DNA of 64,000 bases. It comes from Candidatus Zixiibacteriota bacterium. Lineage in GTDB: Bacteria > Zixibacteria > MSB-5A5 > GN15 > FEB-12. Of the stretch, positions 1 to 64,000 are shown piece by piece. The notes beneath the pieces are model-generated. The model did not search any database, was not told the DNA's origin, and saw nothing but the letters and a program-made list of their open reading frames with translations. The position numbers and the translations under genes are program-made. The stretch is taken from positions 10,986-74,985 of the forward strand of contig JAJRQO010000006.1 of assembly GCA_024280215.1 (NCBI GenBank), in the 5' to 3' direction. The number at the start of each line of letters is the position of its first letter. Within the stretch, counting starts at the first letter, position 1.

Positions 1-1
1 T

Positions 2-739
2 CTTCCATCTGAGTTAGTAGAGTCGGAATTATTTGGACATACCGTTGGTGCATTTACGGGTGCCTCCAAAGCTCGTAAAGGAAAATTTCTGGAAGCGAAC
101 AATGGTACTATATTTTTAGATGAAATCTCTGAAATGCCAATGGAAGCTCAAGCAAAAATTTTGCGAGCGATTGAAACCAAAACAATTGTTTCGGTTGGCT
201 CTGACAAAGAACAAAAAATAGAATGCAATATTGTGGCAGCATCTAATAAAGATTTATTGAAATTAGTTGCGAAAGGGAAATTTCGAGAGGATTTACTCTA
301 CCGTCTTAATGTAGTAAAGTTTGACGTACCAGCATTAAAAGAACGAAGAAGTGATATAGTTTTATTAGCGGAATATTTTTTACAACACTTTGCTCATGAA
401 ACAAAGACAATAACGAAAAAACTATCAAGTGAAGCAAAAGTCTATTTGGAAGCATTTGACTACCCCGGGAATATACGTGAGTTAAAAAATTTGATTGAAC
501 GGATAAATATTTATTGTGACAATGTATTGATTCAACAAGATGATATCAGAGAGCTTATGCCGTTTGTACCCAAAGTACAGTCGACAAATCTAAAAGATGC
601 GGTAGCATTATTTGAAAAACATCAGATAGAAGCGTCGATCAACCGCAATAATAAGAACATGTCTAAGACCGCTAAGGAGCTTGGTCTGGAACGTTCGCAT
701 CTTTATAAAAAAATGAAAAAGTTAGGTATTGATAGTTAG
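2..739 (+). CDS. sigma-54-dependent transcriptional activator (enhancer-binding protein), C-terminal part; the 5' end lies outside the window
   Basis: The frame is open from nt 2. The sequence [43 protein letters not shown] carries the GAFTGA loop and Walker B of the AAA+ sigma-54 interaction domain. The C-terminus has a Fis-type HTH ([25 protein letters not shown]). Confidence 0.9.
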
Positions 740-2388
740 CCTAAAAATTCGTTTTTTTCTATTTTATTTTTAATACGAACAATTGAGAATTTCCAAACAG
801 CATAATTGATAAGAAAAATTGTTGTCGTAATAAGTGACCAGCTAAGCACCCCACTAAATCCTATCGAATTCACAATTATAATTGGTATCAAGATAAGCGG
901 TACTGTCATCATCACGATGAATCCCTCCAAGGTAAATTTCCCTGCGGTTGCCATGTCTGCCGAGAACGGAACTCTTATACTAAACAGGGACATAATATTG
1001 ACAGCAAGCATTAGATTTGAAAAAACAAAAACCATATAGAGCGAGGCATGAAAGTAATTATCAAAATAATATCCATACATAAAAATCAATAAAACGGATA
1101 ATGGTAGTAAAAAGAGAAACATAATATTTTTCTTCGCTGCTAACATTATTTTAGTTTTATCACATGAGGTATAGAAAAAAACCGAAGATGCTTTCCAGCT
1201 TTTTGAATACTGAATCGCCATCATCAGCGTAAACGGTATAAATGACATCAGCATTGGCATAAAAATAGCTGTATCCTTTGATGTCTCAATGATATTAAAA
1301 GGGTCGACAATCGATTCGTTGTTTGTATAAGTCGCATATAAGCCATAAACAAATAGAGGTAAAATCGTAAGGAGTTGCATTTTAAAACGAGTATTATGTT
1401 TAAACTCTGACCAGAACAGTTTTAAAATAATTCGCTCTTCAATTGATGAAATTTTATTCCAGAGAAGTAAAATAAAAGTAGGTGTAAGAAATTTCTGCTT
1501 TTTCTTCTCGTTATCTATTTTCGCAAGTGACTCCGCATATGACAATGAAAGAAATGATGTTGAAATTTTGAACAAACCTAACAGAACTATAACAGCAACA
1601 ATAAAGTAACTGAAGACAACTGCGTCCCATCCATCTTGGATTAACAGATACCATGATGACAACGCATAGGCTGGTAAAAATTTTACCCAGAGAAGAGTTT
1701 CTGAACTACTTCCTTTAAAATACTCACCCAAGAGTTTTGGAATTATTTGCATGCCTAAATAAAATGAGGTCACAAAAGCAAATTGTAAATACAAAAGAAC
1801 ACGTTCTACTTTTCGTCGATTGATTATTTTCATCGCAAAGGTATAGAAATTCATGATGATAAATGCTGTAAAATAATTCACCAAAGCAAACTGGATTAAC
1901 ACAACAGGAAAAATAATAAAAGATTCAAAAACAAAGGCAGCAATTACCGCAGGAAAAAATGAAACAGACAATGATAGAATTGATACATAACTAAATAGAT
2001 GCATTAGTTTCGCTTGAAAATAAGTTTTAGAATTTACGGGAAGAGGGCTAATTACATGATAGTCATCTGGTGAAATGATAATATGGCTGTATTCAATTAA
2101 AAGTTGTATACCAATAATTATCATCCCCCCTGTTGAAGCGAGGACAAGCCCCAAGAAAAACGACGGTGCTATTCTAAACAGCATCGATAACATAAACGAG
2201 AAAAAGATATTTATAAACATGACCGCAACAATACCTGGGAATTTTCCTTTTTTTCCATGCATAGCGGTAAAGGGATTTGTGCTTCCCCGCCAATCAATTT
2301 TGAGAGCAGTTTTGTATAAAATTTTTCGTTGACGTTTGTCAACCTGTTGGCTGGATTCAGTCATTGCCATTATCCGTGATAAGGTCAA
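736..2388 (-). CDS. polytopic membrane protein, putative permease partner of the upstream ABC ATPase
   Basis: The 550-aa ORF is very hydrophobic with many predicted TM segments. It overlaps the stop of the ABC ATPase gene (2357..3133), implying the same operon. An alternative start at M7/M9 (2370/2364) shortens the overlap. Confidence 0.55.
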
Positions 2389-3133
2389 CTATTTCTTTTG
2401 CCTTAGAGTCAACATCTTCTTGACCTGTCAACTCATTAAATGCTCTTTCTAAAGAATCAAATTTTGTAGATGAAATAATTTCATCAGGTGTACCAGCGAC
2501 AAGTTCTTTACCATTTTTTATTATGAGAATCCGTGTTGCAATTTTCTCAACTACATCTAAAATATGTGAACAGAATAAAATGGATTTACCCGATGCGACT
2601 TGTTCTTTGATAATCTCTTTGTAGACTGCAACCGAGTTGGCATCTAAACCAGAAAATGGTTCATCGAAGATAAGAAGTTTTGGATTGTGAATCATCGATG
2701 TTATTAAGAGTAGCTTTTGCTTCATCCCTTTTGAGTACTCCCGAATCAACTGATCTTTTGCGTTACCCATTTCAAGAAGGGAAAAAAGTTTTGATGCTTT
2801 TTTGGTTAACAGGTCATCTGTCAAATCATATAAATTCCCTACAAATGTTACATATTCAAGCCCTGTTAAATTTTCATAGACGACAGCTTGCTCGGGAACA
2901 TATCCAATATTTTTTTTATACTCATTCATCTTGGGTGTAATTGTTTGACCTAAAAATTCAATTGAACCGCTATCAGGTTTGAGCATACTGAGAATCATTT
3001 TAATCGTTGTTGTTTTACCTGAACCATTTGGACCAAGCAATGCGAAAACCTCTCCCTGTTTAATTTCAAAGGATAAACCATTGACTGCTTTTACTTTTTC
3101 AAATGAGCGTGATAGATTATTAATTTTTAACAT
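2357..3133 (-). CDS. ABC transporter ATP-binding protein
   Basis: Walker A GPNGSGKTT, ABC signature YSKGMKQKL and Walker B LLIFDEPFSGLD are all present. Confidence 0.9.
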   Translation of the reverse strand: MLKINNLSRSFEKVKAVNGLSFEIKQGEVFALLGPNGSGKTTTIKMILSMLKPDSGSIEFLGQTITPKMNEYKKNIGYVPEQAVVYENLTGLEYVTFVGNLYDLTDDLLTKKASKLFSLLEMGNAKDQLIREYSKGMKQKLLLITSMIHNPKLLIFDEPFSGLDANSVAVYKEIIKEQVASGKSILFCSHILDVVEKIATRILIIKNGKELVAGTPDEIISSTKFDSLERAFNELTGQEDVDSKAKEIVDLITDNGND

Positions 3134-3252
3134 ATATGACTCCCAATTTTATTCTTAAAAGTAAAAATAATATACTATAGTAGTTCTTTTTATTCAAGTA
3201 ATTTTCTCATTGAAGTACTTGCAAAAATAATTGATTTTAGTATTTTTCAAAT

Positions 3253-4380
3253 ATGAAAGATTATAACAAATTACATCATGATGCGATAGTTGCCGACTTA
3301 CATTGTGATTCGATACATCAGATAAAACGTGGCTACGATTTTTTTAAACGTAACAATAATTATCATATTGACCTCCCAAGAATGAACGACGGTGGAATCA
3401 ATCTTCAGTTTTTTGCACTCTTTTTAGATTCAGCGATACCAGAAGACGAACGTTTGTTACACATAGACAATTTGCTCGCAATTTTAAAAAAGAGTTTCAC
3501 AAACAGAGATGAAATAATACTTTGTAGTTCTTCCAAAGAAATCAATCAAGCATTCAAAGATAACAAAGTTGCTGCTTTAGCAGCGATTGAAAATGGGATG
3601 GCGATTGAGAGTTCTTTAGACAACTTGGAACATTTTGCAACGAATGATGTCATGTATATGACATTGACCCACGCCAAGTCGCATGATTGGTGTACAAGCT
3701 CAAGTGATGGTATGGCTGAGCGGTTCGGCCTGACAAATTTTGGTGTTGACGTAATTAAGAAGATGAATGATTTACATATGATTGTCGATGTTTCTCATAT
3801 ATCCGTCAAAGCATTTAATGATGTCATCACTCATACATCACAACCAATAATTGCATCGCATTCTAATGCTCATGCATTGTGCTCGCATGACAGAAACCTC
3901 AACGACGAACAGCTTAAAAAATTGGCTGACAATGGTGGCATAGTCGGAATGAATTTCTGTCCAATTTTTTTATCGAATGCGTACTGCGATGCGGCGATGA
4001 ATTTCCTAAAAGAAAATTCTGAAGAATACAAAAAAGTGAATCTTCCATTTTCTTCAGAAACAAACGAAGAGAACTATCAGAAAACTTTAGAGAAATTCAA
4101 ACCATTTTATGACCGATGGAAAAAAGTAGTCGAACCATATGCGGTGACCATCGAAACGGTCTGCGACCATATTGATTATATCAAGAACTTAATTGGTATC
4201 GACCATATTGCTCTCGGTTCTGATTTTGACGGCATCCTCGAGACGCCAATTGGTCTTGAAGATATTTCCAAAATGCCGCTGATAACAAAAGAGTTATTAC
4301 GTCGAAATTATACAGAAAATGAGATAGAAAAAATTCTTGGAATGAACTTTTTGCGGTTGTTTGAAGAAGTCGTTGGTTAG
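3253..4380 (+). CDS. membrane dipeptidase (peptidase M19 family)
   Basis: Motifs DLHCDS, SHSNAHALCSHDRNLNDEQL and ALGSDFDG match the renal-dipeptidase fold metal ligands. Confidence 0.75.
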   Translation: MKDYNKLHHDAIVADLHCDSIHQIKRGYDFFKRNNNYHIDLPRMNDGGINLQFFALFLDSAIPEDERLLHIDNLLAILKKSFTNRDEIILCSSSKEINQAFKDNKVAALAAIENGMAIESSLDNLEHFATNDVMYMTLTHAKSHDWCTSSSDGMAERFGLTNFGVDVIKKMNDLHMIVDVSHISVKAFNDVITHTSQPIIASHSNAHALCSHDRNLNDEQLKKLADNGGIVGMNFCPIFLSNAYCDAAMNFLKENSEEYKKVNLPFSSETNEENYQKTLEKFKPFYDRWKKVVEPYAVTIETVCDHIDYIKNLIGIDHIALGSDFDGILETPIGLEDISKMPLITKELLRRNYTENEIEKILGMNFLRLFEEVVG

Positions 4381-4551
4381 TTTTGACTAAGGTCAACAAA
4401 ATGGGTAAAAAAGAACCACTTTTGATAAAAAATTCTCTTTGAAATGAACATTTATTTCGTATACATGTTACAAGTTAGAAGTCAGATTTTTAAATCTTTA
4501 GAGGTCTGAATGAATGAATTTTGAGTTTGATAATATAAAGGATTAAATAAG

Positions 4552-5703
4552 ATGGCAAACACATCACCTTTTGATAAGCCAGCTAAGCCAGGTCTTGCTG
4601 GAGTAAAAAATATAATTGCGGTCGCATCTGGTAAAGGTGGAGTCGGCAAATCAACAGTTTCGGCCAATCTTGCAGTTGCATTAGCCCAAACTGGGCACAA
4701 AGTTGGATTGATGGATGCTGATATTTATGGACCATCACAACCAGGGATGCTTGGTGCTGAGAAAAAACAACCTGAAGTTGTCAATGATATGCTCATACCA
4801 ATGCATAATCATGGTGTTGATTTTATCTCTATGGGACTTTTAGTTGGTGATGATACACCTGTAATATGGCGGGCTCCGATGGCTATGAAAATGATTCAGC
4901 AATTTATAAACTCCGTTATGTGGGGTGAGCTGGATTATCTCCTGATAGATCTTCCTCCTGGTACTGGTGATGTACAGTTGACGCTCGCTCAACAGGCTTC
5001 ATTGACGGGGGCGGTTATTGTCACAACTCCTCAACAAGTTGCTTTGGGTATTGCCAAAAAAGGTCTCAAGATGTTTGAGCAAGTCAAGGTTCCTATTGTA
5101 GGTATTATTGAGAATATGAGTGGCTTCACTTGTAATCATTGTGGCGAGATGACTGAAGTGTTTAAAGGTGGTGGTGGAAAAACGATGTCTAATAGTATGG
5201 ATATTCCATTTCTGGGTTCGCTTCCATTAGACCCAGAAATTATGATGGCTGGTGACAACGGTAAACCTGTCTTGACAAATAGTACAGATTCACCTGCTGC
5301 GAAAGCATTGCTTGCTCTTGCTGATAACTTTAAAAAATCCATTGATGAAAACTTAGCAAAGATTTTATCAATTGAACCAACAAAAATAGATTCTACAACG
5401 GATGGTAAACTGGCAATTGTATGGCCGGATAACCATGAGGCGATTTATTCTCCATACAACTTACGTCTCAATTGTGCATGTGCCGCTTGTGTTGATGAAG
5501 ATACTGGACGGAAGATTTTAGATGAAGGGGCAGTACCTCTTGACATTACGGTGAAGTCAATTAATAAAGTAGGACGGTATGGGTTGTCGATTGGTTATTC
5601 TGATGGACATAACACTGGTATATATATATATGAAAAACTCCGTTCTCTTTGTGAATGCTCAATCTGTATTAGTGAGAAAAAAGAAGGTACATTTTCGATT
5701 TAA
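4552..5703 (+). CDS. mrp: Mrp/ApbC/NBP35-family Fe-S cluster carrier ATPase fused to a C-terminal DUF971-like domain
   Basis: Deviant Walker [13 protein letters not shown] and a CxxC motif (FTCNHCGE). The C-terminal ~90 aa ([30 protein letters not shown]...[10 protein letters not shown]) resembles DUF971. Confidence 0.85.
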
Positions 5704-5718
5704 ATAAAGGATAGAATT

Positions 5719-6309
5719 ATGAATGACCAAAATAAAATAAATATTTCAGGTGAACCAACTTTAGATCCACAGGTCTGTAAATTTATCGTTGACCATATGC
5801 TTTTTGAAAATAAAACATGCACATGCCGTTCAAAAGATATGGCAGCAGGCTCTCCATTGCTTGAAGCATTGTTTGCTATTGATGGAATCTCGCAAGTAAT
5901 GGTTTCAGGCTCAACTTTGACAATCGCAAAATCTGGTGCTGACCAATGGCAAGAACTTGGGGCGCAAATCGGAAAAGCAATCCGTGATACAATTCATGCT
6001 GGCGGGACGCTTGTTGCGGATAATGCCGAGACAATGAAACCATCTGAGGAAGATATTCGCAATAAAGTTGAAGAACTTTTTGAAAAAGAGATCAATCCGC
6101 AAATCGCGTCTCACGGTGGCTTTGTGGAACTTGCTTATATCGAGGATACCAAAGTGTTTGTTCGCTTGGGTGGCGGTTGCCAAGGCTGTTCATCATCAAA
6201 TGCTACACTTAAACAAGGTATCGCAAAAGCGATTCAACAGCTTATCCCAGAAGTAACAGAAGTCATTGATGCGACCGATCATGCGGCTGGTTTAAATCCG
6301 TACTATTAG
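5719..6309 (+). CDS. Nfu/NifU-like Fe-S cluster scaffold/carrier protein
   Basis: An N-terminal Nfu_N-like region and a C-terminal NifU domain with GGCQGCSSS (CxxC). The gene starts 15 nt downstream of the Mrp gene. Confidence 0.8.
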   Translation: MNDQNKINISGEPTLDPQVCKFIVDHMLFENKTCTCRSKDMAAGSPLLEALFAIDGISQVMVSGSTLTIAKSGADQWQELGAQIGKAIRDTIHAGGTLVADNAETMKPSEEDIRNKVEELFEKEINPQIASHGGFVELAYIEDTKVFVRLGGGCQGCSSSNATLKQGIAKAIQQLIPEVTEVIDATDHAAGLNPYY

Positions 6310-6331
6310 TCTGAATTAATATATGAATTTC

Positions 6332-6366
6332 AAACGGACATTTCTCTGAAATGCCCGTTTTTTTTA
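6332..6366 (+). terminator. rho-independent terminator after the nfu-like gene
   Basis: The stem aaacggacatttc / gaaatgcccgttt has 13 bp with one mismatch and a 3-nt loop. It is followed by a T-run. Confidence 0.8.
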
Positions 6367-6500
6367 ACAAATTATTTCTTGCATAAATAGATTTTAATTG
6401 TATATTTTGTTCATTATAGAGAATAACAATCCATTTACTACACTTATTCTCACTATTACGAAAAATTGAATCGAACAAATAAAGCATGTGGAGTAGGTTT

Positions 6501-7292
6501 ATGAAACAGAAGTACTTTGGTATAACTTTATGCCTAATCATTTTTACCGCTGGAATTGTAGCAGCATTTTCATCTGGTCCACCAGATGGTCGAACAGACG
6601 CACCTGGGCAAAGCAACTGTACTGTTGGTTGTCACTCATCATTTCCACTTAATTCAGGAAACGGCATTATAACAGTAACCGCCGCATTAAGTTATTCTCC
6701 AAATGATGTGATACCTATAACGGTCAATATTTCTCAAATGGGGCAATCGAGGTGGGGATTTGAAGCTACCATGCTTGACTTGAGTGGTAATCCAGTAGGA
6801 ACTTTTACAAATACAACTACTCGAACTCAAACCTCAACAACTTTAGGTATTCAATATATCAAACATACATCAACTGGTACAGATGCAGGGGTTGCAAATG
6901 CTTCTCTCGGTTGGCAGTTTACATGGACCGCTCCTGCTGTAAGTGCAGGGCATGTAAAACTGTATATAGCAGCGAATGCCGCTAATAATAATGGACTTAA
7001 TTCAGGTGATTTTATTTATACTGACGCTCTCATCATTGATGAAGCACCAGCAAGTTGTTGTATAGCAGATCGAGGGAATGTTGACGGAGGACCTGACAAT
7101 GGTACTTTGGCTGGTTCTATTGATATAGCCGACTTAGTCTACTTGGTTGCCTTTATGTTCCAGGGTGGAGCCCCACCACCATGTATTGAAGAAGCAAATA
7201 TCGATGGCTTGGGTGTTATTGATATTTCGGATTTGGTTGCTTTGGTTGGCTTTATGTTCCAAAACGGCCCTCCTCCTGCTCCATGTCTATAA
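6501..7292 (+). CDS. secreted protein: Reeler-like N-terminal domain with a CX3CH motif plus a C-terminal Cys-bracketed dockerin-like module
   Basis: The ATG at 6501 is preceded by GGAG, and there is a signal peptide (MKQKYFGITLCLIIFTAGIVAA). N-terminal motifs are SSGPPDGRTDAPGQSNCTVGCHS and WQFTWTAP...LYIAANAANNNG. The C-terminus (7056..7289) has two repeats of the form xDG..IDI(A/S)DLVxLVxFMFQxG..PxC. Confidence 0.7.
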   Translation: MKQKYFGITLCLIIFTAGIVAAFSSGPPDGRTDAPGQSNCTVGCHSSFPLNSGNGIITVTAALSYSPNDVIPITVNISQMGQSRWGFEATMLDLSGNPVGTFTNTTTRTQTSTTLGIQYIKHTSTGTDAGVANASLGWQFTWTAPAVSAGHVKLYIAANAANNNGLNSGDFIYTDALIIDEAPASCCIADRGNVDGGPDNGTLAGSIDIADLVYLVAFMFQGGAPPPCIEEANIDGLGVIDISDLVALVGFMFQNGPPPAPCL

Positions 7293-7317
7293 TTCGTCCA
7301 AGAAAATAACAACAATA

Positions 7318-7350
7318 ATAGCTGAATTAATACAATTCAGCTATTATTTT
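7318..7350 (+). terminator. rho-independent terminator
   Basis: An 11-bp stem atagctgaatt / aattcagctat with a 6-nt loop, followed by a T-rich tail (tatttt). Confidence 0.6.
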
Positions 7351-7456
7351 GAATTTGACAATATGATTTTTTCTCTTATATTTCCAATTACACTTCTGCT
7401 CAAAAGAGTATATACTACATTAAGTAAAAATATTTTTAACGATAATGGGACATTAC

Positions 7457-9715
7457 ATGAAAACATCAAACAAATATCTTATTGGAATAATTGTATTTAT
7501 TCTATTTACTCCTCTGATGTCATTTGCACAACTTTCAAAAAGTAGCACACCAAAAAGTTTTACACAAAACCTCAATTTGACTGTACCCACCTTTTCAACT
7601 GGAACGGTAGATGTGCAACAATTGCTTATAGAAGATGACGCAGTGGAAAAACAGGGAGTACCTCAACGGTTTGGGTTTCCATTTGATGTAAATCTCAATC
7701 TTAACAATTCAGGTAGCTGGCAAAATTTTCCAGATGGAAGTAGAATCTGGACTTTATCAATTGTATCAACTGATGCTAAGTCGATAAATTTGCTCTATGA
7801 TAATTTTTGGCTTCCTGAGGGAGCAGAATTATTTATTTATAATAAAGATAGATCAATGGTCATCGGTGCCTTTACATCAAAAAACAATAAAGCACATAGA
7901 AAATTTGCTACTGCTCCTGTTCAGGGTGATGAAATCATATTAGAACTCAACCTTTCACCTGAAGTAACCTATCCAGGTGAAATTTCAATCTCACGAGTGG
8001 TTCATGCGTATAGAAATATTTTTGATAAAATGGATAAAAATTTTGGAGGCTCAGGCTCTTGTAATAATAATGTAAATTGTCCTGAAGGAGCCCCTTGGCA
8101 AGATGAAATTAACTCAGTCGCAATGATAATATTGGGCGATGGATTCAGATGGTGTTCGGGCTCAATGATTAACAATGTCAGACAGGATTTAACCCCATAC
8201 TTTCTTACAGCTGACCATTGTCTAAACAGTCCAGAGACATTTATATTTATGTTTAATTATCAATCCCCGACTTGTACGAATATTGATGGACCAACGACAA
8301 TGACAATTCAAGGGTCGACACTGTTGGCAAATAATGGCTTTTCAGACTTTGCATTATTGCTCTTAGATGAAACTCCTCCTGATTCGTTTAATATTTTTTA
8401 CTCAGGTTGGTCAAATATAAATACCTCCGCAACAACATCGGTTGGTATTCATCATCCTGCTGGAGATATAAAGAAAATATCGTTTAATAACAATCCTATT
8501 TCTTCAACCAGTTACTACTCTACCTCATCAGGTGATAATTCTCATTGGCGAGTTGATAATTGGGAAGATGGCACCACCGAAGGTGGTTCATCAGGTTCAC
8601 CTCTCTTTGACCAAAACCATCGCATCATCGGACAACTCCATGGAGGAAATGCTTCATGTGGTTCGATTACTGATGATTGGTATGGAAAATTTGCTGCCTC
8701 TTGGGACGGTACTGCATCATCTAGTCGCCTACGTGACTGGCTTGACCCTGACAACACAGGTGCTACCACCATGGATGGAATTGACGCTAATGGTCTAACT
8801 TTCAGCGCCGATACAATTGTCGGTTGGATTCCTATGGATGTACAATTTACAGCATCATCAATTACCCCTGTCGACACATGGGCATGGGATTTTGGTGATG
8901 GTTTTGTTGACTCTGTACAGAATCCATTTCATTCTTACAATTCTCCAGGTGCTTATGACGTCAGACTTGATGTCAGCTCTGGAGGTGTACCAAGTTTTAG
9001 ATTAAAAAATAACTTCATCATAGCCTTAGCTGATACTTTAGTAGAAACCGATATCGAAAGCACTCCAGCAACTCAAATTATTGTTACAGTAAACGCCACC
9101 AATAATATACCTTTGGATAAAATCATTATCCCTATCGAATATGCGGGAAATTTAGGGCTTACATTTGATTCAATGTCGATTATTGGTTGTCGTACTGATA
9201 ATTTTGAAGTCGTTGATTTTATTCATTTTGATACTTGGTTTAGCAGAATGGTTGTTCGGGTTCAGGCTTCAATTGCAAATTCTTCTATTGAACTCCCTGT
9301 TGGTTCGGGACCAATTCTAAAATTATATTTTAATATTGATGGAGCTGCTCAACCATCGGATACAACAACTTTGCTAATGGATGGTTACACTTCTGGCTCT
9401 AACACATATCTTCCAACATTTTCTGGAACACTTTTGGAATATCAACCTGAGATTCATTCAGGTGTTATATCAATAGTCTCCTCTTGTTGTGTAGGAATTA
9501 CTGGCAATGTTGATAATGACCCGTTAGATAATATCGATATTTCAGATTTAGTTACATTAGTCGCATATATGTTCCAAAGTGGGACTGCACCAGATTGTAT
9601 CGAAGAAGCAAATATCGATGGGTCAACTGTCGAACCACTAATTGATATTTCTGATTTAGTCATTTTAGTTGCTTATATGTTCCAGTCAGGTAGTGCACCA
9701 TCAAGTTGTCCATAA
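7457..9715 (+). CDS. secreted multidomain serine endopeptidase (S1, lysyl-endopeptidase-like) with PKD-like, cohesin-like and dockerin-like modules
   Basis: Signal peptide MKTSNKYLIGIIVFILFTPLMSFAQ. The catalytic His lies in LTADHC and the catalytic Ser in GGSSGSPLFD. There is a PKD-like WAWDFGDG motif. A cohesin-like beta-sandwich segment runs VTVNATNNIPLDKIIIPIEYAGNLGLTFDS...GPILKLYFNI. The C-terminal CC...C dockerin-like module is at 9485..9712. The ORF also allows a start at 7445. Confidence 0.8.
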   Translation: MKTSNKYLIGIIVFILFTPLMSFAQLSKSSTPKSFTQNLNLTVPTFSTGTVDVQQLLIEDDAVEKQGVPQRFGFPFDVNLNLNNSGSWQNFPDGSRIWTLSIVSTDAKSINLLYDNFWLPEGAELFIYNKDRSMVIGAFTSKNNKAHRKFATAPVQGDEIILELNLSPEVTYPGEISISRVVHAYRNIFDKMDKNFGGSGSCNNNVNCPEGAPWQDEINSVAMIILGDGFRWCSGSMINNVRQDLTPYFLTADHCLNSPETFIFMFNYQSPTCTNIDGPTTMTIQGSTLLANNGFSDFALLLLDETPPDSFNIFYSGWSNINTSATTSVGIHHPAGDIKKISFNNNPISSTSYYSTSSGDNSHWRVDNWEDGTTEGGSSGSPLFDQNHRIIGQLHGGNASCGSITDDWYGKFAASWDGTASSSRLRDWLDPDNTGATTMDGIDANGLTFSADTIVGWIPMDVQFTASSITPVDTWAWDFGDGFVDSVQNPFHSYNSPGAYDVRLDVSSGGVPSFRLKNNFIIALADTLVETDIESTPATQIIVTVNATNNIPLDKIIIPIEYAGNLGLTFDSMSIIGCRTDNFEVVDFIHFDTWFSRMVVRVQASIANSSIELPVGSGPILKLYFNIDGAAQPSDTTTLLMDGYTSGSNTYLPTFSGTLLEYQPEIHSGVISIVSSCCVGITGNVDNDPLDNIDISDLVTLVAYMFQSGTAPDCIEEANIDGSTVEPLIDISDLVILVAYMFQSGSAPSSCP

Positions 9716-9736
9716 AAACATATTAAGAAATTATTC

Positions 9737-9767
9737 AAGCTGAATTCTTTTGAGTTCAGCTTTTTTT
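9737..9767 (+). terminator. rho-independent terminator
   Basis: The stem aagctgaa / ttcagctt is followed by seven T residues. Confidence 0.75.
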
Positions 9768-9845
9768 ATGTAAATTTTAAGCTGACTTTCCGACAATATA
9801 AGAGTAAACTAAAATAAATAAATTTTCAAAAGAGACAAATATCAA

Positions 9846-11825
9846 ATGTGCGGTATAGCAGGATTTTTTCAGCTTCAAAATAAAAAAACACCAGATGTCG
9901 ACCTAATCAGTAAAATGATAAAAGTTATTGAACATCGGGGACCTGATGAATATGGTGTTTTATTCGACGACAAGGCAGTTTTGGGACATGCCAGACTATC
10001 TATTATCGATTTAGCTGGTGGTTCTCAACCATTGAGCAATGAAGATAATTCTATCTGGATAGTTTTCAATGGCGAAATCTACAACTATATCGAACTCAAA
10101 GAGGACTTACTCAAAGCCGGACACAAATTTCGCACAAATTCAGACACCGAAGTTATTGTCCATGCATATGAAGAATATGGCAAAGACTGTGTAAAATATT
10201 TTAATGGGCAGTTTGCCTTTTGTATTTATGACAAAAATAACGAGTCTCTTTTTATCTCCCGTGATAGAATGGGAATCCGCCCTCTCTTTTATACTGCATT
10301 CAACGGACGATTCTATTTTGGTTCTGAAATAAAATCAATCTTTTGCGATCCACAGATAATTAGAGCGATTGATTTGAATGGACTCGACCAGATTTTTACG
10401 TGGTGGACTACTGCTCCACCTAAAACAGTTTTTGAAAATATCTCAGAGCTTGAAGCGGGTTGTTCTCTTATTATCAAAGATGGTAAAATAAGCAAAGAGC
10501 GGTATTGGAATATCGAGTACCCTGAAAAATTTGACTACAACCGTTCGGTAGATTCTTGGGCTGAGGAGATGCATGCCTTGCTGGTTGACTCGGTGCGTTT
10601 ACGGCTTCGGGCTGACGTTCCAGTTGGGGCATACTTATCTGGCGGATTAGATTCTGCGGTGACGACTGCTCTGATTAAAAACTTTACAGATACGAAAGTA
10701 GAAACATTTTCAATCGCATTTGAAGATAAAGCATTTGATGAATCAATTTATCAAACTCAGATGTCAGAATTTTTAGGCACCAATCATCATGTTATAAAAT
10801 GTAACTACAAAGATATAGCAGAAAATTTCCCAAAAGTAATTTACCACACCGAAAAACCAATCGTCCGTACCGCTCCGACTCCGCTCATGCTTTTGTCGGG
10901 GCTTGTAAGAGATAACAATTTTAAAGTTGTCTTAACAGGTGAAGGTTCTGATGAAATCATTGGCGGGTATGATATTTTCAAAGAGACCTTGATACGTAAG
11001 TTTTGGTCAAAATTTCCAGATTCAAAATTTCGACCTGTCGCTCTTCGTAAACTCTACCCTACCCTACCTGTTTCGCAAGCAGATACGGGTGCTTATTTAG
11101 GAGAGTTTTATAAATCAGGCTTTGCTGAAATTGGTAAATATTATTTTTCACATATCCCTCGCATGAACACAACCACAAAAGTAAAAATGTTTTTCTCCCA
11201 GGATGTCAAAGAGTCCCTTGCCAATGCATCGGCAATAGATGCTTTTGGCGAGCACTTGCCTGATAATTTTGATAACTGGCATCATCTTTCTAAGGCACAA
11301 TATGTTGAAGCAAAGTCACTTATGGCTGGCTATATATTATCTTCACAAGGAGATAGAATGCTGACAGCAAATTCTATTGAAGGACGGTTTCCATTTTTAG
11401 ACCATCGTTTTGCGGAATTTTGTGCGACGATTCCACCTGGTCATAAAATATTTGGATTAAATGAAAAGTATCTGCTCAAAAAAGCGATGGAGAAAGAACT
11501 CCCGAAAGAAATTACCGAACGTGTCAAACAACCATATATGGCACCTGACTCAAATTCGTTTGTGCAATATGACTCTCCATCATATACACAGGATATTCTT
11601 TCCGAAGATTCATTATCAAAAGCAGGATTGTTTAATCCAAAATCTGTAAGTCGCTTAGTTGCAAAATGCACCAAGATGGCTGACAAGCATCTATCGTTTA
11701 AAGATAATATGTCGTTTATTTCAATACTTTCGACACAACTTTTGCATGAGAGGTTTATCAATAATTTTGAAATTCCGAAATCATTAGATAGGTCTGAGAT
11801 TAAAACATTCGTAGATTTACGATAA
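9846..11825 (+). CDS. asnB: asparagine synthase (glutamine-hydrolysing)
   Basis: N-terminal nucleophile MCGIAGF. The GATase-II domain carries RGPD and the synthetase domain carries SGGLDS. Confidence 0.9.
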   Translation: MCGIAGFFQLQNKKTPDVDLISKMIKVIEHRGPDEYGVLFDDKAVLGHARLSIIDLAGGSQPLSNEDNSIWIVFNGEIYNYIELKEDLLKAGHKFRTNSDTEVIVHAYEEYGKDCVKYFNGQFAFCIYDKNNESLFISRDRMGIRPLFYTAFNGRFYFGSEIKSIFCDPQIIRAIDLNGLDQIFTWWTTAPPKTVFENISELEAGCSLIIKDGKISKERYWNIEYPEKFDYNRSVDSWAEEMHALLVDSVRLRLRADVPVGAYLSGGLDSAVTTALIKNFTDTKVETFSIAFEDKAFDESIYQTQMSEFLGTNHHVIKCNYKDIAENFPKVIYHTEKPIVRTAPTPLMLLSGLVRDNNFKVVLTGEGSDEIIGGYDIFKETLIRKFWSKFPDSKFRPVALRKLYPTLPVSQADTGAYLGEFYKSGFAEIGKYYFSHIPRMNTTTKVKMFFSQDVKESLANASAIDAFGEHLPDNFDNWHHLSKAQYVEAKSLMAGYILSSQGDRMLTANSIEGRFPFLDHRFAEFCATIPPGHKIFGLNEKYLLKKAMEKELPKEITERVKQPYMAPDSNSFVQYDSPSYTQDILSEDSLSKAGLFNPKSVSRLVAKCTKMADKHLSFKDNMSFISILSTQLLHERFINNFEIPKSLDRSEIKTFVDLR

Positions 11826-11827
11826 AT

Positions 11828-12943
11828 TTATTCGATAATAAAAAAACGTTTGGAGTATTCTTTCATTCGATTTGGGATAGCAAGTTCTTCACGTTCAGAT
11901 TCTGAGTTTATCTTACGCTTAATCAAGTCAATATCACCAGCCATAACTTTTTTTACCCAATCTTTTTCAAGCATCAGAATTTTCCCCAACGCCACAAACT
12001 CTATCCCCTGTTCTAAAACTTCCATCGCTTGCTTCGGAGTTTCGATACCTCCGACACCTATGACTGGCATATACGGAAATGCATTTTTAATCATATAAGT
12101 AGGGTTGGTTCCTTGTGATATATCATTGCGAAGATTTGCATGATAGTCCCATGAGGAGACATGGATAATGTCTACACCATACGGCACTAAAATTTTCAAT
12201 AAGTCGATTGTATCTTTAGTCGAATAACCAAATGGTTCCGCTTCTTCAGGTGAGATACGATAGGTGATTGGGTAGTCATCACCAACTTCAGCACGAACTG
12301 CTTTTAAAATTTCACGAGAGAACCGTGAACGATTTTCAAGTCTGTTACGACCGGGGAGTGTAACATCACCGCCCCATTGGTCATTTCGTTTATTTGTAAA
12401 TGGTGAGAAAAATTGTTGAAGCAGATATGTATTGGCACCATGCAATTCAATCCCTGTAAATCCCGCCTGTTTGGCACGACTTGCTGCTTTGGCAAAGGAT
12501 TCAATCGCCATCCAAATATCTTCTACGGTCATTGCTTGAGGCAGTTCTGATGTACCTGTTCTGTTTTTACAAGCTGATGGTGCTAATGGTTTTCGATTAG
12601 TGTAAATTTCTTTGGCAGCGTTGCCACCATGATGGATTTGAAGTAATGAAACAGCCCCATGTTTGTTGATAGCTTCGGCACAACGAGAAAGAGAATCAAG
12701 CATAGCATCATCATGACACCCGACTTGACGTTCGAAGGCTTGTCCATACTTGTGAACAAAACAAGCAGGGGTTATAATAGTCCCGATACCATCTTCAGCT
12801 CTTTGAGAAAGATACTTGATTTCTTCATCTGAGAAAGAGCCATCAAGTTCACCAGAAATAGTAGTCATAGGAGCCATAACGAGACGGTTTTTCATCGTTA
12901 CTTTTTTTATTTTTGCAGCTTCAAAAAGTTTGTCGTAATCCAT
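11828..12943 (-). CDS. NADH:flavin oxidoreductase (Old Yellow Enzyme family)
   Basis: Motifs RLVMAPMTT, LQIHHGG and GFTGIELHGANTYLLQQFFSP are typical OYE TIM-barrel motifs. Confidence 0.85.
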   Translation of the reverse strand: MDYDKLFEAAKIKKVTMKNRLVMAPMTTISGELDGSFSDEEIKYLSQRAEDGIGTIITPACFVHKYGQAFERQVGCHDDAMLDSLSRCAEAINKHGAVSLLQIHHGGNAAKEIYTNRKPLAPSACKNRTGTSELPQAMTVEDIWMAIESFAKAASRAKQAGFTGIELHGANTYLLQQFFSPFTNKRNDQWGGDVTLPGRNRLENRSRFSREILKAVRAEVGDDYPITYRISPEEAEPFGYSTKDTIDLLKILVPYGVDIIHVSSWDYHANLRNDISQGTNPTYMIKNAFPYMPVIGVGGIETPKQAMEVLEQGIEFVALGKILMLEKDWVKKVMAGDIDLIKRKINSESEREELAIPNRMKEYSKRFFIIE

Positions 12944-13015
12944 AAGACTAACATGGCAGACTATTCCGACAAAGTCAATATTGAAACAAAACAGAGTTTG
13001 ATTGCTTTGCTAAAA

Positions 13016-15613
13016 CTAATTTGATTTTGATGAGAGGACAAAGTTTATATTTTCGATAAATGAACCACCTGCGAGCGGTTTGATTTCAAAATCAATATAT
13101 GGAGGGTCTGAGACATATCCATATTTATCAAGTTCATTTTTATCTATATAGGCTCGGTATGAACCTGGAATAAGTCCAAGGTAATAGAAATCACCCGAGT
13201 TAAATGTTGGCAGTTCTATAAGAGTTTCTTTTGAAAGGTTCATAACGTATATTTTGAACCCACCAAGACCCGTTTTAATTGAGCCAAGTTGTCTCTCTAC
13301 CTTACCACTTAATTCACTCGCGGTTACAATTGGAACTTTGATTGAGGTGACAACATTTGGATTTATTTTCACTTTATAATTTTCATGTGTTGGTTTGAGC
13401 ATTGGGTTATCAAGTGAATATTTATCAATCTGAATAGTGTAATCTTCATAAGGTCGTAAATTATTGTAAAAATATTTTCGTTGTGTTGTTCCGCCAGTGA
13501 CATTAACTCTGGCACCTTTTATTTTTGCTCTGAGTCCTTCAAGATATTCTTCATCGTTATCCATGACACCGTTATAGTTATCATCTAAAAATGGTTTCAC
13601 AACAGCCGCACCAAAACCGATTGCGTTTTTACGATCAAAATGGAACGAATTATTTTGAGAGTCGTATCGTATTGAGCCTTTTTGCATTTGATTATACGAA
13701 ACTGCATTATCATTTTTTAAGACACGTGATGTAAAGTCAGCAAATGATTTCAACAGATTGACGGTGACCATAAATGTATTGGACTGTGAACGATTGTTTC
13801 TTTCATAAGAAAATGAAACTTGTGATGTTCTGAATATTCGTTTTGCAAAAAAGAATCCATATTTTTCTATCTCACTTGTAGAGTGATTGTAGTTGACTCT
13901 AAATTGTGGTCGGATAAATTTTATGATATTTGTTGAGAACAACATCTGACTCGCAATCGAGTTATCAATATGAAAAGCTGAATTGTTAATTTTATATTGA
14001 CCAATATAAGTAATATAGAATGGATTGGCTGAAATATTAAATCCATAGTTCATATTAATTGAGGTTGATATTTCATATTTGTCGTAGGTCACGTTGTAAC
14101 GAACACCAACATTTTGACCAAAGATTTTTAGTGGTGATGAAAGAGCAATTTGTGCTGAATATTTTCTATCAAGAGGGTTCTTCAATGGATTTAACGCAAA
14201 TTTTGAAAAGGATGCATTGACATTTAAGACAGATGGAAGTGAATAATTTATCCTAGCACGATTGAGATAGCTTGGAATAAGAGCAGTATTAAAAGTCATG
14301 TTACCAATAATCTGATAGGTTGCTTCAAAGCCAATCAAAGGTTTTGAATCTTCATCCATAGCAAGTGGGATCTCAGAACTCACGCCAACAGTTATATTAT
14401 GAGTTACTCCATATAAAGAATTTGTTTGAACAAAATTTTTCTTTGTATGATTTTCAAAACCTTCACCCGCTGCGATAGCATATTCAAATTCACCTTTTGG
14501 AATCAAGGAATAAGGTACCCGTGCGATATGTTCTTTTGTCTGATATTCGCCATTTGGTCCGTACATACGGAGTTCTATATCAGAAGAGCCATAGTAGATA
14601 TCTGTTGAGAATTCATACATTCCGTCAGATTCAGTCATCATATAGTCTGTTAATTTATTATCAACATAGAGTTCTACTTCCCAATTAGGTCCGATAAAAT
14701 CATTAATGAGTATTGATTGGAAGAACTTTCGCCTTACTTGGGGACGATTAGTGAGCATACCACCTGTAACAGTCCTGCTTAAAGCACCACCCCCAGCGAC
14801 ATCGCCAACTTCAGCTTGAGAAATAAATTTATTATTATGAAAGACATAGTGCCATTTATAATTAAACTGGTCTGTTTCAAAAAGTTTACTGTCGACATCT
14901 CCCACCGAGCCACCAGAACTCAACTGTAAATCACCACCTAAAGCCATACCACCAAAACGAAGATTGTAGTAATGTTTGTTCCGACCTCCTACTGGATTAG
15001 CAGAAAGAACCCAGTCCAATGTTCCACCGCTGAGATATTGACGACTGTATTGAATGTCGACAACATCTTTAAGAGCAATTTCTTCCTTGTCTAATTTTTC
15101 CCGAGCTATTCTTCTTTTTAGTTTTTTATATATTGGGAAATCTTCATCAAGTCTGAGAAACACACGTAAAAGGGTAAAATCGAAATCCGCATTGAGATTA
15201 AAAATTTGGTTGATTGCATCAAGTTTGATATATAAATCATCCTCTCCAAAGTAATAGTTGGAAGCAAGAAAAGGAATCTCTTCACCAAACACCTTGATTT
15301 GGTTTTTTGCTAAATCAAATTCAAATCTTCTCTCTTTTGTCAGATAAAACCCCTCGATTTTTCGTGTAAGAAAATTAGCTTCGACATTAATATCTAAGAG
15401 TGTAAAAACTTTCACCAAAGGTAAATAGACCGTATTTCCATCATACATTACAAACATATCTGTGACAATAGCTTTTGGAACTTCAAAAGAAATCACAATT
15501 TCTTCCAGTTCCAACTCTGTTGTTGGATATACCTGTGCATTGATTTTTTCTGTTGAAACCATAATGGTTAACGTCAGCATCAATAGCAAATGTAAGTTAG
15601 AATACTTTAACAT
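13016..15613 (-). CDS. outer-membrane usher-like protein of the pilus locus (putative)
   Basis: Signal peptide ending INAQ; 865 aa, which is usher size. Residues 310-359 (nt 14537..14686), NWEVELYVDNKLTDYMMTESDGMYEFSTDIYYGSSDIELRMYGPNGEYQ, follow the usher plug-like pattern V.V..N......T...G.F.F.....G...L.V.....G. A long Y/N/S-rich amphipathic region is consistent with a beta-barrel. The C-terminus has prealbumin/Ig-like domains (DDNYNGVMDNDEEYLEG; GKVERQ...GFKIYVMN...GDFYYLGLIPGSYRAY). The gene starts 20 nt downstream of the chaperone candidate. Confidence 0.55.
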   Translation of the reverse strand: MLKYSNLHLLLMLTLTIMVSTEKINAQVYPTTELELEEIVISFEVPKAIVTDMFVMYDGNTVYLPLVKVFTLLDINVEANFLTRKIEGFYLTKERRFEFDLAKNQIKVFGEEIPFLASNYYFGEDDLYIKLDAINQIFNLNADFDFTLLRVFLRLDEDFPIYKKLKRRIAREKLDKEEIALKDVVDIQYSRQYLSGGTLDWVLSANPVGGRNKHYYNLRFGGMALGGDLQLSSGGSVGDVDSKLFETDQFNYKWHYVFHNNKFISQAEVGDVAGGGALSRTVTGGMLTNRPQVRRKFFQSILINDFIGPNWEVELYVDNKLTDYMMTESDGMYEFSTDIYYGSSDIELRMYGPNGEYQTKEHIARVPYSLIPKGEFEYAIAAGEGFENHTKKNFVQTNSLYGVTHNITVGVSSEIPLAMDEDSKPLIGFEATYQIIGNMTFNTALIPSYLNRARINYSLPSVLNVNASFSKFALNPLKNPLDRKYSAQIALSSPLKIFGQNVGVRYNVTYDKYEISTSINMNYGFNISANPFYITYIGQYKINNSAFHIDNSIASQMLFSTNIIKFIRPQFRVNYNHSTSEIEKYGFFFAKRIFRTSQVSFSYERNNRSQSNTFMVTVNLLKSFADFTSRVLKNDNAVSYNQMQKGSIRYDSQNNSFHFDRKNAIGFGAAVVKPFLDDNYNGVMDNDEEYLEGLRAKIKGARVNVTGGTTQRKYFYNNLRPYEDYTIQIDKYSLDNPMLKPTHENYKVKINPNVVTSIKVPIVTASELSGKVERQLGSIKTGLGGFKIYVMNLSKETLIELPTFNSGDFYYLGLIPGSYRAYIDKNELDKYGYVSDPPYIDFEIKPLAGGSFIENINFVLSSKSN

Positions 15614-15633
15614 AGCCTACTCTCTGTTTATTC

Positions 15634-16512
15634 CTACTCGTTCAGAGCAACTATTTCAGAAAGTTCATTACCAAAAACCATTTCATTGGCAGGAATATCA
15701 TTTCTTCCTTTATTAGTAATAGAAACTGCAACTGAATAAGGTTTTTGGAAATTACCCTCAACAAGAGGTAGAGTAATTTTTCTTTTTAAATCTCTATAGA
15801 CAGCAAGTTGCAAATGATGTTTGCTTATTTCTTTTTTATTGGCATCTAAGAGTCGGCATTCAAGTAGACCGATATATGAAACATTACCTTTGTTTTTCAT
15901 ATCAACAATGACATCAATCGTTGATTCATTGTAAACGATGTCAGTTCCATTGATTTCAAGAGCAGCAACCAATTCACCTGTACGATATTTCAGCATAACC
16001 GCAGTTCTCATAATCATATTTAATTGCGTTGTGATTTGTTCCGCATCTGTAGCGGTAGGAATAGATGTAATCCCCTCTTGAGACTCAACGACAACCCGCA
16101 CCCAGTACTCACCGTCTTCAAGACCTTTTGGAGGTCTTGCAATAAACCGAACAACTTGCGAACCGTTTGGTGGGATAATCAGTTTTCTTGGGAATGCTTT
16201 AACCCAACCAAGTGCTGAACGAGGATCAGTAATAGCGGTGTCACGCAGAAAGATATTTACGTTACCCATACTATCAGATTCAGGGATTCCAAAACTAAAA
16301 CTAATTGAAACTTCTTTTGGAGAGTTAGATGGATTTTGCAAATTCATCCGACCTGTTTTAGCTTTACCATCTAAGACAATAACGGATGGAGCTACTAATA
16401 CTCCAGCGGTTACTTGTGAAAGAGGAGCGACTAAAAGTATCAAAACTATAAAAAATCCCCATAAGGAATTCTGTGAATTACCATTAATGAGGATTCTATT
16501 TTCTTTATTCAT
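15634..16512 (-). CDS. periplasmic PapD-like pilus chaperone (putative)
   Basis: It has a signal peptide. The segment GVLVAPSVIVLDGKAKTGRMNLQNPSNSPKEVSISF ... AFPRKLIIPPNGSQVVRFIARPPKGLEDGEYWVRVVVESQEG follows the PapD_N pattern (v.v.P..i.l......v.l.N....v... then P..f.l.Pg..q.vRi....lp.d.E..y.l.v.e). A second Ig-like half follows. The canonical PapD Arg8 equivalent is not obvious. Confidence 0.6.
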   Translation of the reverse strand: MNKENRILINGNSQNSLWGFFIVLILLVAPLSQVTAGVLVAPSVIVLDGKAKTGRMNLQNPSNSPKEVSISFSFGIPESDSMGNVNIFLRDTAITDPRSALGWVKAFPRKLIIPPNGSQVVRFIARPPKGLEDGEYWVRVVVESQEGITSIPTATDAEQITTQLNMIMRTAVMLKYRTGELVAALEINGTDIVYNESTIDVIVDMKNKGNVSYIGLLECRLLDANKKEISKHHLQLAVYRDLKRKITLPLVEGNFQKPYSVAVSITNKGRNDIPANEMVFGNELSEIVALNE

Positions 16513-16590
16513 AATCGTACTATCCTATGTTTTGTTATTAAATCATTTCGCAATCCTATGCAAAATGCTTTTAAAATAAAATTATTTTAC

Positions 16591-17139
16591 TTACGCACCA
16601 TTATAGGCAACTGTTAAAATAATATCAGCAGTATACGCGCCAGCAGTTTGATCGACAGATGGGTTAACAGAACCACCTAAGAACAAGCCAGTTTGTCCAG
16701 CACCACCAATAACTACACCAGTTGGTAAGTTATAAGGGTTTTGGTTTAAATAACCTGTTGCTGCTGTTGGATCAACGTTAGCACTTGTATCAACACCACA
16801 GTCAGTAGTACTGAAAGTAATAACCATACGGTCATCGCCTGTTGCTGTTGACATATAGTCAGGTAGTTGTAAATAAATCGAAATACCTGATGTTGCTTGA
16901 CCAGTAATAGTGAAGACACCTGCGTTAGCATTATCTTCAGCAACTGAAGATGCAACGCCTTGGAATATTGTACCAAAGACTAATGCTGCTGATGCTGTAA
17001 CTGTTAATGGAGTTTGAACTGTAGCTGTTGCAGAACCTGCGGCTACGTCTTGTGCTTGAACTGCTGTCGGACTGCCTAAGGCAATCATCATGACAAACAA
17101 GGCCAATACCAAGAATAGATTTTTGTTTACTTTACACAT
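16591..17139 (-). CDS. DUF4402/SCPU-like secreted pilus subunit, paralog D
   Basis: Signal peptide ending VQAQ. Motifs L.FG..FQGV, FTITGQ..SGISI.LQLPDYM, and C-terminal QTAGAYTADIILTVAYNGA (G.Y....i.vTV.Y). SD AAGGAAG lies 4 nt from the ATG. About four in five residues are identical to paralog C by eye. Confidence 0.65.
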   Translation of the reverse strand: MCKVNKNLFLVLALFVMMIALGSPTAVQAQDVAAGSATATVQTPLTVTASAALVFGTIFQGVASSVAEDNANAGVFTITGQATSGISIYLQLPDYMSTATGDDRMVITFSTTDCGVDTSANVDPTAATGYLNQNPYNLPTGVVIGGAGQTGLFLGGSVNPSVDQTAGAYTADIILTVAYNGA

Positions 17140-17151
17140 GCTGCTTCCTTT
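17138..17151. repeat. left arm of a 14-bp perfect inverted repeat (atgctgcttccttt)
   Basis: This arm is the exact reverse complement of 18013..18026. It covers the start codon and Shine-Dalgarno of pilin paralog D. Confidence 0.9.
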
Positions 17152-17198
17152 TTTTTAAAAAATATTACTTTGTTTATGTTTTGTTAAATTTAAAACTA

Positions 17199-17756
17199 CT
17201 ATGTCCCATTATATGCGACGGTTAAAATAACATCGGCAGTATACGCACCTGCTGTTTGATCAACAGAAGGTAGAACCTGCCCACCTAAAAATAATGCCGT
17301 TTGAGTACTGGCTGTTCCGACAATAACAGTTGTCGGTAAGTTGTATGGATTTTGATTCACCCATCCATTACCAAAAGTTGTTGGGTCAGTATTAGCAGAG
17401 GTGTCAATAGCACAATCTGTTGTACTAAATGCAATCACCATCCGATCATCACCAGTTGCAGTTGACATATAATCAGGAAGTTGTAAAAAGATAGAAATCC
17501 CTGACCCAGCTTGACCTGTAATAGTAAATACACCAGCCGAAGCATTTGTCTCAGCAACTGAAACAGGTACTCCTTGGAAAATTGTACCAAAAGCAAGGGC
17601 TGCTGCAGCAGTCACTGTTAATGGAGTCTGCACTGTTGCTGTAGCTTGACCAACAGCAACGTCCTGTGCTGTGACCGAAGCAACCATGAGAAAACTCATC
17701 GTCAGTAGCAGTACTAAAATTTTCCAATTGAAAGGCATCTTTCGTTCTGAATTCAT
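17199..17756 (-). CDS. DUF4402/SCPU-like secreted pilus subunit, paralog C
   Basis: Same architecture as D. SD AGGAGA lies 5 nt from the ATG. The signal peptide ends VTAQ. Confidence 0.65.
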   Translation of the reverse strand: MNSERKMPFNWKILVLLLTMSFLMVASVTAQDVAVGQATATVQTPLTVTAAAALAFGTIFQGVPVSVAETNASAGVFTITGQAGSGISIFLQLPDYMSTATGDDRMVIAFSTTDCAIDTSANTDPTTFGNGWVNQNPYNLPTTVIVGTASTQTALFLGGQVLPSVDQTAGAYTADVILTVAYNGT

Positions 17757-17982
17757 GCCTGTCTCCTATTTATTAATTCAAACTATTTTTTCTGTTTATA
17801 ACTTTATCTTAGTTCTTAAATCGTCACACAGTGCAATTACTTAACATGAAAATTGAGAAAAACTGAATAAATCCTATACTTTTGAGACAGAATAGAGGGG
17901 AAAAACTATATTTATGTATCGACTCACCAATTTTTCCGCTAAATTATTGAAAATCAATGCGTTATGCTTTAAGAATAATAAT

Positions 17983-18012
17983 AAAAAAAGTCCGCCAGTA
18001 AGCGGACTTTTT
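17983..18012 (-). terminator. rho-independent terminator inside the pilus locus, downstream of subunit B
   Basis: The GC-rich stem gtccgc / gcggac has a 6-nt loop. It is flanked by a 7-nt A-run on one side and a 5-nt T-run on the other, so it is bidirectional in form. On the minus strand the hairpin is followed by TTTTTTT. Confidence 0.8.
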
Positions 18013-18026
18013 AAAGGAAGCAGCAT
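18013..18026. repeat. right arm of the 14-bp perfect inverted repeat (aaaggaagcagcat)
   Basis: This arm is the exact reverse complement of 17138..17151. It lies between the stop codon of subunit B (18038) and the terminator hairpin. Confidence 0.9.
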
Positions 18027-18037
18027 ATAAACAACAA

Positions 18038-18595
18038 TTATGTGCCGTTATATGCCACAGTAACTATAATATTTCCAGAATATGCTCCAGCAGATTGATC
18101 AACAGATGGTAAAACCCGACCACCTAAAAACAACATCGTATGAGAAACGACATCTGAGCCAATCACAAGTCCAGTTGGTAAATTATTTGGATCAACATCC
18201 AACCAGCCAGCACCAAAAGCCGATGGGTCAGTATTAAGAGTTGAGTCTATTGTTAAATCATTCGTTCGAAATGCGATATTCATTCTATCAAATCCAGTTG
18301 GTGTTGCCAAGTATTGCGGAAGCGTTAAATAAGCAGAGATCCCAGCACCCGCAGCACCAGTAATAGTAAAAATACCAGCAGCAGCGGCATCGTTGTTGGT
18401 CACAGATTTTGCAACACCTTGAAAGACAGACCCAAATTGTAAATCCTGAGTGTTCACAATAGCAAGAGCAGCCTGCACATTAGCGGTGGCGGAACCATTG
18501 GCAACATCCTGAGCGGAAACAGACTGAGTCATTGTAAGACCAGCAACAAACAGTATAAAGTATCGTATAATTTTTAAATCTAAATTGTTAAACAT
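18038..18595 (-). CDS. DUF4402/SCPU-like secreted pilus subunit, paralog B (candidate major subunit)
   Basis: The ATG at 18595 is preceded by GGAG 6 nt upstream; the ORF track starts at a GTG at 18607. The signal peptide ends VSAQ. Motifs LQFGSVFQGV, FTITGAAGAGISAYLTLPQYL and QSAGAYSGNIIVTVAYNGT. Its own terminator follows. Confidence 0.65.
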   Translation of the reverse strand: MFNNLDLKIIRYFILFVAGLTMTQSVSAQDVANGSATANVQAALAIVNTQDLQFGSVFQGVAKSVTNNDAAAAGIFTITGAAGAGISAYLTLPQYLATPTGFDRMNIAFRTNDLTIDSTLNTDPSAFGAGWLDVDPNNLPTGLVIGSDVVSHTMLFLGGRVLPSVDQSAGAYSGNIIVTVAYNGT

Positions 18596-18790
18596 GAAAT
18601 GCTCCACTTCAATATTTATATTTGAAATTATCTTCTACTCTCAATATCGCCAGTTCATATATAGGAGATTATTGTTTTTGATGTATTAAAAGTTCCGCAA
18701 AGAAAGATTGTATTATTGTACACCATTCTATTGGTCGATTCCAACACAATATGCAGAACTATGGGGTTGCCCCTATATATTATTTAGAAA

Positions 18791-19258
18791 TCAGTTACCT
18801 GTATAGGTTACTGTAATGACAATATTGGTACTATAACTTCCCTCGTTTTGGGAAAGCCCAGGGACTAATATCCCTCCCAGCCAAACATAGAGTCCATTAG
18901 AACCTATTCGATAGGTTAAAGTATGCCAAGGGTCCAGATTATTAAACTCTGGATTTGATTGGTCAGGAGTTGCTGAAGTGTCGATAGCACAGTCGGTCTC
19001 TTGAAAAATTACCTGCATGTTTGATGAGCCAATATTCATATAGGTTGGCAGAGCGAAGTCGATTGTGATTTCATTGCCCGCTATACCAGAGATATAAAAC
19101 TCAGCAGCAAAGCCAGCAGTTGTTTTTGAAATTGTTTTTGGAATGCCAGGGTAGACCGTTCCAAAAGTAAGATTATTATTCACCGTAACATTTTGAGCAA
19201 ACAGATTTGTACTTAGCACGAGCAGACAAAACAAAACTATTTTCAGGGTATTTTTCAT
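18791..19258 (-). CDS. DUF4402/SCPU-like secreted subunit, paralog A (short, divergent, lacks the N-terminal extension)
   Basis: The signal peptide ends LFAQ, followed directly by NVTVNNNLTFGTVYPG. The C-terminus is NEGSYSTNIVITVTYTGN. It is the first gene of the locus. Confidence 0.6.
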   Translation of the reverse strand: MKNTLKIVLFCLLVLSTNLFAQNVTVNNNLTFGTVYPGIPKTISKTTAGFAAEFYISGIAGNEITIDFALPTYMNIGSSNMQVIFQETDCAIDTSATPDQSNPEFNNLDPWHTLTYRIGSNGLYVWLGGILVPGLSQNEGSYSTNIVITVTYTGN

Positions 19259-19351
19259 AAAGATAAATTATACTTTTCATCTTTTTATGTCAATATAAAG
19301 AAATTTTGATTTTATCCTTTTATAGATGATAAGAACCAGTATACTATATGT

Positions 19352-19987
19352 ATGAGTGATAAAAAAGAAAGAACAGAAATTGAGCTAAAACTTTCGCTCC
19401 CATCATTTGCCGATTATCTCAAATTGATTGGTTTTATTGGTGAGGCAAAAAATGCTACTTGTCAAAAAAATATTTTTTACGACACCTATGATAGAAAAAT
19501 TTCTGCTCTTGGCTATGCCCTCAGAATGCGAATAGAATCAAATCGAGCGATTATCACATTGAAATCTACAACAGTTCAAAAAGGGAAAGCAGCAATACGC
19601 AATGAAATTGAAGAAACTATTTTTTTAGAACAAGCTCTTTTAACTAAAAAAGAAAATAGCATTCTCGAATTAGATATATGTCCTATACAACATCTTCTTG
19701 CTCAAACAAAAAACTTTGGAGAACTTAAACCAATTTTACAATTTGAAAATGAGCGTATTAAAAAAGAAATCCGATTAGGCGACAACAGCTATATGTTTGA
19801 AATTGACAAAACGACCTATGCTAATGGACAAATTGATTATGAACTTGAAGTTGAACTTACATCTGTAGAGAAAATCGAATCTGCTGAAGCGGATTTTCAA
19901 AAATTGTTTAAATTGCTTGAAATCGAATTTTTTACACAAAAAAAGTCTAAATTTGAGCGTGCCTTAGAAATTGCTGATTTACAATAA
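19352..19987 (+). CDS. CYTH-domain protein (triphosphate tunnel metalloenzyme family)
   Basis: N-terminal ExExK signature (TEIELKLSL) and alternating charged beta-strands (YELEVELT). Confidence 0.65.
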   Translation: MSDKKERTEIELKLSLPSFADYLKLIGFIGEAKNATCQKNIFYDTYDRKISALGYALRMRIESNRAIITLKSTTVQKGKAAIRNEIEETIFLEQALLTKKENSILELDICPIQHLLAQTKNFGELKPILQFENERIKKEIRLGDNSYMFEIDKTTYANGQIDYELEVELTSVEKIESAEADFQKLFKLLEIEFFTQKKSKFERALEIADLQ

Positions 19988-19991
19988 ATTC

Positions 19992-20489
19992 TTACTCTTT
20001 ATTCTTATAAAATTCTAAAAGTGATAAAAACTGCTCAGATGGGTAGTAATTTGCCTGAATCCGCCCAAAATAGGCATTGTCTGTATCTAAAATCAATAAT
20101 GATGGCACTCCCACCAAATTATAGAGCTTAAACAACTGATTTCCCGTTAATAATGTATCATTAAACTGAATTAACGTATCATTGGCAGTAGAAATACGTG
20201 CGATATTGTATGAACTGTTAAGAGTGACAATAACAGCTGAATCAACAAATGTATTGGCTTCCATCAAAACACCATCAGAGCAGGCATCATCAGTGAAATA
20301 AAGTATCGAAAGTGGCTTTTTTGCCGTTGATGAACTATAGATGAGAGAAGTGCTTACCCACTCAATTGTCGAATAATTGACAAAATCTGACCGCTTGGCA
20401 GAAGTCAGCTCTGGTTCAGATGGCTTGGAACAGCTCATCAAACTGAGAGCTAAAAGCAGGAAAAACACTGATTTTAAAGGCTTTTTCAT
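19992..20489 (-). CDS. thioredoxin-fold lipoprotein lacking the CxxC active site
   Basis: Lipobox LSLMSC. ILYFTDDACSDGVLMEANTF ... YNLVGVPSLLILD resembles the thioredoxin_7-like layout, with CxxC replaced by ACSDG. The ORF also allows a start at 20504. Confidence 0.45.
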   Translation of the reverse strand: MKKPLKSVFFLLLALSLMSCSKPSEPELTSAKRSDFVNYSTIEWVSTSLIYSSSTAKKPLSILYFTDDACSDGVLMEANTFVDSAVIVTLNSSYNIARISTANDTLIQFNDTLLTGNQLFKLYNLVGVPSLLILDTDNAYFGRIQANYYPSEQFLSLLEFYKNKE

Positions 20490-20632
20490 GACATTAGTAT
20501 ACATATTTGTTTATCGGTAGGGCAAGCTTTAAATCTTTAATGCAAAGAGAAAATAGACCCGAAAATATTTCCTCTTGAATTTTAGAGACAGATTTATATA
20601 TTATAGTTAACTTATCTACTAAGGAGAATTTC

Positions 20633-20944
20633 ATGAGTACTGCTGGACTTTTATGTTGGAATTGTGGTAAACCAACTGGTATTACAGGTCGTGTTATGCG
20701 GACCGACTCTTGTGTTGACTGTCTTGCTGATTTAAGATGTTGCCGTGGTTGTCGTTTTTTTGATCCAACCAGAAATAAGCAATGCAAAGAACGAATCGAA
20801 ACAACGGTAACCAATAAAGATAAAAACAATATGTGTGATTTTTACCAAAAACGAGATGCCGACAAAATCGCTGGTGGTGTCTCACATCAGAGAAACTCCA
20901 AAGTAGATAAAAAGAAAAGCTTCGACGATCTTTTCAAAGATTAA
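20633..20944 (+). CDS. small cysteine-rich (zinc-ribbon-like) protein of unknown function
   Basis: SD AAGGAGA lies upstream. There are 10 Cys within the first 70 aa, arranged as CWNC...CVDC...CCRGC...C...C. The tail is basic/acidic. Confidence 0.6.
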   Translation: MSTAGLLCWNCGKPTGITGRVMRTDSCVDCLADLRCCRGCRFFDPTRNKQCKERIETTVTNKDKNNMCDFYQKRDADKIAGGVSHQRNSKVDKKKSFDDLFKD

Positions 20945-21106
20945 GAGAAATCTCGATTTAACTTTCTCTTTTATATAAAACATCTAAATAACTTCAAATA
21001 AACCAAATTAATCGAAACTTTTTGTATATTTTCTACGTTTCAGTATGTATACTAAATGGAGCAATGAAGTATATTATAAGATTTTTTACCTTACATATTA
21101 CCTCCC

Positions 21107-21143
21107 AAAAAAAGAGAGATAGTCTAACTACCTCTCTTTTTTA
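21107..21143 (+). terminator. possible rho-independent terminator
   Basis: The stem aaagagag / ctctcttt has a 13-nt loop and is followed by a T-run. The stem is AT/GA-rich and weak. Confidence 0.35.
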
Positions 21144-21187
21144 TTTGCATCGCAAATTTTTCTAATTTAATTTTACAAGTAAAGTAG

Positions 21188-21246
21188 GTCAGAAGCCCTG
21201 TGCTTCTGACTTTTTATGGAATAGTCAAGACCGCAGGGGTCTTGAC
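21188..21246. repeat. pair of related 9-bp-stem hairpins in inverted orientation (REP/BIME-like)
   Basis: The first hairpin is gtcagaagc-cctgt-gcttctgac (21188..21210, followed by ttttt). The second is gtcaagacc-gcagg-ggtcttgac (21224..21246). The reverse complement of the second is gtcaagacc-cctgc-ggtcttgac. It shares the gtca/tgac ends and the loop with the first, and has compensatory changes in the stem. Confidence 0.6.
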
Positions 21247-21303
21247 CTATAAGAACTACGATATATAACAAAAACCTATTAGGTTATCCCTACTAATTTA
21301 ATT

Positions 21304-22236
21304 TTACAAGCCTTTTATCCAAGTCGAGAGATGTTTGTCGGCTACCTTTGGATTGTATTGAATAGTGCCTATCAATTTTTTAGACTTAATTCCAGCCACA
21401 ATAACGCCATAGGTGCTATCTTTAAATGCTATCGAAAAGGTTGAGTCAAAGGCAAAACGGTTGAATCCTTCGACCACCTCGCCATGTTGACGGGCATACT
21501 GTTTGAGGTATTTAAATTTTAGACCATCTAAATCCATCATCAAAAAGAAAGTCAAACTATCCTCACCAATCAGATATGACGTAGTGTAGACTTCATTCAT
21601 CCCAGGAATATCTAAGTACTGGTATGGAATAAACTTGCCAGATGGGATAATTTTGGAAGCATACGGAAAGAGTAGAAAAAACGGTGGGGTCGCTTGCGAC
21701 CCGATGATAGTTTGGTCTAACGAGATACAGAAATCTTTCATAATTCTGGTTGCTTCATCGGTTGTCTGCATGACAGAAGTGACAACGACATAATCATTCT
21801 TTACCATATAGCGGCTATTGCCATACTGAAATGATTCAGCACCGATCTTCTCAATCTTTATACCATGAGGTCTATATGATGCATAAAAACCATACGCTTT
21901 GATTTCATCCGCAAACTGGATTACTTCAGCAGAAAGAGAATTTTCTTTAAATTTGTAGCTTCCTGACGTCATCCCAACAAAATGATGATTCATGTATTGC
22001 TCTGTTTGAGATGCTTGTATAGTGCTGAATTCTTTTGCTCTAATAGTTTTTGCTGGTTCTGTAAGAGTCAGATTATGTTTTTCAAATTTCTCAGGAAGCA
22101 ACGTATCAGCATAGTACGGCATTGATTCAAGGTTTTCTACGATATATGCAGGGGCAACGGGAGGAAGTTTTTCCTCTTTTTTTGAACAGGAAACAACAAC
22201 AATAATAAGAGATAATAAAATAAGAACTTTTTTCAT
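21304..22236 (-). CDS. lipoprotein of unknown function, translationally coupled to the UbiA-family gene
   Basis: MKKVLILLSLIIVVVSCSKKEE contains a lipobox. The ATG at 22236 overlaps the upstream TGA (ATGA). Confidence 0.6.
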   Translation of the reverse strand: MKKVLILLSLIIVVVSCSKKEEKLPPVAPAYIVENLESMPYYADTLLPEKFEKHNLTLTEPAKTIRAKEFSTIQASQTEQYMNHHFVGMTSGSYKFKENSLSAEVIQFADEIKAYGFYASYRPHGIKIEKIGAESFQYGNSRYMVKNDYVVVTSVMQTTDEATRIMKDFCISLDQTIIGSQATPPFFLLFPYASKIIPSGKFIPYQYLDIPGMNEVYTTSYLIGEDSLTFFLMMDLDGLKFKYLKQYARQHGEVVEGFNRFAFDSTFSIAFKDSTYGVIVAGIKSKKLIGTIQYNPKVADKHLSTWIKGL

Positions 22237-23105
22237 AATATATACAACACCACTATAACGGTTAGAATCCATAAAATAACAGTCGCCAAAATCGGTAAAT
22301 CAGAAATCATGATTTTAGTTGGCGAACCACCTTTCTCTTCTTTGTGAATCAAATATAAATATCTGAAAATCCCATAGACCACAAACGGAATTGTCAGAAA
22401 CAAATTTTCGGTATGTAATTTTGTTGAAACTTCAGGAGAAAATGAATAGAGCATATACATTACCACCACCGATGCGGTCACGACTCCAATAAGTTGATCT
22501 AACAGATACGGTGAATAGCTGTTTAAAATTTTGCGATGGTTCTCCGCCTTTCCCTCAAGTAAAGTTAGCTCATGACGTCTTTTGCCAAATCCTAAAAAGA
22601 GGGCTAACAAAAGAGTGTTAATCAAGAGCCATTCTGATGTATCCACTCCGATAATAACTGCTCCAGCGTATGCTCTGAGAACAAAACTCATCGCAATCGA
22701 CATAACATCGATAAGCACGATATGCTTCAAAAAGAGTGAATAGAGCAGGTTAAAAAGAACAAATACAGATGCCACTATAAAAAATGAATAATCAACAACC
22801 CAAGCAACTCCCAAAGCAGAGGCAAACAGAAAGAATATAGCTCCAATAACGACAGCAGTAGATAACTCGCCAGATGCTATCGGACGTAGTTTTTTTAAAG
22901 GATGGAGCTTATCTCTCTCTTTATCAAAATAATCATTGAAGAGATATAATCCAGACGATAAAAAACAGAACACTACAAATGCTATAATCGCTTTCATCAG
23001 GCTCTCAGTCGTCATCATTTCACCAGCAAATATAAGAGCGGCAAATAGAATCAGATTTTTGAGCCATTGAGCAGGTCGGGCTGATTTAAATAAGGCTATT
23101 ATCAT
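22233..23105 (-). CDS. UbiA-family prenyltransferase, decaprenyl-phosphate phosphoribosyltransferase-like
   Basis: N-terminal RPAQWLKNLILFAALIF and Asp-rich motifs NDYFDKERDKLHP. About 8 TM segments. Confidence 0.7.
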   Translation of the reverse strand: MIIALFKSARPAQWLKNLILFAALIFAGEMMTTESLMKAIIAFVVFCFLSSGLYLFNDYFDKERDKLHPLKKLRPIASGELSTAVVIGAIFFLFASALGVAWVVDYSFFIVASVFVLFNLLYSLFLKHIVLIDVMSIAMSFVLRAYAGAVIIGVDTSEWLLINTLLLALFLGFGKRRHELTLLEGKAENHRKILNSYSPYLLDQLIGVVTASVVVMYMLYSFSPEVSTKLHTENLFLTIPFVVYGIFRYLYLIHKEEKGGSPTKIMISDLPILATVILWILTVIVVLYIL

Positions 23106-23217
23106 GAGAGAAAAGTACGAAATCCCAATAGAGGATTCAAGTTTTATTATCAGAAAGAAATATACTCAATAGTTCTTTCTGATTGCCATTAGAGTAAAAT
23201 TTACTGATATTAGGCAG

Positions 23218-24159
23218 ATGAGAAAAGAACATAACAAAAAGAAAACAAATCATTATTGTCTTTTAGTAAATCAAAAAGCAATTAATTATTCTTCAGCTCC
23301 TATAAAAAAGCTCACCACCGAAATCCGAAAACGTGGCGAAAACTATACGATTTTTGAACCAGAGACCGCTTTTAAACTATTAAATACTGCTCTCAAAGCA
23401 ACTGGGGCGAAAAAATGGCATAGGGAAGTTCCAAAAACATTTAGCCAACGAGGCAAAGTAACCATGTTGGTCGCTTGTGGTGGTGATGGAACACTAAACC
23501 TAGTGGGACGTGCGGCACTTCAGGCAAACCTACCGATGGGTATTTTACCTATGGGGAAATTTAACAATATTGCCAATTCATTACAAAAGGAATCCTCTGT
23601 CGATTCTACAATTCAATCTATTTTAGAAGGTACATATAAAAAAATCGATTGTGGCAAAATTGGAGACCAACTCTTTTTTGGTTCTGCAGCTATTCGATTT
23701 ACTCCTGCGATGCAAGAACAGGTCACACATAATTCACTTTCACGCTTTGCATTTAAATGGGGACAATTGGCTACTAAAGCTGCTGCTGATGTTAAAACAG
23801 GTTCATTGATTGTAAAAATCGACGCTTTTCGATTTGAGATTTCACCAACAATATTAAATATTAATCTGCTTTCAGATTCGGTTGGGATTCCTCTTTCTCC
23901 AAGTTCGATTTCTGATGATTTGCAGGCAGAAGTTATAATTGATTTTGATGATAATAAAAATAATATCGGTCAATTCATTCGTCAATTGTATAAAAAGAAA
24001 TACATATATGGTAATGAGTTCAAACTATTTCGAGGTAAAAATATCTCGATACAACCTGTCAAAGGGGAAACTCTTTATCTTGATGGAGAACTCATTGAGT
24101 TACCTAACGAAGTCTTAAACATTGAAATCTCTGACAGGCAACTCAAAATTATTTGTTAA
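23218..24159 (+). CDS. diacylglycerol/lipid kinase family protein (DAGK catalytic domain)
   Basis: VACGGDGTLNLV and GILPMGKFNNIA motifs. Confidence 0.7.
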   Translation: MRKEHNKKKTNHYCLLVNQKAINYSSAPIKKLTTEIRKRGENYTIFEPETAFKLLNTALKATGAKKWHREVPKTFSQRGKVTMLVACGGDGTLNLVGRAALQANLPMGILPMGKFNNIANSLQKESSVDSTIQSILEGTYKKIDCGKIGDQLFFGSAAIRFTPAMQEQVTHNSLSRFAFKWGQLATKAAADVKTGSLIVKIDAFRFEISPTILNINLLSDSVGIPLSPSSISDDLQAEVIIDFDDNKNNIGQFIRQLYKKKYIYGNEFKLFRGKNISIQPVKGETLYLDGELIELPNEVLNIEISDRQLKIIC

Positions 24160-24166
24160 AATTATA

Positions 24167-24739
24167 ATGTCTATGAGAACTATTTTATACATATCTATTA
24201 TCAGTTATCTTTTTATATGGCATGTTGCTTCAGCCGATGAAAGTAAAGCAGTAGACACGGCTCTTTTTCAAATTGGCACTCAGCTTTATGGTACATCGCC
24301 AGTGACCGACTCAACCAATTACGAACGACACCTTTATCAAAATCCTACTAAGGCACTTTTCAAATCGATGGTTCTTCCTGGGTGGGGACAGTATGGCAAT
24401 AAGAAAAAGTGGAAAGCACTTTTTTATGTCTCATTTGATATATGGATGATTTCGAAAGCACTCGACCATAAGAAAAAAGCAAATGACCTTTGGAATACCT
24501 ATCAAAGTTTTGACGATGTCCCAACACGTAATTATTATCATGAATTATATGATGCTGAACGTGACCGTCGGAACAAGTATACTTGGTATGCAGTCATCAC
24601 ATCATTTTTTTCTATGTTTGATGCCTACGTTGATGCCCATTTAAGTGGATTTCCAAAGGAAAAAGAATCAAAAATTTCGATAGATTTTAAACCAACCGAA
24701 GAAAATCTTGCTTCGGTTTCATTATCAATTAAATTTTAA
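24167..24739 (+). CDS. DUF5683-like membrane protein
   Basis: It has a signal/TM segment. The VLPGWGQYGNKKKWKALFYV motif is typical of DUF5683. A start at 24167 avoids overlap with the upstream gene; the ORF track starts at 24122. Confidence 0.6.
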   Translation: MSMRTILYISIISYLFIWHVASADESKAVDTALFQIGTQLYGTSPVTDSTNYERHLYQNPTKALFKSMVLPGWGQYGNKKKWKALFYVSFDIWMISKALDHKKKANDLWNTYQSFDDVPTRNYYHELYDAERDRRNKYTWYAVITSFFSMFDAYVDAHLSGFPKEKESKISIDFKPTEENLASVSLSIKF

Positions 24740-26181
24740 TTTTCTAATATAAAATCTTTAATATCAAGGCCATGTTGAGCGGGTTCAATTTTCCTGACAA
24801 TCTTCCGATGGTTGTTTTCTTCGGTCGACAAATCAGTCCACTCAGGTGACTCAAGGAGTCCGTCTTTATCTCCTACAATTTTAACATACGGATTTGCTTT
24901 ATCTGCTTGATTGTTTGCAAGCACCAGAGCAATTTCATCTGATGTTAAGAGTACCAATGAACCAACTGGGTATACTCCAATAATATCATTAAAAAGTTTT
25001 AGCAGGAATTTATCAAATTTTATTTTCATCTGATACTGCATTTTTTTGATAACATCTTCTGGAGCTATTGATTTTTTGAGATAGACTCTCCCCGAAGTGA
25101 GGGCATCAAAAGAATCAACGATAGAGATAATTTTTGAGAATAACGTTGTTTCTGTCTTATCAAGACGCAACATCGGATAGCCAGTAAAATCATTGTTAAT
25201 ATGATGCTCAAATGCTCCCCTTGCGGCTCTGGCAGTATGCATATCAAACTTTAAATTTCGTAAAATTGTCTTTGCCCCAAGCAAAGGATGACGTTGCATT
25301 TGAATCCAGTCATTCTCATCGTATGCATCTGGTTTTGAAATCAAATCACTCGGTAATTTTACTTTTCCGATATCATGAAAAAGAGCAGCAAAACCAAGCT
25401 GGGACAACCTCGCTCTGTCCATTCCTAAGCGTACTCCAAGAGTGAGTGAATACACAGCGACATTGGTTGAATGAGCATAGGTATAATCATCAAAATCTCG
25501 AATCGATGCAAGTTCTATCAGTGACGATTCATCTTGAGAAATTTGGTCAATAAGCGAATGAACAACTCTTTTTGTTTTAGATATGTTTATTTCAGAATCG
25601 GATTGAGTGTTTACAACAACTTCCTGCACGACTGACATTGCTTTAAAAAATGTAGAACGAGCTTGGGTTCTAAGCTGACGACGCATCTCTTCAGTGAGCA
25701 ATGCTCCATCAATACCTTCTATCGCTTTTGAGAAAAGTTGGATGGATGGAAGTGAATTTTCTTTTAACTTTTCTGAGAGTGAATCCAAATTTTCTGAATT
25801 TGGTTTAATATGTGCCATGAAAATAAAAAAGCGTTCCATTTCATCTTTTGTTATTTCAGAAGCAAAACTTACACCACCAACTCCAAGGCTATTCCACTCT
25901 ACAATAATTGTATTTGCCGATGAAAGACCACCACCATCAAAACGTACCATTGATTCATTCACAAAATACCGACCCGCAATATTTTTTAAATCTGCTGAAT
26001 CATATTTTTTCATCAGAGGTTTGAGTGTTTCAAAAAAATTATCCGATTGTAGTGTAAATGTTTTATTATTTTTATCTACCATACGAGCAGTTTTATACAA
26101 CACAAAAAAACGATTAATAAACCGCTCTTCATCTTTACCCGCAAGTGTTCTAAGAGGTTCTTGTGCATTTATGACACTCAT
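24736..26181 (-). CDS. HD-GYP domain phosphohydrolase (putative c-di-GMP phosphodiesterase) with an uncharacterised N-terminal domain
   Basis: HSTNVAVYSL, LFHDIGKVKLP and HHINNDFTGYP form an HD...HD...GYP arrangement. Confidence 0.8.
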   Translation of the reverse strand: MSVINAQEPLRTLAGKDEERFINRFFVLYKTARMVDKNNKTFTLQSDNFFETLKPLMKKYDSADLKNIAGRYFVNESMVRFDGGGLSSANTIIVEWNSLGVGGVSFASEITKDEMERFFIFMAHIKPNSENLDSLSEKLKENSLPSIQLFSKAIEGIDGALLTEEMRRQLRTQARSTFFKAMSVVQEVVVNTQSDSEINISKTKRVVHSLIDQISQDESSLIELASIRDFDDYTYAHSTNVAVYSLTLGVRLGMDRARLSQLGFAALFHDIGKVKLPSDLISKPDAYDENDWIQMQRHPLLGAKTILRNLKFDMHTARAARGAFEHHINNDFTGYPMLRLDKTETTLFSKIISIVDSFDALTSGRVYLKKSIAPEDVIKKMQYQMKIKFDKFLLKLFNDIIGVYPVGSLVLLTSDEIALVLANNQADKANPYVKIVGDKDGLLESPEWTDLSTEENNHRKIVRKIEPAQHGLDIKDFILEN

Positions 26182-28103
26182 GATAATTCACCTCCATACA
26201 AATATTCTCTTCTTTTTTTCAATGATTGCTGTGCCATCTGCTTGAGACCAGGACGTATAGAACGACTGAGCTTGAGTAATTCTTGTTCACATTTTTCAGA
26301 TTTATTTATTACCATCGCTTCAAAGCTGGCAATTCTTAGATAAGTAATTTGTGAATCATTTATTAGATTTATTCTTTTGATTAAACGGACTAAAAAATCA
26401 ACAGCGTATTCATTGCCTAATTTTGAATATGCTTTGAGTAGAGCCATCTGGTCAGCCTGATCATTTTGTAGAAAGGAATCATCATTGATAATTTCAGTTA
26501 TCGTATCAAAGGCTTCTTTTCCTTTTCTCGCTACGATTGATTCAATCGCTTGGTTACGAATACTCTGACTACTGTCGTAAGCACCACGCTGTAAAATCGA
26601 CAAGACACTTTCAGATGGTGAATCTTTCAGAGCAGTTACAAGTGTAAGCCGTACTTCTTCCTCACGATGGTCAACGAGTTTTGAAAGATATGATAATGAT
26701 TTTTTATCACCTATTTTTGATAAAATTGTAATCGTATTACAGACAATATCAGTACGTTTATCAAAAACACCTTTACCAACAAAATCAATATTATTTTTTC
26801 CATTTTCAGCAAGATAGGTAATAATAGATTCTTTATGATTTTCATGTATAACAGAACTGAGTAAGTTTGTAATATTATTAAGTGCTTCCCATGTAAAATT
26901 ACCAAGATAGCCCTTGAGTTCCAATGAATTAATCTCTTCAAAATTATTTAATGCTTCAGCCAAAATAAGCAGTCGCTCATTAGAGCCTGCTGTCACCGAT
27001 GCCTCTTTAAGTCGTTCTGCCCATAAAGGCTTTTTAATTCTAATTTTTTTCTGCAGAGCAATTATATACGAAAGGATTTGTGATGCTTCAGCAAGTTTTC
27101 CATGGGATACAAATTCTGCCATAATTTTTTCACATATCGTAACCGTTTCATAAAACATCTCCATTTGATCATCTTGATGCAACATTTCCTTGAGAAGTTT
27201 TGCGATTGAATCATACGGATCAAAATTGGCATCATGTTTAAGCAATCTCTGAATCCATAACTCATCTTCTTTTGAAAGTTCAAAACTTTCATTGAGTATA
27301 ATTGCTGTATCAGGAACTGAACTTGCCGTCTGAGGTAAATCATCAAGCCCCATCGCTTGGGCAGCTTCGGCAGTTTTAAAGGCAACTTCATCGACTTCAG
27401 TTGTCGCCATCGGGGTAGATTGATTTGATTCGGGAATTACCGCATAAAATAATGAGTTTTGATTTTCTTGCTTTGCTTCAGAAGTCCCATGTACAATTGG
27501 AGAATCATTTAAGACAGCTTCTTCAAATTGTTCTGATGTATGCTCAAGAAAAATATCTTGATATTCAACTGAATCATCTACTGCAAATTGGCTACCTTGA
27601 AATTGTTTTGCCATTTCCTGTGAAGCTATAAACTTTTGTAAATCAAAGCTTGAATCGTAATCGGAGAGAGCAATATCTTCAAGAGTTTTAAATTTTATTT
27701 GAGAAATAGATGACTCCCAAATCAGTGAGACTAAATCAACAGACTTATCATTTGAGTTTATATATTTTTTTATTGCATCCAAGAAAAGATAAATTTCATC
27801 AACAAAAAGTCCGTCACATATTTTAAATTGTGTAATCCCTGCATCATAAAATATTTTAGCTAAGTTATCTTCCTCAGATTTACTTTCATACACAATTTCA
27901 TCTTCAAAAGTGAGAGTTGTTGTGTCAATAGAAAACGTCATCTCACCATAATCTTCAACAATAGATTCTAATTTTTCGGAAAATGAACGACGTAGCGAAG
28001 TTGGTAGCGGATTATCTTTTGGATAGAGCGTAACTACTTTGATAACCTTAAGCAGGTCTTTTAGAATAAATGTAATATCTCTAATTTTGTTTTTTTCTGT
28101 CAT
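26178..28103 (-). CDS. HEAT/ARM-repeat protein of unknown function, translationally coupled to the HD-GYP gene
   Basis: The C-terminal third has HEAT-like repeats (REEEVRLTLVTALKD..., SQSIRNQAIESIV...). There is an ATGA overlap with the downstream gene. A start at M22 (28103) is preferred because a terminator sits directly upstream of the first ATG (28166). Confidence 0.55.
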   Translation of the reverse strand: MTEKNKIRDITFILKDLLKVIKVVTLYPKDNPLPTSLRRSFSEKLESIVEDYGEMTFSIDTTTLTFEDEIVYESKSEEDNLAKIFYDAGITQFKICDGLFVDEIYLFLDAIKKYINSNDKSVDLVSLIWESSISQIKFKTLEDIALSDYDSSFDLQKFIASQEMAKQFQGSQFAVDDSVEYQDIFLEHTSEQFEEAVLNDSPIVHGTSEAKQENQNSLFYAVIPESNQSTPMATTEVDEVAFKTAEAAQAMGLDDLPQTASSVPDTAIILNESFELSKEDELWIQRLLKHDANFDPYDSIAKLLKEMLHQDDQMEMFYETVTICEKIMAEFVSHGKLAEASQILSYIIALQKKIRIKKPLWAERLKEASVTAGSNERLLILAEALNNFEEINSLELKGYLGNFTWEALNNITNLLSSVIHENHKESIITYLAENGKNNIDFVGKGVFDKRTDIVCNTITILSKIGDKKSLSYLSKLVDHREEEVRLTLVTALKDSPSESVLSILQRGAYDSSQSIRNQAIESIVARKGKEAFDTITEIINDDSFLQNDQADQMALLKAYSKLGNEYAVDFLVRLIKRINLINDSQITYLRIASFEAMVINKSEKCEQELLKLSRSIRPGLKQMAQQSLKKRREYLYGGELS

Positions 28104-28166
28104 ATCAATCCACTTAAATAGTTGTGGTATATATCGACAAAAATCATAAAATGATGAATTATACAC

Positions 28167-28195
28167 AAAAAAAACCCGCTATATGCGGGTTTTTT
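28167..28195 (-). terminator. rho-independent terminator after the nucleotide-sugar dehydrogenase gene
   Basis: The stem acccgc / gcgggt has a 5-nt loop and is flanked by an A-run and a T-run. Confidence 0.75.
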
Positions 28196-28223
28196 ATATA
28201 TTTGGAGCTTTATTGTCTTTGAT

Positions 28224-29564
28224 TTAGAGCAGTTCGATTTTCTGTCTACCTTTTTTGACATGCTTTGTAGCATTTCGACTATCAAAAATAATTTTTGAAT
28301 TTTCGACAATAAAATTATAATCGTAGTCAGTATGGTCGGTCAAAATTATTACCAAATCGGCATTTTGCAAAAGTTTTGCAGTCAGCTTTGTTGATTTATG
28401 TGTTTTAGATTCAAGATAAAATGATGGTACAAACGGATCATTATACTGCACCTTTGCACCTTTATCTTCAAGCAGTTGGATAACATCAAGAGCTGGAGAT
28501 TCTCTCATATCCTGAATATCTTTTTTGTATGCCACTCCCAAAGCAACGATGTTTGATTTATTAATCGACTTCGCAAGTTTGTCGTTCATCAGATCCGAAA
28601 TCCGATCAACAACATACTCTGGCATGTGAGAATTAACATCGCCAGCAAGTTCAATAAAACGTGCCGAATAGTTGAGCGACTTTAATTTCCACGATAAATA
28701 ATGAGGATCAATTGGAATACAATGCCCACCCAAACCAGGACCTGGGTAGAACGGCATAAAACCGAATGGCTTTGTAGCGGCAGCATCTATAATTTCCCAA
28801 ACATCAAGACCTAAACGGTCACACATGAGAGCAACTTCATTGACCAAACCAATATTAACAGAACGGAACGTGTTCTCAAGAAGCTTGACCATCTCGGCTG
28901 ACTGCGTCGATGAAACCGCATGGATATTTGGAATGGTCTGCTCGTAAAAAACTTTTGCGGTGTTTGTACATGCTTTTGTAATACCACCAACAACACGTGG
29001 AGTGTTTTTGGTTGTATAGTTAAGATTACCAGGGTCAACACGTTCAGGTGAAAATGCTAAGAAGAAATCAATTCCGACTTTTTTTCCATTTTCAGAAAGT
29101 ATCGGTAAAATAAGTTCTTCAGTTGTACCTGGATAGGTAGTAGATTCTAAAACGACCAAGGCACCTTTTTTGAGATACTTTTTTATCGAATTCAAAGCAG
29201 CTAAAATATAGCTAACATCAGGATCTTTTGTTTTTGAAAGAGGTGTTGGAACACAGATTGAAACCGTGTCCATCTTAGAAATTTGTTTCCAGTTTGTCGT
29301 CGCTTTGAATTTTTTATTACCGATAATTTCTTTGACTGCTGAATTTGGAATATCATCAATATCTGATTTTCCCGAGTTTAGTAAATCAACTTTCTTTTTT
29401 GAAATATCGATTCCGAGAACATTAAAACCTTCTCGTGCCAACTCGACTGACAACGGTAGTCCAACATAGCCTAATCCGATAATTGCTACATTTGCTTTTC
29501 GTTCTTTGATTTTATTGATTAAAGCTTGTTCAGCTTTTTTTGAAGCCTCGTTATTTTTTGCCAT
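28224..29564 (-). CDS. nucleotide-sugar 6-dehydrogenase (UDP-N-acetyl-hexosamine/UDP-glucose dehydrogenase family)
   Basis: Rossmann motif IIGLGYVGLPLS. The catalytic Cys lies in GGHCIPID. The length of 446 aa fits the family. Confidence 0.85.
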   Translation of the reverse strand: MAKNNEASKKAEQALINKIKERKANVAIIGLGYVGLPLSVELAREGFNVLGIDISKKKVDLLNSGKSDIDDIPNSAVKEIIGNKKFKATTNWKQISKMDTVSICVPTPLSKTKDPDVSYILAALNSIKKYLKKGALVVLESTTYPGTTEELILPILSENGKKVGIDFFLAFSPERVDPGNLNYTTKNTPRVVGGITKACTNTAKVFYEQTIPNIHAVSSTQSAEMVKLLENTFRSVNIGLVNEVALMCDRLGLDVWEIIDAAATKPFGFMPFYPGPGLGGHCIPIDPHYLSWKLKSLNYSARFIELAGDVNSHMPEYVVDRISDLMNDKLAKSINKSNIVALGVAYKKDIQDMRESPALDVIQLLEDKGAKVQYNDPFVPSFYLESKTHKSTKLTAKLLQNADLVIILTDHTDYDYNFIVENSKIIFDSRNATKHVKKGRQKIELL

Positions 29565-29599
29565 GCTATCCTTCTCCCGATTCAGTCTTAGCTGTTCGG

Positions 29600-30559
29600 T
29601 TACATTTTTTCTCTGTAGTAGTTTAATGAATTCAGTAGGGTTTTGTCAATTTTATAATTTGGGTTATAGCCAATTTCTTTTTTTGCTTTACTGAAATCAC
29701 CACGTATTAAAGGTATATCGTTTTTTCTGAAAAATTTCTTATCTATTTTTACATTTATTTTCTTCTTTGTTAACTTTACTAACTTATTCAAAACCGATTG
29801 AATCGTAATTGACTTCCCCGAGCAGAGCTGATATACCACCCCTGCCTTACCTTTTTCAGCCATTAACCGATAACCACGAACAATATCACGGACATCGGAC
29901 AAATCACGTTTCGCCGATAAATTGCCAACATACATGACAGGCTTCTGCCTACCTGCTTCTATCATCGCTATTTGTTTACAAAATGATGGGATTACAAAAT
30001 TTTCATTCTGACCTGGTCCTGCATGATTAAATGCTCTTGCGATGACAACGGGTAATTCAAAACGGCTATGATAGAGTTTACACAAATGTTCAGCGGCAAC
30101 TTTGGAAATTCCATACGGAGAAATAGGGTTGAGCGGTTCATCTTCAGTGAGTGTTTTTGTCTTGGGTGAAAATTTGCCATAACATTCGGATGATGATATA
30201 AATACAAACTTCCTCAATTTTTGTAATCCGACTGATGCTTCGAGCAAATTCAATGTACCGTTAAAATTAATATCATAGGTCAACCGTTCATAAGCAAATG
30301 ATTGTCCAACCGATGAAAATGCCGCTAAGTGAAAAATATAGTTCGGTTTAACCTTCGCAATCAGTTTTGAAACTCGAGACTTGTTTAAGATATCAAGTTT
30401 GTAAATATTACACGTTTTCTTGAGTAGTTTGATTTGTTCTGGCGAATCATCTTTGAAGACAGAACCCGACACCGTATATCCCGCATCGAGAAGCTCTTTG
30501 ACAAGATGCCCTCCAGCAAAGCCAGCAATTCCAGTTATAAATGCATGTTTATTTTTCAT
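29600..30559 (-). CDS. NAD-dependent SDR epimerase/reductase, GDP-4-dehydro-6-deoxy-D-mannose reductase (Rmd)-like
   Basis: ITGIAGFAGGHL Rossmann motif and a YxxxK motif (YGISKVAAE). It lies immediately downstream of gmd. Confidence 0.6.
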   Translation of the reverse strand: MKNKHAFITGIAGFAGGHLVKELLDAGYTVSGSVFKDDSPEQIKLLKKTCNIYKLDILNKSRVSKLIAKVKPNYIFHLAAFSSVGQSFAYERLTYDINFNGTLNLLEASVGLQKLRKFVFISSSECYGKFSPKTKTLTEDEPLNPISPYGISKVAAEHLCKLYHSRFELPVVIARAFNHAGPGQNENFVIPSFCKQIAMIEAGRQKPVMYVGNLSAKRDLSDVRDIVRGYRLMAEKGKAGVVYQLCSGKSITIQSVLNKLVKLTKKKINVKIDKKFFRKNDIPLIRGDFSKAKKEIGYNPNYKIDKTLLNSLNYYREKM

Positions 30560-30597
30560 AGTTAATTAATCAAACATCCTTGTTTGAATACAGCGGG

Positions 30598-31554
30598 TTA
30601 TTTTGACAGTCGTTTCATGTCAGCATCGACCATCATTTGGACAAGCTGTTTAAAAGTCACCGATGTTTCCCATCCTAATTTTTCTTTCGCATATGATGGG
30701 TCGCCAAGCAGTAAATCAACTTCGGCAGGACGTACAAATCGTGGGTCGATAGTAACAAACTCCTTAAAATCTAAATCGACATAGGAGAAAGCTGTCCGTA
30801 CAAAATCTTCAACAGAATGTGTCTCACCCGTTGCAATAACAAAATTATCGGGTTCATCTTGTTGCAACATCAACCACATTGCCTGTACATAATCACCCGC
30901 AAAACCCCAGTCACGTTTGGAATCTAAATTTCCAAGAGCAAGATTTTTTGCAAGTCCTAATTTAATTTGTGCGACACCATCGGTGATTTTTCGAGTAACA
31001 AACTCAAGTCCTCGCCGTGGTGATTCATGGTTAAACAAAATACCAGATGATGCGTGGATTCCATACGACTCTTTATAATTTATCGTAATCCAATGTCCAT
31101 ACACTTTTGCAACACCATACGGTGAACGAGGATAAAGTGGCGTTGATTCTTTTTGCGGTACTTCCTGTACTTTGCCAAACATCTCCGATGATGACGCCTG
31201 ATAGAATTTGATTTTTTTATTAACCAAGCGAATCGCTTCAAGCATTTTTGTCACACCGATTGCATCAAACTCGCCAGTCAAAACAGGTTGCGTCCAACTT
31301 GTCGGAACAAATGATTGTGCCGCCAAATTGTAGACCTCATCAGGTTTACAATCTTCGATTATCGAAATCAATGAAAGCTGGTCAAGCAAGTCGCCCTGCA
31401 CCAATGTGATTTTATCTTTAATATGATTTATTCTTTCAAACGATTCTGTTGAGGCACGACGTACCATCCCGAAAACTTCGTATCCTTTTTCAAGAAGAAG
31501 CTCGGCAAGATATGAACCGTCTTGTCCGGTGATTCCAGTAATTAATGCCCGCAT
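30598..31554 (-). CDS. gmd: GDP-mannose 4,6-dehydratase
   Basis: [35 protein letters not shown]..., YGVAKVY, and [10 protein letters not shown]. Confidence 0.92.
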
Positions 31555-31695
31555 ATTGGGTCTTCCTTTATATTTCTAATTCTCTTCACTACGAAGATTA
31601 TCGGCAAAATTTGTTGCTATTTAAGAGGGTCAAATATAACTTTAATAATTATACAGGTCAATACTTAAAAGTTCAGATAATTTGAGGTGTAAATT

Positions 31696-32679
31696 GTGAA
31701 TTTATCTATAAATTCTCTGGTAGTGCTATTATTCATATCATCCTCTGTTTTTGGAGTAGAGATAAAATCAAAAGGAGCCAACGTGACCCAACAACATACC
31801 GCCGATAGTTTGCTTTCATCCGCCGATGATCTCTTTCAGGCGAATAATATTGAAGATGCCTTTGATGCCTACAAGACCGCCTTTGAAACTGCCCGCAAAG
31901 AGTTTAACCGTTCAGTTGAGGTCGAAGCTCTCTCGCAAATGGCTCGAATGAAACTACGTGCCAACCAAAAAGAGGACGGGCGACCATTTATTGCTCAGGC
32001 AGCAGAAAGGGTATCTGAGTCTGATCCGTTGGGATATTCTCGGTATTTAGGCGTGAAAGGTCGTTTTGAATGGCTCGATGACGATTTGAAGGCGGCTCGG
32101 GTTACATTTTCTAAAATGTATGAATTCTGTCACGCCAATGCTTTGTGGGGGCGGGTGATTGATGCTGCCAATATGATGGCGATTGTATCGGATTCCCCTG
32201 AAGATCAAATAGAGTGGAGCAAAAAAGGGATTGAAACCGCCGAGGCGACCGAAACCGAAGGGTTGCTGGGAGCATTGTGGAATAATTTGGCAGGAACATA
32301 TTATGATTTGAAAGATTATGAAAATGCACTTGAATGCTACAAAAAATCTCGCGAATACCATTGGCGATTTTCTGGTGAGATTGGTAAGCTATATGCCGAT
32401 TATCATATCGGTATGACTCATCGCTTGCTGGGGCAATATGATGATGCCCTCACATGGTTACGCCCTGTGTTGGCGTGGGCGGAACGACTGGGCAATCATT
32501 CTGCTATCGGACAAGCGTGTGAAGATATGGGCGAGATTGCCTTTGCCAGGGGAAATAAAACCGAAGCACTAAAATATCTTAAACGTGCCAAGACTGAATA
32601 CAAACTTGCAGGATTTAACACTTCATGGCAAGAAATCTGGGAAAATATCAATACGAGGATTAAACAGGTCGAGGGGTAA
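31696..32679 (+). CDS. secreted TPR-repeat protein
   Basis: GTG start and a signal peptide. TPR-like helices are present (WNNLAGTYYDLKDYENALECYKKS; ADYHIGMTHRLLGQYDDALTW). G+C is noticeably higher than in neighbouring genes. Confidence 0.65.
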   Translation: MNLSINSLVVLLFISSSVFGVEIKSKGANVTQQHTADSLLSSADDLFQANNIEDAFDAYKTAFETARKEFNRSVEVEALSQMARMKLRANQKEDGRPFIAQAAERVSESDPLGYSRYLGVKGRFEWLDDDLKAARVTFSKMYEFCHANALWGRVIDAANMMAIVSDSPEDQIEWSKKGIETAEATETEGLLGALWNNLAGTYYDLKDYENALECYKKSREYHWRFSGEIGKLYADYHIGMTHRLLGQYDDALTWLRPVLAWAERLGNHSAIGQACEDMGEIAFARGNKTEALKYLKRAKTEYKLAGFNTSWQEIWENINTRIKQVEG

Positions 32680-33160
32680 TACAGTTTCTAAATTCCTCTC
32701 GGACTTGACCTCGCATTTAAACCATCCCCGACTTGATCGGGGAACCAGAAAATTGAGATAGTAATATGAAAAATAAAAGTAGAATAATCCAGTAGGTCGG
32801 CGTTCCGTTGATTTGAAATCGTCAGATATCAAAATCAAGAAACCTGACAACAACAACAAATTTGTGGGCGGCAGACGTCCTCGTCTACCTCTCTTCCAAA
32901 TTCTCTACAACTCCAACCTAAATCCACACTCTCCTCTGATTTGTATGATGCTAAATATTTGTAGCAATAAAAGAGGGGAACAATAAAACCCCTATTTCAT
33001 AGAACAAACCCAATCTGCTATAACCGACAGCGTTTTATTCACTTACAAGGAAAAATTCGATTTGTAAAATGTGGGTAACTTAATTATTTGTTTAAAGTAT
33101 GAGATTGCCATACTCCCTCTGGTCATTCGCAATGACTGCTTTGTGAAAATTTTGGTAATT

Positions 33161-33193
33161 AAAAAAAGAGAACAGGCTAACCTATTCTCTTTT
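33161..33193 (-). terminator. rho-independent terminator after the Gly/Arg-rich lipoprotein gene
   Basis: The stem agagaa / ttctct has a 12-nt loop. On the minus strand it is followed by a T-run. Confidence 0.55.
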
Positions 33194-33213
33194 AGTTGAA
33201 ACATGAAGTTTTT

Positions 33214-34011
33214 CTAATTTTTATTTTCAAGTGATACGGTAAACCATTTTTCAATTTTCCCCATTGGTTGAGGTCTATTCGATGAGCCACCGCCCATTTT
33301 GCCGCCGCCACGACCACCTCCGCCGCCGCCCATACCACCTCCACGACCGCCACCTCCACCCATACCACCTGAGTGTGAAGATTGCATCTGTTTTTGCATT
33401 TGACTACGGTCGATACCGAGTTCAATACCAACATTGATTTTTTTGACTTCATTTTCTTTGAGCTCGGCAAAAATATTGTCACCATCAAATGGAATCCGCA
33501 ACTCCAACAGATAGACAGACTTATACATATCTACTGCTACCCGTGGACCAGTTGTTTTAAATTTTTCCAAAAGATATTCGTTGCCTCGGTTTTTAAAGAG
33601 AATTGTCCCAGGTTTTTGCTTTTTCATTTTTGATTGAATCGCATTTGGGGGCATTTTTTGTCTCATCTGAGAAAAATCAAGGGTGTCGATATTTCCGACA
33701 AAGTGAAGCCCGTATGCTTTTTTCCGTTTTTTATTGACGTCAACCCAGATATCAATGCCATTTGTCTGAACAATTTTCATCATCTGTCTATCACGGGTTG
33801 CTAAAACTAGAAATAATTCATTTTGGTTGTTTTGAAATGATATTGAAAAATTCTCATCTTCAAAATGTTGAAGTGGAAATTTATCCCATTCATGCAATTT
33901 CCCATCTATGGTGAGATATTCATCGGTGTAGTGGCTCTCAATTGATGCATCTTTACACCCTGTAATCATTAACAGTAAAATTGAAAGCGATAATACGGCG
34001 TACTTTGTCAT
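33214..34011 (-). CDS. lipoprotein with a C-terminal Gly/Met/Arg low-complexity tract
   Basis: Lipobox LLMITGCKD. The tract is GGMGGGGGRGGGMGGGGGGRGGGKMGGGSS. At the DNA level it is an imperfect ~30-nt tandem repeat at 33284..33370. Confidence 0.6.
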   Translation of the reverse strand: MTKYAVLSLSILLLMITGCKDASIESHYTDEYLTIDGKLHEWDKFPLQHFEDENFSISFQNNQNELFLVLATRDRQMMKIVQTNGIDIWVDVNKKRKKAYGLHFVGNIDTLDFSQMRQKMPPNAIQSKMKKQKPGTILFKNRGNEYLLEKFKTTGPRVAVDMYKSVYLLELRIPFDGDNIFAELKENEVKKINVGIELGIDRSQMQKQMQSSHSGGMGGGGGRGGGMGGGGGGRGGGKMGGGSSNRPQPMGKIEKWFTVSLENKN

Positions 34012-34146
34012 TATGTTAAAACTCCAATCTCTATTTTTCTCTCTAATTTGACATACAAACGAAACAAAAGATTAATACAAAATAAAAAGAATCATCTTTT
34101 TTTCTAAAATGCCGATAAAAACCATAATGAAACAGGTAATTAAAAA

Positions 34147-34554
34147 ATGATAAAGATTGAAGAAAAACCATTCGGATATAAGTTAACATATTCTGGAATT
34201 GTCTCCATGGCAGGCATTGAAAAATGGCTCAAAGATTCTGAGAAGATTTTGGCAAATAGTTCTGATTCTTTCTCTGTCTTAGTAGATATGCGTAATATCG
34301 AGATTCTGCCTGTTGAATGCCAATCAATTATGCTGGAAGGACAGCAATTATATAAAAGAATGGGAATGGAACGCTCTGTTGTTATTGTACATAACAAACT
34401 AACTGCAATGCAATTTAAACTAATTGCTCAAAAAACTGGTATCTATGAATATGAAAGATATATCAATGGTGCCGATAATGAGCATTGGGAAAAAGAAGCA
34501 CTCGACTGGCTTTTGCATGAGATTGAACCAATCATGGAAGAAGAAAAAGTTTAA
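34147..34554 (+). CDS. hypothetical protein (possibly STAS/SpoIIAA-like fold)
   Basis: The 135-aa ORF has an alpha/beta pattern. There are no catalytic motifs, and the fold assignment is weak. Confidence 0.4.
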   Translation: MIKIEEKPFGYKLTYSGIVSMAGIEKWLKDSEKILANSSDSFSVLVDMRNIEILPVECQSIMLEGQQLYKRMGMERSVVIVHNKLTAMQFKLIAQKTGIYEYERYINGADNEHWEKEALDWLLHEIEPIMEEEKV

Positions 34555-34558
34555 CTAT

Positions 34559-34939
34559 TCAGGAAGCAATTTTCCCGAGTTGCATCCCTCCATATACTGC
34601 CACCAACCCAATAACATTCTGAAGCATAATATTTCCAAAAGCAAAAAGGTATTGAGAATTTTTTATCAGCATATTTGATTCAAACAAAAATGTTGAAAAT
34701 GTTGTAAACGCCCCCATAAAACCAACAAACAAAATCAATCTTGTCTCTTCACTTACAGAGATTTTCCCCTCAAGTAATGCATATAATAATCCAACAACAA
34801 AACATCCCAAGATATTTACGGTAAGAGTTCCCATTGGAAATTCAGAACCTGTAAATTTCTGTATTGATGATGATAATAAATAACGAAACAAAGTACCAAA
34901 AGCTCCTGCGAGCATCAGAAATAATATTTTTTGTGCCAA
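34559..34939 (-). CDS. crcB: fluoride ion channel CrcB/FluC
   Basis: MLAGAFGTLFRYLLS..., GTLTVNILGCFVVGLL and GFMGAFTTFSTF are CrcB hallmarks. A TTG start at 34939, 5 nt after AGGAGA, gives 126 aa. An ATG alternative lies at 34915. The 159-aa ORF N-terminus looks non-coding. Confidence 0.85.
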   Translation of the reverse strand: MAQKILFLMLAGAFGTLFRYLLSSSIQKFTGSEFPMGTLTVNILGCFVVGLLYALLEGKISVSEETRLILFVGFMGAFTTFSTFLFESNMLIKNSQYLFAFGNIMLQNVIGLVAVYGGMQLGKIAS

Positions 34940-35102
34940 AAGAAATCTCCTTAAATTGCTGTACCTGAAATAAAATTCATTATAGAAGATATTCAAGTTA
35001 AAAGAAAATAAACTCAAAGACTTTCTTGTTGCTTTCATACTCTAATTTCATCATTTTTACTAATAATTCAAATCAATTGTAGTTCTTAAAGAGGTATAAA
35101 AC

Positions 35103-37517
35103 GTGGCATCATCTAAAATTAAAAAGACATTCTCATTTTTGGGCTATACATTTATAGGCATACTTATTAGTATTGTAATTTCATTTTATATTATGCTTAG
35201 ACTCTCGATACCACAGACCGATGGAGAGGTTCTATTAAGTGGGATTGATTCACAAATTGAGATTTTGTTTGATGGGAAAGGGATTCCACAGATTTATGCT
35301 GATACTGAACAAGATGCGTATTTCGCATTGGGCTATCAACATGCCGCTGACAGGATGTTTCAAATGGATCTTTCGAGACGGGTTGCCCAAGGGAAACTCT
35401 CTGAACTTTTAGGCTCGGTTACAGTTAGTATGGATAAAGAACAAATCAAAATCGGCCATCTCCGTTTAGCAGAACAAGCTGAAAAAAAATTATCTGAGAG
35501 GAACCGAAATCGTCTGCAAGCATATTGTAATGGTATCAACAGTTATGCGGAAAGTTGTAAGTCACTTCCATTTGAGTATCGGTTCCTTCCTGTTGATTTT
35601 ATCGAATGGACATTAGTTGATTGTTTAGCATTACTATCATTTCAGACATGGTATTCAAATAGTTTGATGAACCGCGATTCGTTTTACAACAAGTTAGCTG
35701 AAAAAGTTGGAAGAGAAAAAGCTGCGACACTTCTTTTCCCTTACCCTGAATTTGCCCCTGTTACTGTTGAACATGCATCAAAAGAAATCAGTAGATTTAC
35801 AAGCGAAACTGATTCAAAAGTTGCATTTACATATTTAAATCAGTTAGATGAAACCGATGAGAGCAATTTGTTTCAGTCGTCAATTGCATCACTATATTTT
35901 AAGCATGGTTCTTCATCCATGCACATGTCTGAGGCATCCAACGCTTGGGTGGTAGCACCATCTCGAACAGTAAGTGGTTCTGCGATTCTTGCATCGGATC
36001 CGCACTTAGAATTAGGACGGCTCCCTCAGTTTTGGTATGCGGTTGGGATTCATATCAAAGAAACTAACACTGATGCATTTGGGATTACAACAGCGGGGTT
36101 ACCATTTTTTGTAATGGGACATAACAAAACAGCGGCATGGGCATTTACAGCAGGTGGCAATGATGTTGTTGATTACAAACTACTCACAACACAAAATGAA
36201 AATTCACAATATATGACTGACAATGGTTGGAAAGATTTTGAAATCGTAAGCACTGAGCATATTAATTCGTCAATTGAGACAACTACGATGATAGAGGCCA
36301 AGCTTTCTGACTATGGTGTTGTGATGAAAGAAAACGATTCATCCGCGGTTGTACTTCATTGGGCAGGTCATGATGTTGATTTGGACAAAGGAGTCAGCCA
36401 TGCCTTTGATTTGGTGAATACAAAAACATTTGAACAGTTTAGAAAAATTGTAACAAATTTTGGTGCCTTGGATGCGAACTTTGTCTATGCCGATAGCGTA
36501 GGTAATATTGGCTACCAACTTTCGACGCCATTACCAATTCGCACCTCAGAAGATAACAGTATTTTGCCATCTGCTCTTGGCTCCAAAATTCCTTTTAAAT
36601 TTATTGCACTTGATGAAACTCCACACCAGCTCAACCCAGAAATTGGATGGCTCGCAAACTGTAACAACAAACCTGACAATCCAAGCAACTCACGAGGTTT
36701 CTATTTTTCTGATCGTATTATGCGGATGCATCAGCTTTTAAATTCAAAAGATAATTTCAGTATAGATGATATGAAAAAATTTCAATTTGATTTGACTGAT
36801 AGATATATGGCAAATTTTGCGAATAAATTCTCTCAAGTGCTTACTCTTATTGGTGAAAATGAAAAAGCTAAAACAATTGATTCATGGGATGGTAACTCAG
36901 ATACAAATTCTTATTTTGCTGCACTCTCTGTTGTCTATTTAGATGAATTAAAAAAAGAAGTTTTCGAGGATGAGTTGGGGGATTTATTTCATCAAGTACC
37001 TTCCAAATGGATTGAAAATTTTGATCAAGTAATAGATGCTGGATGGTTCGATAATATAAACTCTGATGAGGTTGAAGAGTATCTTGACGTAACTCAAGTC
37101 GCAATGAAGCGAGCATTGGAAATTGTCGGTGATAAAAACTGGGGCAACCTTCAAACGCTTGAGATGAATCACCCTCTGTCAATTATTCCGATTGTCAGTT
37201 CCGCACTTCACTTAGAGACAGAACCGATTCCGCATGGTGGTACCCCTGGAACTTTGAATTCATCATTTAGTCGAAAAATATCAGACAGTAGTTATGCATC
37301 TGTTGCAGGGGCAAGCATGCGATTACTTGTAGATTTTTCCGATTTAGATGCGACGACGATTGTTTTACCTGCGGGAAACTCGGGTAACCCGATGAGTGAA
37401 CATTTCTTTGATTTTTATGAGATGTGGGGAACAAATCAGCGGTGGAATGTTCCGATTAGCGACGACAAGATAATAGCAGGGAGCAAAAGTAAATTAATGC
37501 TTATGCCTACAAATTAG
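35103..37517 (+). CDS. penicillin acylase-family Ntn hydrolase (peptidase S45; possible acyl-homoserine-lactone/beta-lactam acylase)
   Basis: GTG start and an N-terminal TM/signal segment. GYQHAADRMFQMDLSRRVAQGKLSELLG is present. The nucleophile context is ASNAWVVAP. Confidence 0.8.
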   Translation: MASSKIKKTFSFLGYTFIGILISIVISFYIMLRLSIPQTDGEVLLSGIDSQIEILFDGKGIPQIYADTEQDAYFALGYQHAADRMFQMDLSRRVAQGKLSELLGSVTVSMDKEQIKIGHLRLAEQAEKKLSERNRNRLQAYCNGINSYAESCKSLPFEYRFLPVDFIEWTLVDCLALLSFQTWYSNSLMNRDSFYNKLAEKVGREKAATLLFPYPEFAPVTVEHASKEISRFTSETDSKVAFTYLNQLDETDESNLFQSSIASLYFKHGSSSMHMSEASNAWVVAPSRTVSGSAILASDPHLELGRLPQFWYAVGIHIKETNTDAFGITTAGLPFFVMGHNKTAAWAFTAGGNDVVDYKLLTTQNENSQYMTDNGWKDFEIVSTEHINSSIETTTMIEAKLSDYGVVMKENDSSAVVLHWAGHDVDLDKGVSHAFDLVNTKTFEQFRKIVTNFGALDANFVYADSVGNIGYQLSTPLPIRTSEDNSILPSALGSKIPFKFIALDETPHQLNPEIGWLANCNNKPDNPSNSRGFYFSDRIMRMHQLLNSKDNFSIDDMKKFQFDLTDRYMANFANKFSQVLTLIGENEKAKTIDSWDGNSDTNSYFAALSVVYLDELKKEVFEDELGDLFHQVPSKWIENFDQVIDAGWFDNINSDEVEEYLDVTQVAMKRALEIVGDKNWGNLQTLEMNHPLSIIPIVSSALHLETEPIPHGGTPGTLNSSFSRKISDSSYASVAGASMRLLVDFSDLDATTIVLPAGNSGNPMSEHFFDFYEMWGTNQRWNVPISDDKIIAGSKSKLMLMPTN

Positions 37518-38230
37518 TTTTTGTTTTTAAAGTACTTAATAAATTCTGTCTGAGCTTTTTCGTAATCGGATGGACGACCGATGTCATACCAAAAATTCTC
37601 AAATAGATACGAATTGATTTGGCTCTTCTGTTTTAAAAGAAGATGCATCAGATTATCAAAACCAAATGGTTTGTTATCGGGAATATTATCCAATACTGAT
37701 TTTGCAAAAACATAAATCCCGCAGGATACGAGATAATCTGAAGTTGGTTTTTCTACAAATGAAATAATATTTGAATTATCATCTGTTTCAATTACTCCAT
37801 AGTCAATATGATGTCGTCGTTTAGTTACTGCTACAGTCAACTTGCTACTGGTATCTTTATGATTGTTCATAAGGTCTGAGAAGTCTAAATCTGTCAGAAT
37901 ATCACCATTGGCGACGATAAAATCATCAGCAAGAGAAGAAATCAATTTAAGAGGTGCAACAGTTGAGAGCTCTTTTTCTTCTTGCGAGTATCTGATAGAT
38001 AAATTAAACTGAGAACCATTACCAATAGCTTGTTGTATTTTATCAGCCATGTGATGTACAGCGATAATAACTTCTGAGACTCCGCATCTTTGCATCTGTT
38101 TTAAAAGATGTGCGATAATTGGTTCACCGTTTAATTCAACTAATGGTTTTGGAATTTCTTCGGTGAATGGGTAGAGGCGTCTGCCTTTACCTCCTGCTAA
38201 AATTACTGCCTGCATATTTTTCTCAAACAT
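37514..38230 (-). CDS. sugar-phosphate nucleotidyltransferase
   Basis: AVILAGGKGRRLYPFTEEIPKPLV is the G-x-G-T/R-R-L signature. Confidence 0.8.
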   Translation of the reverse strand: MFEKNMQAVILAGGKGRRLYPFTEEIPKPLVELNGEPIIAHLLKQMQRCGVSEVIIAVHHMADKIQQAIGNGSQFNLSIRYSQEEKELSTVAPLKLISSLADDFIVANGDILTDLDFSDLMNNHKDTSSKLTVAVTKRRHHIDYGVIETDDNSNIISFVEKPTSDYLVSCGIYVFAKSVLDNIPDNKPFGFDNLMHLLLKQKSQINSYLFENFWYDIGRPSDYEKAQTEFIKYFKNKN

Positions 38231-39215
38231 TCTTATAAGTTGAACTATCGGGGTCTATTATCGTTCCCGATTTTATTAAATCAATATATTCTTTGATACC
38301 ATCAGGTACTCTTTTTTCTATTTCAAATGACAAAGATTTTTTAATTTCATCAAAATTTACTCGATAATCTCTGGGATCTTCTTCTTTAGCAACATAGCTA
38401 ACTTTGTTTTTTGCTTCAGGTAATTCCTTGAGGATTAAATCAATGATAGTTTTTTTTTGATAGTTTTCATTTGTATCACCAACATTAAATGCTTTATGGG
38501 ATACAATTTTTTCATCCGCTTTTAAAACAAGAATAATTGCACGTGCTATATCTGTCGTATGACAGTATGGTCTCCAAAATTGTTCGCCATAAATTTCAAG
38601 ATTCCGACCTAAGGCAAGTTCTTTTGTAAATTCATTAACAGTAAGGTCTAACCGAATGCGTGGTGAGAGACCATAGGCAGTCGCAAATCGCAAACAGATT
38701 GGAACAATAGAAGTGTGTTTGAGATTCATAAGAATAGTTTCAAATTCAACTTTGAGTTCTGCGTACAATGAAATAGGTTTGAGTGCTGTAGTCTCATCGA
38801 CATAACCGTCTGGGTCTGACATCTTGCCATAATTTGAACAGGTCGAAGCAAAAACGAACCGCTTTATATGAACATCTTGTGCGGCACTTAATATGTTTCG
38901 AGAACCGTCCCTGTTGACTGACGTTGCCCGTTCGGGTTGTTGTTTGCAGGCAGGGTCACCTACGATAGCAGCAAGATGCACGATAGAATCAACGCTTTCG
39001 ACAACTTTTTTACATACATCTTTATTTGTTATATCACCAACGACTAATTCAAATTTTTCATTTTGCATGTACGCAGACAAAGAATCATCACCAAATGAAA
39101 GATTGTCGACCGTTCGTACCTCATGGCCAGCATGTAAAAGTTGTCCAATTAGTACAGAGCCGATATAACCAGCACCACCAGTGACGAGAATTTTTTGTGT
39201 GTTCATAGTTAGCAA
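38223..39215 (-). CDS. NAD-dependent nucleotide-sugar epimerase/dehydratase (SDR)
   Basis: ILVTGGAGYIGS and a YxxxK motif (YAELKVEFE). Confidence 0.8.
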   Translation of the reverse strand: MLTMNTQKILVTGGAGYIGSVLIGQLLHAGHEVRTVDNLSFGDDSLSAYMQNEKFELVVGDITNKDVCKKVVESVDSIVHLAAIVGDPACKQQPERATSVNRDGSRNILSAAQDVHIKRFVFASTCSNYGKMSDPDGYVDETTALKPISLYAELKVEFETILMNLKHTSIVPICLRFATAYGLSPRIRLDLTVNEFTKELALGRNLEIYGEQFWRPYCHTTDIARAIILVLKADEKIVSHKAFNVGDTNENYQKKTIIDLILKELPEAKNKVSYVAKEEDPRDYRVNFDEIKKSLSFEIEKRVPDGIKEYIDLIKSGTIIDPDSSTYKNV

Positions 39216-39251
39216 GATACAGAATCGTAAAGCTGTCTGAAAGGAAATAAT

Positions 39252-39282
39252 AAAAAAAGCCGATTGTTTTAATCGGCTTTTA
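39252..39282 (-). terminator. rho-independent terminator after the TPR lipoprotein gene
   Basis: The stem gccgatt / aatcggc has an A-run upstream, which is a T-run on the minus strand. Confidence 0.75.
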
Positions 39283-39307
39283 GATTTTTAAGATTTTATT
39301 CTATGTA

Positions 39308-41497
39308 CTATTTTAAAGCTGCCTTGGCTTCTTTCAAATTTTCGTCTGAAAGTCCGAGCTTGATTGCTTTACGTAAAGCCTCTTTGCCATCATCCGCCCA
39401 TTTAGCATTAGCCTTTATACTTGACATACCATAGCGAAATAGTGGATACGATTTTGTCGATTTAGATAACAAAACTGCCTTAGCAGACTCACCTCGACAA
39501 AGGTCAAAACGTCCCATTTTATAATAAATATCAGCGAGGCTTATAAGATAGGGGTATCTTCCATATCCCTCAAAAATAGCCTGTCTTCCCATATTGGATG
39601 CTTTGCCAAAGTCAATCCCCTCTGATGAGAGTACTTGGGAATAGTACATCAGGTTTTGAGGATTGTTAGGATAATCTAAAAGGTTTTTTTCAAAGAGATC
39701 GTATGATTCTGTTTTTTGTCCAGAATTATACATCGCCCGTGCTTTCAGAATATGTGCCTGAGCAAAGTTCGGTTCTAACTTGAGTGCTTCGTCAAGCAAG
39801 GTTATAGAATTTTTAAAATCCGAATTTTCCTGAGCTTCAAATGCAGCCAGTAAATATGCATCAGCATTATTGAGACTCATCATATCAATTAGTTTATCTT
39901 TATCTTCTTTTCTATTCGCATCTTTTAATATCTCAACCAGTTCTTTCACAAAAACGATATCTCCAGAGGCAACTGAAGAAAATTGTTTAAACTGTTTAAA
40001 ACCTTCGTTATATTTTTCAGATAAAAAGAGGTACTTCGTTTTTGTCAATGCGATAAATTTGTTTTTTGAGAATTGTGGATATGTGTCAAAGAGAGCAACA
40101 GCCTTCTCATATTCTTTTATATGTTCATACATTGCAAGTTGTTTTTCAAATGCAGGTAGATAATATGAATCGGCGGTAAGAGCTTTTTTATAGTAGGTTT
40201 CGGCTTTGTCATATTTTCTGATTGCAAAGTGTCGCCAAGTTTCTGCTATCCCTGTGAGCCAGTCAGCATCATTTTGATGCCCTGCTTCTATTTTTTTCAA
40301 ATCAGCATAACATTCATCAAAAAGTCCAACGACATGTTTTGTCACAGCAAGTTCAAACCTAAATTCTTTACGGTTGACCTGAAGTCCTCGAATATTATTC
40401 AGCTTTGTAATTGTACCTGGATTTTTTTCGTATTTCACATTAAGCATCAACATCGCATAATAATAAAATGAACCAAATTCATCGTTGTATTGACCTTTTA
40501 AAATATCATTTTCTAAAGCAGCCAAATCTTGCATCATTGACAATTTGTCTGAGATTTCTGCTCTTGAATACAACTCATACATAACACCTGTAGCACTTGC
40601 TGGAACAATCGCTCTGTAATTCTGCCCATGTATTCGAATCATAGATTTATTATCAATATGTAATCCGTAAAACAAATTAAGCCCTTCGAGCAAAAGCGGT
40701 TCAGCACCTAAGTTGCTCAACGTATTAATAATATTGCGTGCATCTGAGAGATAATTATTTTTTAAAGCTCTTTTAAATGACGTATAGACGTTTTGAATAT
40801 TTGACTTATCAAGATTGAATAATTTTTTATTATATACCATTGACGAATCGATCAAACCGATGGAATTATAATATTCTGTAGCAGCATCGTAAAAAATTGC
40901 GTTATCAGAATTATCTTCGAATGCTTCCTTTGCTTCAGTCGCCGCTTCAGCATTGTCACCCTGAAGTACTATCACAGTCGCAAGCATCAGCTGAGCTGCT
41001 CTTTTGTGTTCATACCCTGACATAAAGGCTTGTTTAAAATAAGTTTCTGCTCTTTGATATTCTCCAAGATTTTTATAAGCATCACCTAAGATATATTTTG
41101 TATGAGCATTTGAATTCCAAAGCTTGTTATAGTGAACCGCAGCCTCAAGTGCTTCATGGTAGAAACCTAAATTTTTATAAGCATCATACAATCCAACAAA
41201 AGCGTCTTGGTAGTCCGTACTGTTTGTAAGAATTGTTGAATAGTCTTTGACCGCATCAAAATATTGCAATCGGGCATCTAAGACTTTTGTACGACCGACT
41301 AAAGCCAGCATAGAACTAGGGTCAATTTCAAAGATTGCATTAAATGTTGAGTCAGCTGAATTTAATTGGAAGTCAGAAATCTGAGCAACACCATCTTGAT
41401 ACAGGTCATTAATTTTATCTTCAGGAGTTTTAGAGCACCCACTTAAAAGAAAAAGAGCTAAAGAGACAATTATAAAATTTTTCATAAATTCCTTCAT
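39308..41497 (-). CDS. large TPR-repeat lipoprotein
   Basis: Lipobox LLSGCSK. There are many TPR-like A/Y/L repeats, for example YILGDAYKNLGEYQRAETYFKQA. Confidence 0.7.
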   Translation of the reverse strand: MKEFMKNFIIVSLALFLLSGCSKTPEDKINDLYQDGVAQISDFQLNSADSTFNAIFEIDPSSMLALVGRTKVLDARLQYFDAVKDYSTILTNSTDYQDAFVGLYDAYKNLGFYHEALEAAVHYNKLWNSNAHTKYILGDAYKNLGEYQRAETYFKQAFMSGYEHKRAAQLMLATVIVLQGDNAEAATEAKEAFEDNSDNAIFYDAATEYYNSIGLIDSSMVYNKKLFNLDKSNIQNVYTSFKRALKNNYLSDARNIINTLSNLGAEPLLLEGLNLFYGLHIDNKSMIRIHGQNYRAIVPASATGVMYELYSRAEISDKLSMMQDLAALENDILKGQYNDEFGSFYYYAMLMLNVKYEKNPGTITKLNNIRGLQVNRKEFRFELAVTKHVVGLFDECYADLKKIEAGHQNDADWLTGIAETWRHFAIRKYDKAETYYKKALTADSYYLPAFEKQLAMYEHIKEYEKAVALFDTYPQFSKNKFIALTKTKYLFLSEKYNEGFKQFKQFSSVASGDIVFVKELVEILKDANRKEDKDKLIDMMSLNNADAYLLAAFEAQENSDFKNSITLLDEALKLEPNFAQAHILKARAMYNSGQKTESYDLFEKNLLDYPNNPQNLMYYSQVLSSEGIDFGKASNMGRQAIFEGYGRYPYLISLADIYYKMGRFDLCRGESAKAVLLSKSTKSYPLFRYGMSSIKANAKWADDGKEALRKAIKLGLSDENLKEAKAALK

Positions 41498-41658
41498 ATT
41501 ATATCAATTTTTTTTCTCGTTTTACGGTATAACTATTAGAGCTTTAATTTATACATTTTTTTCCTGAGAGAAAGGAAATTTTTTTATCAAAACAGCAAAT
41601 TTTATGCTGAACGAGCAAAAATTATTGTAAAAAACATTTAACACGGTTATATTTAACT

Positions 41659-42384
41659 ATGGCAAGATTATCATCAAATGAATTAGTAAAATATTATAGA
41701 AAAAGAGCCGTCGTAAACGGTGTCTCAATTGAGGTCAATACAGGTGAAGTTGTTGGACTGCTTGGACCTAACGGTGCGGGGAAAACGACCACTTTTTACA
41801 TGCTCATAGGTTTTATCCGCCCTGACAATGGGCAGGTACATCTTGAAAAAAGCAATATTAGCACACTACCAATGTACAAACGAGCTGCAAAGGGAATTGG
41901 TTACTTAGCTCAAGAGGCATCTGTTTTCAGAAAAATGACAGTTGAAGACAATATTATGTCAATTCTGCAATTTCAGAAAATGAGTCGGAAACAACAAAAA
42001 ATTCGTTTGGAAGAGCTTTTAGAAGAGTTGGATATAGCTCATTTGCGTAAAAGTAGAGCGTATACCCTCTCTGGTGGCGAAAGACGACGAGTTGAAATAA
42101 CCAGAGCATTAGTCAATAATCCTAAGTTTATTCTTTTAGATGAACCATTTGCGGGAATTGACCCAATTGCTGTAGAAGATATTCAGAAAAATATTTCGAG
42201 ATTGGTTGAAAAAGGGTTAGGCGTTTTAATTACTGACCATAATGTACGTGAAACGCTCTCTATTTGTAGCAGAGCATATATTATGTACGATGGGAAAATT
42301 CTAAAATCTGGTACTTCCGAATACTTGGCAAACGACAAAGAAGCAAAGAAGATTTATTTAGGTGAAAAATTTAAGCTGAATTAA
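41659..42384 (+). CDS. lptB: LPS export ABC transporter ATP-binding protein
   Basis: Walker A GPNGAGKTTTFYM, signature LSGGERRRVEI and Walker B ILLDEPFAGIDP. It sits in the conserved position upstream of rpoN. Confidence 0.9.
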   Translation: MARLSSNELVKYYRKRAVVNGVSIEVNTGEVVGLLGPNGAGKTTTFYMLIGFIRPDNGQVHLEKSNISTLPMYKRAAKGIGYLAQEASVFRKMTVEDNIMSILQFQKMSRKQQKIRLEELLEELDIAHLRKSRAYTLSGGERRRVEITRALVNNPKFILLDEPFAGIDPIAVEDIQKNISRLVEKGLGVLITDHNVRETLSICSRAYIMYDGKILKSGTSEYLANDKEAKKIYLGEKFKLN

Positions 42385-42506
42385 GCTTACTGTGTAATTA
42401 ATGAACGATATCAGTTTAGCTGGTAAATCAACAATTAAATTGTCCGATAAAGCTTTATATAAAGCAAATTATCGACAAACCATTAAATGACATTTGAGTA
42501 GAAAAT

Positions 42507-43919
42507 ATGAAATTAGGATTACATCAAAGACTATCTGTAACTTTAGCACCGCAATTGATACAATCATTAAAGATGTTGCAAATGCCAGTCTTAAAGTTAG
42601 AACAGACAATCAGACACGAACTTTCTACAAATCCTCTTTTAGAAGAAATTGAAGATGTAGAACCAACTGAAGAAACTGAAGAAAAAGAATCAGAATTTGA
42701 ACTAACAGAACAAAAAACCGAAGAAGAAAAAGCTGCTGAATGGGAAGACTACCTATTTAATAATGATGATGATGGTTATAAAGTTAAAGAACCTGTTGAG
42801 CAACGTGAAGAACGATTTGAAGGACCAGGTACATCGGCGATTAATTTATATACTCATCTCAATGAACAGCTTTCATTATTGAAGCTTTCAGAAGAAGAAC
42901 ATCTCATTGGTGAATATATTATTGGTAACATATCTCCAGAGGGATATCTTTGTATCTCAGTTCCCGAAATGGCCGAAGAGCTTGAATTAGATGCGGAAAA
43001 AATCGACGTAATTTTAAAACTCATCACCCGCTTTGATCCACTTGGAATCGGCTCTCGTGATTTGCGTGAATCTCTTATGATACAGCTTGAAGAAAAGGGA
43101 TTACAAAATTCTCTCGCCTATCGGATAGTCAAAGAACATATCCATGAACTCGATAGAAAATCGATTTTACAGATTGCGAAATTTATGTCAGTAACTGCTG
43201 AAAAAGCTCAGGCTGCAATGACAGTTATAAAATCTCTCACTCCAACACCTACACATGGACGATTTGACAATGGTGCTATGCCTGTGATTCCTGATTTAGT
43301 TGTCGAACGTGTTGGTGACGAGTATGTTGTATTTCACAATGATGCTTACGTGCCTCGTTTGAGAATCAATGCTAACTATAAAGAATTAATGAAACGTGGT
43401 TCTTCTTCTCCAAAAGATACTAAAGATTATGTTCGTCAAAAACTCGAACAAGCTCGTTGGCTTTTAAATTCTATTAACCAAAGACGCTCAACTATGATTC
43501 GTGTAATGGAAGCAATTATCGAAAAGCAAAGAGACTTTTTTGATAAAGGTCAGGAGTTTATTAAACCGATGATTATGGAAGATATTGCCCAAGCAGTTGA
43601 GATGAATGTTGCTACAATTAGTCGAGTCTCAAATAGTAAATATGTCCAGACACCGCTTGGTGTATTTGAAATTAAATTCTTTTTTAATTCAGGTATTGCC
43701 AAAGCTGATGGTGAGAATATGGCAAAACGTGCAGTCAAACAACGTATTGAAGAAATTATCAAAGCAGAGCCGATGGAAAAACCGCATTCTGACCAAGAAA
43801 TTTTTAGACTACTCAATAAAGAGGGTATCACCCTTGCCAGACGAACAGTTACAAAGTATAGAGAAGAATTAAAACTACCACCAGCTCGTTTAAGAAAAAG
43901 AGTCGCCGACACACCATAA
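42507..43919 (+). CDS. rpoN: RNA polymerase sigma-54 factor
   Basis: N-terminal Q/L-rich region (LHQRLSVTLAPQLIQSLKMLQMP), an acidic linker, and the RpoN box ARRTVTKYREEL. Confidence 0.95.
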   Translation: MKLGLHQRLSVTLAPQLIQSLKMLQMPVLKLEQTIRHELSTNPLLEEIEDVEPTEETEEKESEFELTEQKTEEEKAAEWEDYLFNNDDDGYKVKEPVEQREERFEGPGTSAINLYTHLNEQLSLLKLSEEEHLIGEYIIGNISPEGYLCISVPEMAEELELDAEKIDVILKLITRFDPLGIGSRDLRESLMIQLEEKGLQNSLAYRIVKEHIHELDRKSILQIAKFMSVTAEKAQAAMTVIKSLTPTPTHGRFDNGAMPVIPDLVVERVGDEYVVFHNDAYVPRLRINANYKELMKRGSSSPKDTKDYVRQKLEQARWLLNSINQRRSTMIRVMEAIIEKQRDFFDKGQEFIKPMIMEDIAQAVEMNVATISRVSNSKYVQTPLGVFEIKFFFNSGIAKADGENMAKRAVKQRIEEIIKAEPMEKPHSDQEIFRLLNKEGITLARRTVTKYREELKLPPARLRKRVADTP

Positions 43920-44146
43920 AGTTATTTTACCATTGGATGGTTGAGAGTGATAGCTAAAGCTGAACCTCTCTAAAGATAGTGAATCATGGAAGAAAGAAAT
44001 ATGAAAGATTGTCAAATAATTATAAATTCAAATCGTACTATTTCTCAGAAAATAAAGAGTGTATTGATGAATAACCATGTTATATTACATATGGATTTAT
44101 TCATTAACTCTCACATTAATGGATGCATGGAAAGGAGAGCATAACC

Positions 44147-44506
44147 ATGCAAAAAAAAATATCTGCACGTCACTTTGATTTAACTGAAGATTTAAAAGAA
44201 AAAGCTGAAGCGGAAATGGACAGCCTAACAAGATATTATGACAATATCATCTCGGCTGACTTGGTTTTAGATATGGAACGTCACCGTCGCTTAGCTGAGC
44301 TTAAAATTCAAGTCTACAACCAAACGATTGCATCATCTGCCGAAAGCGATGATATGATTAATTCGATTACAACGGCAGTTGACAAAGTAAGGACTCAACT
44401 CTTAAAGTACAAAGGTAAGCTGAAAGACAAAAAACCAGATGAAATCAGCGAAACCAAAAACAGTATAACCCGTCCAAGTACCAATGCTGAAGATTTAGAC
44501 ATCTAA
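44147..44506 (+). CDS. hpf: ribosome hibernation-promoting factor (HPF/RaiA family)
   Basis: MQKKISARHFDLTEDLKEKAE... The SD AAGGAGAG lies 7 nt upstream of the ATG at 44147. It sits in the conserved position after rpoN. Confidence 0.85.
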   Translation: MQKKISARHFDLTEDLKEKAEAEMDSLTRYYDNIISADLVLDMERHRRLAELKIQVYNQTIASSAESDDMINSITTAVDKVRTQLLKYKGKLKDKKPDEISETKNSITRPSTNAEDLDI

Positions 44507-44531
44507 CAAATTATTCAAAATTATGATACAA

Positions 44532-44558
44532 AGCCCACAAATTTGTGGGCTTTTTTTT
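44532..44558 (+). terminator. rho-independent terminator after hpf
   Basis: The hairpin agcccacaaatttgtgggct is followed by eight T residues. Confidence 0.85.
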
Positions 44559-44738
44559 GCACTTTAGGTAAATTATTTCATACTTTTCTATCTTTAGAAC
44601 TCCTCCAAAAACATTGAACATCATACGTTACATACCCCCTACCAACAACTTAGATACGAGAGCCAAATCAGACAGATAATTTGGCATACATTTTTCATGT
44701 AAAAAGAGCAAAACTAATAAATCAGGAAATTATATAAG

Positions 44739-45191
44739 ATGATTTTATTCGATTTTAACTTTATAACATTGGTACTTATGTTAAGTGCGTCGCTATTTTT
44801 TCTTATGGTTGGGTCACGATCACTTAAAAAAGAAAGCATGGAAGGACTGCTCTTTCTAACGCTCAGTTTGTTTTTTGCAGTAACCCATTTTTTCTATCTG
44901 TACAATTTACCTATAAGTTCTCCCCTCTCGTTTATATTGAGTACATATATTTTTTGGAGCTGGCTAACTAATCTCTTTGCCCCTGCATTGATAGTTCTTT
45001 TTATTACATTTGGGTTATCTAATTTTGTCTTAGATTATATTAAGGTAGGTTTGATTAAACTGTTTTTTGGTCTAACTCTTCTCTGCTTTATCTTTATGAT
45101 TGGTAATAGTTGGGCATTTGATATTCGAGGTTTTATCACTCTCTTCTTTTGTATTGCTTGGTTTGAAGTTGAGTTTAGAACTGCAACCTAA
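44739..45191 (+). CDS. hypothetical integral membrane protein
   Basis: 150 aa with 4-5 hydrophobic segments and no recognisable motif. Confidence 0.45.
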   Translation: MILFDFNFITLVLMLSASLFFLMVGSRSLKKESMEGLLFLTLSLFFAVTHFFYLYNLPISSPLSFILSTYIFWSWLTNLFAPALIVLFITFGLSNFVLDYIKVGLIKLFFGLTLLCFIFMIGNSWAFDIRGFITLFFCIAWFEVEFRTAT

Positions 45192-45192
45192 A

Positions 45193-46182
45193 TTATGATA
45201 ACATCAACAAAGCAACACCACCTACAGCGATAATAGTTCCAGTCACAATTCGAAGTGAAAGTTTTTCTTTTTGCAAAATCCGAGTAAGCGGTAGCAACCA
45301 AATCGGAGTTGTAGAATTAAGGGTTGCTGCTATTCCTGCGGCAATATATTTGACCGCCAGTAGTGACATCCATACTCCCATAAATGGACCAAAAATTGCT
45401 CCCCCCATACTATAGCCCATCGCCTTTCTATTTTTCATAACGGCAATTGTTTCGCCTATTTGTCCCCTAAATGCCGAAATCGTCCAGATACAAACAAGAG
45501 AAACCAGCATACGAATAAACGAAGCTTCCATCGGTGGAATCTCATCACCAACGTTGAGCATAGCATGCTTGGCAAGGACAAGCCCTGCTGCTTGACCAAA
45601 GGCAGCAACCAAGCCCAAGAGAACACCTCGACGAAGTGAACCCGAATCAGGATGACTTTCATGTAGATTATTATTTTTATAGGCTCTCTCAGAAATGACC
45701 CAACCAATTCCCCCCATCGTAAGGGAGATACCTACCATATCAAGTAAGTTCAAAGTTTCACCAAGAAAGAACCAAGCAATTATAGTTGCCATGACAGGAG
45801 CCAACGAATACAGAAGCGAAGTCAGCCGAGGACCTATCATTACCAACGCTTTAAACCCAGCACCATCACCAATGACAAGTCCGATAATGCCTGACAACCC
45901 TAACCAAAAAACATGCTCTAATGTTAGTACTTCTGGAAACAAAGATCCTTTGTAAATCAATAAAACGATAACATAAATAAATACCGCCATAACCAAACGA
46001 ATCATATTGACTTTGAATGAGCCAATTAATTTTCCAGCCTCAGAAAAAAAGAGTGATGTAAATGCCCAACATAGGGCAGTTGTCAGGGCAGCAGCTTCTC
46101 CAATAAATTCCATGAGGCGAATATAGAGAGGATATACTAAAAGAGCAAACAACTGATTGGTAAGTAATGAAACTGATTGCAT
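45193..46182 (-). CDS. EamA/DMT-family transporter
   Basis: 10 TM segments in two EamA-like halves (ALCWAFTSLFFSEAGK...). A start at M24 (46113) is plausible. Confidence 0.75.
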   Translation of the reverse strand: MQSVSLLTNQLFALLVYPLYIRLMEFIGEAAALTTALCWAFTSLFFSEAGKLIGSFKVNMIRLVMAVFIYVIVLLIYKGSLFPEVLTLEHVFWLGLSGIIGLVIGDGAGFKALVMIGPRLTSLLYSLAPVMATIIAWFFLGETLNLLDMVGISLTMGGIGWVISERAYKNNNLHESHPDSGSLRRGVLLGLVAAFGQAAGLVLAKHAMLNVGDEIPPMEASFIRMLVSLVCIWTISAFRGQIGETIAVMKNRKAMGYSMGGAIFGPFMGVWMSLLAVKYIAAGIAATLNSTTPIWLLPLTRILQKEKLSLRIVTGTIIAVGGVALLMLS

Positions 46183-46307
46183 ATAACATACTGTTCTAAT
46201 CTATGTTTGAAAATTCATATAAACTGTATCTCTATACACTAACTCATGTTACGAATTCACTAACTTTTGTTATTTTTGGCATATCTTTTGAACTATATAT
46301 CATTGTT

Positions 46308-48599
46308 ATGAAAAATAAATTCTTCTACATTTCAAAATTTACTCTTTTTCTACTTATAAGTATGACGTTTATAAATAGTGCTAATACAGAAGCAGCCTCA
46401 GGTTCGATAGAAGGTCAGGTTATAGATGTATTTGAAAATCAAATTATAGGAGCGACCGTTTTACTTTTGGATAATAATACAATAGTCAAAGGGATTGCAA
46501 CTGATGAAGATGGACGGTTTTTCTTTTCGTATAAAGACGCAAACTCTTTAACAATTCAGGTGCGGGCAATAGGATATAATAATTCGCTTCTCAAAGTAAA
46601 TAATAAAAAGACAATACTCGTAAAATTAGATAAAGCAATAATAAATCTTGCCCCAATCTCAGTTCTCTCTACAATAGATAAGTCAACTGAAGTAACAATA
46701 ATATCACAAAAACAATTTGAACAACGATCAAAAAATTCTATCATAACAAATAATCCAATCAACGCTCTCAAACAACCACAGATGCTCAAGCAAGGATCGG
46801 CGTTATCATCAAAGTTGAGAATTAATGGAACCGCTCCATCATACTATTTTCATAATTCTCCGATTGGTTATGACCCAAATCATTATGGAATGTTTTCAGT
46901 TATTCCCGCATCGGTAGTCAGTTCTATAAAATTTTATCCGAATGGTTCCCCAGCAGAATACCAACTTCCTACTGTGATAGATTTACTCCCAAAGAAGAAT
47001 TTTGATGAACACCTTACCAAGTCAGCTCAGTTTTCATTAGTACAATCAACTGGAACTTTTTCATATGGACAGAAAAATTTCTATACAATTGCAACTGTTC
47101 GAAAATCTGTACTGGATAAATTGATAAAATATTTTGATGTTGAGTCTAACCGTAGGACGATTCCACCTACTAACTTTGAAGATATTGTCATCTCAACTGG
47201 ATATAAGTTAAACAGTAAATCAACATTATATATCGACCAGTTATATACTCGTGATTATTTAGCATACAATACAGGTGCGACATCTAATAATAAATTTGGT
47301 TTAAACACTTACCAACATACTAAGACTTCATTTATTGGTTTAAGTTATCAATATGCAGGTAATAATTCACTCTTGAAAATAAAACTCAGTAATAAAAATA
47401 AAAATGAAGAATTTGAAGCGACACCTCCATTTGAAAATTTACAGGGTTTGGACTTACTTCTATCAGAATCAAATAATCAGTATGCTGGCAAGGTGACGCT
47501 CAGTAATTATTTTAACAATATTGATATTACAAATGGATTTGAATTTGATTATAGTCCAAATAGGAAAACTGAACTTGCACAAATCAACTGGAATCACAAA
47601 TCACCAGATGCTACCAGCAATAATCCCTTTGCCTACCAGTATGAGATGAATCAATTATTCAGTCATCTATCGTTTTCAAGTAATGATTATACCGTATCTT
47701 TATTTTCACAATTCAAGTATGAAAATAGTAAAATAAAAATTAACTCTGGATTTCGATTAGAAAAATATGCTCACCTAAAGGAAAAGTTGTCAATGTTATA
47801 TAGACAAAGGCTGACGTATGTATTTACAGAGAACAATTCTATTTCAATTTTTGCTGGTAGCTTTGCTGAAAGCCCTGTAAAAAATATTCTTGAAAACTAT
47901 CAAGTTCTTACAAGATTATTTCAATCGGAACTTTCACCTCAATTAACTAATCTCTTATCTCTGACCTATCAACAATCTAATCTAAAATTTTCTGTTTTTA
48001 CAAAACAAATAAACAATATTGCCTCACCGCATATTGATTACAGTAAAGTAATCTCTAAAAAACAGGTAACAGATGGTTTTATCACAATGCAATCAAATGG
48101 AAGTTTGGATTTTATCGGTGGAGATATTTCTTACGACAAAAAGAATTTTCTCTTTTCAAATTTAGATATGTATACTTTTTATGGTTTTACGAAAGCAAGT
48201 AAAGAATCTGACGGTTATAAATCTTTGTATGAGCTAAATGCTCCGCACAAATTTATGGTAGAACTTACGTATCAGAAATCAAACAATGTATCGTTTGGGA
48301 CAGAGTTAAATTATCATTCAGGTTTTGCTTACACCCCTTATATAGAACAGTATCATTATACAAAAGATGAACGGTATAAAAAATCGTACTATGATTATTT
48401 ACGGTCATTTGAAAATTCTGAAAAGTTCCCCGCATATTATTCATTAAATCTTTTTTTGAACTATACATTTTCAGACAAAGAATTAAACTTTTCAATATCG
48501 AATCTGACCAACCGTGCTAATCCAGTAGTACATACATCTGACGGGTATATCTATGACCCTGGTGTGATGCCATCGATAGCTTTTAATTGGAAATTGTAA
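46308..48599 (+). CDS. TonB-dependent-receptor-like outer-membrane protein with an N-terminal carboxypeptidase-regulatory-like domain
   Basis: Signal peptide from M36 (MKNKFFYISKFTLFLLISMTFINSANTEA). CarboxypepD_reg motif GSIEGQVID...GATVLLLD...GIATDEDGRFFF. There is a degenerate plug-like segment (LRINGTAPSYYF...IKFYPNGSPAEY), a long beta-rich body, and an aromatic C-terminus (FNWKL). Confidence 0.6.
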   Translation: MKNKFFYISKFTLFLLISMTFINSANTEAASGSIEGQVIDVFENQIIGATVLLLDNNTIVKGIATDEDGRFFFSYKDANSLTIQVRAIGYNNSLLKVNNKKTILVKLDKAIINLAPISVLSTIDKSTEVTIISQKQFEQRSKNSIITNNPINALKQPQMLKQGSALSSKLRINGTAPSYYFHNSPIGYDPNHYGMFSVIPASVVSSIKFYPNGSPAEYQLPTVIDLLPKKNFDEHLTKSAQFSLVQSTGTFSYGQKNFYTIATVRKSVLDKLIKYFDVESNRRTIPPTNFEDIVISTGYKLNSKSTLYIDQLYTRDYLAYNTGATSNNKFGLNTYQHTKTSFIGLSYQYAGNNSLLKIKLSNKNKNEEFEATPPFENLQGLDLLLSESNNQYAGKVTLSNYFNNIDITNGFEFDYSPNRKTELAQINWNHKSPDATSNNPFAYQYEMNQLFSHLSFSSNDYTVSLFSQFKYENSKIKINSGFRLEKYAHLKEKLSMLYRQRLTYVFTENNSISIFAGSFAESPVKNILENYQVLTRLFQSELSPQLTNLLSLTYQQSNLKFSVFTKQINNIASPHIDYSKVISKKQVTDGFITMQSNGSLDFIGGDISYDKKNFLFSNLDMYTFYGFTKASKESDGYKSLYELNAPHKFMVELTYQKSNNVSFGTELNYHSGFAYTPYIEQYHYTKDERYKKSYYDYLRSFENSEKFPAYYSLNLFLNYTFSDKELNFSISNLTNRANPVVHTSDGYIYDPGVMPSIAFNWKL

Positions 48600-48629
48600 C
48601 TCTCTCTCTTTTTATTCCTTCGTTAATAT

Positions 48630-48658
48630 TTGACAAATACAAAGTACTCTATTATTAT
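48630..48658 (+). promoter_or_regulatory. candidate sigma-70-type promoter
   Basis: TTGACA, a 17-nt spacer, then TATTAT, ending 47 nt upstream of the ATG at 48705. AT-rich background makes chance matches likely. Confidence 0.3.
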
Positions 48659-48704
48659 TGTGAAATAGAATGTGATATGAATCAAAATAATGGAGAGGTC
48701 TAAT

Positions 48705-49865
48705 ATGAACACGAAATTTATCTTACCATGCTTATGTATACTTTTTTTTGCTGCAAACATATCTGCTCAAGTAAAGAATCAGCCCTTATTATTTGCGAGA
48801 ATCATAAACTCACCTCGAGCAGTAGGTATGGGTGGTATATCGGCAAATCTGGTTGATGCCCAGTCGGCACTTTACAACCCAGGTGCCTTTGGTGTTTTTT
48901 CATTAGACAATAATTTTTCTCTTTCATTACCAAACAACACAAAATGGTTAGAACAGTTAGCCGATGACCTTCATTTACAAACTTGGTCGGTTGGTGGTGG
49001 CTACTCTCACATTAAAAGTAATCAAGACGATAAAACACAATTCAAATATGCTATCGGTCTTTCTTATTCAGAAAGGATTCTTGATTATGGCAGAGTGTCT
49101 CGGATGGATCAAGTAGGCAATCCATTGGATTCATTTTATCCAAAAGATCAAATCAATTCATATACAATTGCTTTTGGAATAGACTATAAAATTCAAATTG
49201 GTATAGGATACTCTCTAAAGAAGTATAGTACAGATGATCAATTGATTATGGTTGGAGGTCCATTACCTTCTACTGAAACAACTGGGAATATGTATGACTT
49301 TGGTTTGTTAATTGAATTCCCTTTACATGAGCTTTTTCAGTTGGTACCATCAAATGTAAACAATATGAGTTTTGAGATGACCCCTTCACTTTCATTTGTG
49401 AAATCTAATCTCGGTGATAATATAGGACCTGTCCTCATCGGAGGAGCAGCACAACCTCCCAAAGCAAGAAAATTTGGTTTTGGATTAAACTTATATCTTT
49501 TATACAACGCAAAAAACTATATAAGCTTTCAGTTTGTTTATGAAAAAGAACGAGACCTTGTTGTTGATAAAGATTTATTCACCAGAAAAGGTTTAGAGTT
49601 TGGACTGATGAACACAATATTCTTACGTTCTGGAAATGTTGAAGATCTCATATATACAGATTCTGATTATTCATCATACGGAATTGGATTTAGTTTGCGA
49701 GGACTTTTAACAGCATTCCATGGTTCAAATTCAAATGATAATACAACCGATACTATGGGATACATTCTTAAAAATATCGACGTGAATTTTGACTGGGCAA
49801 AAATAAACGAGGAGAGTTCTCTTTTGGATGACACAAAGTTTATGAAACTCTCGATAACGATATAA
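48705..49865 (+). CDS. PorV/PorQ-family-like outer-membrane beta-barrel protein
   Basis: The ATG at 48705 is preceded by GGAGAG, and there is a signal peptide. The motif SPRAVGMGGISANLVDAQSALYNPGAFG resembles the aR..GMGga......Da.a...NPA.l signature of PorV/PorQ-type barrels. Confidence 0.45.
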   Translation: MNTKFILPCLCILFFAANISAQVKNQPLLFARIINSPRAVGMGGISANLVDAQSALYNPGAFGVFSLDNNFSLSLPNNTKWLEQLADDLHLQTWSVGGGYSHIKSNQDDKTQFKYAIGLSYSERILDYGRVSRMDQVGNPLDSFYPKDQINSYTIAFGIDYKIQIGIGYSLKKYSTDDQLIMVGGPLPSTETTGNMYDFGLLIEFPLHELFQLVPSNVNNMSFEMTPSLSFVKSNLGDNIGPVLIGGAAQPPKARKFGFGLNLYLLYNAKNYISFQFVYEKERDLVVDKDLFTRKGLEFGLMNTIFLRSGNVEDLIYTDSDYSSYGIGFSLRGLLTAFHGSNSNDNTTDTMGYILKNIDVNFDWAKINEESSLLDDTKFMKLSITI

Positions 49866-49879
49866 AATAATTATCTAAT

Positions 49880-49912
49880 AAAAAAAGGGCAAGTCTCAAA
49901 AGCGAGACCTGC
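49880..49912 (-). terminator. rho-independent terminator after gyrA
   Basis: The stem ggcaagtctc / gagacctgcc has one mismatch. On the minus strand it is followed by TTTTTTT. Confidence 0.7.
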
Positions 49913-49962
49913 CTTACTCTATACTATCATAGCGGAACAGGCAAGCCTGCTCCCTACAAAAT

Positions 49963-52389
49963 TTAGTCTTCGTTTACGACACGGGCGACATCGGTAACTT
50001 TGTCGTCACCTTTCAGCTTAATCAATCGAACACCTTGAGTGTTACGACCGATGACTTTGATATCCTTAACCGACTGACGGTTGGCGATACCATTTTGTGT
50101 CATCAAGATAAGTTCATCTTGGTTGAGAACTTCTTTGATTGTAACAACCTCACCATTGCGATCAGATGCTTTCATATTGATAACACCTTTCCCACCACGA
50201 TTAGTCATACGGTAATCATCAATCTTCGTCCGTTTGCCATATCCGTTCTCAGAGACAACCAGCAAAGAACTATCTCGCTTAACAGCTACCATGCCGATAA
50301 CATAATCATCTTTGGAAAGATTGATTCCTCGAACACCATAGGCAGTACGACCCATCGAACGAACTTTTTCTTCTGGGAAACGGATAGCCATGCCCATCCG
50401 AGTCGCTAAGACGATTTCGTAATCACCATCGGTGATTGCTGCTTCGATAAGCTCATCGTCAACAGGTAAGTTCATCGCATTGACTCCTGCTTTACGAGGA
50501 TTTGAGAATGCGGTGAGTGGAGTTTTTTTGATTTGACCATTCTTCGTAGCCATGACAATAAAGTTATCATCGGAGAACTCTCTTACTTTACAGAAAGCAG
50601 TAATCGTTTCACCCTTTTCAAGCTGACAGAGATGGACAATCGGTTTTCCTTTGGCGAGTTTACCCGATGTTGGAATAGTGTGTACTTTGACCCAGTAGAC
50701 TCTACCCTTGGTTGAGAAGAACAAAATATAGTCATGGGTCGAAGCTATAAAGAGATGTTCCGCAAAATCTTCTTCACGAGTTTCGATTCCCTTGACACCT
50801 TTGCCACCACGGTTTTGTTTTTTGTATTGAGAAACTGAAAGACGCTTCACATAACCAAGATGCGAAATAGTGATGACCATTTCTTCTTCGGCGATAAGAT
50901 CTTCAACTGTCATATCATCGACAGCATCTTGAATCTCTGTCCGTCGTTCATCACCAAATTTGGTGGCAATCTCTTTTGTTTCATCAATGATGATTTGCAT
51001 CCGTAAAGACTTAGATGCTAAGATAGCTTTGAGTTTTGTAATCAGTTTAATAAGTGCCGCATATTCATCTTCAATTTTCTGACGTTCTAAACCAGTCAGA
51101 CGTGCTAAACGCATTTCTAAAATTGCGGTTGCTTGACGGTCGGATAGTTTGAATGTTTTCATCAAGCCAGTATGAGCAGTTGCGGTATCTTTGGACTTTT
51201 TTATCAACTCAATGACAGCATCAATATTGTCAAGAGCAATTCGATAGCCTTCTAAAATATGAGCTCTATCTTCAGCTTTTTTGAGTTCAAATTTTGTCCG
51301 TCTGGTAACAACTTCATGGCGATGCTCAATGAAACAATCAATCATCTGTTTGAGTGTCATCAGTTTTGGTACACCATGGTCAAGCGACAGCATGTTAGCA
51401 GAAAATGTATTTTGCATAGTTGTATGCTTATAGAGAAGATTCAAAATAATGTCAGCCTGTATGTCACGTTTGAGTTCGATGACAATTCGCATACCATCAC
51501 GATCCGACTCATCTCGTAAATCTGAAATACCTTCTATTCGTTTATCACGAACTAAGTCGGCAATTTTTTCAATCAGGTTTGATTTGTTGACCTGAAAAGG
51601 AATCTCTGAGATGATAATTGCTTCTCTGTTATTTTTAATTGACTCAATACCAACTTTGGCACGAACAGAAATATGACCTTTACCAGTTTTATAGGCTTGT
51701 ACAATCCCTGCCCGACCGTTGATAATACCGCCTGTAGGAAAATCAGGACCTGGTACGATTTCGATAAGGTCATCATTAGAAGTTTTTGGTTCATCGATAA
51801 CTTTTAGAATCGCTTCACAAATTTCAGTTAAGTTATGCGGTGGAATATTTGTCGCCATACCAACAGCGATACCAGTTGTACCATTACACAGCAGATTTGG
51901 AAATCTGCCAGGAAGAACTTTTGGCTCTTCACGAGTACCGTCATAGTTCGGCATAAAGTCAACGGTATCTTTGTCAATGTCTGCAAGCATCTCAACCGCT
52001 ATCGGAGTAAGACGTGCTTCAGTGTAACGCATCGCAGCGGCACCATCACCATCGATAGAACCAAAGTTACCCTGACCATCAACAAGCGGATAGCGAAGGT
52101 TGAAATCCTGAGCCATACGCACAAGCGTCGGATAGACAACCTGCTCACCATGTGGATGATAGTTACCCGAGGTATCACCAGCGATTTTGGCACATTTACG
52201 ATGCCCTTTGCCTGGAGCAAGATGCAGGTCGTTCATAGCGACCATGATTCGACGGTTGGATGGTTTCATACCATCACGAATATCTGGTAAAGCACGGTTA
52301 GTAATAACTGACATAGAATAGTCGAGGTATGAGGATTTCATTTCCTCTTCTAAAAATATCGTTTCAATTTTTTGGCGTTCAATTGCCAT
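49963..52389 (-). CDS. gyrA: DNA gyrase subunit A
   Basis: [27 protein letters not shown] (active-site Tyr), and C-terminal beta-pinwheel repeats. The length is 808 aa. Confidence 0.97.
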
Positions 52390-52469
52390 TTCGGAAGTCC
52401 TTATATGTAATTCTTATTTTCATAGTTATATACCCTAAAAATGTACGGTAAAAGAGTGCAAAAATCAAC

Positions 52470-52494
52470 AAAAAACAGCCGAAAGGCTGTTTTG
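52470..52494. terminator. bidirectional-looking stem-loop between gyrA and the divergent small gene
   Basis: The hairpin acagcc-gaaa-ggctgt is flanked by an A-run and a short T-run. It could stop minus-strand read-through entering gyrA. Its function is uncertain. Confidence 0.3.
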
Positions 52495-52633
52495 TATCTT
52501 ATTGTAGGGCAGTGGAATAGTGGCTATTTTTAGAGAATTAATTCTTTTTAAAATTAAATGATATTTAACAAAGTTCTCATTGAGTTTTGGGCTTTAATTC
52601 TCTATATATGTATAAGAAAAAAAGGAAAATCTC

Positions 52634-53142
52634 ATGACAAAATCATTCATGCAACTCACACTTTTTATATTATTATTTTGTTTTGTATCATACAGCACCG
52701 CCGGTGAAATTGAAAAAATCGAACTTTCAAATCTTGATGGAAACTGGGTAGGTTCAGGAGAATTTTAATCCCTGGTGTACATACCAAAGTCAGCATCGAT
52801 GGCAAAGCAAAATTTGCATATAATAAGAAAACAAAAAAACTTCGAACTTCTCTAAGTGGTGAAAAATTTATGTTCACATATAGTGACTCAGGGTATTTAT
52901 ATATCGACCCTGTCACTGATTCGGTTTCATGGGAGGTGTGGGACAACCGCAACAAGCATGCATTGTATCATGGTATTCGCAGAGATAAAAAAATTATTGG
53001 TGAACGTATGCGTGGGAAAGATTTGTATCAGTTAGTAATTGACCAAGTCGCCAAAGACACGATTGAGTTCAAACTTTTGATAACAGAACCAAGCGGAGCA
53101 GTTTTTGACAAAGCAGTTTTTAATTTGTGGCGGGTAAAGTAG
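52634..53142 (+). pseudogene. small secreted protein gene split by a frameshift (or an assembly error) at a T-run
   Basis: Frame 2 runs from the ATG at 52634: MTKSFMQLTLFILLFCFVSYSTAGEIEKIELSNLDGNWVGSGEF, then a stop at 52766..52768. Frame 1 is open from 52738 and continues IPGVHTKVSIDGKAKFAYN...FNLWRVK to 53142. Adding one T in tttt (52763..52766) gives a continuous ~169-aa ORF (..GSGEFLIPGVH..). Confidence 0.6.
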
Positions 53143-53145
53143 CCA

Positions 53146-54078
53146 TCACTTCGGTTCTAAGTCGTCGATGAAGAAGATGCTTTTGAGTTTTTCTTGTTGA
53201 AATTTCCACCGTTCAAAATGCAGTTGCCCAATTTCTGCCGCTACAAACATCGAAAAAACTGCATAGTAAATCCAAAACGATACTATTACCAAAAAGGCAT
53301 AAACACCATAAATATGCTGGAGAGTAACAACATGGCTCAGGTAATAGCCAAACAGAAATTCAGCAATACGCCAAAAAATTGTTGCCGCAACTGTACTGAC
53401 TAATACAATTCGGATGTTTGTTCTGCTAATAGGAATCAGCCAGAAGACAATAAAGAACATTGAGAATATTATTACAACTGAAACCAATTGAACTATAAAC
53501 GGTTCCAAAGTTCCCACTCCAACAGTCTCAAGCCAAGTGATATGGCTTGCAAATTCCATCACCGCAGAAACAAGGGGTAGTACAAAAATCGTCCCTGCGA
53601 ATAAAACCAAAACCGCAACTATCAAAACAAAATCATATAATTTTTCTATAAGGAATTTTTCACTGACATGTGGATGAAATATTTTGTTTAAAACTGTTCG
53701 TATAGAACTAAACAGAGAAGATCCCGCAAAGAGTAACCCAAAGGAACCAATCACTCCCGCTATTTTATTAAAATCAACAAGTGTTTTCAAACGGAGGGCA
53801 ACTTCCTGTTTTACAGCACCAGCGTACTCAGGATATGGAATGAAACGGTCAATCATTCTGTTTATTTCAGAATAAATCTCTGGCTGGTCAACAATATTGC
53901 CAAGAGCAAATAGTATAATCAATAGCAGTGGTATAACACAAACAAGCATGGTAAAGGCAACCCCCGCAGACATCAAAAAAAGATGATGCAGATCAATTCT
54001 CACATACAACCCAGAACAATAATAGCAGAACGATTGCCAATATGTTGTAAACTTATTTTGTTTGAGTTTCTTTGTCAT
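53146..54078 (-). CDS. YihY/BrkB-family (ribonuclease BN-like) membrane protein
   Basis: LFLMSAGVAFTMLVCVIPLLLIILF and six TM segments typical of the family. Confidence 0.7.
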   Translation of the reverse strand: MTKKLKQNKFTTYWQSFCYYCSGLYVRIDLHHLFLMSAGVAFTMLVCVIPLLLIILFALGNIVDQPEIYSEINRMIDRFIPYPEYAGAVKQEVALRLKTLVDFNKIAGVIGSFGLLFAGSSLFSSIRTVLNKIFHPHVSEKFLIEKLYDFVLIVAVLVLFAGTIFVLPLVSAVMEFASHITWLETVGVGTLEPFIVQLVSVVIIFSMFFIVFWLIPISRTNIRIVLVSTVAATIFWRIAEFLFGYYLSHVVTLQHIYGVYAFLVIVSFWIYYAVFSMFVAAEIGQLHFERWKFQQEKLKSIFFIDDLEPK

Positions 54079-54205
54079 AGGTTAAATATAGATGAGTTTA
54101 ACCTGAAGGTAAATGTAAAAATTGTGAGATATTTCTATTATGTGAACATACTTCGACTCTGCTCACATCCTGCAAGCTGTTCAGCATGACATATTATACA
54201 GTAAG

Positions 54206-54787
54206 CTATTTAACTTCGCCGATATATTCCCAATGCCAAGGCTCCCATGTTTTAAGCGTTTCGTTACCTTTGGGATAGGTTTCGATAAAACCAAATTTTG
54301 AGGCATTGTCTGTGAGCCATTGGTATGCTTTAGATTTTGAAAATGGGTAACTTTCAGTAGCAATATCTATTGAATTACCAATAGAATGACCGCTATAACC
54401 AGGAGGAGCAGCGTAGCGAATTATCTCGGCAAACTCTTTGCCCTCTTTAAGCCGTCTTCGTATCATCTGTTTTTGATACGATGGTGAACGGAAGCCTGAT
54501 TTACCAGTGAAAAATATGGAATCTACAAGCGCTGCTTGTGCCATAGCGACAAATGCTTTGGCAGCATCAGTTCGGATATAAATTTTATACTCTTTATAAC
54601 ATAATGAATCAGGCAGACGGGCGAGATCTTCATACTGTGCAATCAATGTTGTATCGATAAGTTTCCCGCACCAGACATCATCGATTTGATATTCAACAGA
54701 ATCAATCATGACGGTTTCATCGCAGGCAAATGTATGCTCAGAAAACGAAAAAATGATTATTAGAATTAAAAAAATATTTATCTTCAT
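54206..54787 (-). CDS. D-alanyl-D-alanine carboxypeptidase family protein (peptidase M15B/VanY-like)
   Basis: Signal peptide. Motifs SGFRSPSYQ, GYSGHSIGNSIDI and EPWHWEY correspond to Zn ligands. Confidence 0.8.
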   Translation of the reverse strand: MKINIFLILIIIFSFSEHTFACDETVMIDSVEYQIDDVWCGKLIDTTLIAQYEDLARLPDSLCYKEYKIYIRTDAAKAFVAMAQAALVDSIFFTGKSGFRSPSYQKQMIRRRLKEGKEFAEIIRYAAPPGYSGHSIGNSIDIATESYPFSKSKAYQWLTDNASKFGFIETYPKGNETLKTWEPWHWEYIGEVK

Positions 54788-55260
54788 CCGATATAATGCA
54801 ACTTTGAGTTAGATGTTGTCAAGAGCTCAGTTGTTTTATCATCAAGTTCTGAGGCTTTCACTTCGCCAATAAAAATAGTATGGTTCCCTGCTTTAGTAGT
54901 GCTGACAATTTCACAATCCAGATACCCAATCGCCCCAGGAATAAGCGGAGTTTTGGTTGCGGGTGAATCTGTGACCGAACTATTTTTCAGTTTATCATAA
55001 CCCGATTCAGCAGGACCAAAATATGTTTTGACAACATCATCCTGCCCTTTCCCAATCAGATTGACGACAAAAGCACCTGTTGATTGAAGAAGTCGTGAAG
55101 ACTGATGTTTGTTATGTACCGACACAGCAATCATAGGTGGTTCCGATGAAACCTGCATAACCCAGCTTGCGGTGAAGGCGTTGCCATCTGTCCCATCACC
55201 CATCGTGACAACATAGATACCATAGTTTAGTCTTTTTAAAATTTTTGAAATATCTTGCAT
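54784..55260 (-). CDS. flavin reductase-like FMN-binding protein
   Basis: GIYVVTM...NAFTASWVMQVSSEPPMIAVSV matches the split-barrel flavin reductase family. There is an ATGA overlap with the downstream gene. Confidence 0.8.
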   Translation of the reverse strand: MQDISKILKRLNYGIYVVTMGDGTDGNAFTASWVMQVSSEPPMIAVSVHNKHQSSRLLQSTGAFVVNLIGKGQDDVVKTYFGPAESGYDKLKNSSVTDSPATKTPLIPGAIGYLDCEIVSTTKAGNHTIFIGEVKASELDDKTTELLTTSNSKLHYIG

Positions 55261-55338
55261 GAGAGTTCTCTTTTGTTATTCGTTCATTTACAGAAAAGAT
55301 ACTACATAGACTAAATGAATCAACAATTAAATTTTACG

Positions 55339-55363
55339 AAAAAAAAGCCCGCTGAGGCGGGCT
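55339..55363 (-). terminator. rho-independent terminator after the ferritin gene
   Basis: The hairpin gcccgc-tgag-gcgggc is followed on the minus strand by eight T residues. Confidence 0.85.
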
Positions 55364-55371
55364 TTAGAAGA

Positions 55372-55884
55372 TTATTCAGACGCTTCAGCTCCACGCTGTG
55401 CGATAATAGTTTTAACTCTTTCTTCAAGTAAGAGTAACTGTGTCGGTCCAGCGAGGGTTACTAAATCATCAAGTTCTGTAACAGATGCAACCTCTTCAAT
55501 TTGTTCTTCTACATACCATTGTAAGAAATTGAAAGTCGCATTATCTTTATCTTCTCTTGCAACATTTACTAAATCAGAAATACAGTCTGTAATAAATTTT
55601 TCATGTTTCACTGTTTCTTTTACCATGGCTGCAATCGAACTACCATCAAATTCAGGTTTTTCTAATGCTGTCAGTTTCACTTCGACACCTTGGTCTAATA
55701 AATAAGAACACATTTTAGTTGCGTACATTCTTTCTTCCGCTTCCTGCATTTTGAACCATTCAGCGAAATATTTTAAACTCAGTTCTTCCGCTTTGAATGC
55801 CATAGCTAAATAAAGCCATCCTGAATAGAATTCATTTTTAATTTGTTCGTTAATGGCGTCAGCCATTTTTTGTGAAATCATCAT
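55372..55884 (-). CDS. ferritin (non-heme, Ftn-type)
   Basis: MMISQKMADAINEQIKNEFYSGWLYLAMA... and EEVEHA-like ferroxidase residues (QEAEERMYATKM; EEQIEEV). The SD AAGGAG lies 7 nt upstream of the ATG at 55884. The longer ORF N-terminus is unlikely to be coding. Confidence 0.85.
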   Translation of the reverse strand: MMISQKMADAINEQIKNEFYSGWLYLAMAFKAEELSLKYFAEWFKMQEAEERMYATKMCSYLLDQGVEVKLTALEKPEFDGSSIAAMVKETVKHEKFITDCISDLVNVAREDKDNATFNFLQWYVEEQIEEVASVTELDDLVTLAGPTQLLLLEERVKTIIAQRGAEASE

Positions 55885-56018
55885 ATTAAAACTCCTTACT
55901 AATATTTTAAAAGTATTGTTACATATTATACTATCAGAACAGTAATTTCTACAAAATGTGCCGAAAAACAAGCTATAAATTTAGAAATCTTTGATAGATG
56001 AAATTGCATTTCAATTTC

Positions 56019-56053
56019 GAAAAAAATAGCCCCGTAAGAAATTTACAGGGCTA
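56019..56053 (-). terminator. rho-independent terminator after pepF
   Basis: The stem tagccc / gggcta has a 16-nt loop. On the minus strand it is followed by TTTTTTT. Confidence 0.55.
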
Positions 56054-56104
56054 AAATTGTGTACCCTTCGACTCCGCTCAGGGTGACAAGTCAGTTAGTT
56101 GCGA

Positions 56105-57988
56105 TTAGCTTTCGTCTAAAAGACGTTCTAACTCATCAACAAGTTCACCAAAAAGAGCAAGAGTGCGATCGACCGCTTCTGACTCTGTAAGATTAACACC
56201 AGCAGCTTTGAGAATATCAACTGGATAGGCTGATTTTCCAGTCTCAAGGAATTGATGATAAGTTTCCAAAATGCCTTCGTCTCCATCTAATATCCGTTGT
56301 GAAAGCATCTGTGCAGCAGCATAGCAAGTGGCGTATTGATAAACATAATACTGACGGTAGAAATGCGATATTTTCATTCCCGACATATCATTATGTTCAC
56401 CAATGACTAATTCAGGACCATAGTATTTTTGGTAAATATCTCTATATGTTTTTTTGAAATAGGAAACTGATACCGCTCCACCATTTTCAACATGATTATG
56501 AATTGCAAGTTCAAACTCAGCAAACATAACCTGTGTAAAGAAAGTACCTCTAATTTGGTTGATATACTGATTGAGAAGAATAATTTTTTCTTCTTTTGTC
56601 TTCGCATTTTTCATCATGTATTTCATAAGGACAGCTTCATTACATGTTGATGCGACTTCAGCGGTAAACAACGAATGTCCAGAGTATGGATATGCTTCAT
56701 TGCGATTGGTGTAGTAACTGTTCATTGCGTGACCCATTTCATGGGCAAGGGTAAAGACATCATCCAAACGGTTGTTGTAGTTCATGAGAAGATATGGATG
56801 TGAAGAGTAGGTCCCCCAGTTGTAGGCACCAGATCCTTTTCCTTCAGTTTCGTAGACATCAACCCATCCAGATGAGAAGGCTTGTTTGAAATCATTTATA
56901 TATTTTTTCCCAAGAGGTTTTAAACCTTCAAGAAGCATTTTCTGAGCATCGTCATAAGAATACTCTTTGGTAGATTTCGGGCCTAATGGAACCGACATAT
57001 CATAGGTGTACAACGTGTCGACTTTAAGAATTTTTTTACGTAAACGAGTTAGCTTATGGAGAGTTCCAATGTTGGCATTGACGGCTTCGATTAGTGAGTA
57101 GTATACATCAGTAGGGATATTATTGTCAGCCAATGAGTATTCAAGACAGTCTTTATAGCCACGTGTTTTAGCAAGGAAGACATCTTTTTTTACAGAGCCA
57201 CCCATAGTAGCTGCTAAAGCATTAATGTATTTCAGATATTGGATTTGTACAGTGTCATTAGCAGCGCGACGAACATCACGAGAGCTTTCTTCCATGATGC
57301 GAGAATAACGCCCCCATGTCAACTCAAGCGGGTTGCCATCATCGTCGATAATTGTACCAAGTTTCAAATCAGCATTTTCAATCATGTTAAAAACATTACT
57401 TGCTGTTGATGTGATAGCACCTGCGGCAGCTAAAATAGCTTCTTCTTTATCTGATAAAATATGTGCTTTTTGACGTTGTAAATCTTCAAGATTAAAACGA
57501 TACAAGTCTAACTCTGGGGTTGATTTCAAAAATGACTGTAATTTATCACCAGGGATTGTAAGTAGTTCTGGACTCATAAATGAAACCGCTGTGGAGAACT
57601 CATCTGCCAAAGCACCAACTCGACCACCAAGTTCTTGGTAATGAGACTGACGATTATCTTCATCAAGTTTCAAATATGCATATACATATAAGTTATCAAT
57701 AATAAGTTCAAGTGAATCCGAAAGTGACATGCACTCAAGAAGTATCGATGGGGAGTCGCCAAGGTGACCTTTGTATGCTTCAAATCGGGACAAATTATTT
57801 TTGATAACATCAAAATCTTTTTGCCATGCGATTGTGTCAGCATAAATATCTTCAACTTTCCATTTGTACTGATCGTCGATATCTGAGCGTTGGGGAATTT
57901 TTCCTGAATCTGCCAATACTGACGACATCGCCAAAAGGCTTATCAGGAGAAACAAGACAGATTGTCTTATTGTTGTTTTGAGTGTCAT
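56105..57988 (-). CDS. pepF: oligoendopeptidase F (peptidase M3B), secreted
   Basis: HEMGH zinc motif (TLAHEMGHAMNSYY), 627 aa, and an N-terminal signal peptide. Confidence 0.9.
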   Translation of the reverse strand: MTLKTTIRQSVLFLLISLLAMSSVLADSGKIPQRSDIDDQYKWKVEDIYADTIAWQKDFDVIKNNLSRFEAYKGHLGDSPSILLECMSLSDSLELIIDNLYVYAYLKLDEDNRQSHYQELGGRVGALADEFSTAVSFMSPELLTIPGDKLQSFLKSTPELDLYRFNLEDLQRQKAHILSDKEEAILAAAGAITSTASNVFNMIENADLKLGTIIDDDGNPLELTWGRYSRIMEESSRDVRRAANDTVQIQYLKYINALAATMGGSVKKDVFLAKTRGYKDCLEYSLADNNIPTDVYYSLIEAVNANIGTLHKLTRLRKKILKVDTLYTYDMSVPLGPKSTKEYSYDDAQKMLLEGLKPLGKKYINDFKQAFSSGWVDVYETEGKGSGAYNWGTYSSHPYLLMNYNNRLDDVFTLAHEMGHAMNSYYTNRNEAYPYSGHSLFTAEVASTCNEAVLMKYMMKNAKTKEEKIILLNQYINQIRGTFFTQVMFAEFELAIHNHVENGGAVSVSYFKKTYRDIYQKYYGPELVIGEHNDMSGMKISHFYRQYYVYQYATCYAAAQMLSQRILDGDEGILETYHQFLETGKSAYPVDILKAAGVNLTESEAVDRTLALFGELVDELERLLDES

Positions 57989-58105
57989 TTTTCTCCTTAG
58001 TTGATTTCACGTTTATTTCTGTGTATCTTTTCTTCATATTAAGACGCAAAAGATAGCATAAGGTTCAGTGAAATTAAACTGTTTTATGAAAAAAAGTGAG
58101 AAATC

Positions 58106-58507
58106 ATGTATAAAAAAGAATATTTTGTAACTTTACCAGATACCGATGCCGCTGGGATTCTCTTTTTTGGGAATTATCTGAAGTTAGCCCACGTTATCTA
58201 TGAAGAGTTTATGATAGAAATCGGATTCTCTCTGAGGCATATAATTGATGATGCCGAGTTTCTTATTGTCATTGTGCATGCTGAGTCTGAATATAAAAAA
58301 TCACTTTACTTAGGTGACAACTTTACTCTATCGTTGCAGGTGAGTAAAATCGGTCGGACTTCTTTTGAGCTGAGTTATACTTTTACAAATACCGAGAGTC
58401 AAGTAAGTGCAACGATGAAAACAGTGCATGTTGTTATTTCAAAAGAGAAAAAGAAACCAATTCGTATTCCAGAAAAACTACAAGAGCAGTTAACAAAATT
58501 TCAATAA
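58106..58507 (+). CDS. hotdog-fold (4HBT/YbgC-like) acyl-CoA thioesterase, probable 1,4-dihydroxy-2-naphthoyl-CoA hydrolase
   Basis: The DTDAAGILFFGNYLKLAHVIYEEF motif contains the catalytic Asp. The gene is convergent with and adjacent to the end of the men operon. Confidence 0.6.
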   Translation: MYKKEYFVTLPDTDAAGILFFGNYLKLAHVIYEEFMIEIGFSLRHIIDDAEFLIVIVHAESEYKKSLYLGDNFTLSLQVSKIGRTSFELSYTFTNTESQVSATMKTVHVVISKEKKKPIRIPEKLQEQLTKFQ

Positions 58508-58508
58508 T

Positions 58509-59804
58509 TTATTTTTTATTAATATAATTTTTGAGAAAGGTTCTGTTCAGTTTGATTCCTAATGATTGGTATGCATCGGGGAATTTATAAATCTCTTTCG
58601 GAATTTCAAAAAGCTGAACTTTAGTTTGTAAATATTCTTTCACTTGAGTAAGCAGTAACTCTTCGTTGTCATTTGTTTTATAAAACAGCACCACAACCTG
58701 TCCATACTCTTCACTGTTTTTAGGCACGATACAAACTTCAATAATATCTTCCATTTGCATTAATAGTTTTTCAATCGGCTCAGGATAAATATTTTCGCCA
58801 CCAGAGATAAACATATTATCTTTACGTCCAAGAACGTTCAAATTTATATGAGGGTCAAATGAACCTAAATCTCCCGTATGGAACCATCCATCATTGTCGA
58901 TAGAGATTTTAGCATTGAGATATTTTTTACAAAGCACCTCTCCCCTGACAAGAATTTCGTTATCATCAGCAATTTTTAACTCTCTATAGTTTAAAAGAGA
59001 CCCTGATGTTTTTAAATCATAGGCAGAAGCATTTGAAGATGTGGTTGTTACCTGCGATGTCATTTCAGACATGCCGTAAGTTTTGTAGATCGGAAGATTT
59101 AATTCTACAGCCTGTGCTATTAAGTCATCAGGAACCATCCCACCGCCTACTAATATCGCTTTAAGTGATTTTAATTTTTCAGGAAACAACATCATTCTTC
59201 TCAACTGAGTCGGCACAACTGATACATGGGTAATGTTATGTTTAGAAATTGCATTCTCTAACGAGAAAGATTTGTCGTAACCAACTAAAGTCGCACCCGA
59301 AAGCAAAGTTCGAAACAAAATCGAAAGTCCTCCGATATGATGCATCGGCAAAGACAGAAGCCATCTATCATTTTTTGCTAATACTATATTTTCATTAGAA
59401 CCTAAAGCCGAATAGTAGTGATTGCTATATGTATGTAATATCGCTTTAGGAATCGACGACGACCCTGAGCTGAACATAATTGTCGCATCTTCATCTGAAA
59501 ATAGTTCTTCCGTTTTTATTGAATTCAATAATTTCTTACTTTGATTTTCAGATAGTTGCTTCGAAAGCAAAACAGGGGTAGAACTATTATATAAATGTGC
59601 AAACAACAGGACAAGCGAATCAAGTGATCTATCAATATGTAAAGGCACAAAATTATTTGTATTAGTATCTGAATCGAATTGAGAGGCAACTGTTTTAAGT
59701 TGTTGAAAAAACTGTCCGTAAGTGAGAGAATGTTTGTTGTTAATATAAAACAAATTATCACTATACTTTTCAAATGCATCCCAAACAAATTTAGACGTTA
59801 TCAA
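58509..59804 (-). CDS. menE: o-succinylbenzoate-CoA ligase
   Basis: AMP-binding motif MFSSGSSSIPKAILH, YKTYGMSE and GDLG. It lies in the men operon. Confidence 0.85.
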   Translation of the reverse strand: MITSKFVWDAFEKYSDNLFYINNKHSLTYGQFFQQLKTVASQFDSDTNTNNFVPLHIDRSLDSLVLLFAHLYNSSTPVLLSKQLSENQSKKLLNSIKTEELFSDEDATIMFSSGSSSIPKAILHTYSNHYYSALGSNENIVLAKNDRWLLSLPMHHIGGLSILFRTLLSGATLVGYDKSFSLENAISKHNITHVSVVPTQLRRMMLFPEKLKSLKAILVGGGMVPDDLIAQAVELNLPIYKTYGMSEMTSQVTTTSSNASAYDLKTSGSLLNYRELKIADDNEILVRGEVLCKKYLNAKISIDNDGWFHTGDLGSFDPHINLNVLGRKDNMFISGGENIYPEPIEKLLMQMEDIIEVCIVPKNSEEYGQVVVLFYKTNDNEELLLTQVKEYLQTKVQLFEIPKEIYKFPDAYQSLGIKLNRTFLKNYINKK

Positions 59805-60870
59805 GTGTCACCTCGCTCAGTTTTGAGAAATCAATTTGTGTTGGCAATGCGACATAATTGGACAAATCTATTTTTCCGTTTGTAATAATAAGTCGGTTTT
59901 CTACTATGTCATCAGCAAACCAAGAGAGTGTATCAAGACCGATTGGGATCTTTGAATCTATAATAGCACCCATTGATGCCAAGAGATAAGTACCAAGTGA
60001 AGTTTCAAACGACGAGCTGATGACTGGTTGAATTCCCAACGCAAATGCTTTCTTGGCAAACATCATTGTATTTGTGTAGCCTAAAAGAGTTGGCTTGAGG
60101 ACTATCGCTTTTAGAGCATACATTTCATTAAGCATCTCAGGTTGTATCTCAGCAAGTGATTCATCAAGAGCAATCGGCATACTGTCCCCATGTTCAAGAA
60201 GCTGTTTTTTCGTCAGTTCAAAAGTTTCAAATGGTTCTTCGATATAATCAATGTTAAGATTTTTTATCTGTTCATAAAAAGAGATCGCTGTTTCATAATC
60301 GAAAGCACAGTTGGCATCGAGACGTATCAGCGAGTCATCACCAACTATCTGACGTACTTTATGAATAGTAGAGATTTCATCATCAAGATTACCTCGACCA
60401 ATTTTCATCTTGAAAGCCCTATAGCCGTCATCATAAAGACTTCTCACACGCTCAACAACTTCAGATTGACTACCTATCAGCAAGGCGTTCACCGAGACAA
60501 TTTGTTTGGCAGTAGGGTTAAGCAAGTCAACAAGTGTTAGTTTTTTTGATTGTGCCGTTATCTGCAAAAAGGCAGATTCAATCCCGAATCGCACCGATGG
60601 AGTATAGACTGTTAGCTGTTGTAAAATATCAGATGGTACAGGTTTGCCGGCAAATTTTTCTTTAAACGATACTACCTCTTTGATAACATCAGACATTGAT
60701 TCCATAGAAAAAGATGGGAGCGGAGCAATTTCTGAATATGCAGTTACATCTGTTTCCGTTTTTATTTCTATGACAAACCCTTCACGCTCTGCGATGTTTT
60801 TTTTGCCTAATTGAAGCTTTTTATAAAGCGGAAGTTTATAGGCATACAACTTGATTGTTTCAAGTATCAT
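59791..60870 (-). CDS. menC: o-succinylbenzoate synthase (enolase superfamily)
   Basis: MR/MLE-type metal ligands (RLDANCAF, YIEEP, ALDES). The ATG at 60870 forms an ATGA overlap with the menA stop. An alternative ATG lies at 60879. Confidence 0.85.
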   Translation of the reverse strand: MILETIKLYAYKLPLYKKLQLGKKNIAEREGFVIEIKTETDVTAYSEIAPLPSFSMESMSDVIKEVVSFKEKFAGKPVPSDILQQLTVYTPSVRFGIESAFLQITAQSKKLTLVDLLNPTAKQIVSVNALLIGSQSEVVERVRSLYDDGYRAFKMKIGRGNLDDEISTIHKVRQIVGDDSLIRLDANCAFDYETAISFYEQIKNLNIDYIEEPFETFELTKKQLLEHGDSMPIALDESLAEIQPEMLNEMYALKAIVLKPTLLGYTNTMMFAKKAFALGIQPVISSSFETSLGTYLLASMGAIIDSKIPIGLDTLSWFADDIVENRLIITNGKIDLSNYVALPTQIDFSKLSEVTLDNV

Positions 60871-61751
60871 AACACCCATCCAATCGCAAAAAGGATCGAA
60901 TAAACAAACAACAGTTTTCCTGTTTGTGCTAAAAGATTATTGAGCTCACGACCAGTTTTTGTATAAATATTTTTTACAACAAACAGAGCTGGAATAAGTA
61001 TAAGCAATGGTATCAAGTGAAAACTGTTTTCTGAATTCAAATATAAATATAACGGAACCATCGCACTACCTATGACAAAAAGTGAAAACTGCAACTTTGA
61101 AAATGCGATCCCAAACCGAACCGCCAATGTTTTTTTTCCTGAAATTGTATCCGATTCTATATCTCTTAAATTATTGACAACTAAAATAGCCGATGAAAGC
61201 AACCCAGGAATCAGACCTGCAATTAATACATTATTTGAAATTGTAAGCGTCTGCACATAATAAGTTCCACCTACGGCAACAGGACCAAAGAAAATCAGAA
61301 CAAAAACTTCGCCCAGACCGATATAGCCTATCGGATATTTTCCCCCAGTATAGAGAACTCCAAAAAGAATTGAACTTAGCCCAATAACAACAATCGGCAT
61401 TCCTGCACGAAAGACTAAAAATATACCAAACAGAAATGCGAGGGAAAATGCACCTATGGTAAGTTTTTTTACCGACTGCGGAGAGATAAGTCCTGCTTGG
61501 GTTACACGAGTAGGTCCGAGTCTGTCATCACGGTCGGATCCTTTTTTAAAATCAAAATAATCATTAGCAAGGTTGGTTCCAATTTGAATAAACAAGGCTC
61601 CAAAAAGTGCCGCTATGGCAGAGAGCAAATGAAAACCACCGTTCGCATACGCCATCGACGTTCCGATGACAACAGGAGCAGCGGCGGCTGGCAATGTTTT
61701 GGGACGAGCGGCAAGCCACCATAATCTTAGTCGTGTATTAGACATGAGCAA
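60867..61751 (-). CDS. menA: 1,4-dihydroxy-2-naphthoate polyprenyltransferase
   Basis: UbiA-family protein with WWLAARPKTLPAAAAPV and NLANDYFDFKKGSD. Confidence 0.9.
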   Translation of the reverse strand: MLMSNTRLRLWWLAARPKTLPAAAAPVVIGTSMAYANGGFHLLSAIAALFGALFIQIGTNLANDYFDFKKGSDRDDRLGPTRVTQAGLISPQSVKKLTIGAFSLAFLFGIFLVFRAGMPIVVIGLSSILFGVLYTGGKYPIGYIGLGEVFVLIFFGPVAVGGTYYVQTLTISNNVLIAGLIPGLLSSAILVVNNLRDIESDTISGKKTLAVRFGIAFSKLQFSLFVIGSAMVPLYLYLNSENSFHLIPLLILIPALFVVKNIYTKTGRELNNLLAQTGKLLFVYSILFAIGWVL

Positions 61752-61762
61752 TTGTAAATTGT

Positions 61763-62584
61763 TTATCCTCTTTTAGGGAATTTTGAAAAGTCAGGTTTAC
61801 GTTTTTCAACAAAAGCGTTGCGACCTTCCTGCCCTTCCTCAGACATATAAAATAACATCGTTGTGTTGCCCGCAAGTTCTTGCAAGCCAACTTGCCCATC
61901 ACAATCAGCATTCATGGCTGCTTTGAGACATCGAATCGCTATCGGTGAGTTTGCTAATATCTCCTGACACCATTTGACCGTTTCCTCTTCAAGTTGCGCG
62001 TACGGTACAACGGTATTGACAAGTCCCATATCGAGAGCTTGCTTGGCATCATACTGTCGACACAAGAACCAAATCTCGCGCGCTTTTTTCTGTCCAACAA
62101 TTCGAGCCATATAACTTGAACCAAAACCACCATCAAAGGAGCCTACTCTCGGACCTGTCTGCCCAAAAATTGCGTTGTCGGCTGCGATTGTTAAGTCACA
62201 CATCAAGTGCAAGACATGTCCACCACCAATTGAGTATCCCGCAACCATTGCAATAACAGGTTTTGGACAGGTGCGGATGTCACGTTGGAAATCCAAGACA
62301 TTTAAATGTTCAGTTCCATCACCATCCTGATAACCTGCGTCACCACGAATTGTTTGGTCACCACCCGAGCAGAATGCTTTTTCTCCTTCACCTGTTAAAA
62401 TAATAACGCCGATAGTTTTGTCCGACCGTGCATCAGCCAATGCGTTTATCATCTCTTTTACCGTGAGCGGTCTGAAGGCATTTCTTTTTTCAGGACGGTT
62501 GATTGTTATTTTTGCAATCCCATCAAATTTGTCATATTTTATATCGGTGTAGTCACCTGATTTTGTCCATTGAATTTCAGCCAT
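61763..62584 (-). CDS. menB: 1,4-dihydroxy-2-naphthoyl-CoA synthase
   Basis: Crotonase fold: [21 protein letters not shown], and [19 protein letters not shown]. Confidence 0.95.
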
Positions 62585-62595
62585 AAATACCTCAT

Positions 62596-63381
62596 TTATT
62601 TTAAATAATTTATTACGATTTTATAAATTTGTTCTTCTTGCTCAAAATGCACATTATGTGAAGCATCGTCAATAATTTCATATGAGAAATTTTCATGTTT
62701 ATCAGAAATTTCATGAGCTATTGATTTGTACTTTTTATCTAAACTGCCAGTAATAAGTAGAACATCCGTTTGAATTTTATCGAGTGAATCCCATAACGAA
62801 GGCATCGCACCAGTGCCAAGATGTTTTAATGACAAGGCTAACTTCGATATATTGTTTTTTGATTTTTGTACAATCATATTTTGGAATGCGTCTGAAGTTT
62901 TATCTATTGATGAAAAGAGTTCAAGATTATACCAGTCTTCTAAAAACTCAACCATCGGTTGCATGGTCATTCTTTTTGATAGAAGCAAATCTTTTTGCTG
63001 ACGTTCAATTTTTTCTGATTCAGTTTTCAGACCTGGTGATGATGATTCGACAATAGATTTTGAAAAACTTTCAGAGTAATGCGTTAATAAATAGAACACT
63101 ACCCTTCCACCCATTGAGTACCCGTAGAGATGGGGTGATTTAATTTTTTCAGACATAAGAAACTTATTGATTGCTTCAGAAGTTTTTTCAATAGTATAAT
63201 CATCATCTTCGTCGCAACGAGTCTCACCATGCCCAGGTAGATCAAGAGCAATACAAAAGAAATTTTCTTGTAACTTCTCAGCAAGTGAATCGAAATCTGA
63301 AGATTCCCCCATGAAACCATGCAACATAAGAAGAGGTTGCTTCGTTTTATCGCCATACGTTTTAAAATGAAAATGTATCAT
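62596..63381 (-). CDS. menH: 2-succinyl-6-hydroxy-2,4-cyclohexadiene-1-carboxylate synthase (alpha/beta hydrolase)
   Basis: [11 protein letters not shown] and the nucleophile elbow GYSMGG. The ATG at 63381 lies 4 nt after the menD stop. The ORF track start at 63456 overlaps menD. Confidence 0.8.
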
Positions 63382-63385
63382 AGCC

Positions 63386-64000
63386 TTAACGTAATTTTTT
63401 AAGTTCGTTTCTGATTTTCTTTTGTTCGCATAGAAATTCGGAATCCTGACATGCAACTTCGATAAGAACCGTTTGGTTTATCGCTTGTGCTTTGATATAA
63501 ATTTCATGAAATTGTCTTGTGGAACTTATAAAATAATATGGAATATCATATTGTTTTGCGGTATATTTATATGTCATGCCGAGAGGAGTTCCAAAAAATT
63601 CTTCAAATATATTTTTATCTTTTGCTATTGGCAATGAAGAAAATATTTTACCACCATTATTATTGAGAAGAACTATAACAAGTGCCTGATTTGATTTTTT
63701 TACAAGTGCGAGAGAACCGATATCATGTTGAAATGCTAAGTCACCTAATAAAAGCGTTCCACTTTTATTCAAACCATTGGCGTAACCAATTGCCGAGGCA
63801 ATAGTACCATCAATACCTGAGAGTCCTCTATTAGCAATGACTTGAGTATTGTTACCAGAAACGTCGCCAAACATATCAAGTAGTCGTACCGACAAAGAAT
63901 TTCCGGAATAGACAAAGGAATTCTTTTTGATAGATTGCGTAAGTTGTCTTGCTATAGAAATTTCTGAGAACTTATAATTAAAACTTGAAATTTTCTTTGA
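63386..64000 (-). CDS. menD: SEPHCHC synthase (2-succinyl-5-enolpyruvyl-6-hydroxy-3-cyclohexene-1-carboxylate synthase), C-terminal part; the 5' end lies outside the window
   Basis: The frame is open to nt 64000 (SKKISSFNYKF...GNSLSVRLLDMF...). The TPP-binding motif is NRGLSGIDGTIASAIG...LLGDLAFQHD...NNNGG. Confidence 0.9.
   Translation of the reverse strand, partial: SKKISSFNYKFSEISIARQLTQSIKKNSFVYSGNSLSVRLLDMFGDVSGNNTQVIANRGLSGIDGTIASAIGYANGLNKSGTLLLGDLAFQHDIGSLALVKKSNQALVIVLLNNNGGKIFSSLPIAKDKNIFEEFFGTPLGMTYKYTAKQYDIPYYFISSTRQFHEIYIKAQAINQTVLIEVACQDSEFLCEQKKIRNELKKLR

Follow-up and report, generated by a model that had tools for sequence, protein, structure and literature searches.

A divergent, cysteine-bearing dockerin-like module at the C termini of two adjacent secreted proteins and its probable role in exoprotein assembly

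Two adjacent genes on the forward strand of the window (the whole 64-kb stretch of DNA analyzed here) encode secreted proteins that end in closely similar, cysteine-bracketed modules, which raises the question of what this module is and what it does for the proteins that carry it. Gene 1 (6486..7292) codes for 268 amino acids in the ORF list, and its public gene call (P0157) starts at Met6, nucleotide 6501, giving a 263-amino-acid protein that is 100% identical. Its product consists of a signal peptide, a cargo domain, and the dockerin-like module at the C terminus. The cargo domain (6537..7028; residues 18 to 181) matches the “choice-of-anchor V” model of NCBIfam (NF041895; E value, 8.8e-28), and relatives of this domain are also matched by Pfam Reeler (PF02014). 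Gene 2 (7445..9715), described from the ORF list, Pfam, and predicted fold, codes for 756 amino acids, in which a signal peptide and an N-terminal region are followed by a trypsin-like peptidase domain (8156..8632; residues 238 to 396; Pfam Trypsin_2, E value 1.9e-08), a PKD domain (8795..8980; residues 451 to 512; PKD_4, E value 1.2e-09, and PKD, E value 1.5e-07), a cohesin fold, and the second copy of the module. Over 618 amino acids it is 74% identical to L007, a protein from a Zixibacteria MAG; this ortholog and another, L003, are located at contig ends. A typical Sec signal peptide can be read at the N terminus of each product, MKQKYFGITLCLIIFTAGIVAA|F for gene 1 and MKTSNKYLIGIIVFILFTPLMSFA|Q for gene 2. 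A terminator-like hairpin with a 15-bp stem and a T-rich run lies 3' of gene 1 (7314..7348), and a promoter-like element, TTGACA-16-TATATT, assigned by consensus match (11/12), lies 5' of gene 2 (7355..7382). Gene 2 is in turn followed by a terminator-like hairpin with a T-run (9737..9762), whose stem, AGCTGAAtT, resembles that of the 7314..7348 hairpin. All of these features are on the + strand.

A preliminary description of the locus had noticed that the two proteins end alike, and this likeness is far beyond chance: BLASTP aligned the two ends with 46/80 identities (58%; E value, 3e-28). Translation of 7056..7295 and 9485..9718 reproduced both peptides exactly, ending at most one residue from the stop codon, and the string tgtatYgaagaagcaaatatcgatgg was found in the DNA of both modules. 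In each module, a unit of acidic loop and helix is duplicated and four cysteines are conserved; the pattern xDxD...IDIxDLVxLVxxMFQxG occurs twice in each, confirming the tandem loop-helix pair proposed before. The CC at the start, the Cys after each repeat, and the Pro-rich tail are equally real and are also kept in relatives. Module 1 (7056..7289; 78 amino acids), delimited by translation and BLASTP and recognized by a local family HMM (E value, 3.5e-32), runs from CC through a 21-residue loop 1, a helix, a Cys, a 12-residue loop 2, and a further helix to a Pro-rich tail and a final Cys; ligand position 5 of its loops is occupied by Gly or Leu, the latter in loop 2. Module 2 (9485..9712; 76 amino acids), delimited by translation and BLASTP and characterized with AF2 and Foldseek, comprises CC, a 14-residue loop 1, a helix (residues 19 to 30), Cys38, and a short helix (residues 39 to 42) in its first half and a 15-residue loop 2, a helix (residues 55 to 66), a tail, and Cys75 in its second half. 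A six-frame motif scan of the window found exactly these two copies, with two internal repeats each.

The preliminary description had likened this architecture to a type I dockerin and suggested a search with Dockerin_1 and EF-hand profiles. That search did not recognize the modules directly: neither copy was matched by these Pfam profiles, even at an E value of ≤1, and no dockerin, EF-hand, T9SS, or other sorting model of Pfam or NCBIfam was found in either protein or either isolated module, the sole match in the scan for sorting and docking models being a marginal one (E value, 0.047) to the C terminus of NF045500 (Omp28_seleno). Given that a word-indexed homolog search with module 2 gave only 3 short proteins, an exhaustive search of cluster representatives was used instead. 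A profile built from five four-Cys modules found 14,548 representatives of clusters at 50% identity (E value, ≤1e-3), and its top match, P0004, is scored by Pfam as eight Dockerin_1 domains (E value, 1.9e-66). Dockerin_1 (PF00404) was matched by 20 of 91 close modules and by 35 of 113 relative proteins, and EF-hand models of Pfam match some relatives of the module as well. Since some relatives match PF00404 and the copies in the window do not, the dockerin homology of the latter is transitive. When profile A5 was compared to the sequences in the PDB, 16 of the 17 matches were dockerins; the scores were weak, with the best match (4fl4_A; E value, 0.0033) spanning both repeats.

The predicted structure also points to dockerins. 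The AF2 model of module 2 (pLDDT, 96.3; pTM, 0.84) contains the three helices listed above and a bridge that joins residues 5 and 74. In a Foldseek comparison of this model to the PDB, ranks 1 to 22 were all dockerins, with a probability of up to 1.00, TM scores of 0.57 to 0.73 when normalized by query and as high as ∼0.79 when normalized by target, and an rmsd of 1.7 to 4.3 Å. Where the preliminary description had allowed for a module without EF-hand geometry, the model shows the double loop-helix geometry of dockerins. An EF-hand pair (PF13499) was rejected as an identity of the module, with no profile match and calmodulin and S100 structures at TM scores of 0.2 to 0.3 (E value, >1). A comparison with the EF-hand-like loop, which has 12 residues with D/N/S at positions 1, 3, 5, 9, and 12, showed that ligand-type residues are conserved, NDDDD or DDSDD being the commonest patterns. 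The loops in the window are not canonical, with lengths of 14/15 in module 2 and 21/12 in module 1, and among the four-Cys modules, 141 of 171 have a 14-residue loop 1. Given the conserved N/D at the ligand positions, the acidic loops are predicted to bind Ca2+. Among 363 module instances, the Cys pattern was CCCC in 171, none in 66, and C..C in 34, and the N-terminal CC doublet occurred 178 times with the middle Cys and 7 times without it. This covariation, the Cys parity, and the beta-bridge between the N- and C-terminal ends in the model suggest that the four conserved cysteines form a double-disulfide clasp. Distant sequence homology, predicted fold, and context thus uphold the dockerin-like reading: judged by sequence and model, the shared module is a divergent, Cys-bearing dockerin homolog.

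Directly upstream of module 2, without a linker, lies a predicted cohesin-fold beta-sandwich (9002..9484), which bears out the label “cohesin-like” previously given to 9021..9484. The AF2 model of this domain is all-beta (mean pLDDT, 83; most 10-residue blocks, 74 to 93), and its top 50 Foldseek matches in the PDB are all cohesins (E values, 3.7e-10 to 5e-6; target TM score, up to 0.82), spanning types I, II, and III as well as the noncellulosomal cohesin 2XDH. In sequence searches, protein 2 did not match Pfam Cohesin (PF00963) at an E value of ≤1, profile A7 retrieved no cohesin from the PDB sequences, only a dockerin via its Doc part, and a word-indexed homolog search with the cohesin region returned no proteins. 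Of the 213 module proteins, about 34 have a cohesin-fold domain immediately before the module. In the genome loci, the dockerin follows this cohesin subfamily directly and without a linker in 26 of 28 ORFs, and a metagenome search from the cohesin side found the same order in every untruncated ORF. The same loci hold 98 dockerin ORFs versus 28 cohesin ORFs, so that most dockerins have no partner in cis. In about 0.7 Mb of loci, no cohesin-only anchor, tandem cohesins, or multicohesin scaffoldin was seen, an absence that is provisional. Two ORFs looked “cohesin-only,” but L004 is a frameshifted gene truncated by a contig end and L013 a distant cohesin whose N-terminal part is cut off, and neither makes a convincing anchor. 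The near-constant fusion of cohesin and dockerin without a linker is also compatible with packing in cis.

The module is not restricted to the two proteins of this locus, as might have been the case according to the preliminary description, but is present on many other exoproteins. It lies within 12 amino acids of the C terminus in 193 of 213 proteins, most of them with signal peptides. The family is large (the 14,548 clusters mentioned above) and abundant in Zixibacteria MAGs, one of which has at least 15 dockerin ORFs in the examined loci. Its cargo includes peptidases and PKD, Reeler-like, FG-GAP, beta-helix, TSP_3, and beta-propeller proteins. Other placements in relatives are tandem arrays of 3 to 9 modules and the N terminus, and in P0017 and P0036 the module is located upstream of genuine T9SS CTDs. 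A cellulosome was rejected as the context, since the cargo proteins found are not carbohydrate-active enzymes and about 0.7 Mb of loci yielded, provisionally, no multicohesin scaffoldin but single cohesins with a dockerin attached. A literature search on Zixibacteria and dockerin found nothing. When we compared the C-terminal ends of 120 homologs of the gene 1 cargo, 67 carried T9SS-type CTDs, 20 the dockerin-like module, and 2 IPTL-CTERM. The dockerin therefore occupies the slot of the T9SS CTD in homologous cargo, which supports a role in surface tethering or assembly.

Taking these observations together, we consider it probable that the common C-terminal module is a bacterial dockerin, divergent in sequence, that serves the noncovalent assembly or tethering of exoproteins. 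The signal peptide, as read from the sequence, would take the protein out of the cytoplasm. One disulfide would then join the N-terminal to the C-terminal end of the module, amounting to a covalent version of the “intramolecular clasp” of dockerins, while the other would link the second Cys of the N-terminal pair with the Cys between the repeats. The two acidic loops, though longer than the canonical 12 residues, would hold Ca2+, and the two nearly identical helices (IDISDLVxLVAYMFQ) could dock onto a cohesin-fold module. Since cohesins were found only as part of proteins like that of gene 2, joined directly to a dockerin, such Coh-Doc units could act as adaptors or chain links. Proteins with a dockerin alone, like that of gene 1, would bind to these units, and the partner of gene 1 may be its neighbor, gene 2. 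The outcome would be the tethering or assembly of exoproteins (proteases and Reeler-like, beta-propeller, beta-helix, and PKD proteins) in a noncellulolytic, Zixibacteria-type organism, with the dockerin taking the place of the T9SS sorting domain in orthologous cargo. Counting against this explanation are the failure of Pfam to recognize the two copies in the window, their noncanonical loops, the lack of any cohesin-only anchor or multicohesin scaffoldin in about 0.7 Mb of loci, and the inability of a dockerin alone to carry a protein across an outer membrane.

The linker-less fusion in gene 2 can be read differently, with the cohesin-fold domain as the structural partner of its own dockerin, in the manner of an X-module, or with both forming an intramolecular or reciprocal-dimer clamp, in which case the dockerin-only proteins would bind another receptor. 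This agrees with the direct succession of the two domains in nearly all of the examined ORFs, with the fact that free or tandem cohesins were seen neither in the examined loci (about 0.7 Mb) nor in the metagenome ORFs, and with the two-domain model (pTM, 0.62). However, the fold matches dockerin-binding cohesins and not X-modules, and dockerin ORFs greatly outnumber cohesin ORFs in the same loci, which is why we regard such a dyad in cis as unlikely. Still more doubtful is that the module works independently of any cohesin, not as a docking tag but as a Ca2+-dependent element for folding, stability, or matrix binding (to polysaccharide or mineral surfaces or by Ca2+ cross-linking). The tandem arrays, the N-terminal placements, the EF-hand matches in some relatives, and the Ca-binding TSP_3 repeats that co-occur in 10 of 113 relatives would all suit such an element, but the significant structure and sequence matches are without exception cohesin-binding dockerins, EF-hand structures reaching TM scores of just 0.2 to 0.3; furthermore, the module is strictly associated with cohesin folds and replaces anchoring signals on orthologous cargo.

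The preliminary description had left the choice between an anchoring or sorting tag and an assembly tag. The exchange with T9SS CTDs on cargo homologs best supports assembly or tethering, whereas sorting is the least likely role, because relatives have the module upstream of a T9SS CTD, in arrays, or at the N terminus. A C-terminal secretion or sorting signal that is recognized, and perhaps removed, by a T9SS CTD-like, exosortase-like, or sortase-like system would explain why the module is nearly always at the extreme C terminus and why it shares its slot with T9SS CTDs and IPTL-CTERM on choice-of-anchor V cargo. Against this, T9SS, PEP-CTERM, and other sorting models of Pfam and NCBIfam are unmatched, including those of the T9SS CTD (PF18962 and TIGR04183), a domain that had been named as a possible identity, and the predicted fold is helical, with neither a beta-sandwich nor a transmembrane helix and basic tail. 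With the module also found upstream of T9SS CTDs and in internal arrays, we hold a sorting signal to be very improbable.

As a modular “plug and socket,” the dockerin-cohesin pair is the standard means by which extracellular proteins are assembled, and synthetic biology uses it as a tool. Given that Pfam overlooks about four-fifths of this module family, the annotation of surface proteomes in these uncultured sediment bacteria is systematically incomplete. If confirmed, a dockerin with a natural disulfide clasp and a Coh-Doc unit free of any linker would be useful building blocks and would reveal how diderm bacteria of the FCB group keep proteases and adhesins attached in the absence of cellulosomes. 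With either a dockerin or a T9SS CTD on one and the same cargo family, nature itself offers a clean experiment on alternative ways of anchoring. A wider picture, which we put forward as a conjecture with the balance of likelihood against it, is that Zixibacteria and allied uncultured lineages have a cellulosome-independent system of exoprotein assembly, built from a long-loop dockerin with a covalent, double-disulfide clasp, an obligate zero-linker Coh-Doc unit that polymerizes head to tail or dimerizes, and poly-dockerin proteins as inverted scaffolds, and that this system tethers dozens of proteases and adhesin-like proteins in place of T9SS anchoring.

Dockerin-cohesin assembly as such is known; this variant departs from classical dockerins in its putative double-disulfide clasp, its longer predicted Ca loops, and the nearly invariable fusion of its cohesin to a dockerin. 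With the type I dockerins of clostridia (Doc48S, 2MTE; Cthe_0435, 4DH2; Xyn10B/XynY, 1OHZ/2CCL; PF00404), the modules have in common the duplicated loop-helix and predicted three-helix fold (TM scores, 0.7 to 0.78), N/D at the Ca-ligand positions, the C-terminal site on secreted enzymes, and repeats so similar that they would permit a dual binding mode. Unlike those dockerins, the modules of the window are below Pfam detection and have four conserved cysteines and a conserved YMFQGGxxP tail. The clasps of known dockerins are noncovalent, consisting of stacking, electrostatic, or hydrophobic contacts (PMC3821032). The cargo also differs from that of clostridial cellulosomes, being proteases and Reeler-like, PKD, and beta-propeller proteins instead of CAZymes, and a multicohesin scaffoldin was not found in about 0.7 Mb.

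Archaeoglobus fulgidus and other noncellulolytic prokaryotes have cohesins and dockerins without cellulosomes, often on the same protein and with no large scaffoldin (Peer et al., 2009, and Haimovitz et al., 2008, both cited in PMC9012536). The A. fulgidus cohesin 2XDH is the rank 9 fold match of the cohesin in the window. In contrast to the A. fulgidus type, the lineage here is Zixibacteria within the FCB group, the dockerin is long-looped and probably Cys-clasped, the Coh-Doc fusion is nearly obligate and linker-less, and there are probably dozens of dockerin proteins per genome. ANME archaea, which are sediment anaerobes, have many extracellular dockerin and cohesin proteins, for which a part in organizing cell-cell contacts or surface proteins has been proposed; some of them carry as many as five cohesins, and others are dockerin-tagged substrate-binding proteins (PMC9012536). 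Here, by comparison, there are only single cohesins fused to dockerins, together with poly-dockerin proteins.

In the X-module-dockerin dyads of types II and III (CipA XDocII and CttA XDoc), a small Ig-like X-module precedes the dockerin without a linker. Similarly, the beta-sandwich of gene 2 adjoins its dockerin N-terminally without a linker, suggesting a rigid two-domain unit, but this upstream domain is a predicted cohesin fold, at about 155 amino acids larger than an X-module. Finally, like T9SS CTDs (PF18962 and TIGR04183), the module holds the C-terminal slot on choice-of-anchor V cargo, the majority type there being T9SS, and both likely share retention at the cell surface as their end result. 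Fold and mechanism are nevertheless unrelated, the T9SS CTD being a beta-sandwich secretion signal and the present module a predicted helical docking module.

The two genes are adjacent on the plus strand, with open reading frames (ORFs) at 6486-7292 (protein 1, 268 amino acids) and 7445-9715 (protein 2, 756 amino acids), and the module forms the C-terminal 78 residues of protein 1 (module 1, 7056-7289) and 76 residues of protein 2 (module 2, 9485-9712). Translation of 7056-7295 and 9485-9718 reproduced the two tail peptides of the preliminary description exactly, with a stop codon at most one residue from the end of either. The reported close alignment of the tails held at 58% identity (46/80; BLASTP E value, 3e-28), and the 26-nucleotide conserved DNA stretch was found in both module-coding regions. 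A six-frame motif scan of all 64 kb of the window located no further copy, and both copies contain two internal repeats. At either N terminus, a basic n-region leads into a hydrophobic core and then an AxA-like cleavage site, so both proteins are Sec exported. By consensus matching, the intergenic stretch holds a hairpin with a 15-bp stem and T-run (7314-7348) as well as a strong promoter-like site (7355-7382), and another hairpin (9737-9762) lies after gene 2; the two genes seem to be transcribed separately. The stems of the two terminator-like hairpins are nearly the same (AGCTGAATT...AATTCAGCT versus AAGCTGAATTC...GAGTTCAGCTT, respectively) and could represent a small repeated element or a common terminator type.

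The search against Dockerin_1 and EF-hand profiles proposed in the preliminary description left both modules unmatched at E values of ≤1, as did the Pfam and NCBIfam models of T9SS and every other sorting domain. A word-indexed homologue search returned three fragments only. A five-sequence module profile (A3), run exhaustively against 1.84 billion cluster representatives, matched 14,548 proteins at E values of ≤1e-3, 2,793 at ≤1e-10, and 29 at ≤1e-30; the best match, P0004, contains nine tandem module copies and is recognized by Pfam Dockerin_1 (E value, 1.9e-66). Pfam scans assigned Dockerin_1 to 35 and EF-hand_7 to 15 of 113 relatives, and when 91 close four-Cys modules were scanned in isolation, only 20 matched Dockerin_1, with the window copies unmatched. 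When a 63-sequence module profile was compared with all PDB sequences, 16 of the 17 matches at E values of ≤1 were dockerins, the best being 4fl4_A (E value, 0.0033), aligned across both repeats, and the 17th being calmodulin (E value, 0.82). An AlphaFold2 model of module 2 from a 91-sequence alignment (pLDDT, 96.3; pTM, 0.84) has three helices (residues 19-30, 39-42, and 55-66), and a beta-bridge joins residues 5 and 74. In a Foldseek search of the PDB with this model, ranks 1 to 22 were all dockerins (probability up to 1.00, TM up to 0.78, best superpositions at 1.7 to 3 Å rmsd), including Doc48S 2MTE, 4DH2, 5NRK, and 1OHZ-family entries, and EF-hand proteins ranked below them (TM, 0.2 to 0.3). 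The dockerin-like reading of the preliminary description is borne out by these PDB matches: the modelled fold and the profile matches indicate a dockerin fold with distant but consistent sequence homology, arguing that the module is a dockerin homologue beyond the reach of the curated Pfam model. Both modules also gave the same marginal match (E value, 0.047) to the last ∼55 positions of NF045500 (NCBIfam, “Omp28-related selenoprotein”), which suggests that the C terminus of this model contains a dockerin-like tail.

Protein 2 contains a trypsin-like peptidase domain (Pfam Trypsin_2; E value, 1.9e-08) and a PKD domain (E value, 1.2e-09), followed by ∼160 residues without annotation and then the module. 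Within residues 1 to 237 (7445-8155), a stretch of ∼200 residues that separates the signal peptide from the trypsin-like domain has no match in Pfam or NCBIfam; it could be a propeptide or an N-terminal domain of a new kind. The 161 residues directly ahead of module 2 (9002-9484, plus strand) are predicted to form a cohesin fold. In an AlphaFold2 model of residues 520 to 756 (13-sequence alignment; mean pLDDT, 83; pTM, 0.62), an all-beta domain precedes the dockerin helices, and the top 50 Foldseek matches in the PDB were all cohesins (E values, 3.7e-10 to 5e-6; target TM up to 0.82), including the noncellulosomal Archaeoglobus fulgidus cohesin 2XDH. The fold thus confirms the earlier aside that 9021-9484 is cohesin-like; Pfam Cohesin had no match in protein 2, and a sequence profile of the region found no cohesins in the PDB.

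Scanning one genome per GTDB species, we found 61 module loci, most of them in Zixibacteria metagenome-assembled genomes (MAGs), with 13 in JAJRXM01 alone, one protein of which is 74% identical to protein 2 over 618 amino acids, which assigns the window to a Zixibacteria-type organism. The remainder come from MAGs labelled Ignavibacteriales, one Planctomycetales MAG, and one Thermoplasmatota-labelled MAG (12 loci). These loci, like the A3 matches at E values of ≤1e-3, place the module on many other proteins. In 193 of 213 proteins, no more than 12 residues lie between the end of the module and the C terminus, and N termini are generally signal peptide-like. Cargo domains include PKD, FG-GAP, beta-helix/NosD, TSP_3, DUF7901, C1 and S8 peptidases, and CARDB, without a cellulosome signature. 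Exceptions to the C-terminal position are tandem arrays of 3 to 9 modules (six on the cargo of locus L035, nine on P0004) and a few N-terminal copies; in P0017 and P0036, four modules are followed by a genuine T9SS C-terminal domain (CTD). These arrangements exclude a T9SS-type signal, one form of the sorting tag considered previously.

Poly-dockerin proteins, as opposed to poly-cohesin proteins, are unusual. In the L035 ORF (511 amino acids), P0004, P0005, P0009, P0016, P0017, P0036, and P0040, a signal peptide is followed by 3 to 9 tandem modules; several have “DCTC..P” linkers, and two end in a T9SS CTD. The Thermoplasmatota-labelled MAG, JAUWIE01, encodes at least 22 dockerin ORFs in its 12 loci (L043 and others among L044 to L060), with five consecutive genes for cohesin-dockerin fusions (Coh-Doc) at L043 2023-6866. 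Its dockerins show a mirrored Cys pattern (C...C...CC, ending in DCC) and “GPDI” 13-residue loops. Either the genes reached an archaeon by horizontal transfer or the MAG is mis-binned.

Among 363 aligned module instances, scored at four columns (C1, C2, middle, and C-terminal), the Cys pattern was CCCC in 171, Cys-free in 66, C..C in 34, and ...C in 34. The N-terminal CC doublet occurred 178 times with the middle Cys and 7 times without it, while a single N-terminal Cys mostly lacked it (48 versus 13). This parity, together with the bridge that the model places between residues 5 and 74, suggests two disulfides, one clasping the N terminus to the C terminus and the other linking the inter-repeat Cys with the second of the N-terminal pair. 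The termini of a dockerin are known to require an “intramolecular clasp”, and the clasps described are noncovalent, made by stacking, electrostatic, or hydrophobic contacts (PMC3821032); a disulfide in this place would vary the theme by making the clasp covalent. In the 171 four-Cys modules, loop 1 has 14 residues in 141, and loop 2 has 12 residues in 58 and 14 in another 58; loops in Cys-free relatives are mostly 12/12. Ligand-type residues are conserved (N/D at positions 1 and 3, D/S at 5, D at 9 and 12), making Ca2+ binding plausible. The loops of module 2 have 14 and 15 residues; in module 1, loop 1 has 21 residues with Gly at position 5, and loop 2 is of canonical length with Leu at position 5. 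Each helix is followed by a conserved tail, [YF]MFQxGxxPxxC, and the two helices of a module hardly differ from each other (IDISDLVTLVAYMFQSG and IDISDLVILVAYMFQSG). Helix symmetry underlies the dual binding modes of type I dockerins, and by analogy the same might apply here. Metagenome loci L063 to L076 encode orthologue-like proteins of ∼720 to 730 amino acids with the same cohesin and a simpler dockerin, with canonical 12-residue loops and two Cys only (C-GD...C). This dockerin looks like the single-clasp ancestor of the four-Cys module in the window.

In protein 1, a signal peptide is followed by a “choice-of-anchor V” domain (NCBIfam NF041895; E value, 8.8e-28; residues 18 to 181, 6537-7028, plus strand) and then the module. 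The name “choice-of-anchor” denotes alternative C-terminal anchors on one cargo. Typing the C-terminal ends of the best 120 homologues of this domain (all about 200 to 330 amino acids), we found a T9SS-type CTD (PF18962 and/or PF13860) in 67, the present dockerin-like module in 20 (only 4 detected by Pfam PF00404), IPTL-CTERM (PF18203) in 2, and Big_7 (PF17957) in 3; the other 28 had neither a Pfam match nor a dockerin module, several of them ending in a hydrophobic helix and basic tail. One cargo type thus comes with different anchors at its C terminus, and in protein 1 the dockerin fills the anchor slot, lending independent support to a tethering role of the module. At least four kinds of end occur on this cargo type (T9SS CTD, dockerin, IPTL-CTERM, and transmembrane helix plus basic tail). 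A Cys-x3-Cys-His stretch (NCTVGCHSS) is conserved among the homologues (P0157 to P0276), and some relatives match Pfam Reeler PF02014.

The best-supported reading is that the module is a dockerin that plugs secreted proteins into cohesin-fold sockets; a dockerin is not a secretion signal for crossing the outer membrane. The main rival is that the cohesin, joined to its dockerin without a linker, binds it in cis, in the manner of an X-Doc dyad or as a swapped dimer. Among 213 proteins with the module, about 34 have the cohesin-fold domain directly ahead of it, and some of these (∼253 amino acids) consist of a signal peptide, the cohesin-fold domain, and the module and nothing else. Over 632 kb (the window plus genome loci), 98 ORFs carried the dockerin and 28 the protein 2-type cohesin, with a dockerin directly downstream of the cohesin in 26; of the two exceptions, one is a frameshifted gene that runs off its contig, and the other is a distant cohesin truncated at the N terminus. 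To remove ascertainment bias, we searched metagenome contigs from the cohesin side, where every cohesin ORF uncut by a contig end had a C-terminal dockerin directly after the cohesin, many of these proteins being ∼720 to 730 amino acids long, like protein 2. This small sample, with a search pattern that reaches close relatives only, contained neither free cohesins nor multi-cohesin scaffoldins nor proteins that combine a cohesin with an anchor. Under the plug-and-socket reading, the only sockets found are on Coh-Doc proteins, possible adaptors or chain links because each adds one socket and one plug; chains would be capped by dockerin-only proteins such as protein 1, and poly-dockerin proteins, some with T9SS CTDs, could be multivalent hubs. 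Because a dockerin-only gene adjoins a Coh-Doc gene in the window, proteins 1 and 2 are a candidate cognate pair.

Our literature search for Zixibacteria and dockerins found no linking paper, and public names of family members are absent or cargo derived. Cohesins and dockerins outside cellulosomes are known from many Bacteria and Archaea (Peer et al. 2009, Bayer et al. 1999, and Haimovitz et al. 2008, as cited in PMC9012536); earlier work cited there showed binding for archaeal pairs and found large scaffoldins to be usually absent from such organisms. ANME archaea have similar unexplained cohesin/dockerin expansions (PMC9012536). Our finding is therefore a variation on a known theme, and dockerins outside cellulosomes will be of little surprise to the specialist. 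The subfamily described here is real, very abundant, and largely missed by Pfam, and is set apart by putative covalent clasps, extended loops, and an apparently obligate Coh-Doc dyad. Relative to the known systems, the concrete, testable novelties are the putative clasping by disulfides, a Coh-Doc unit that lacks a linker, and the swap between dockerin and T9SS CTD.
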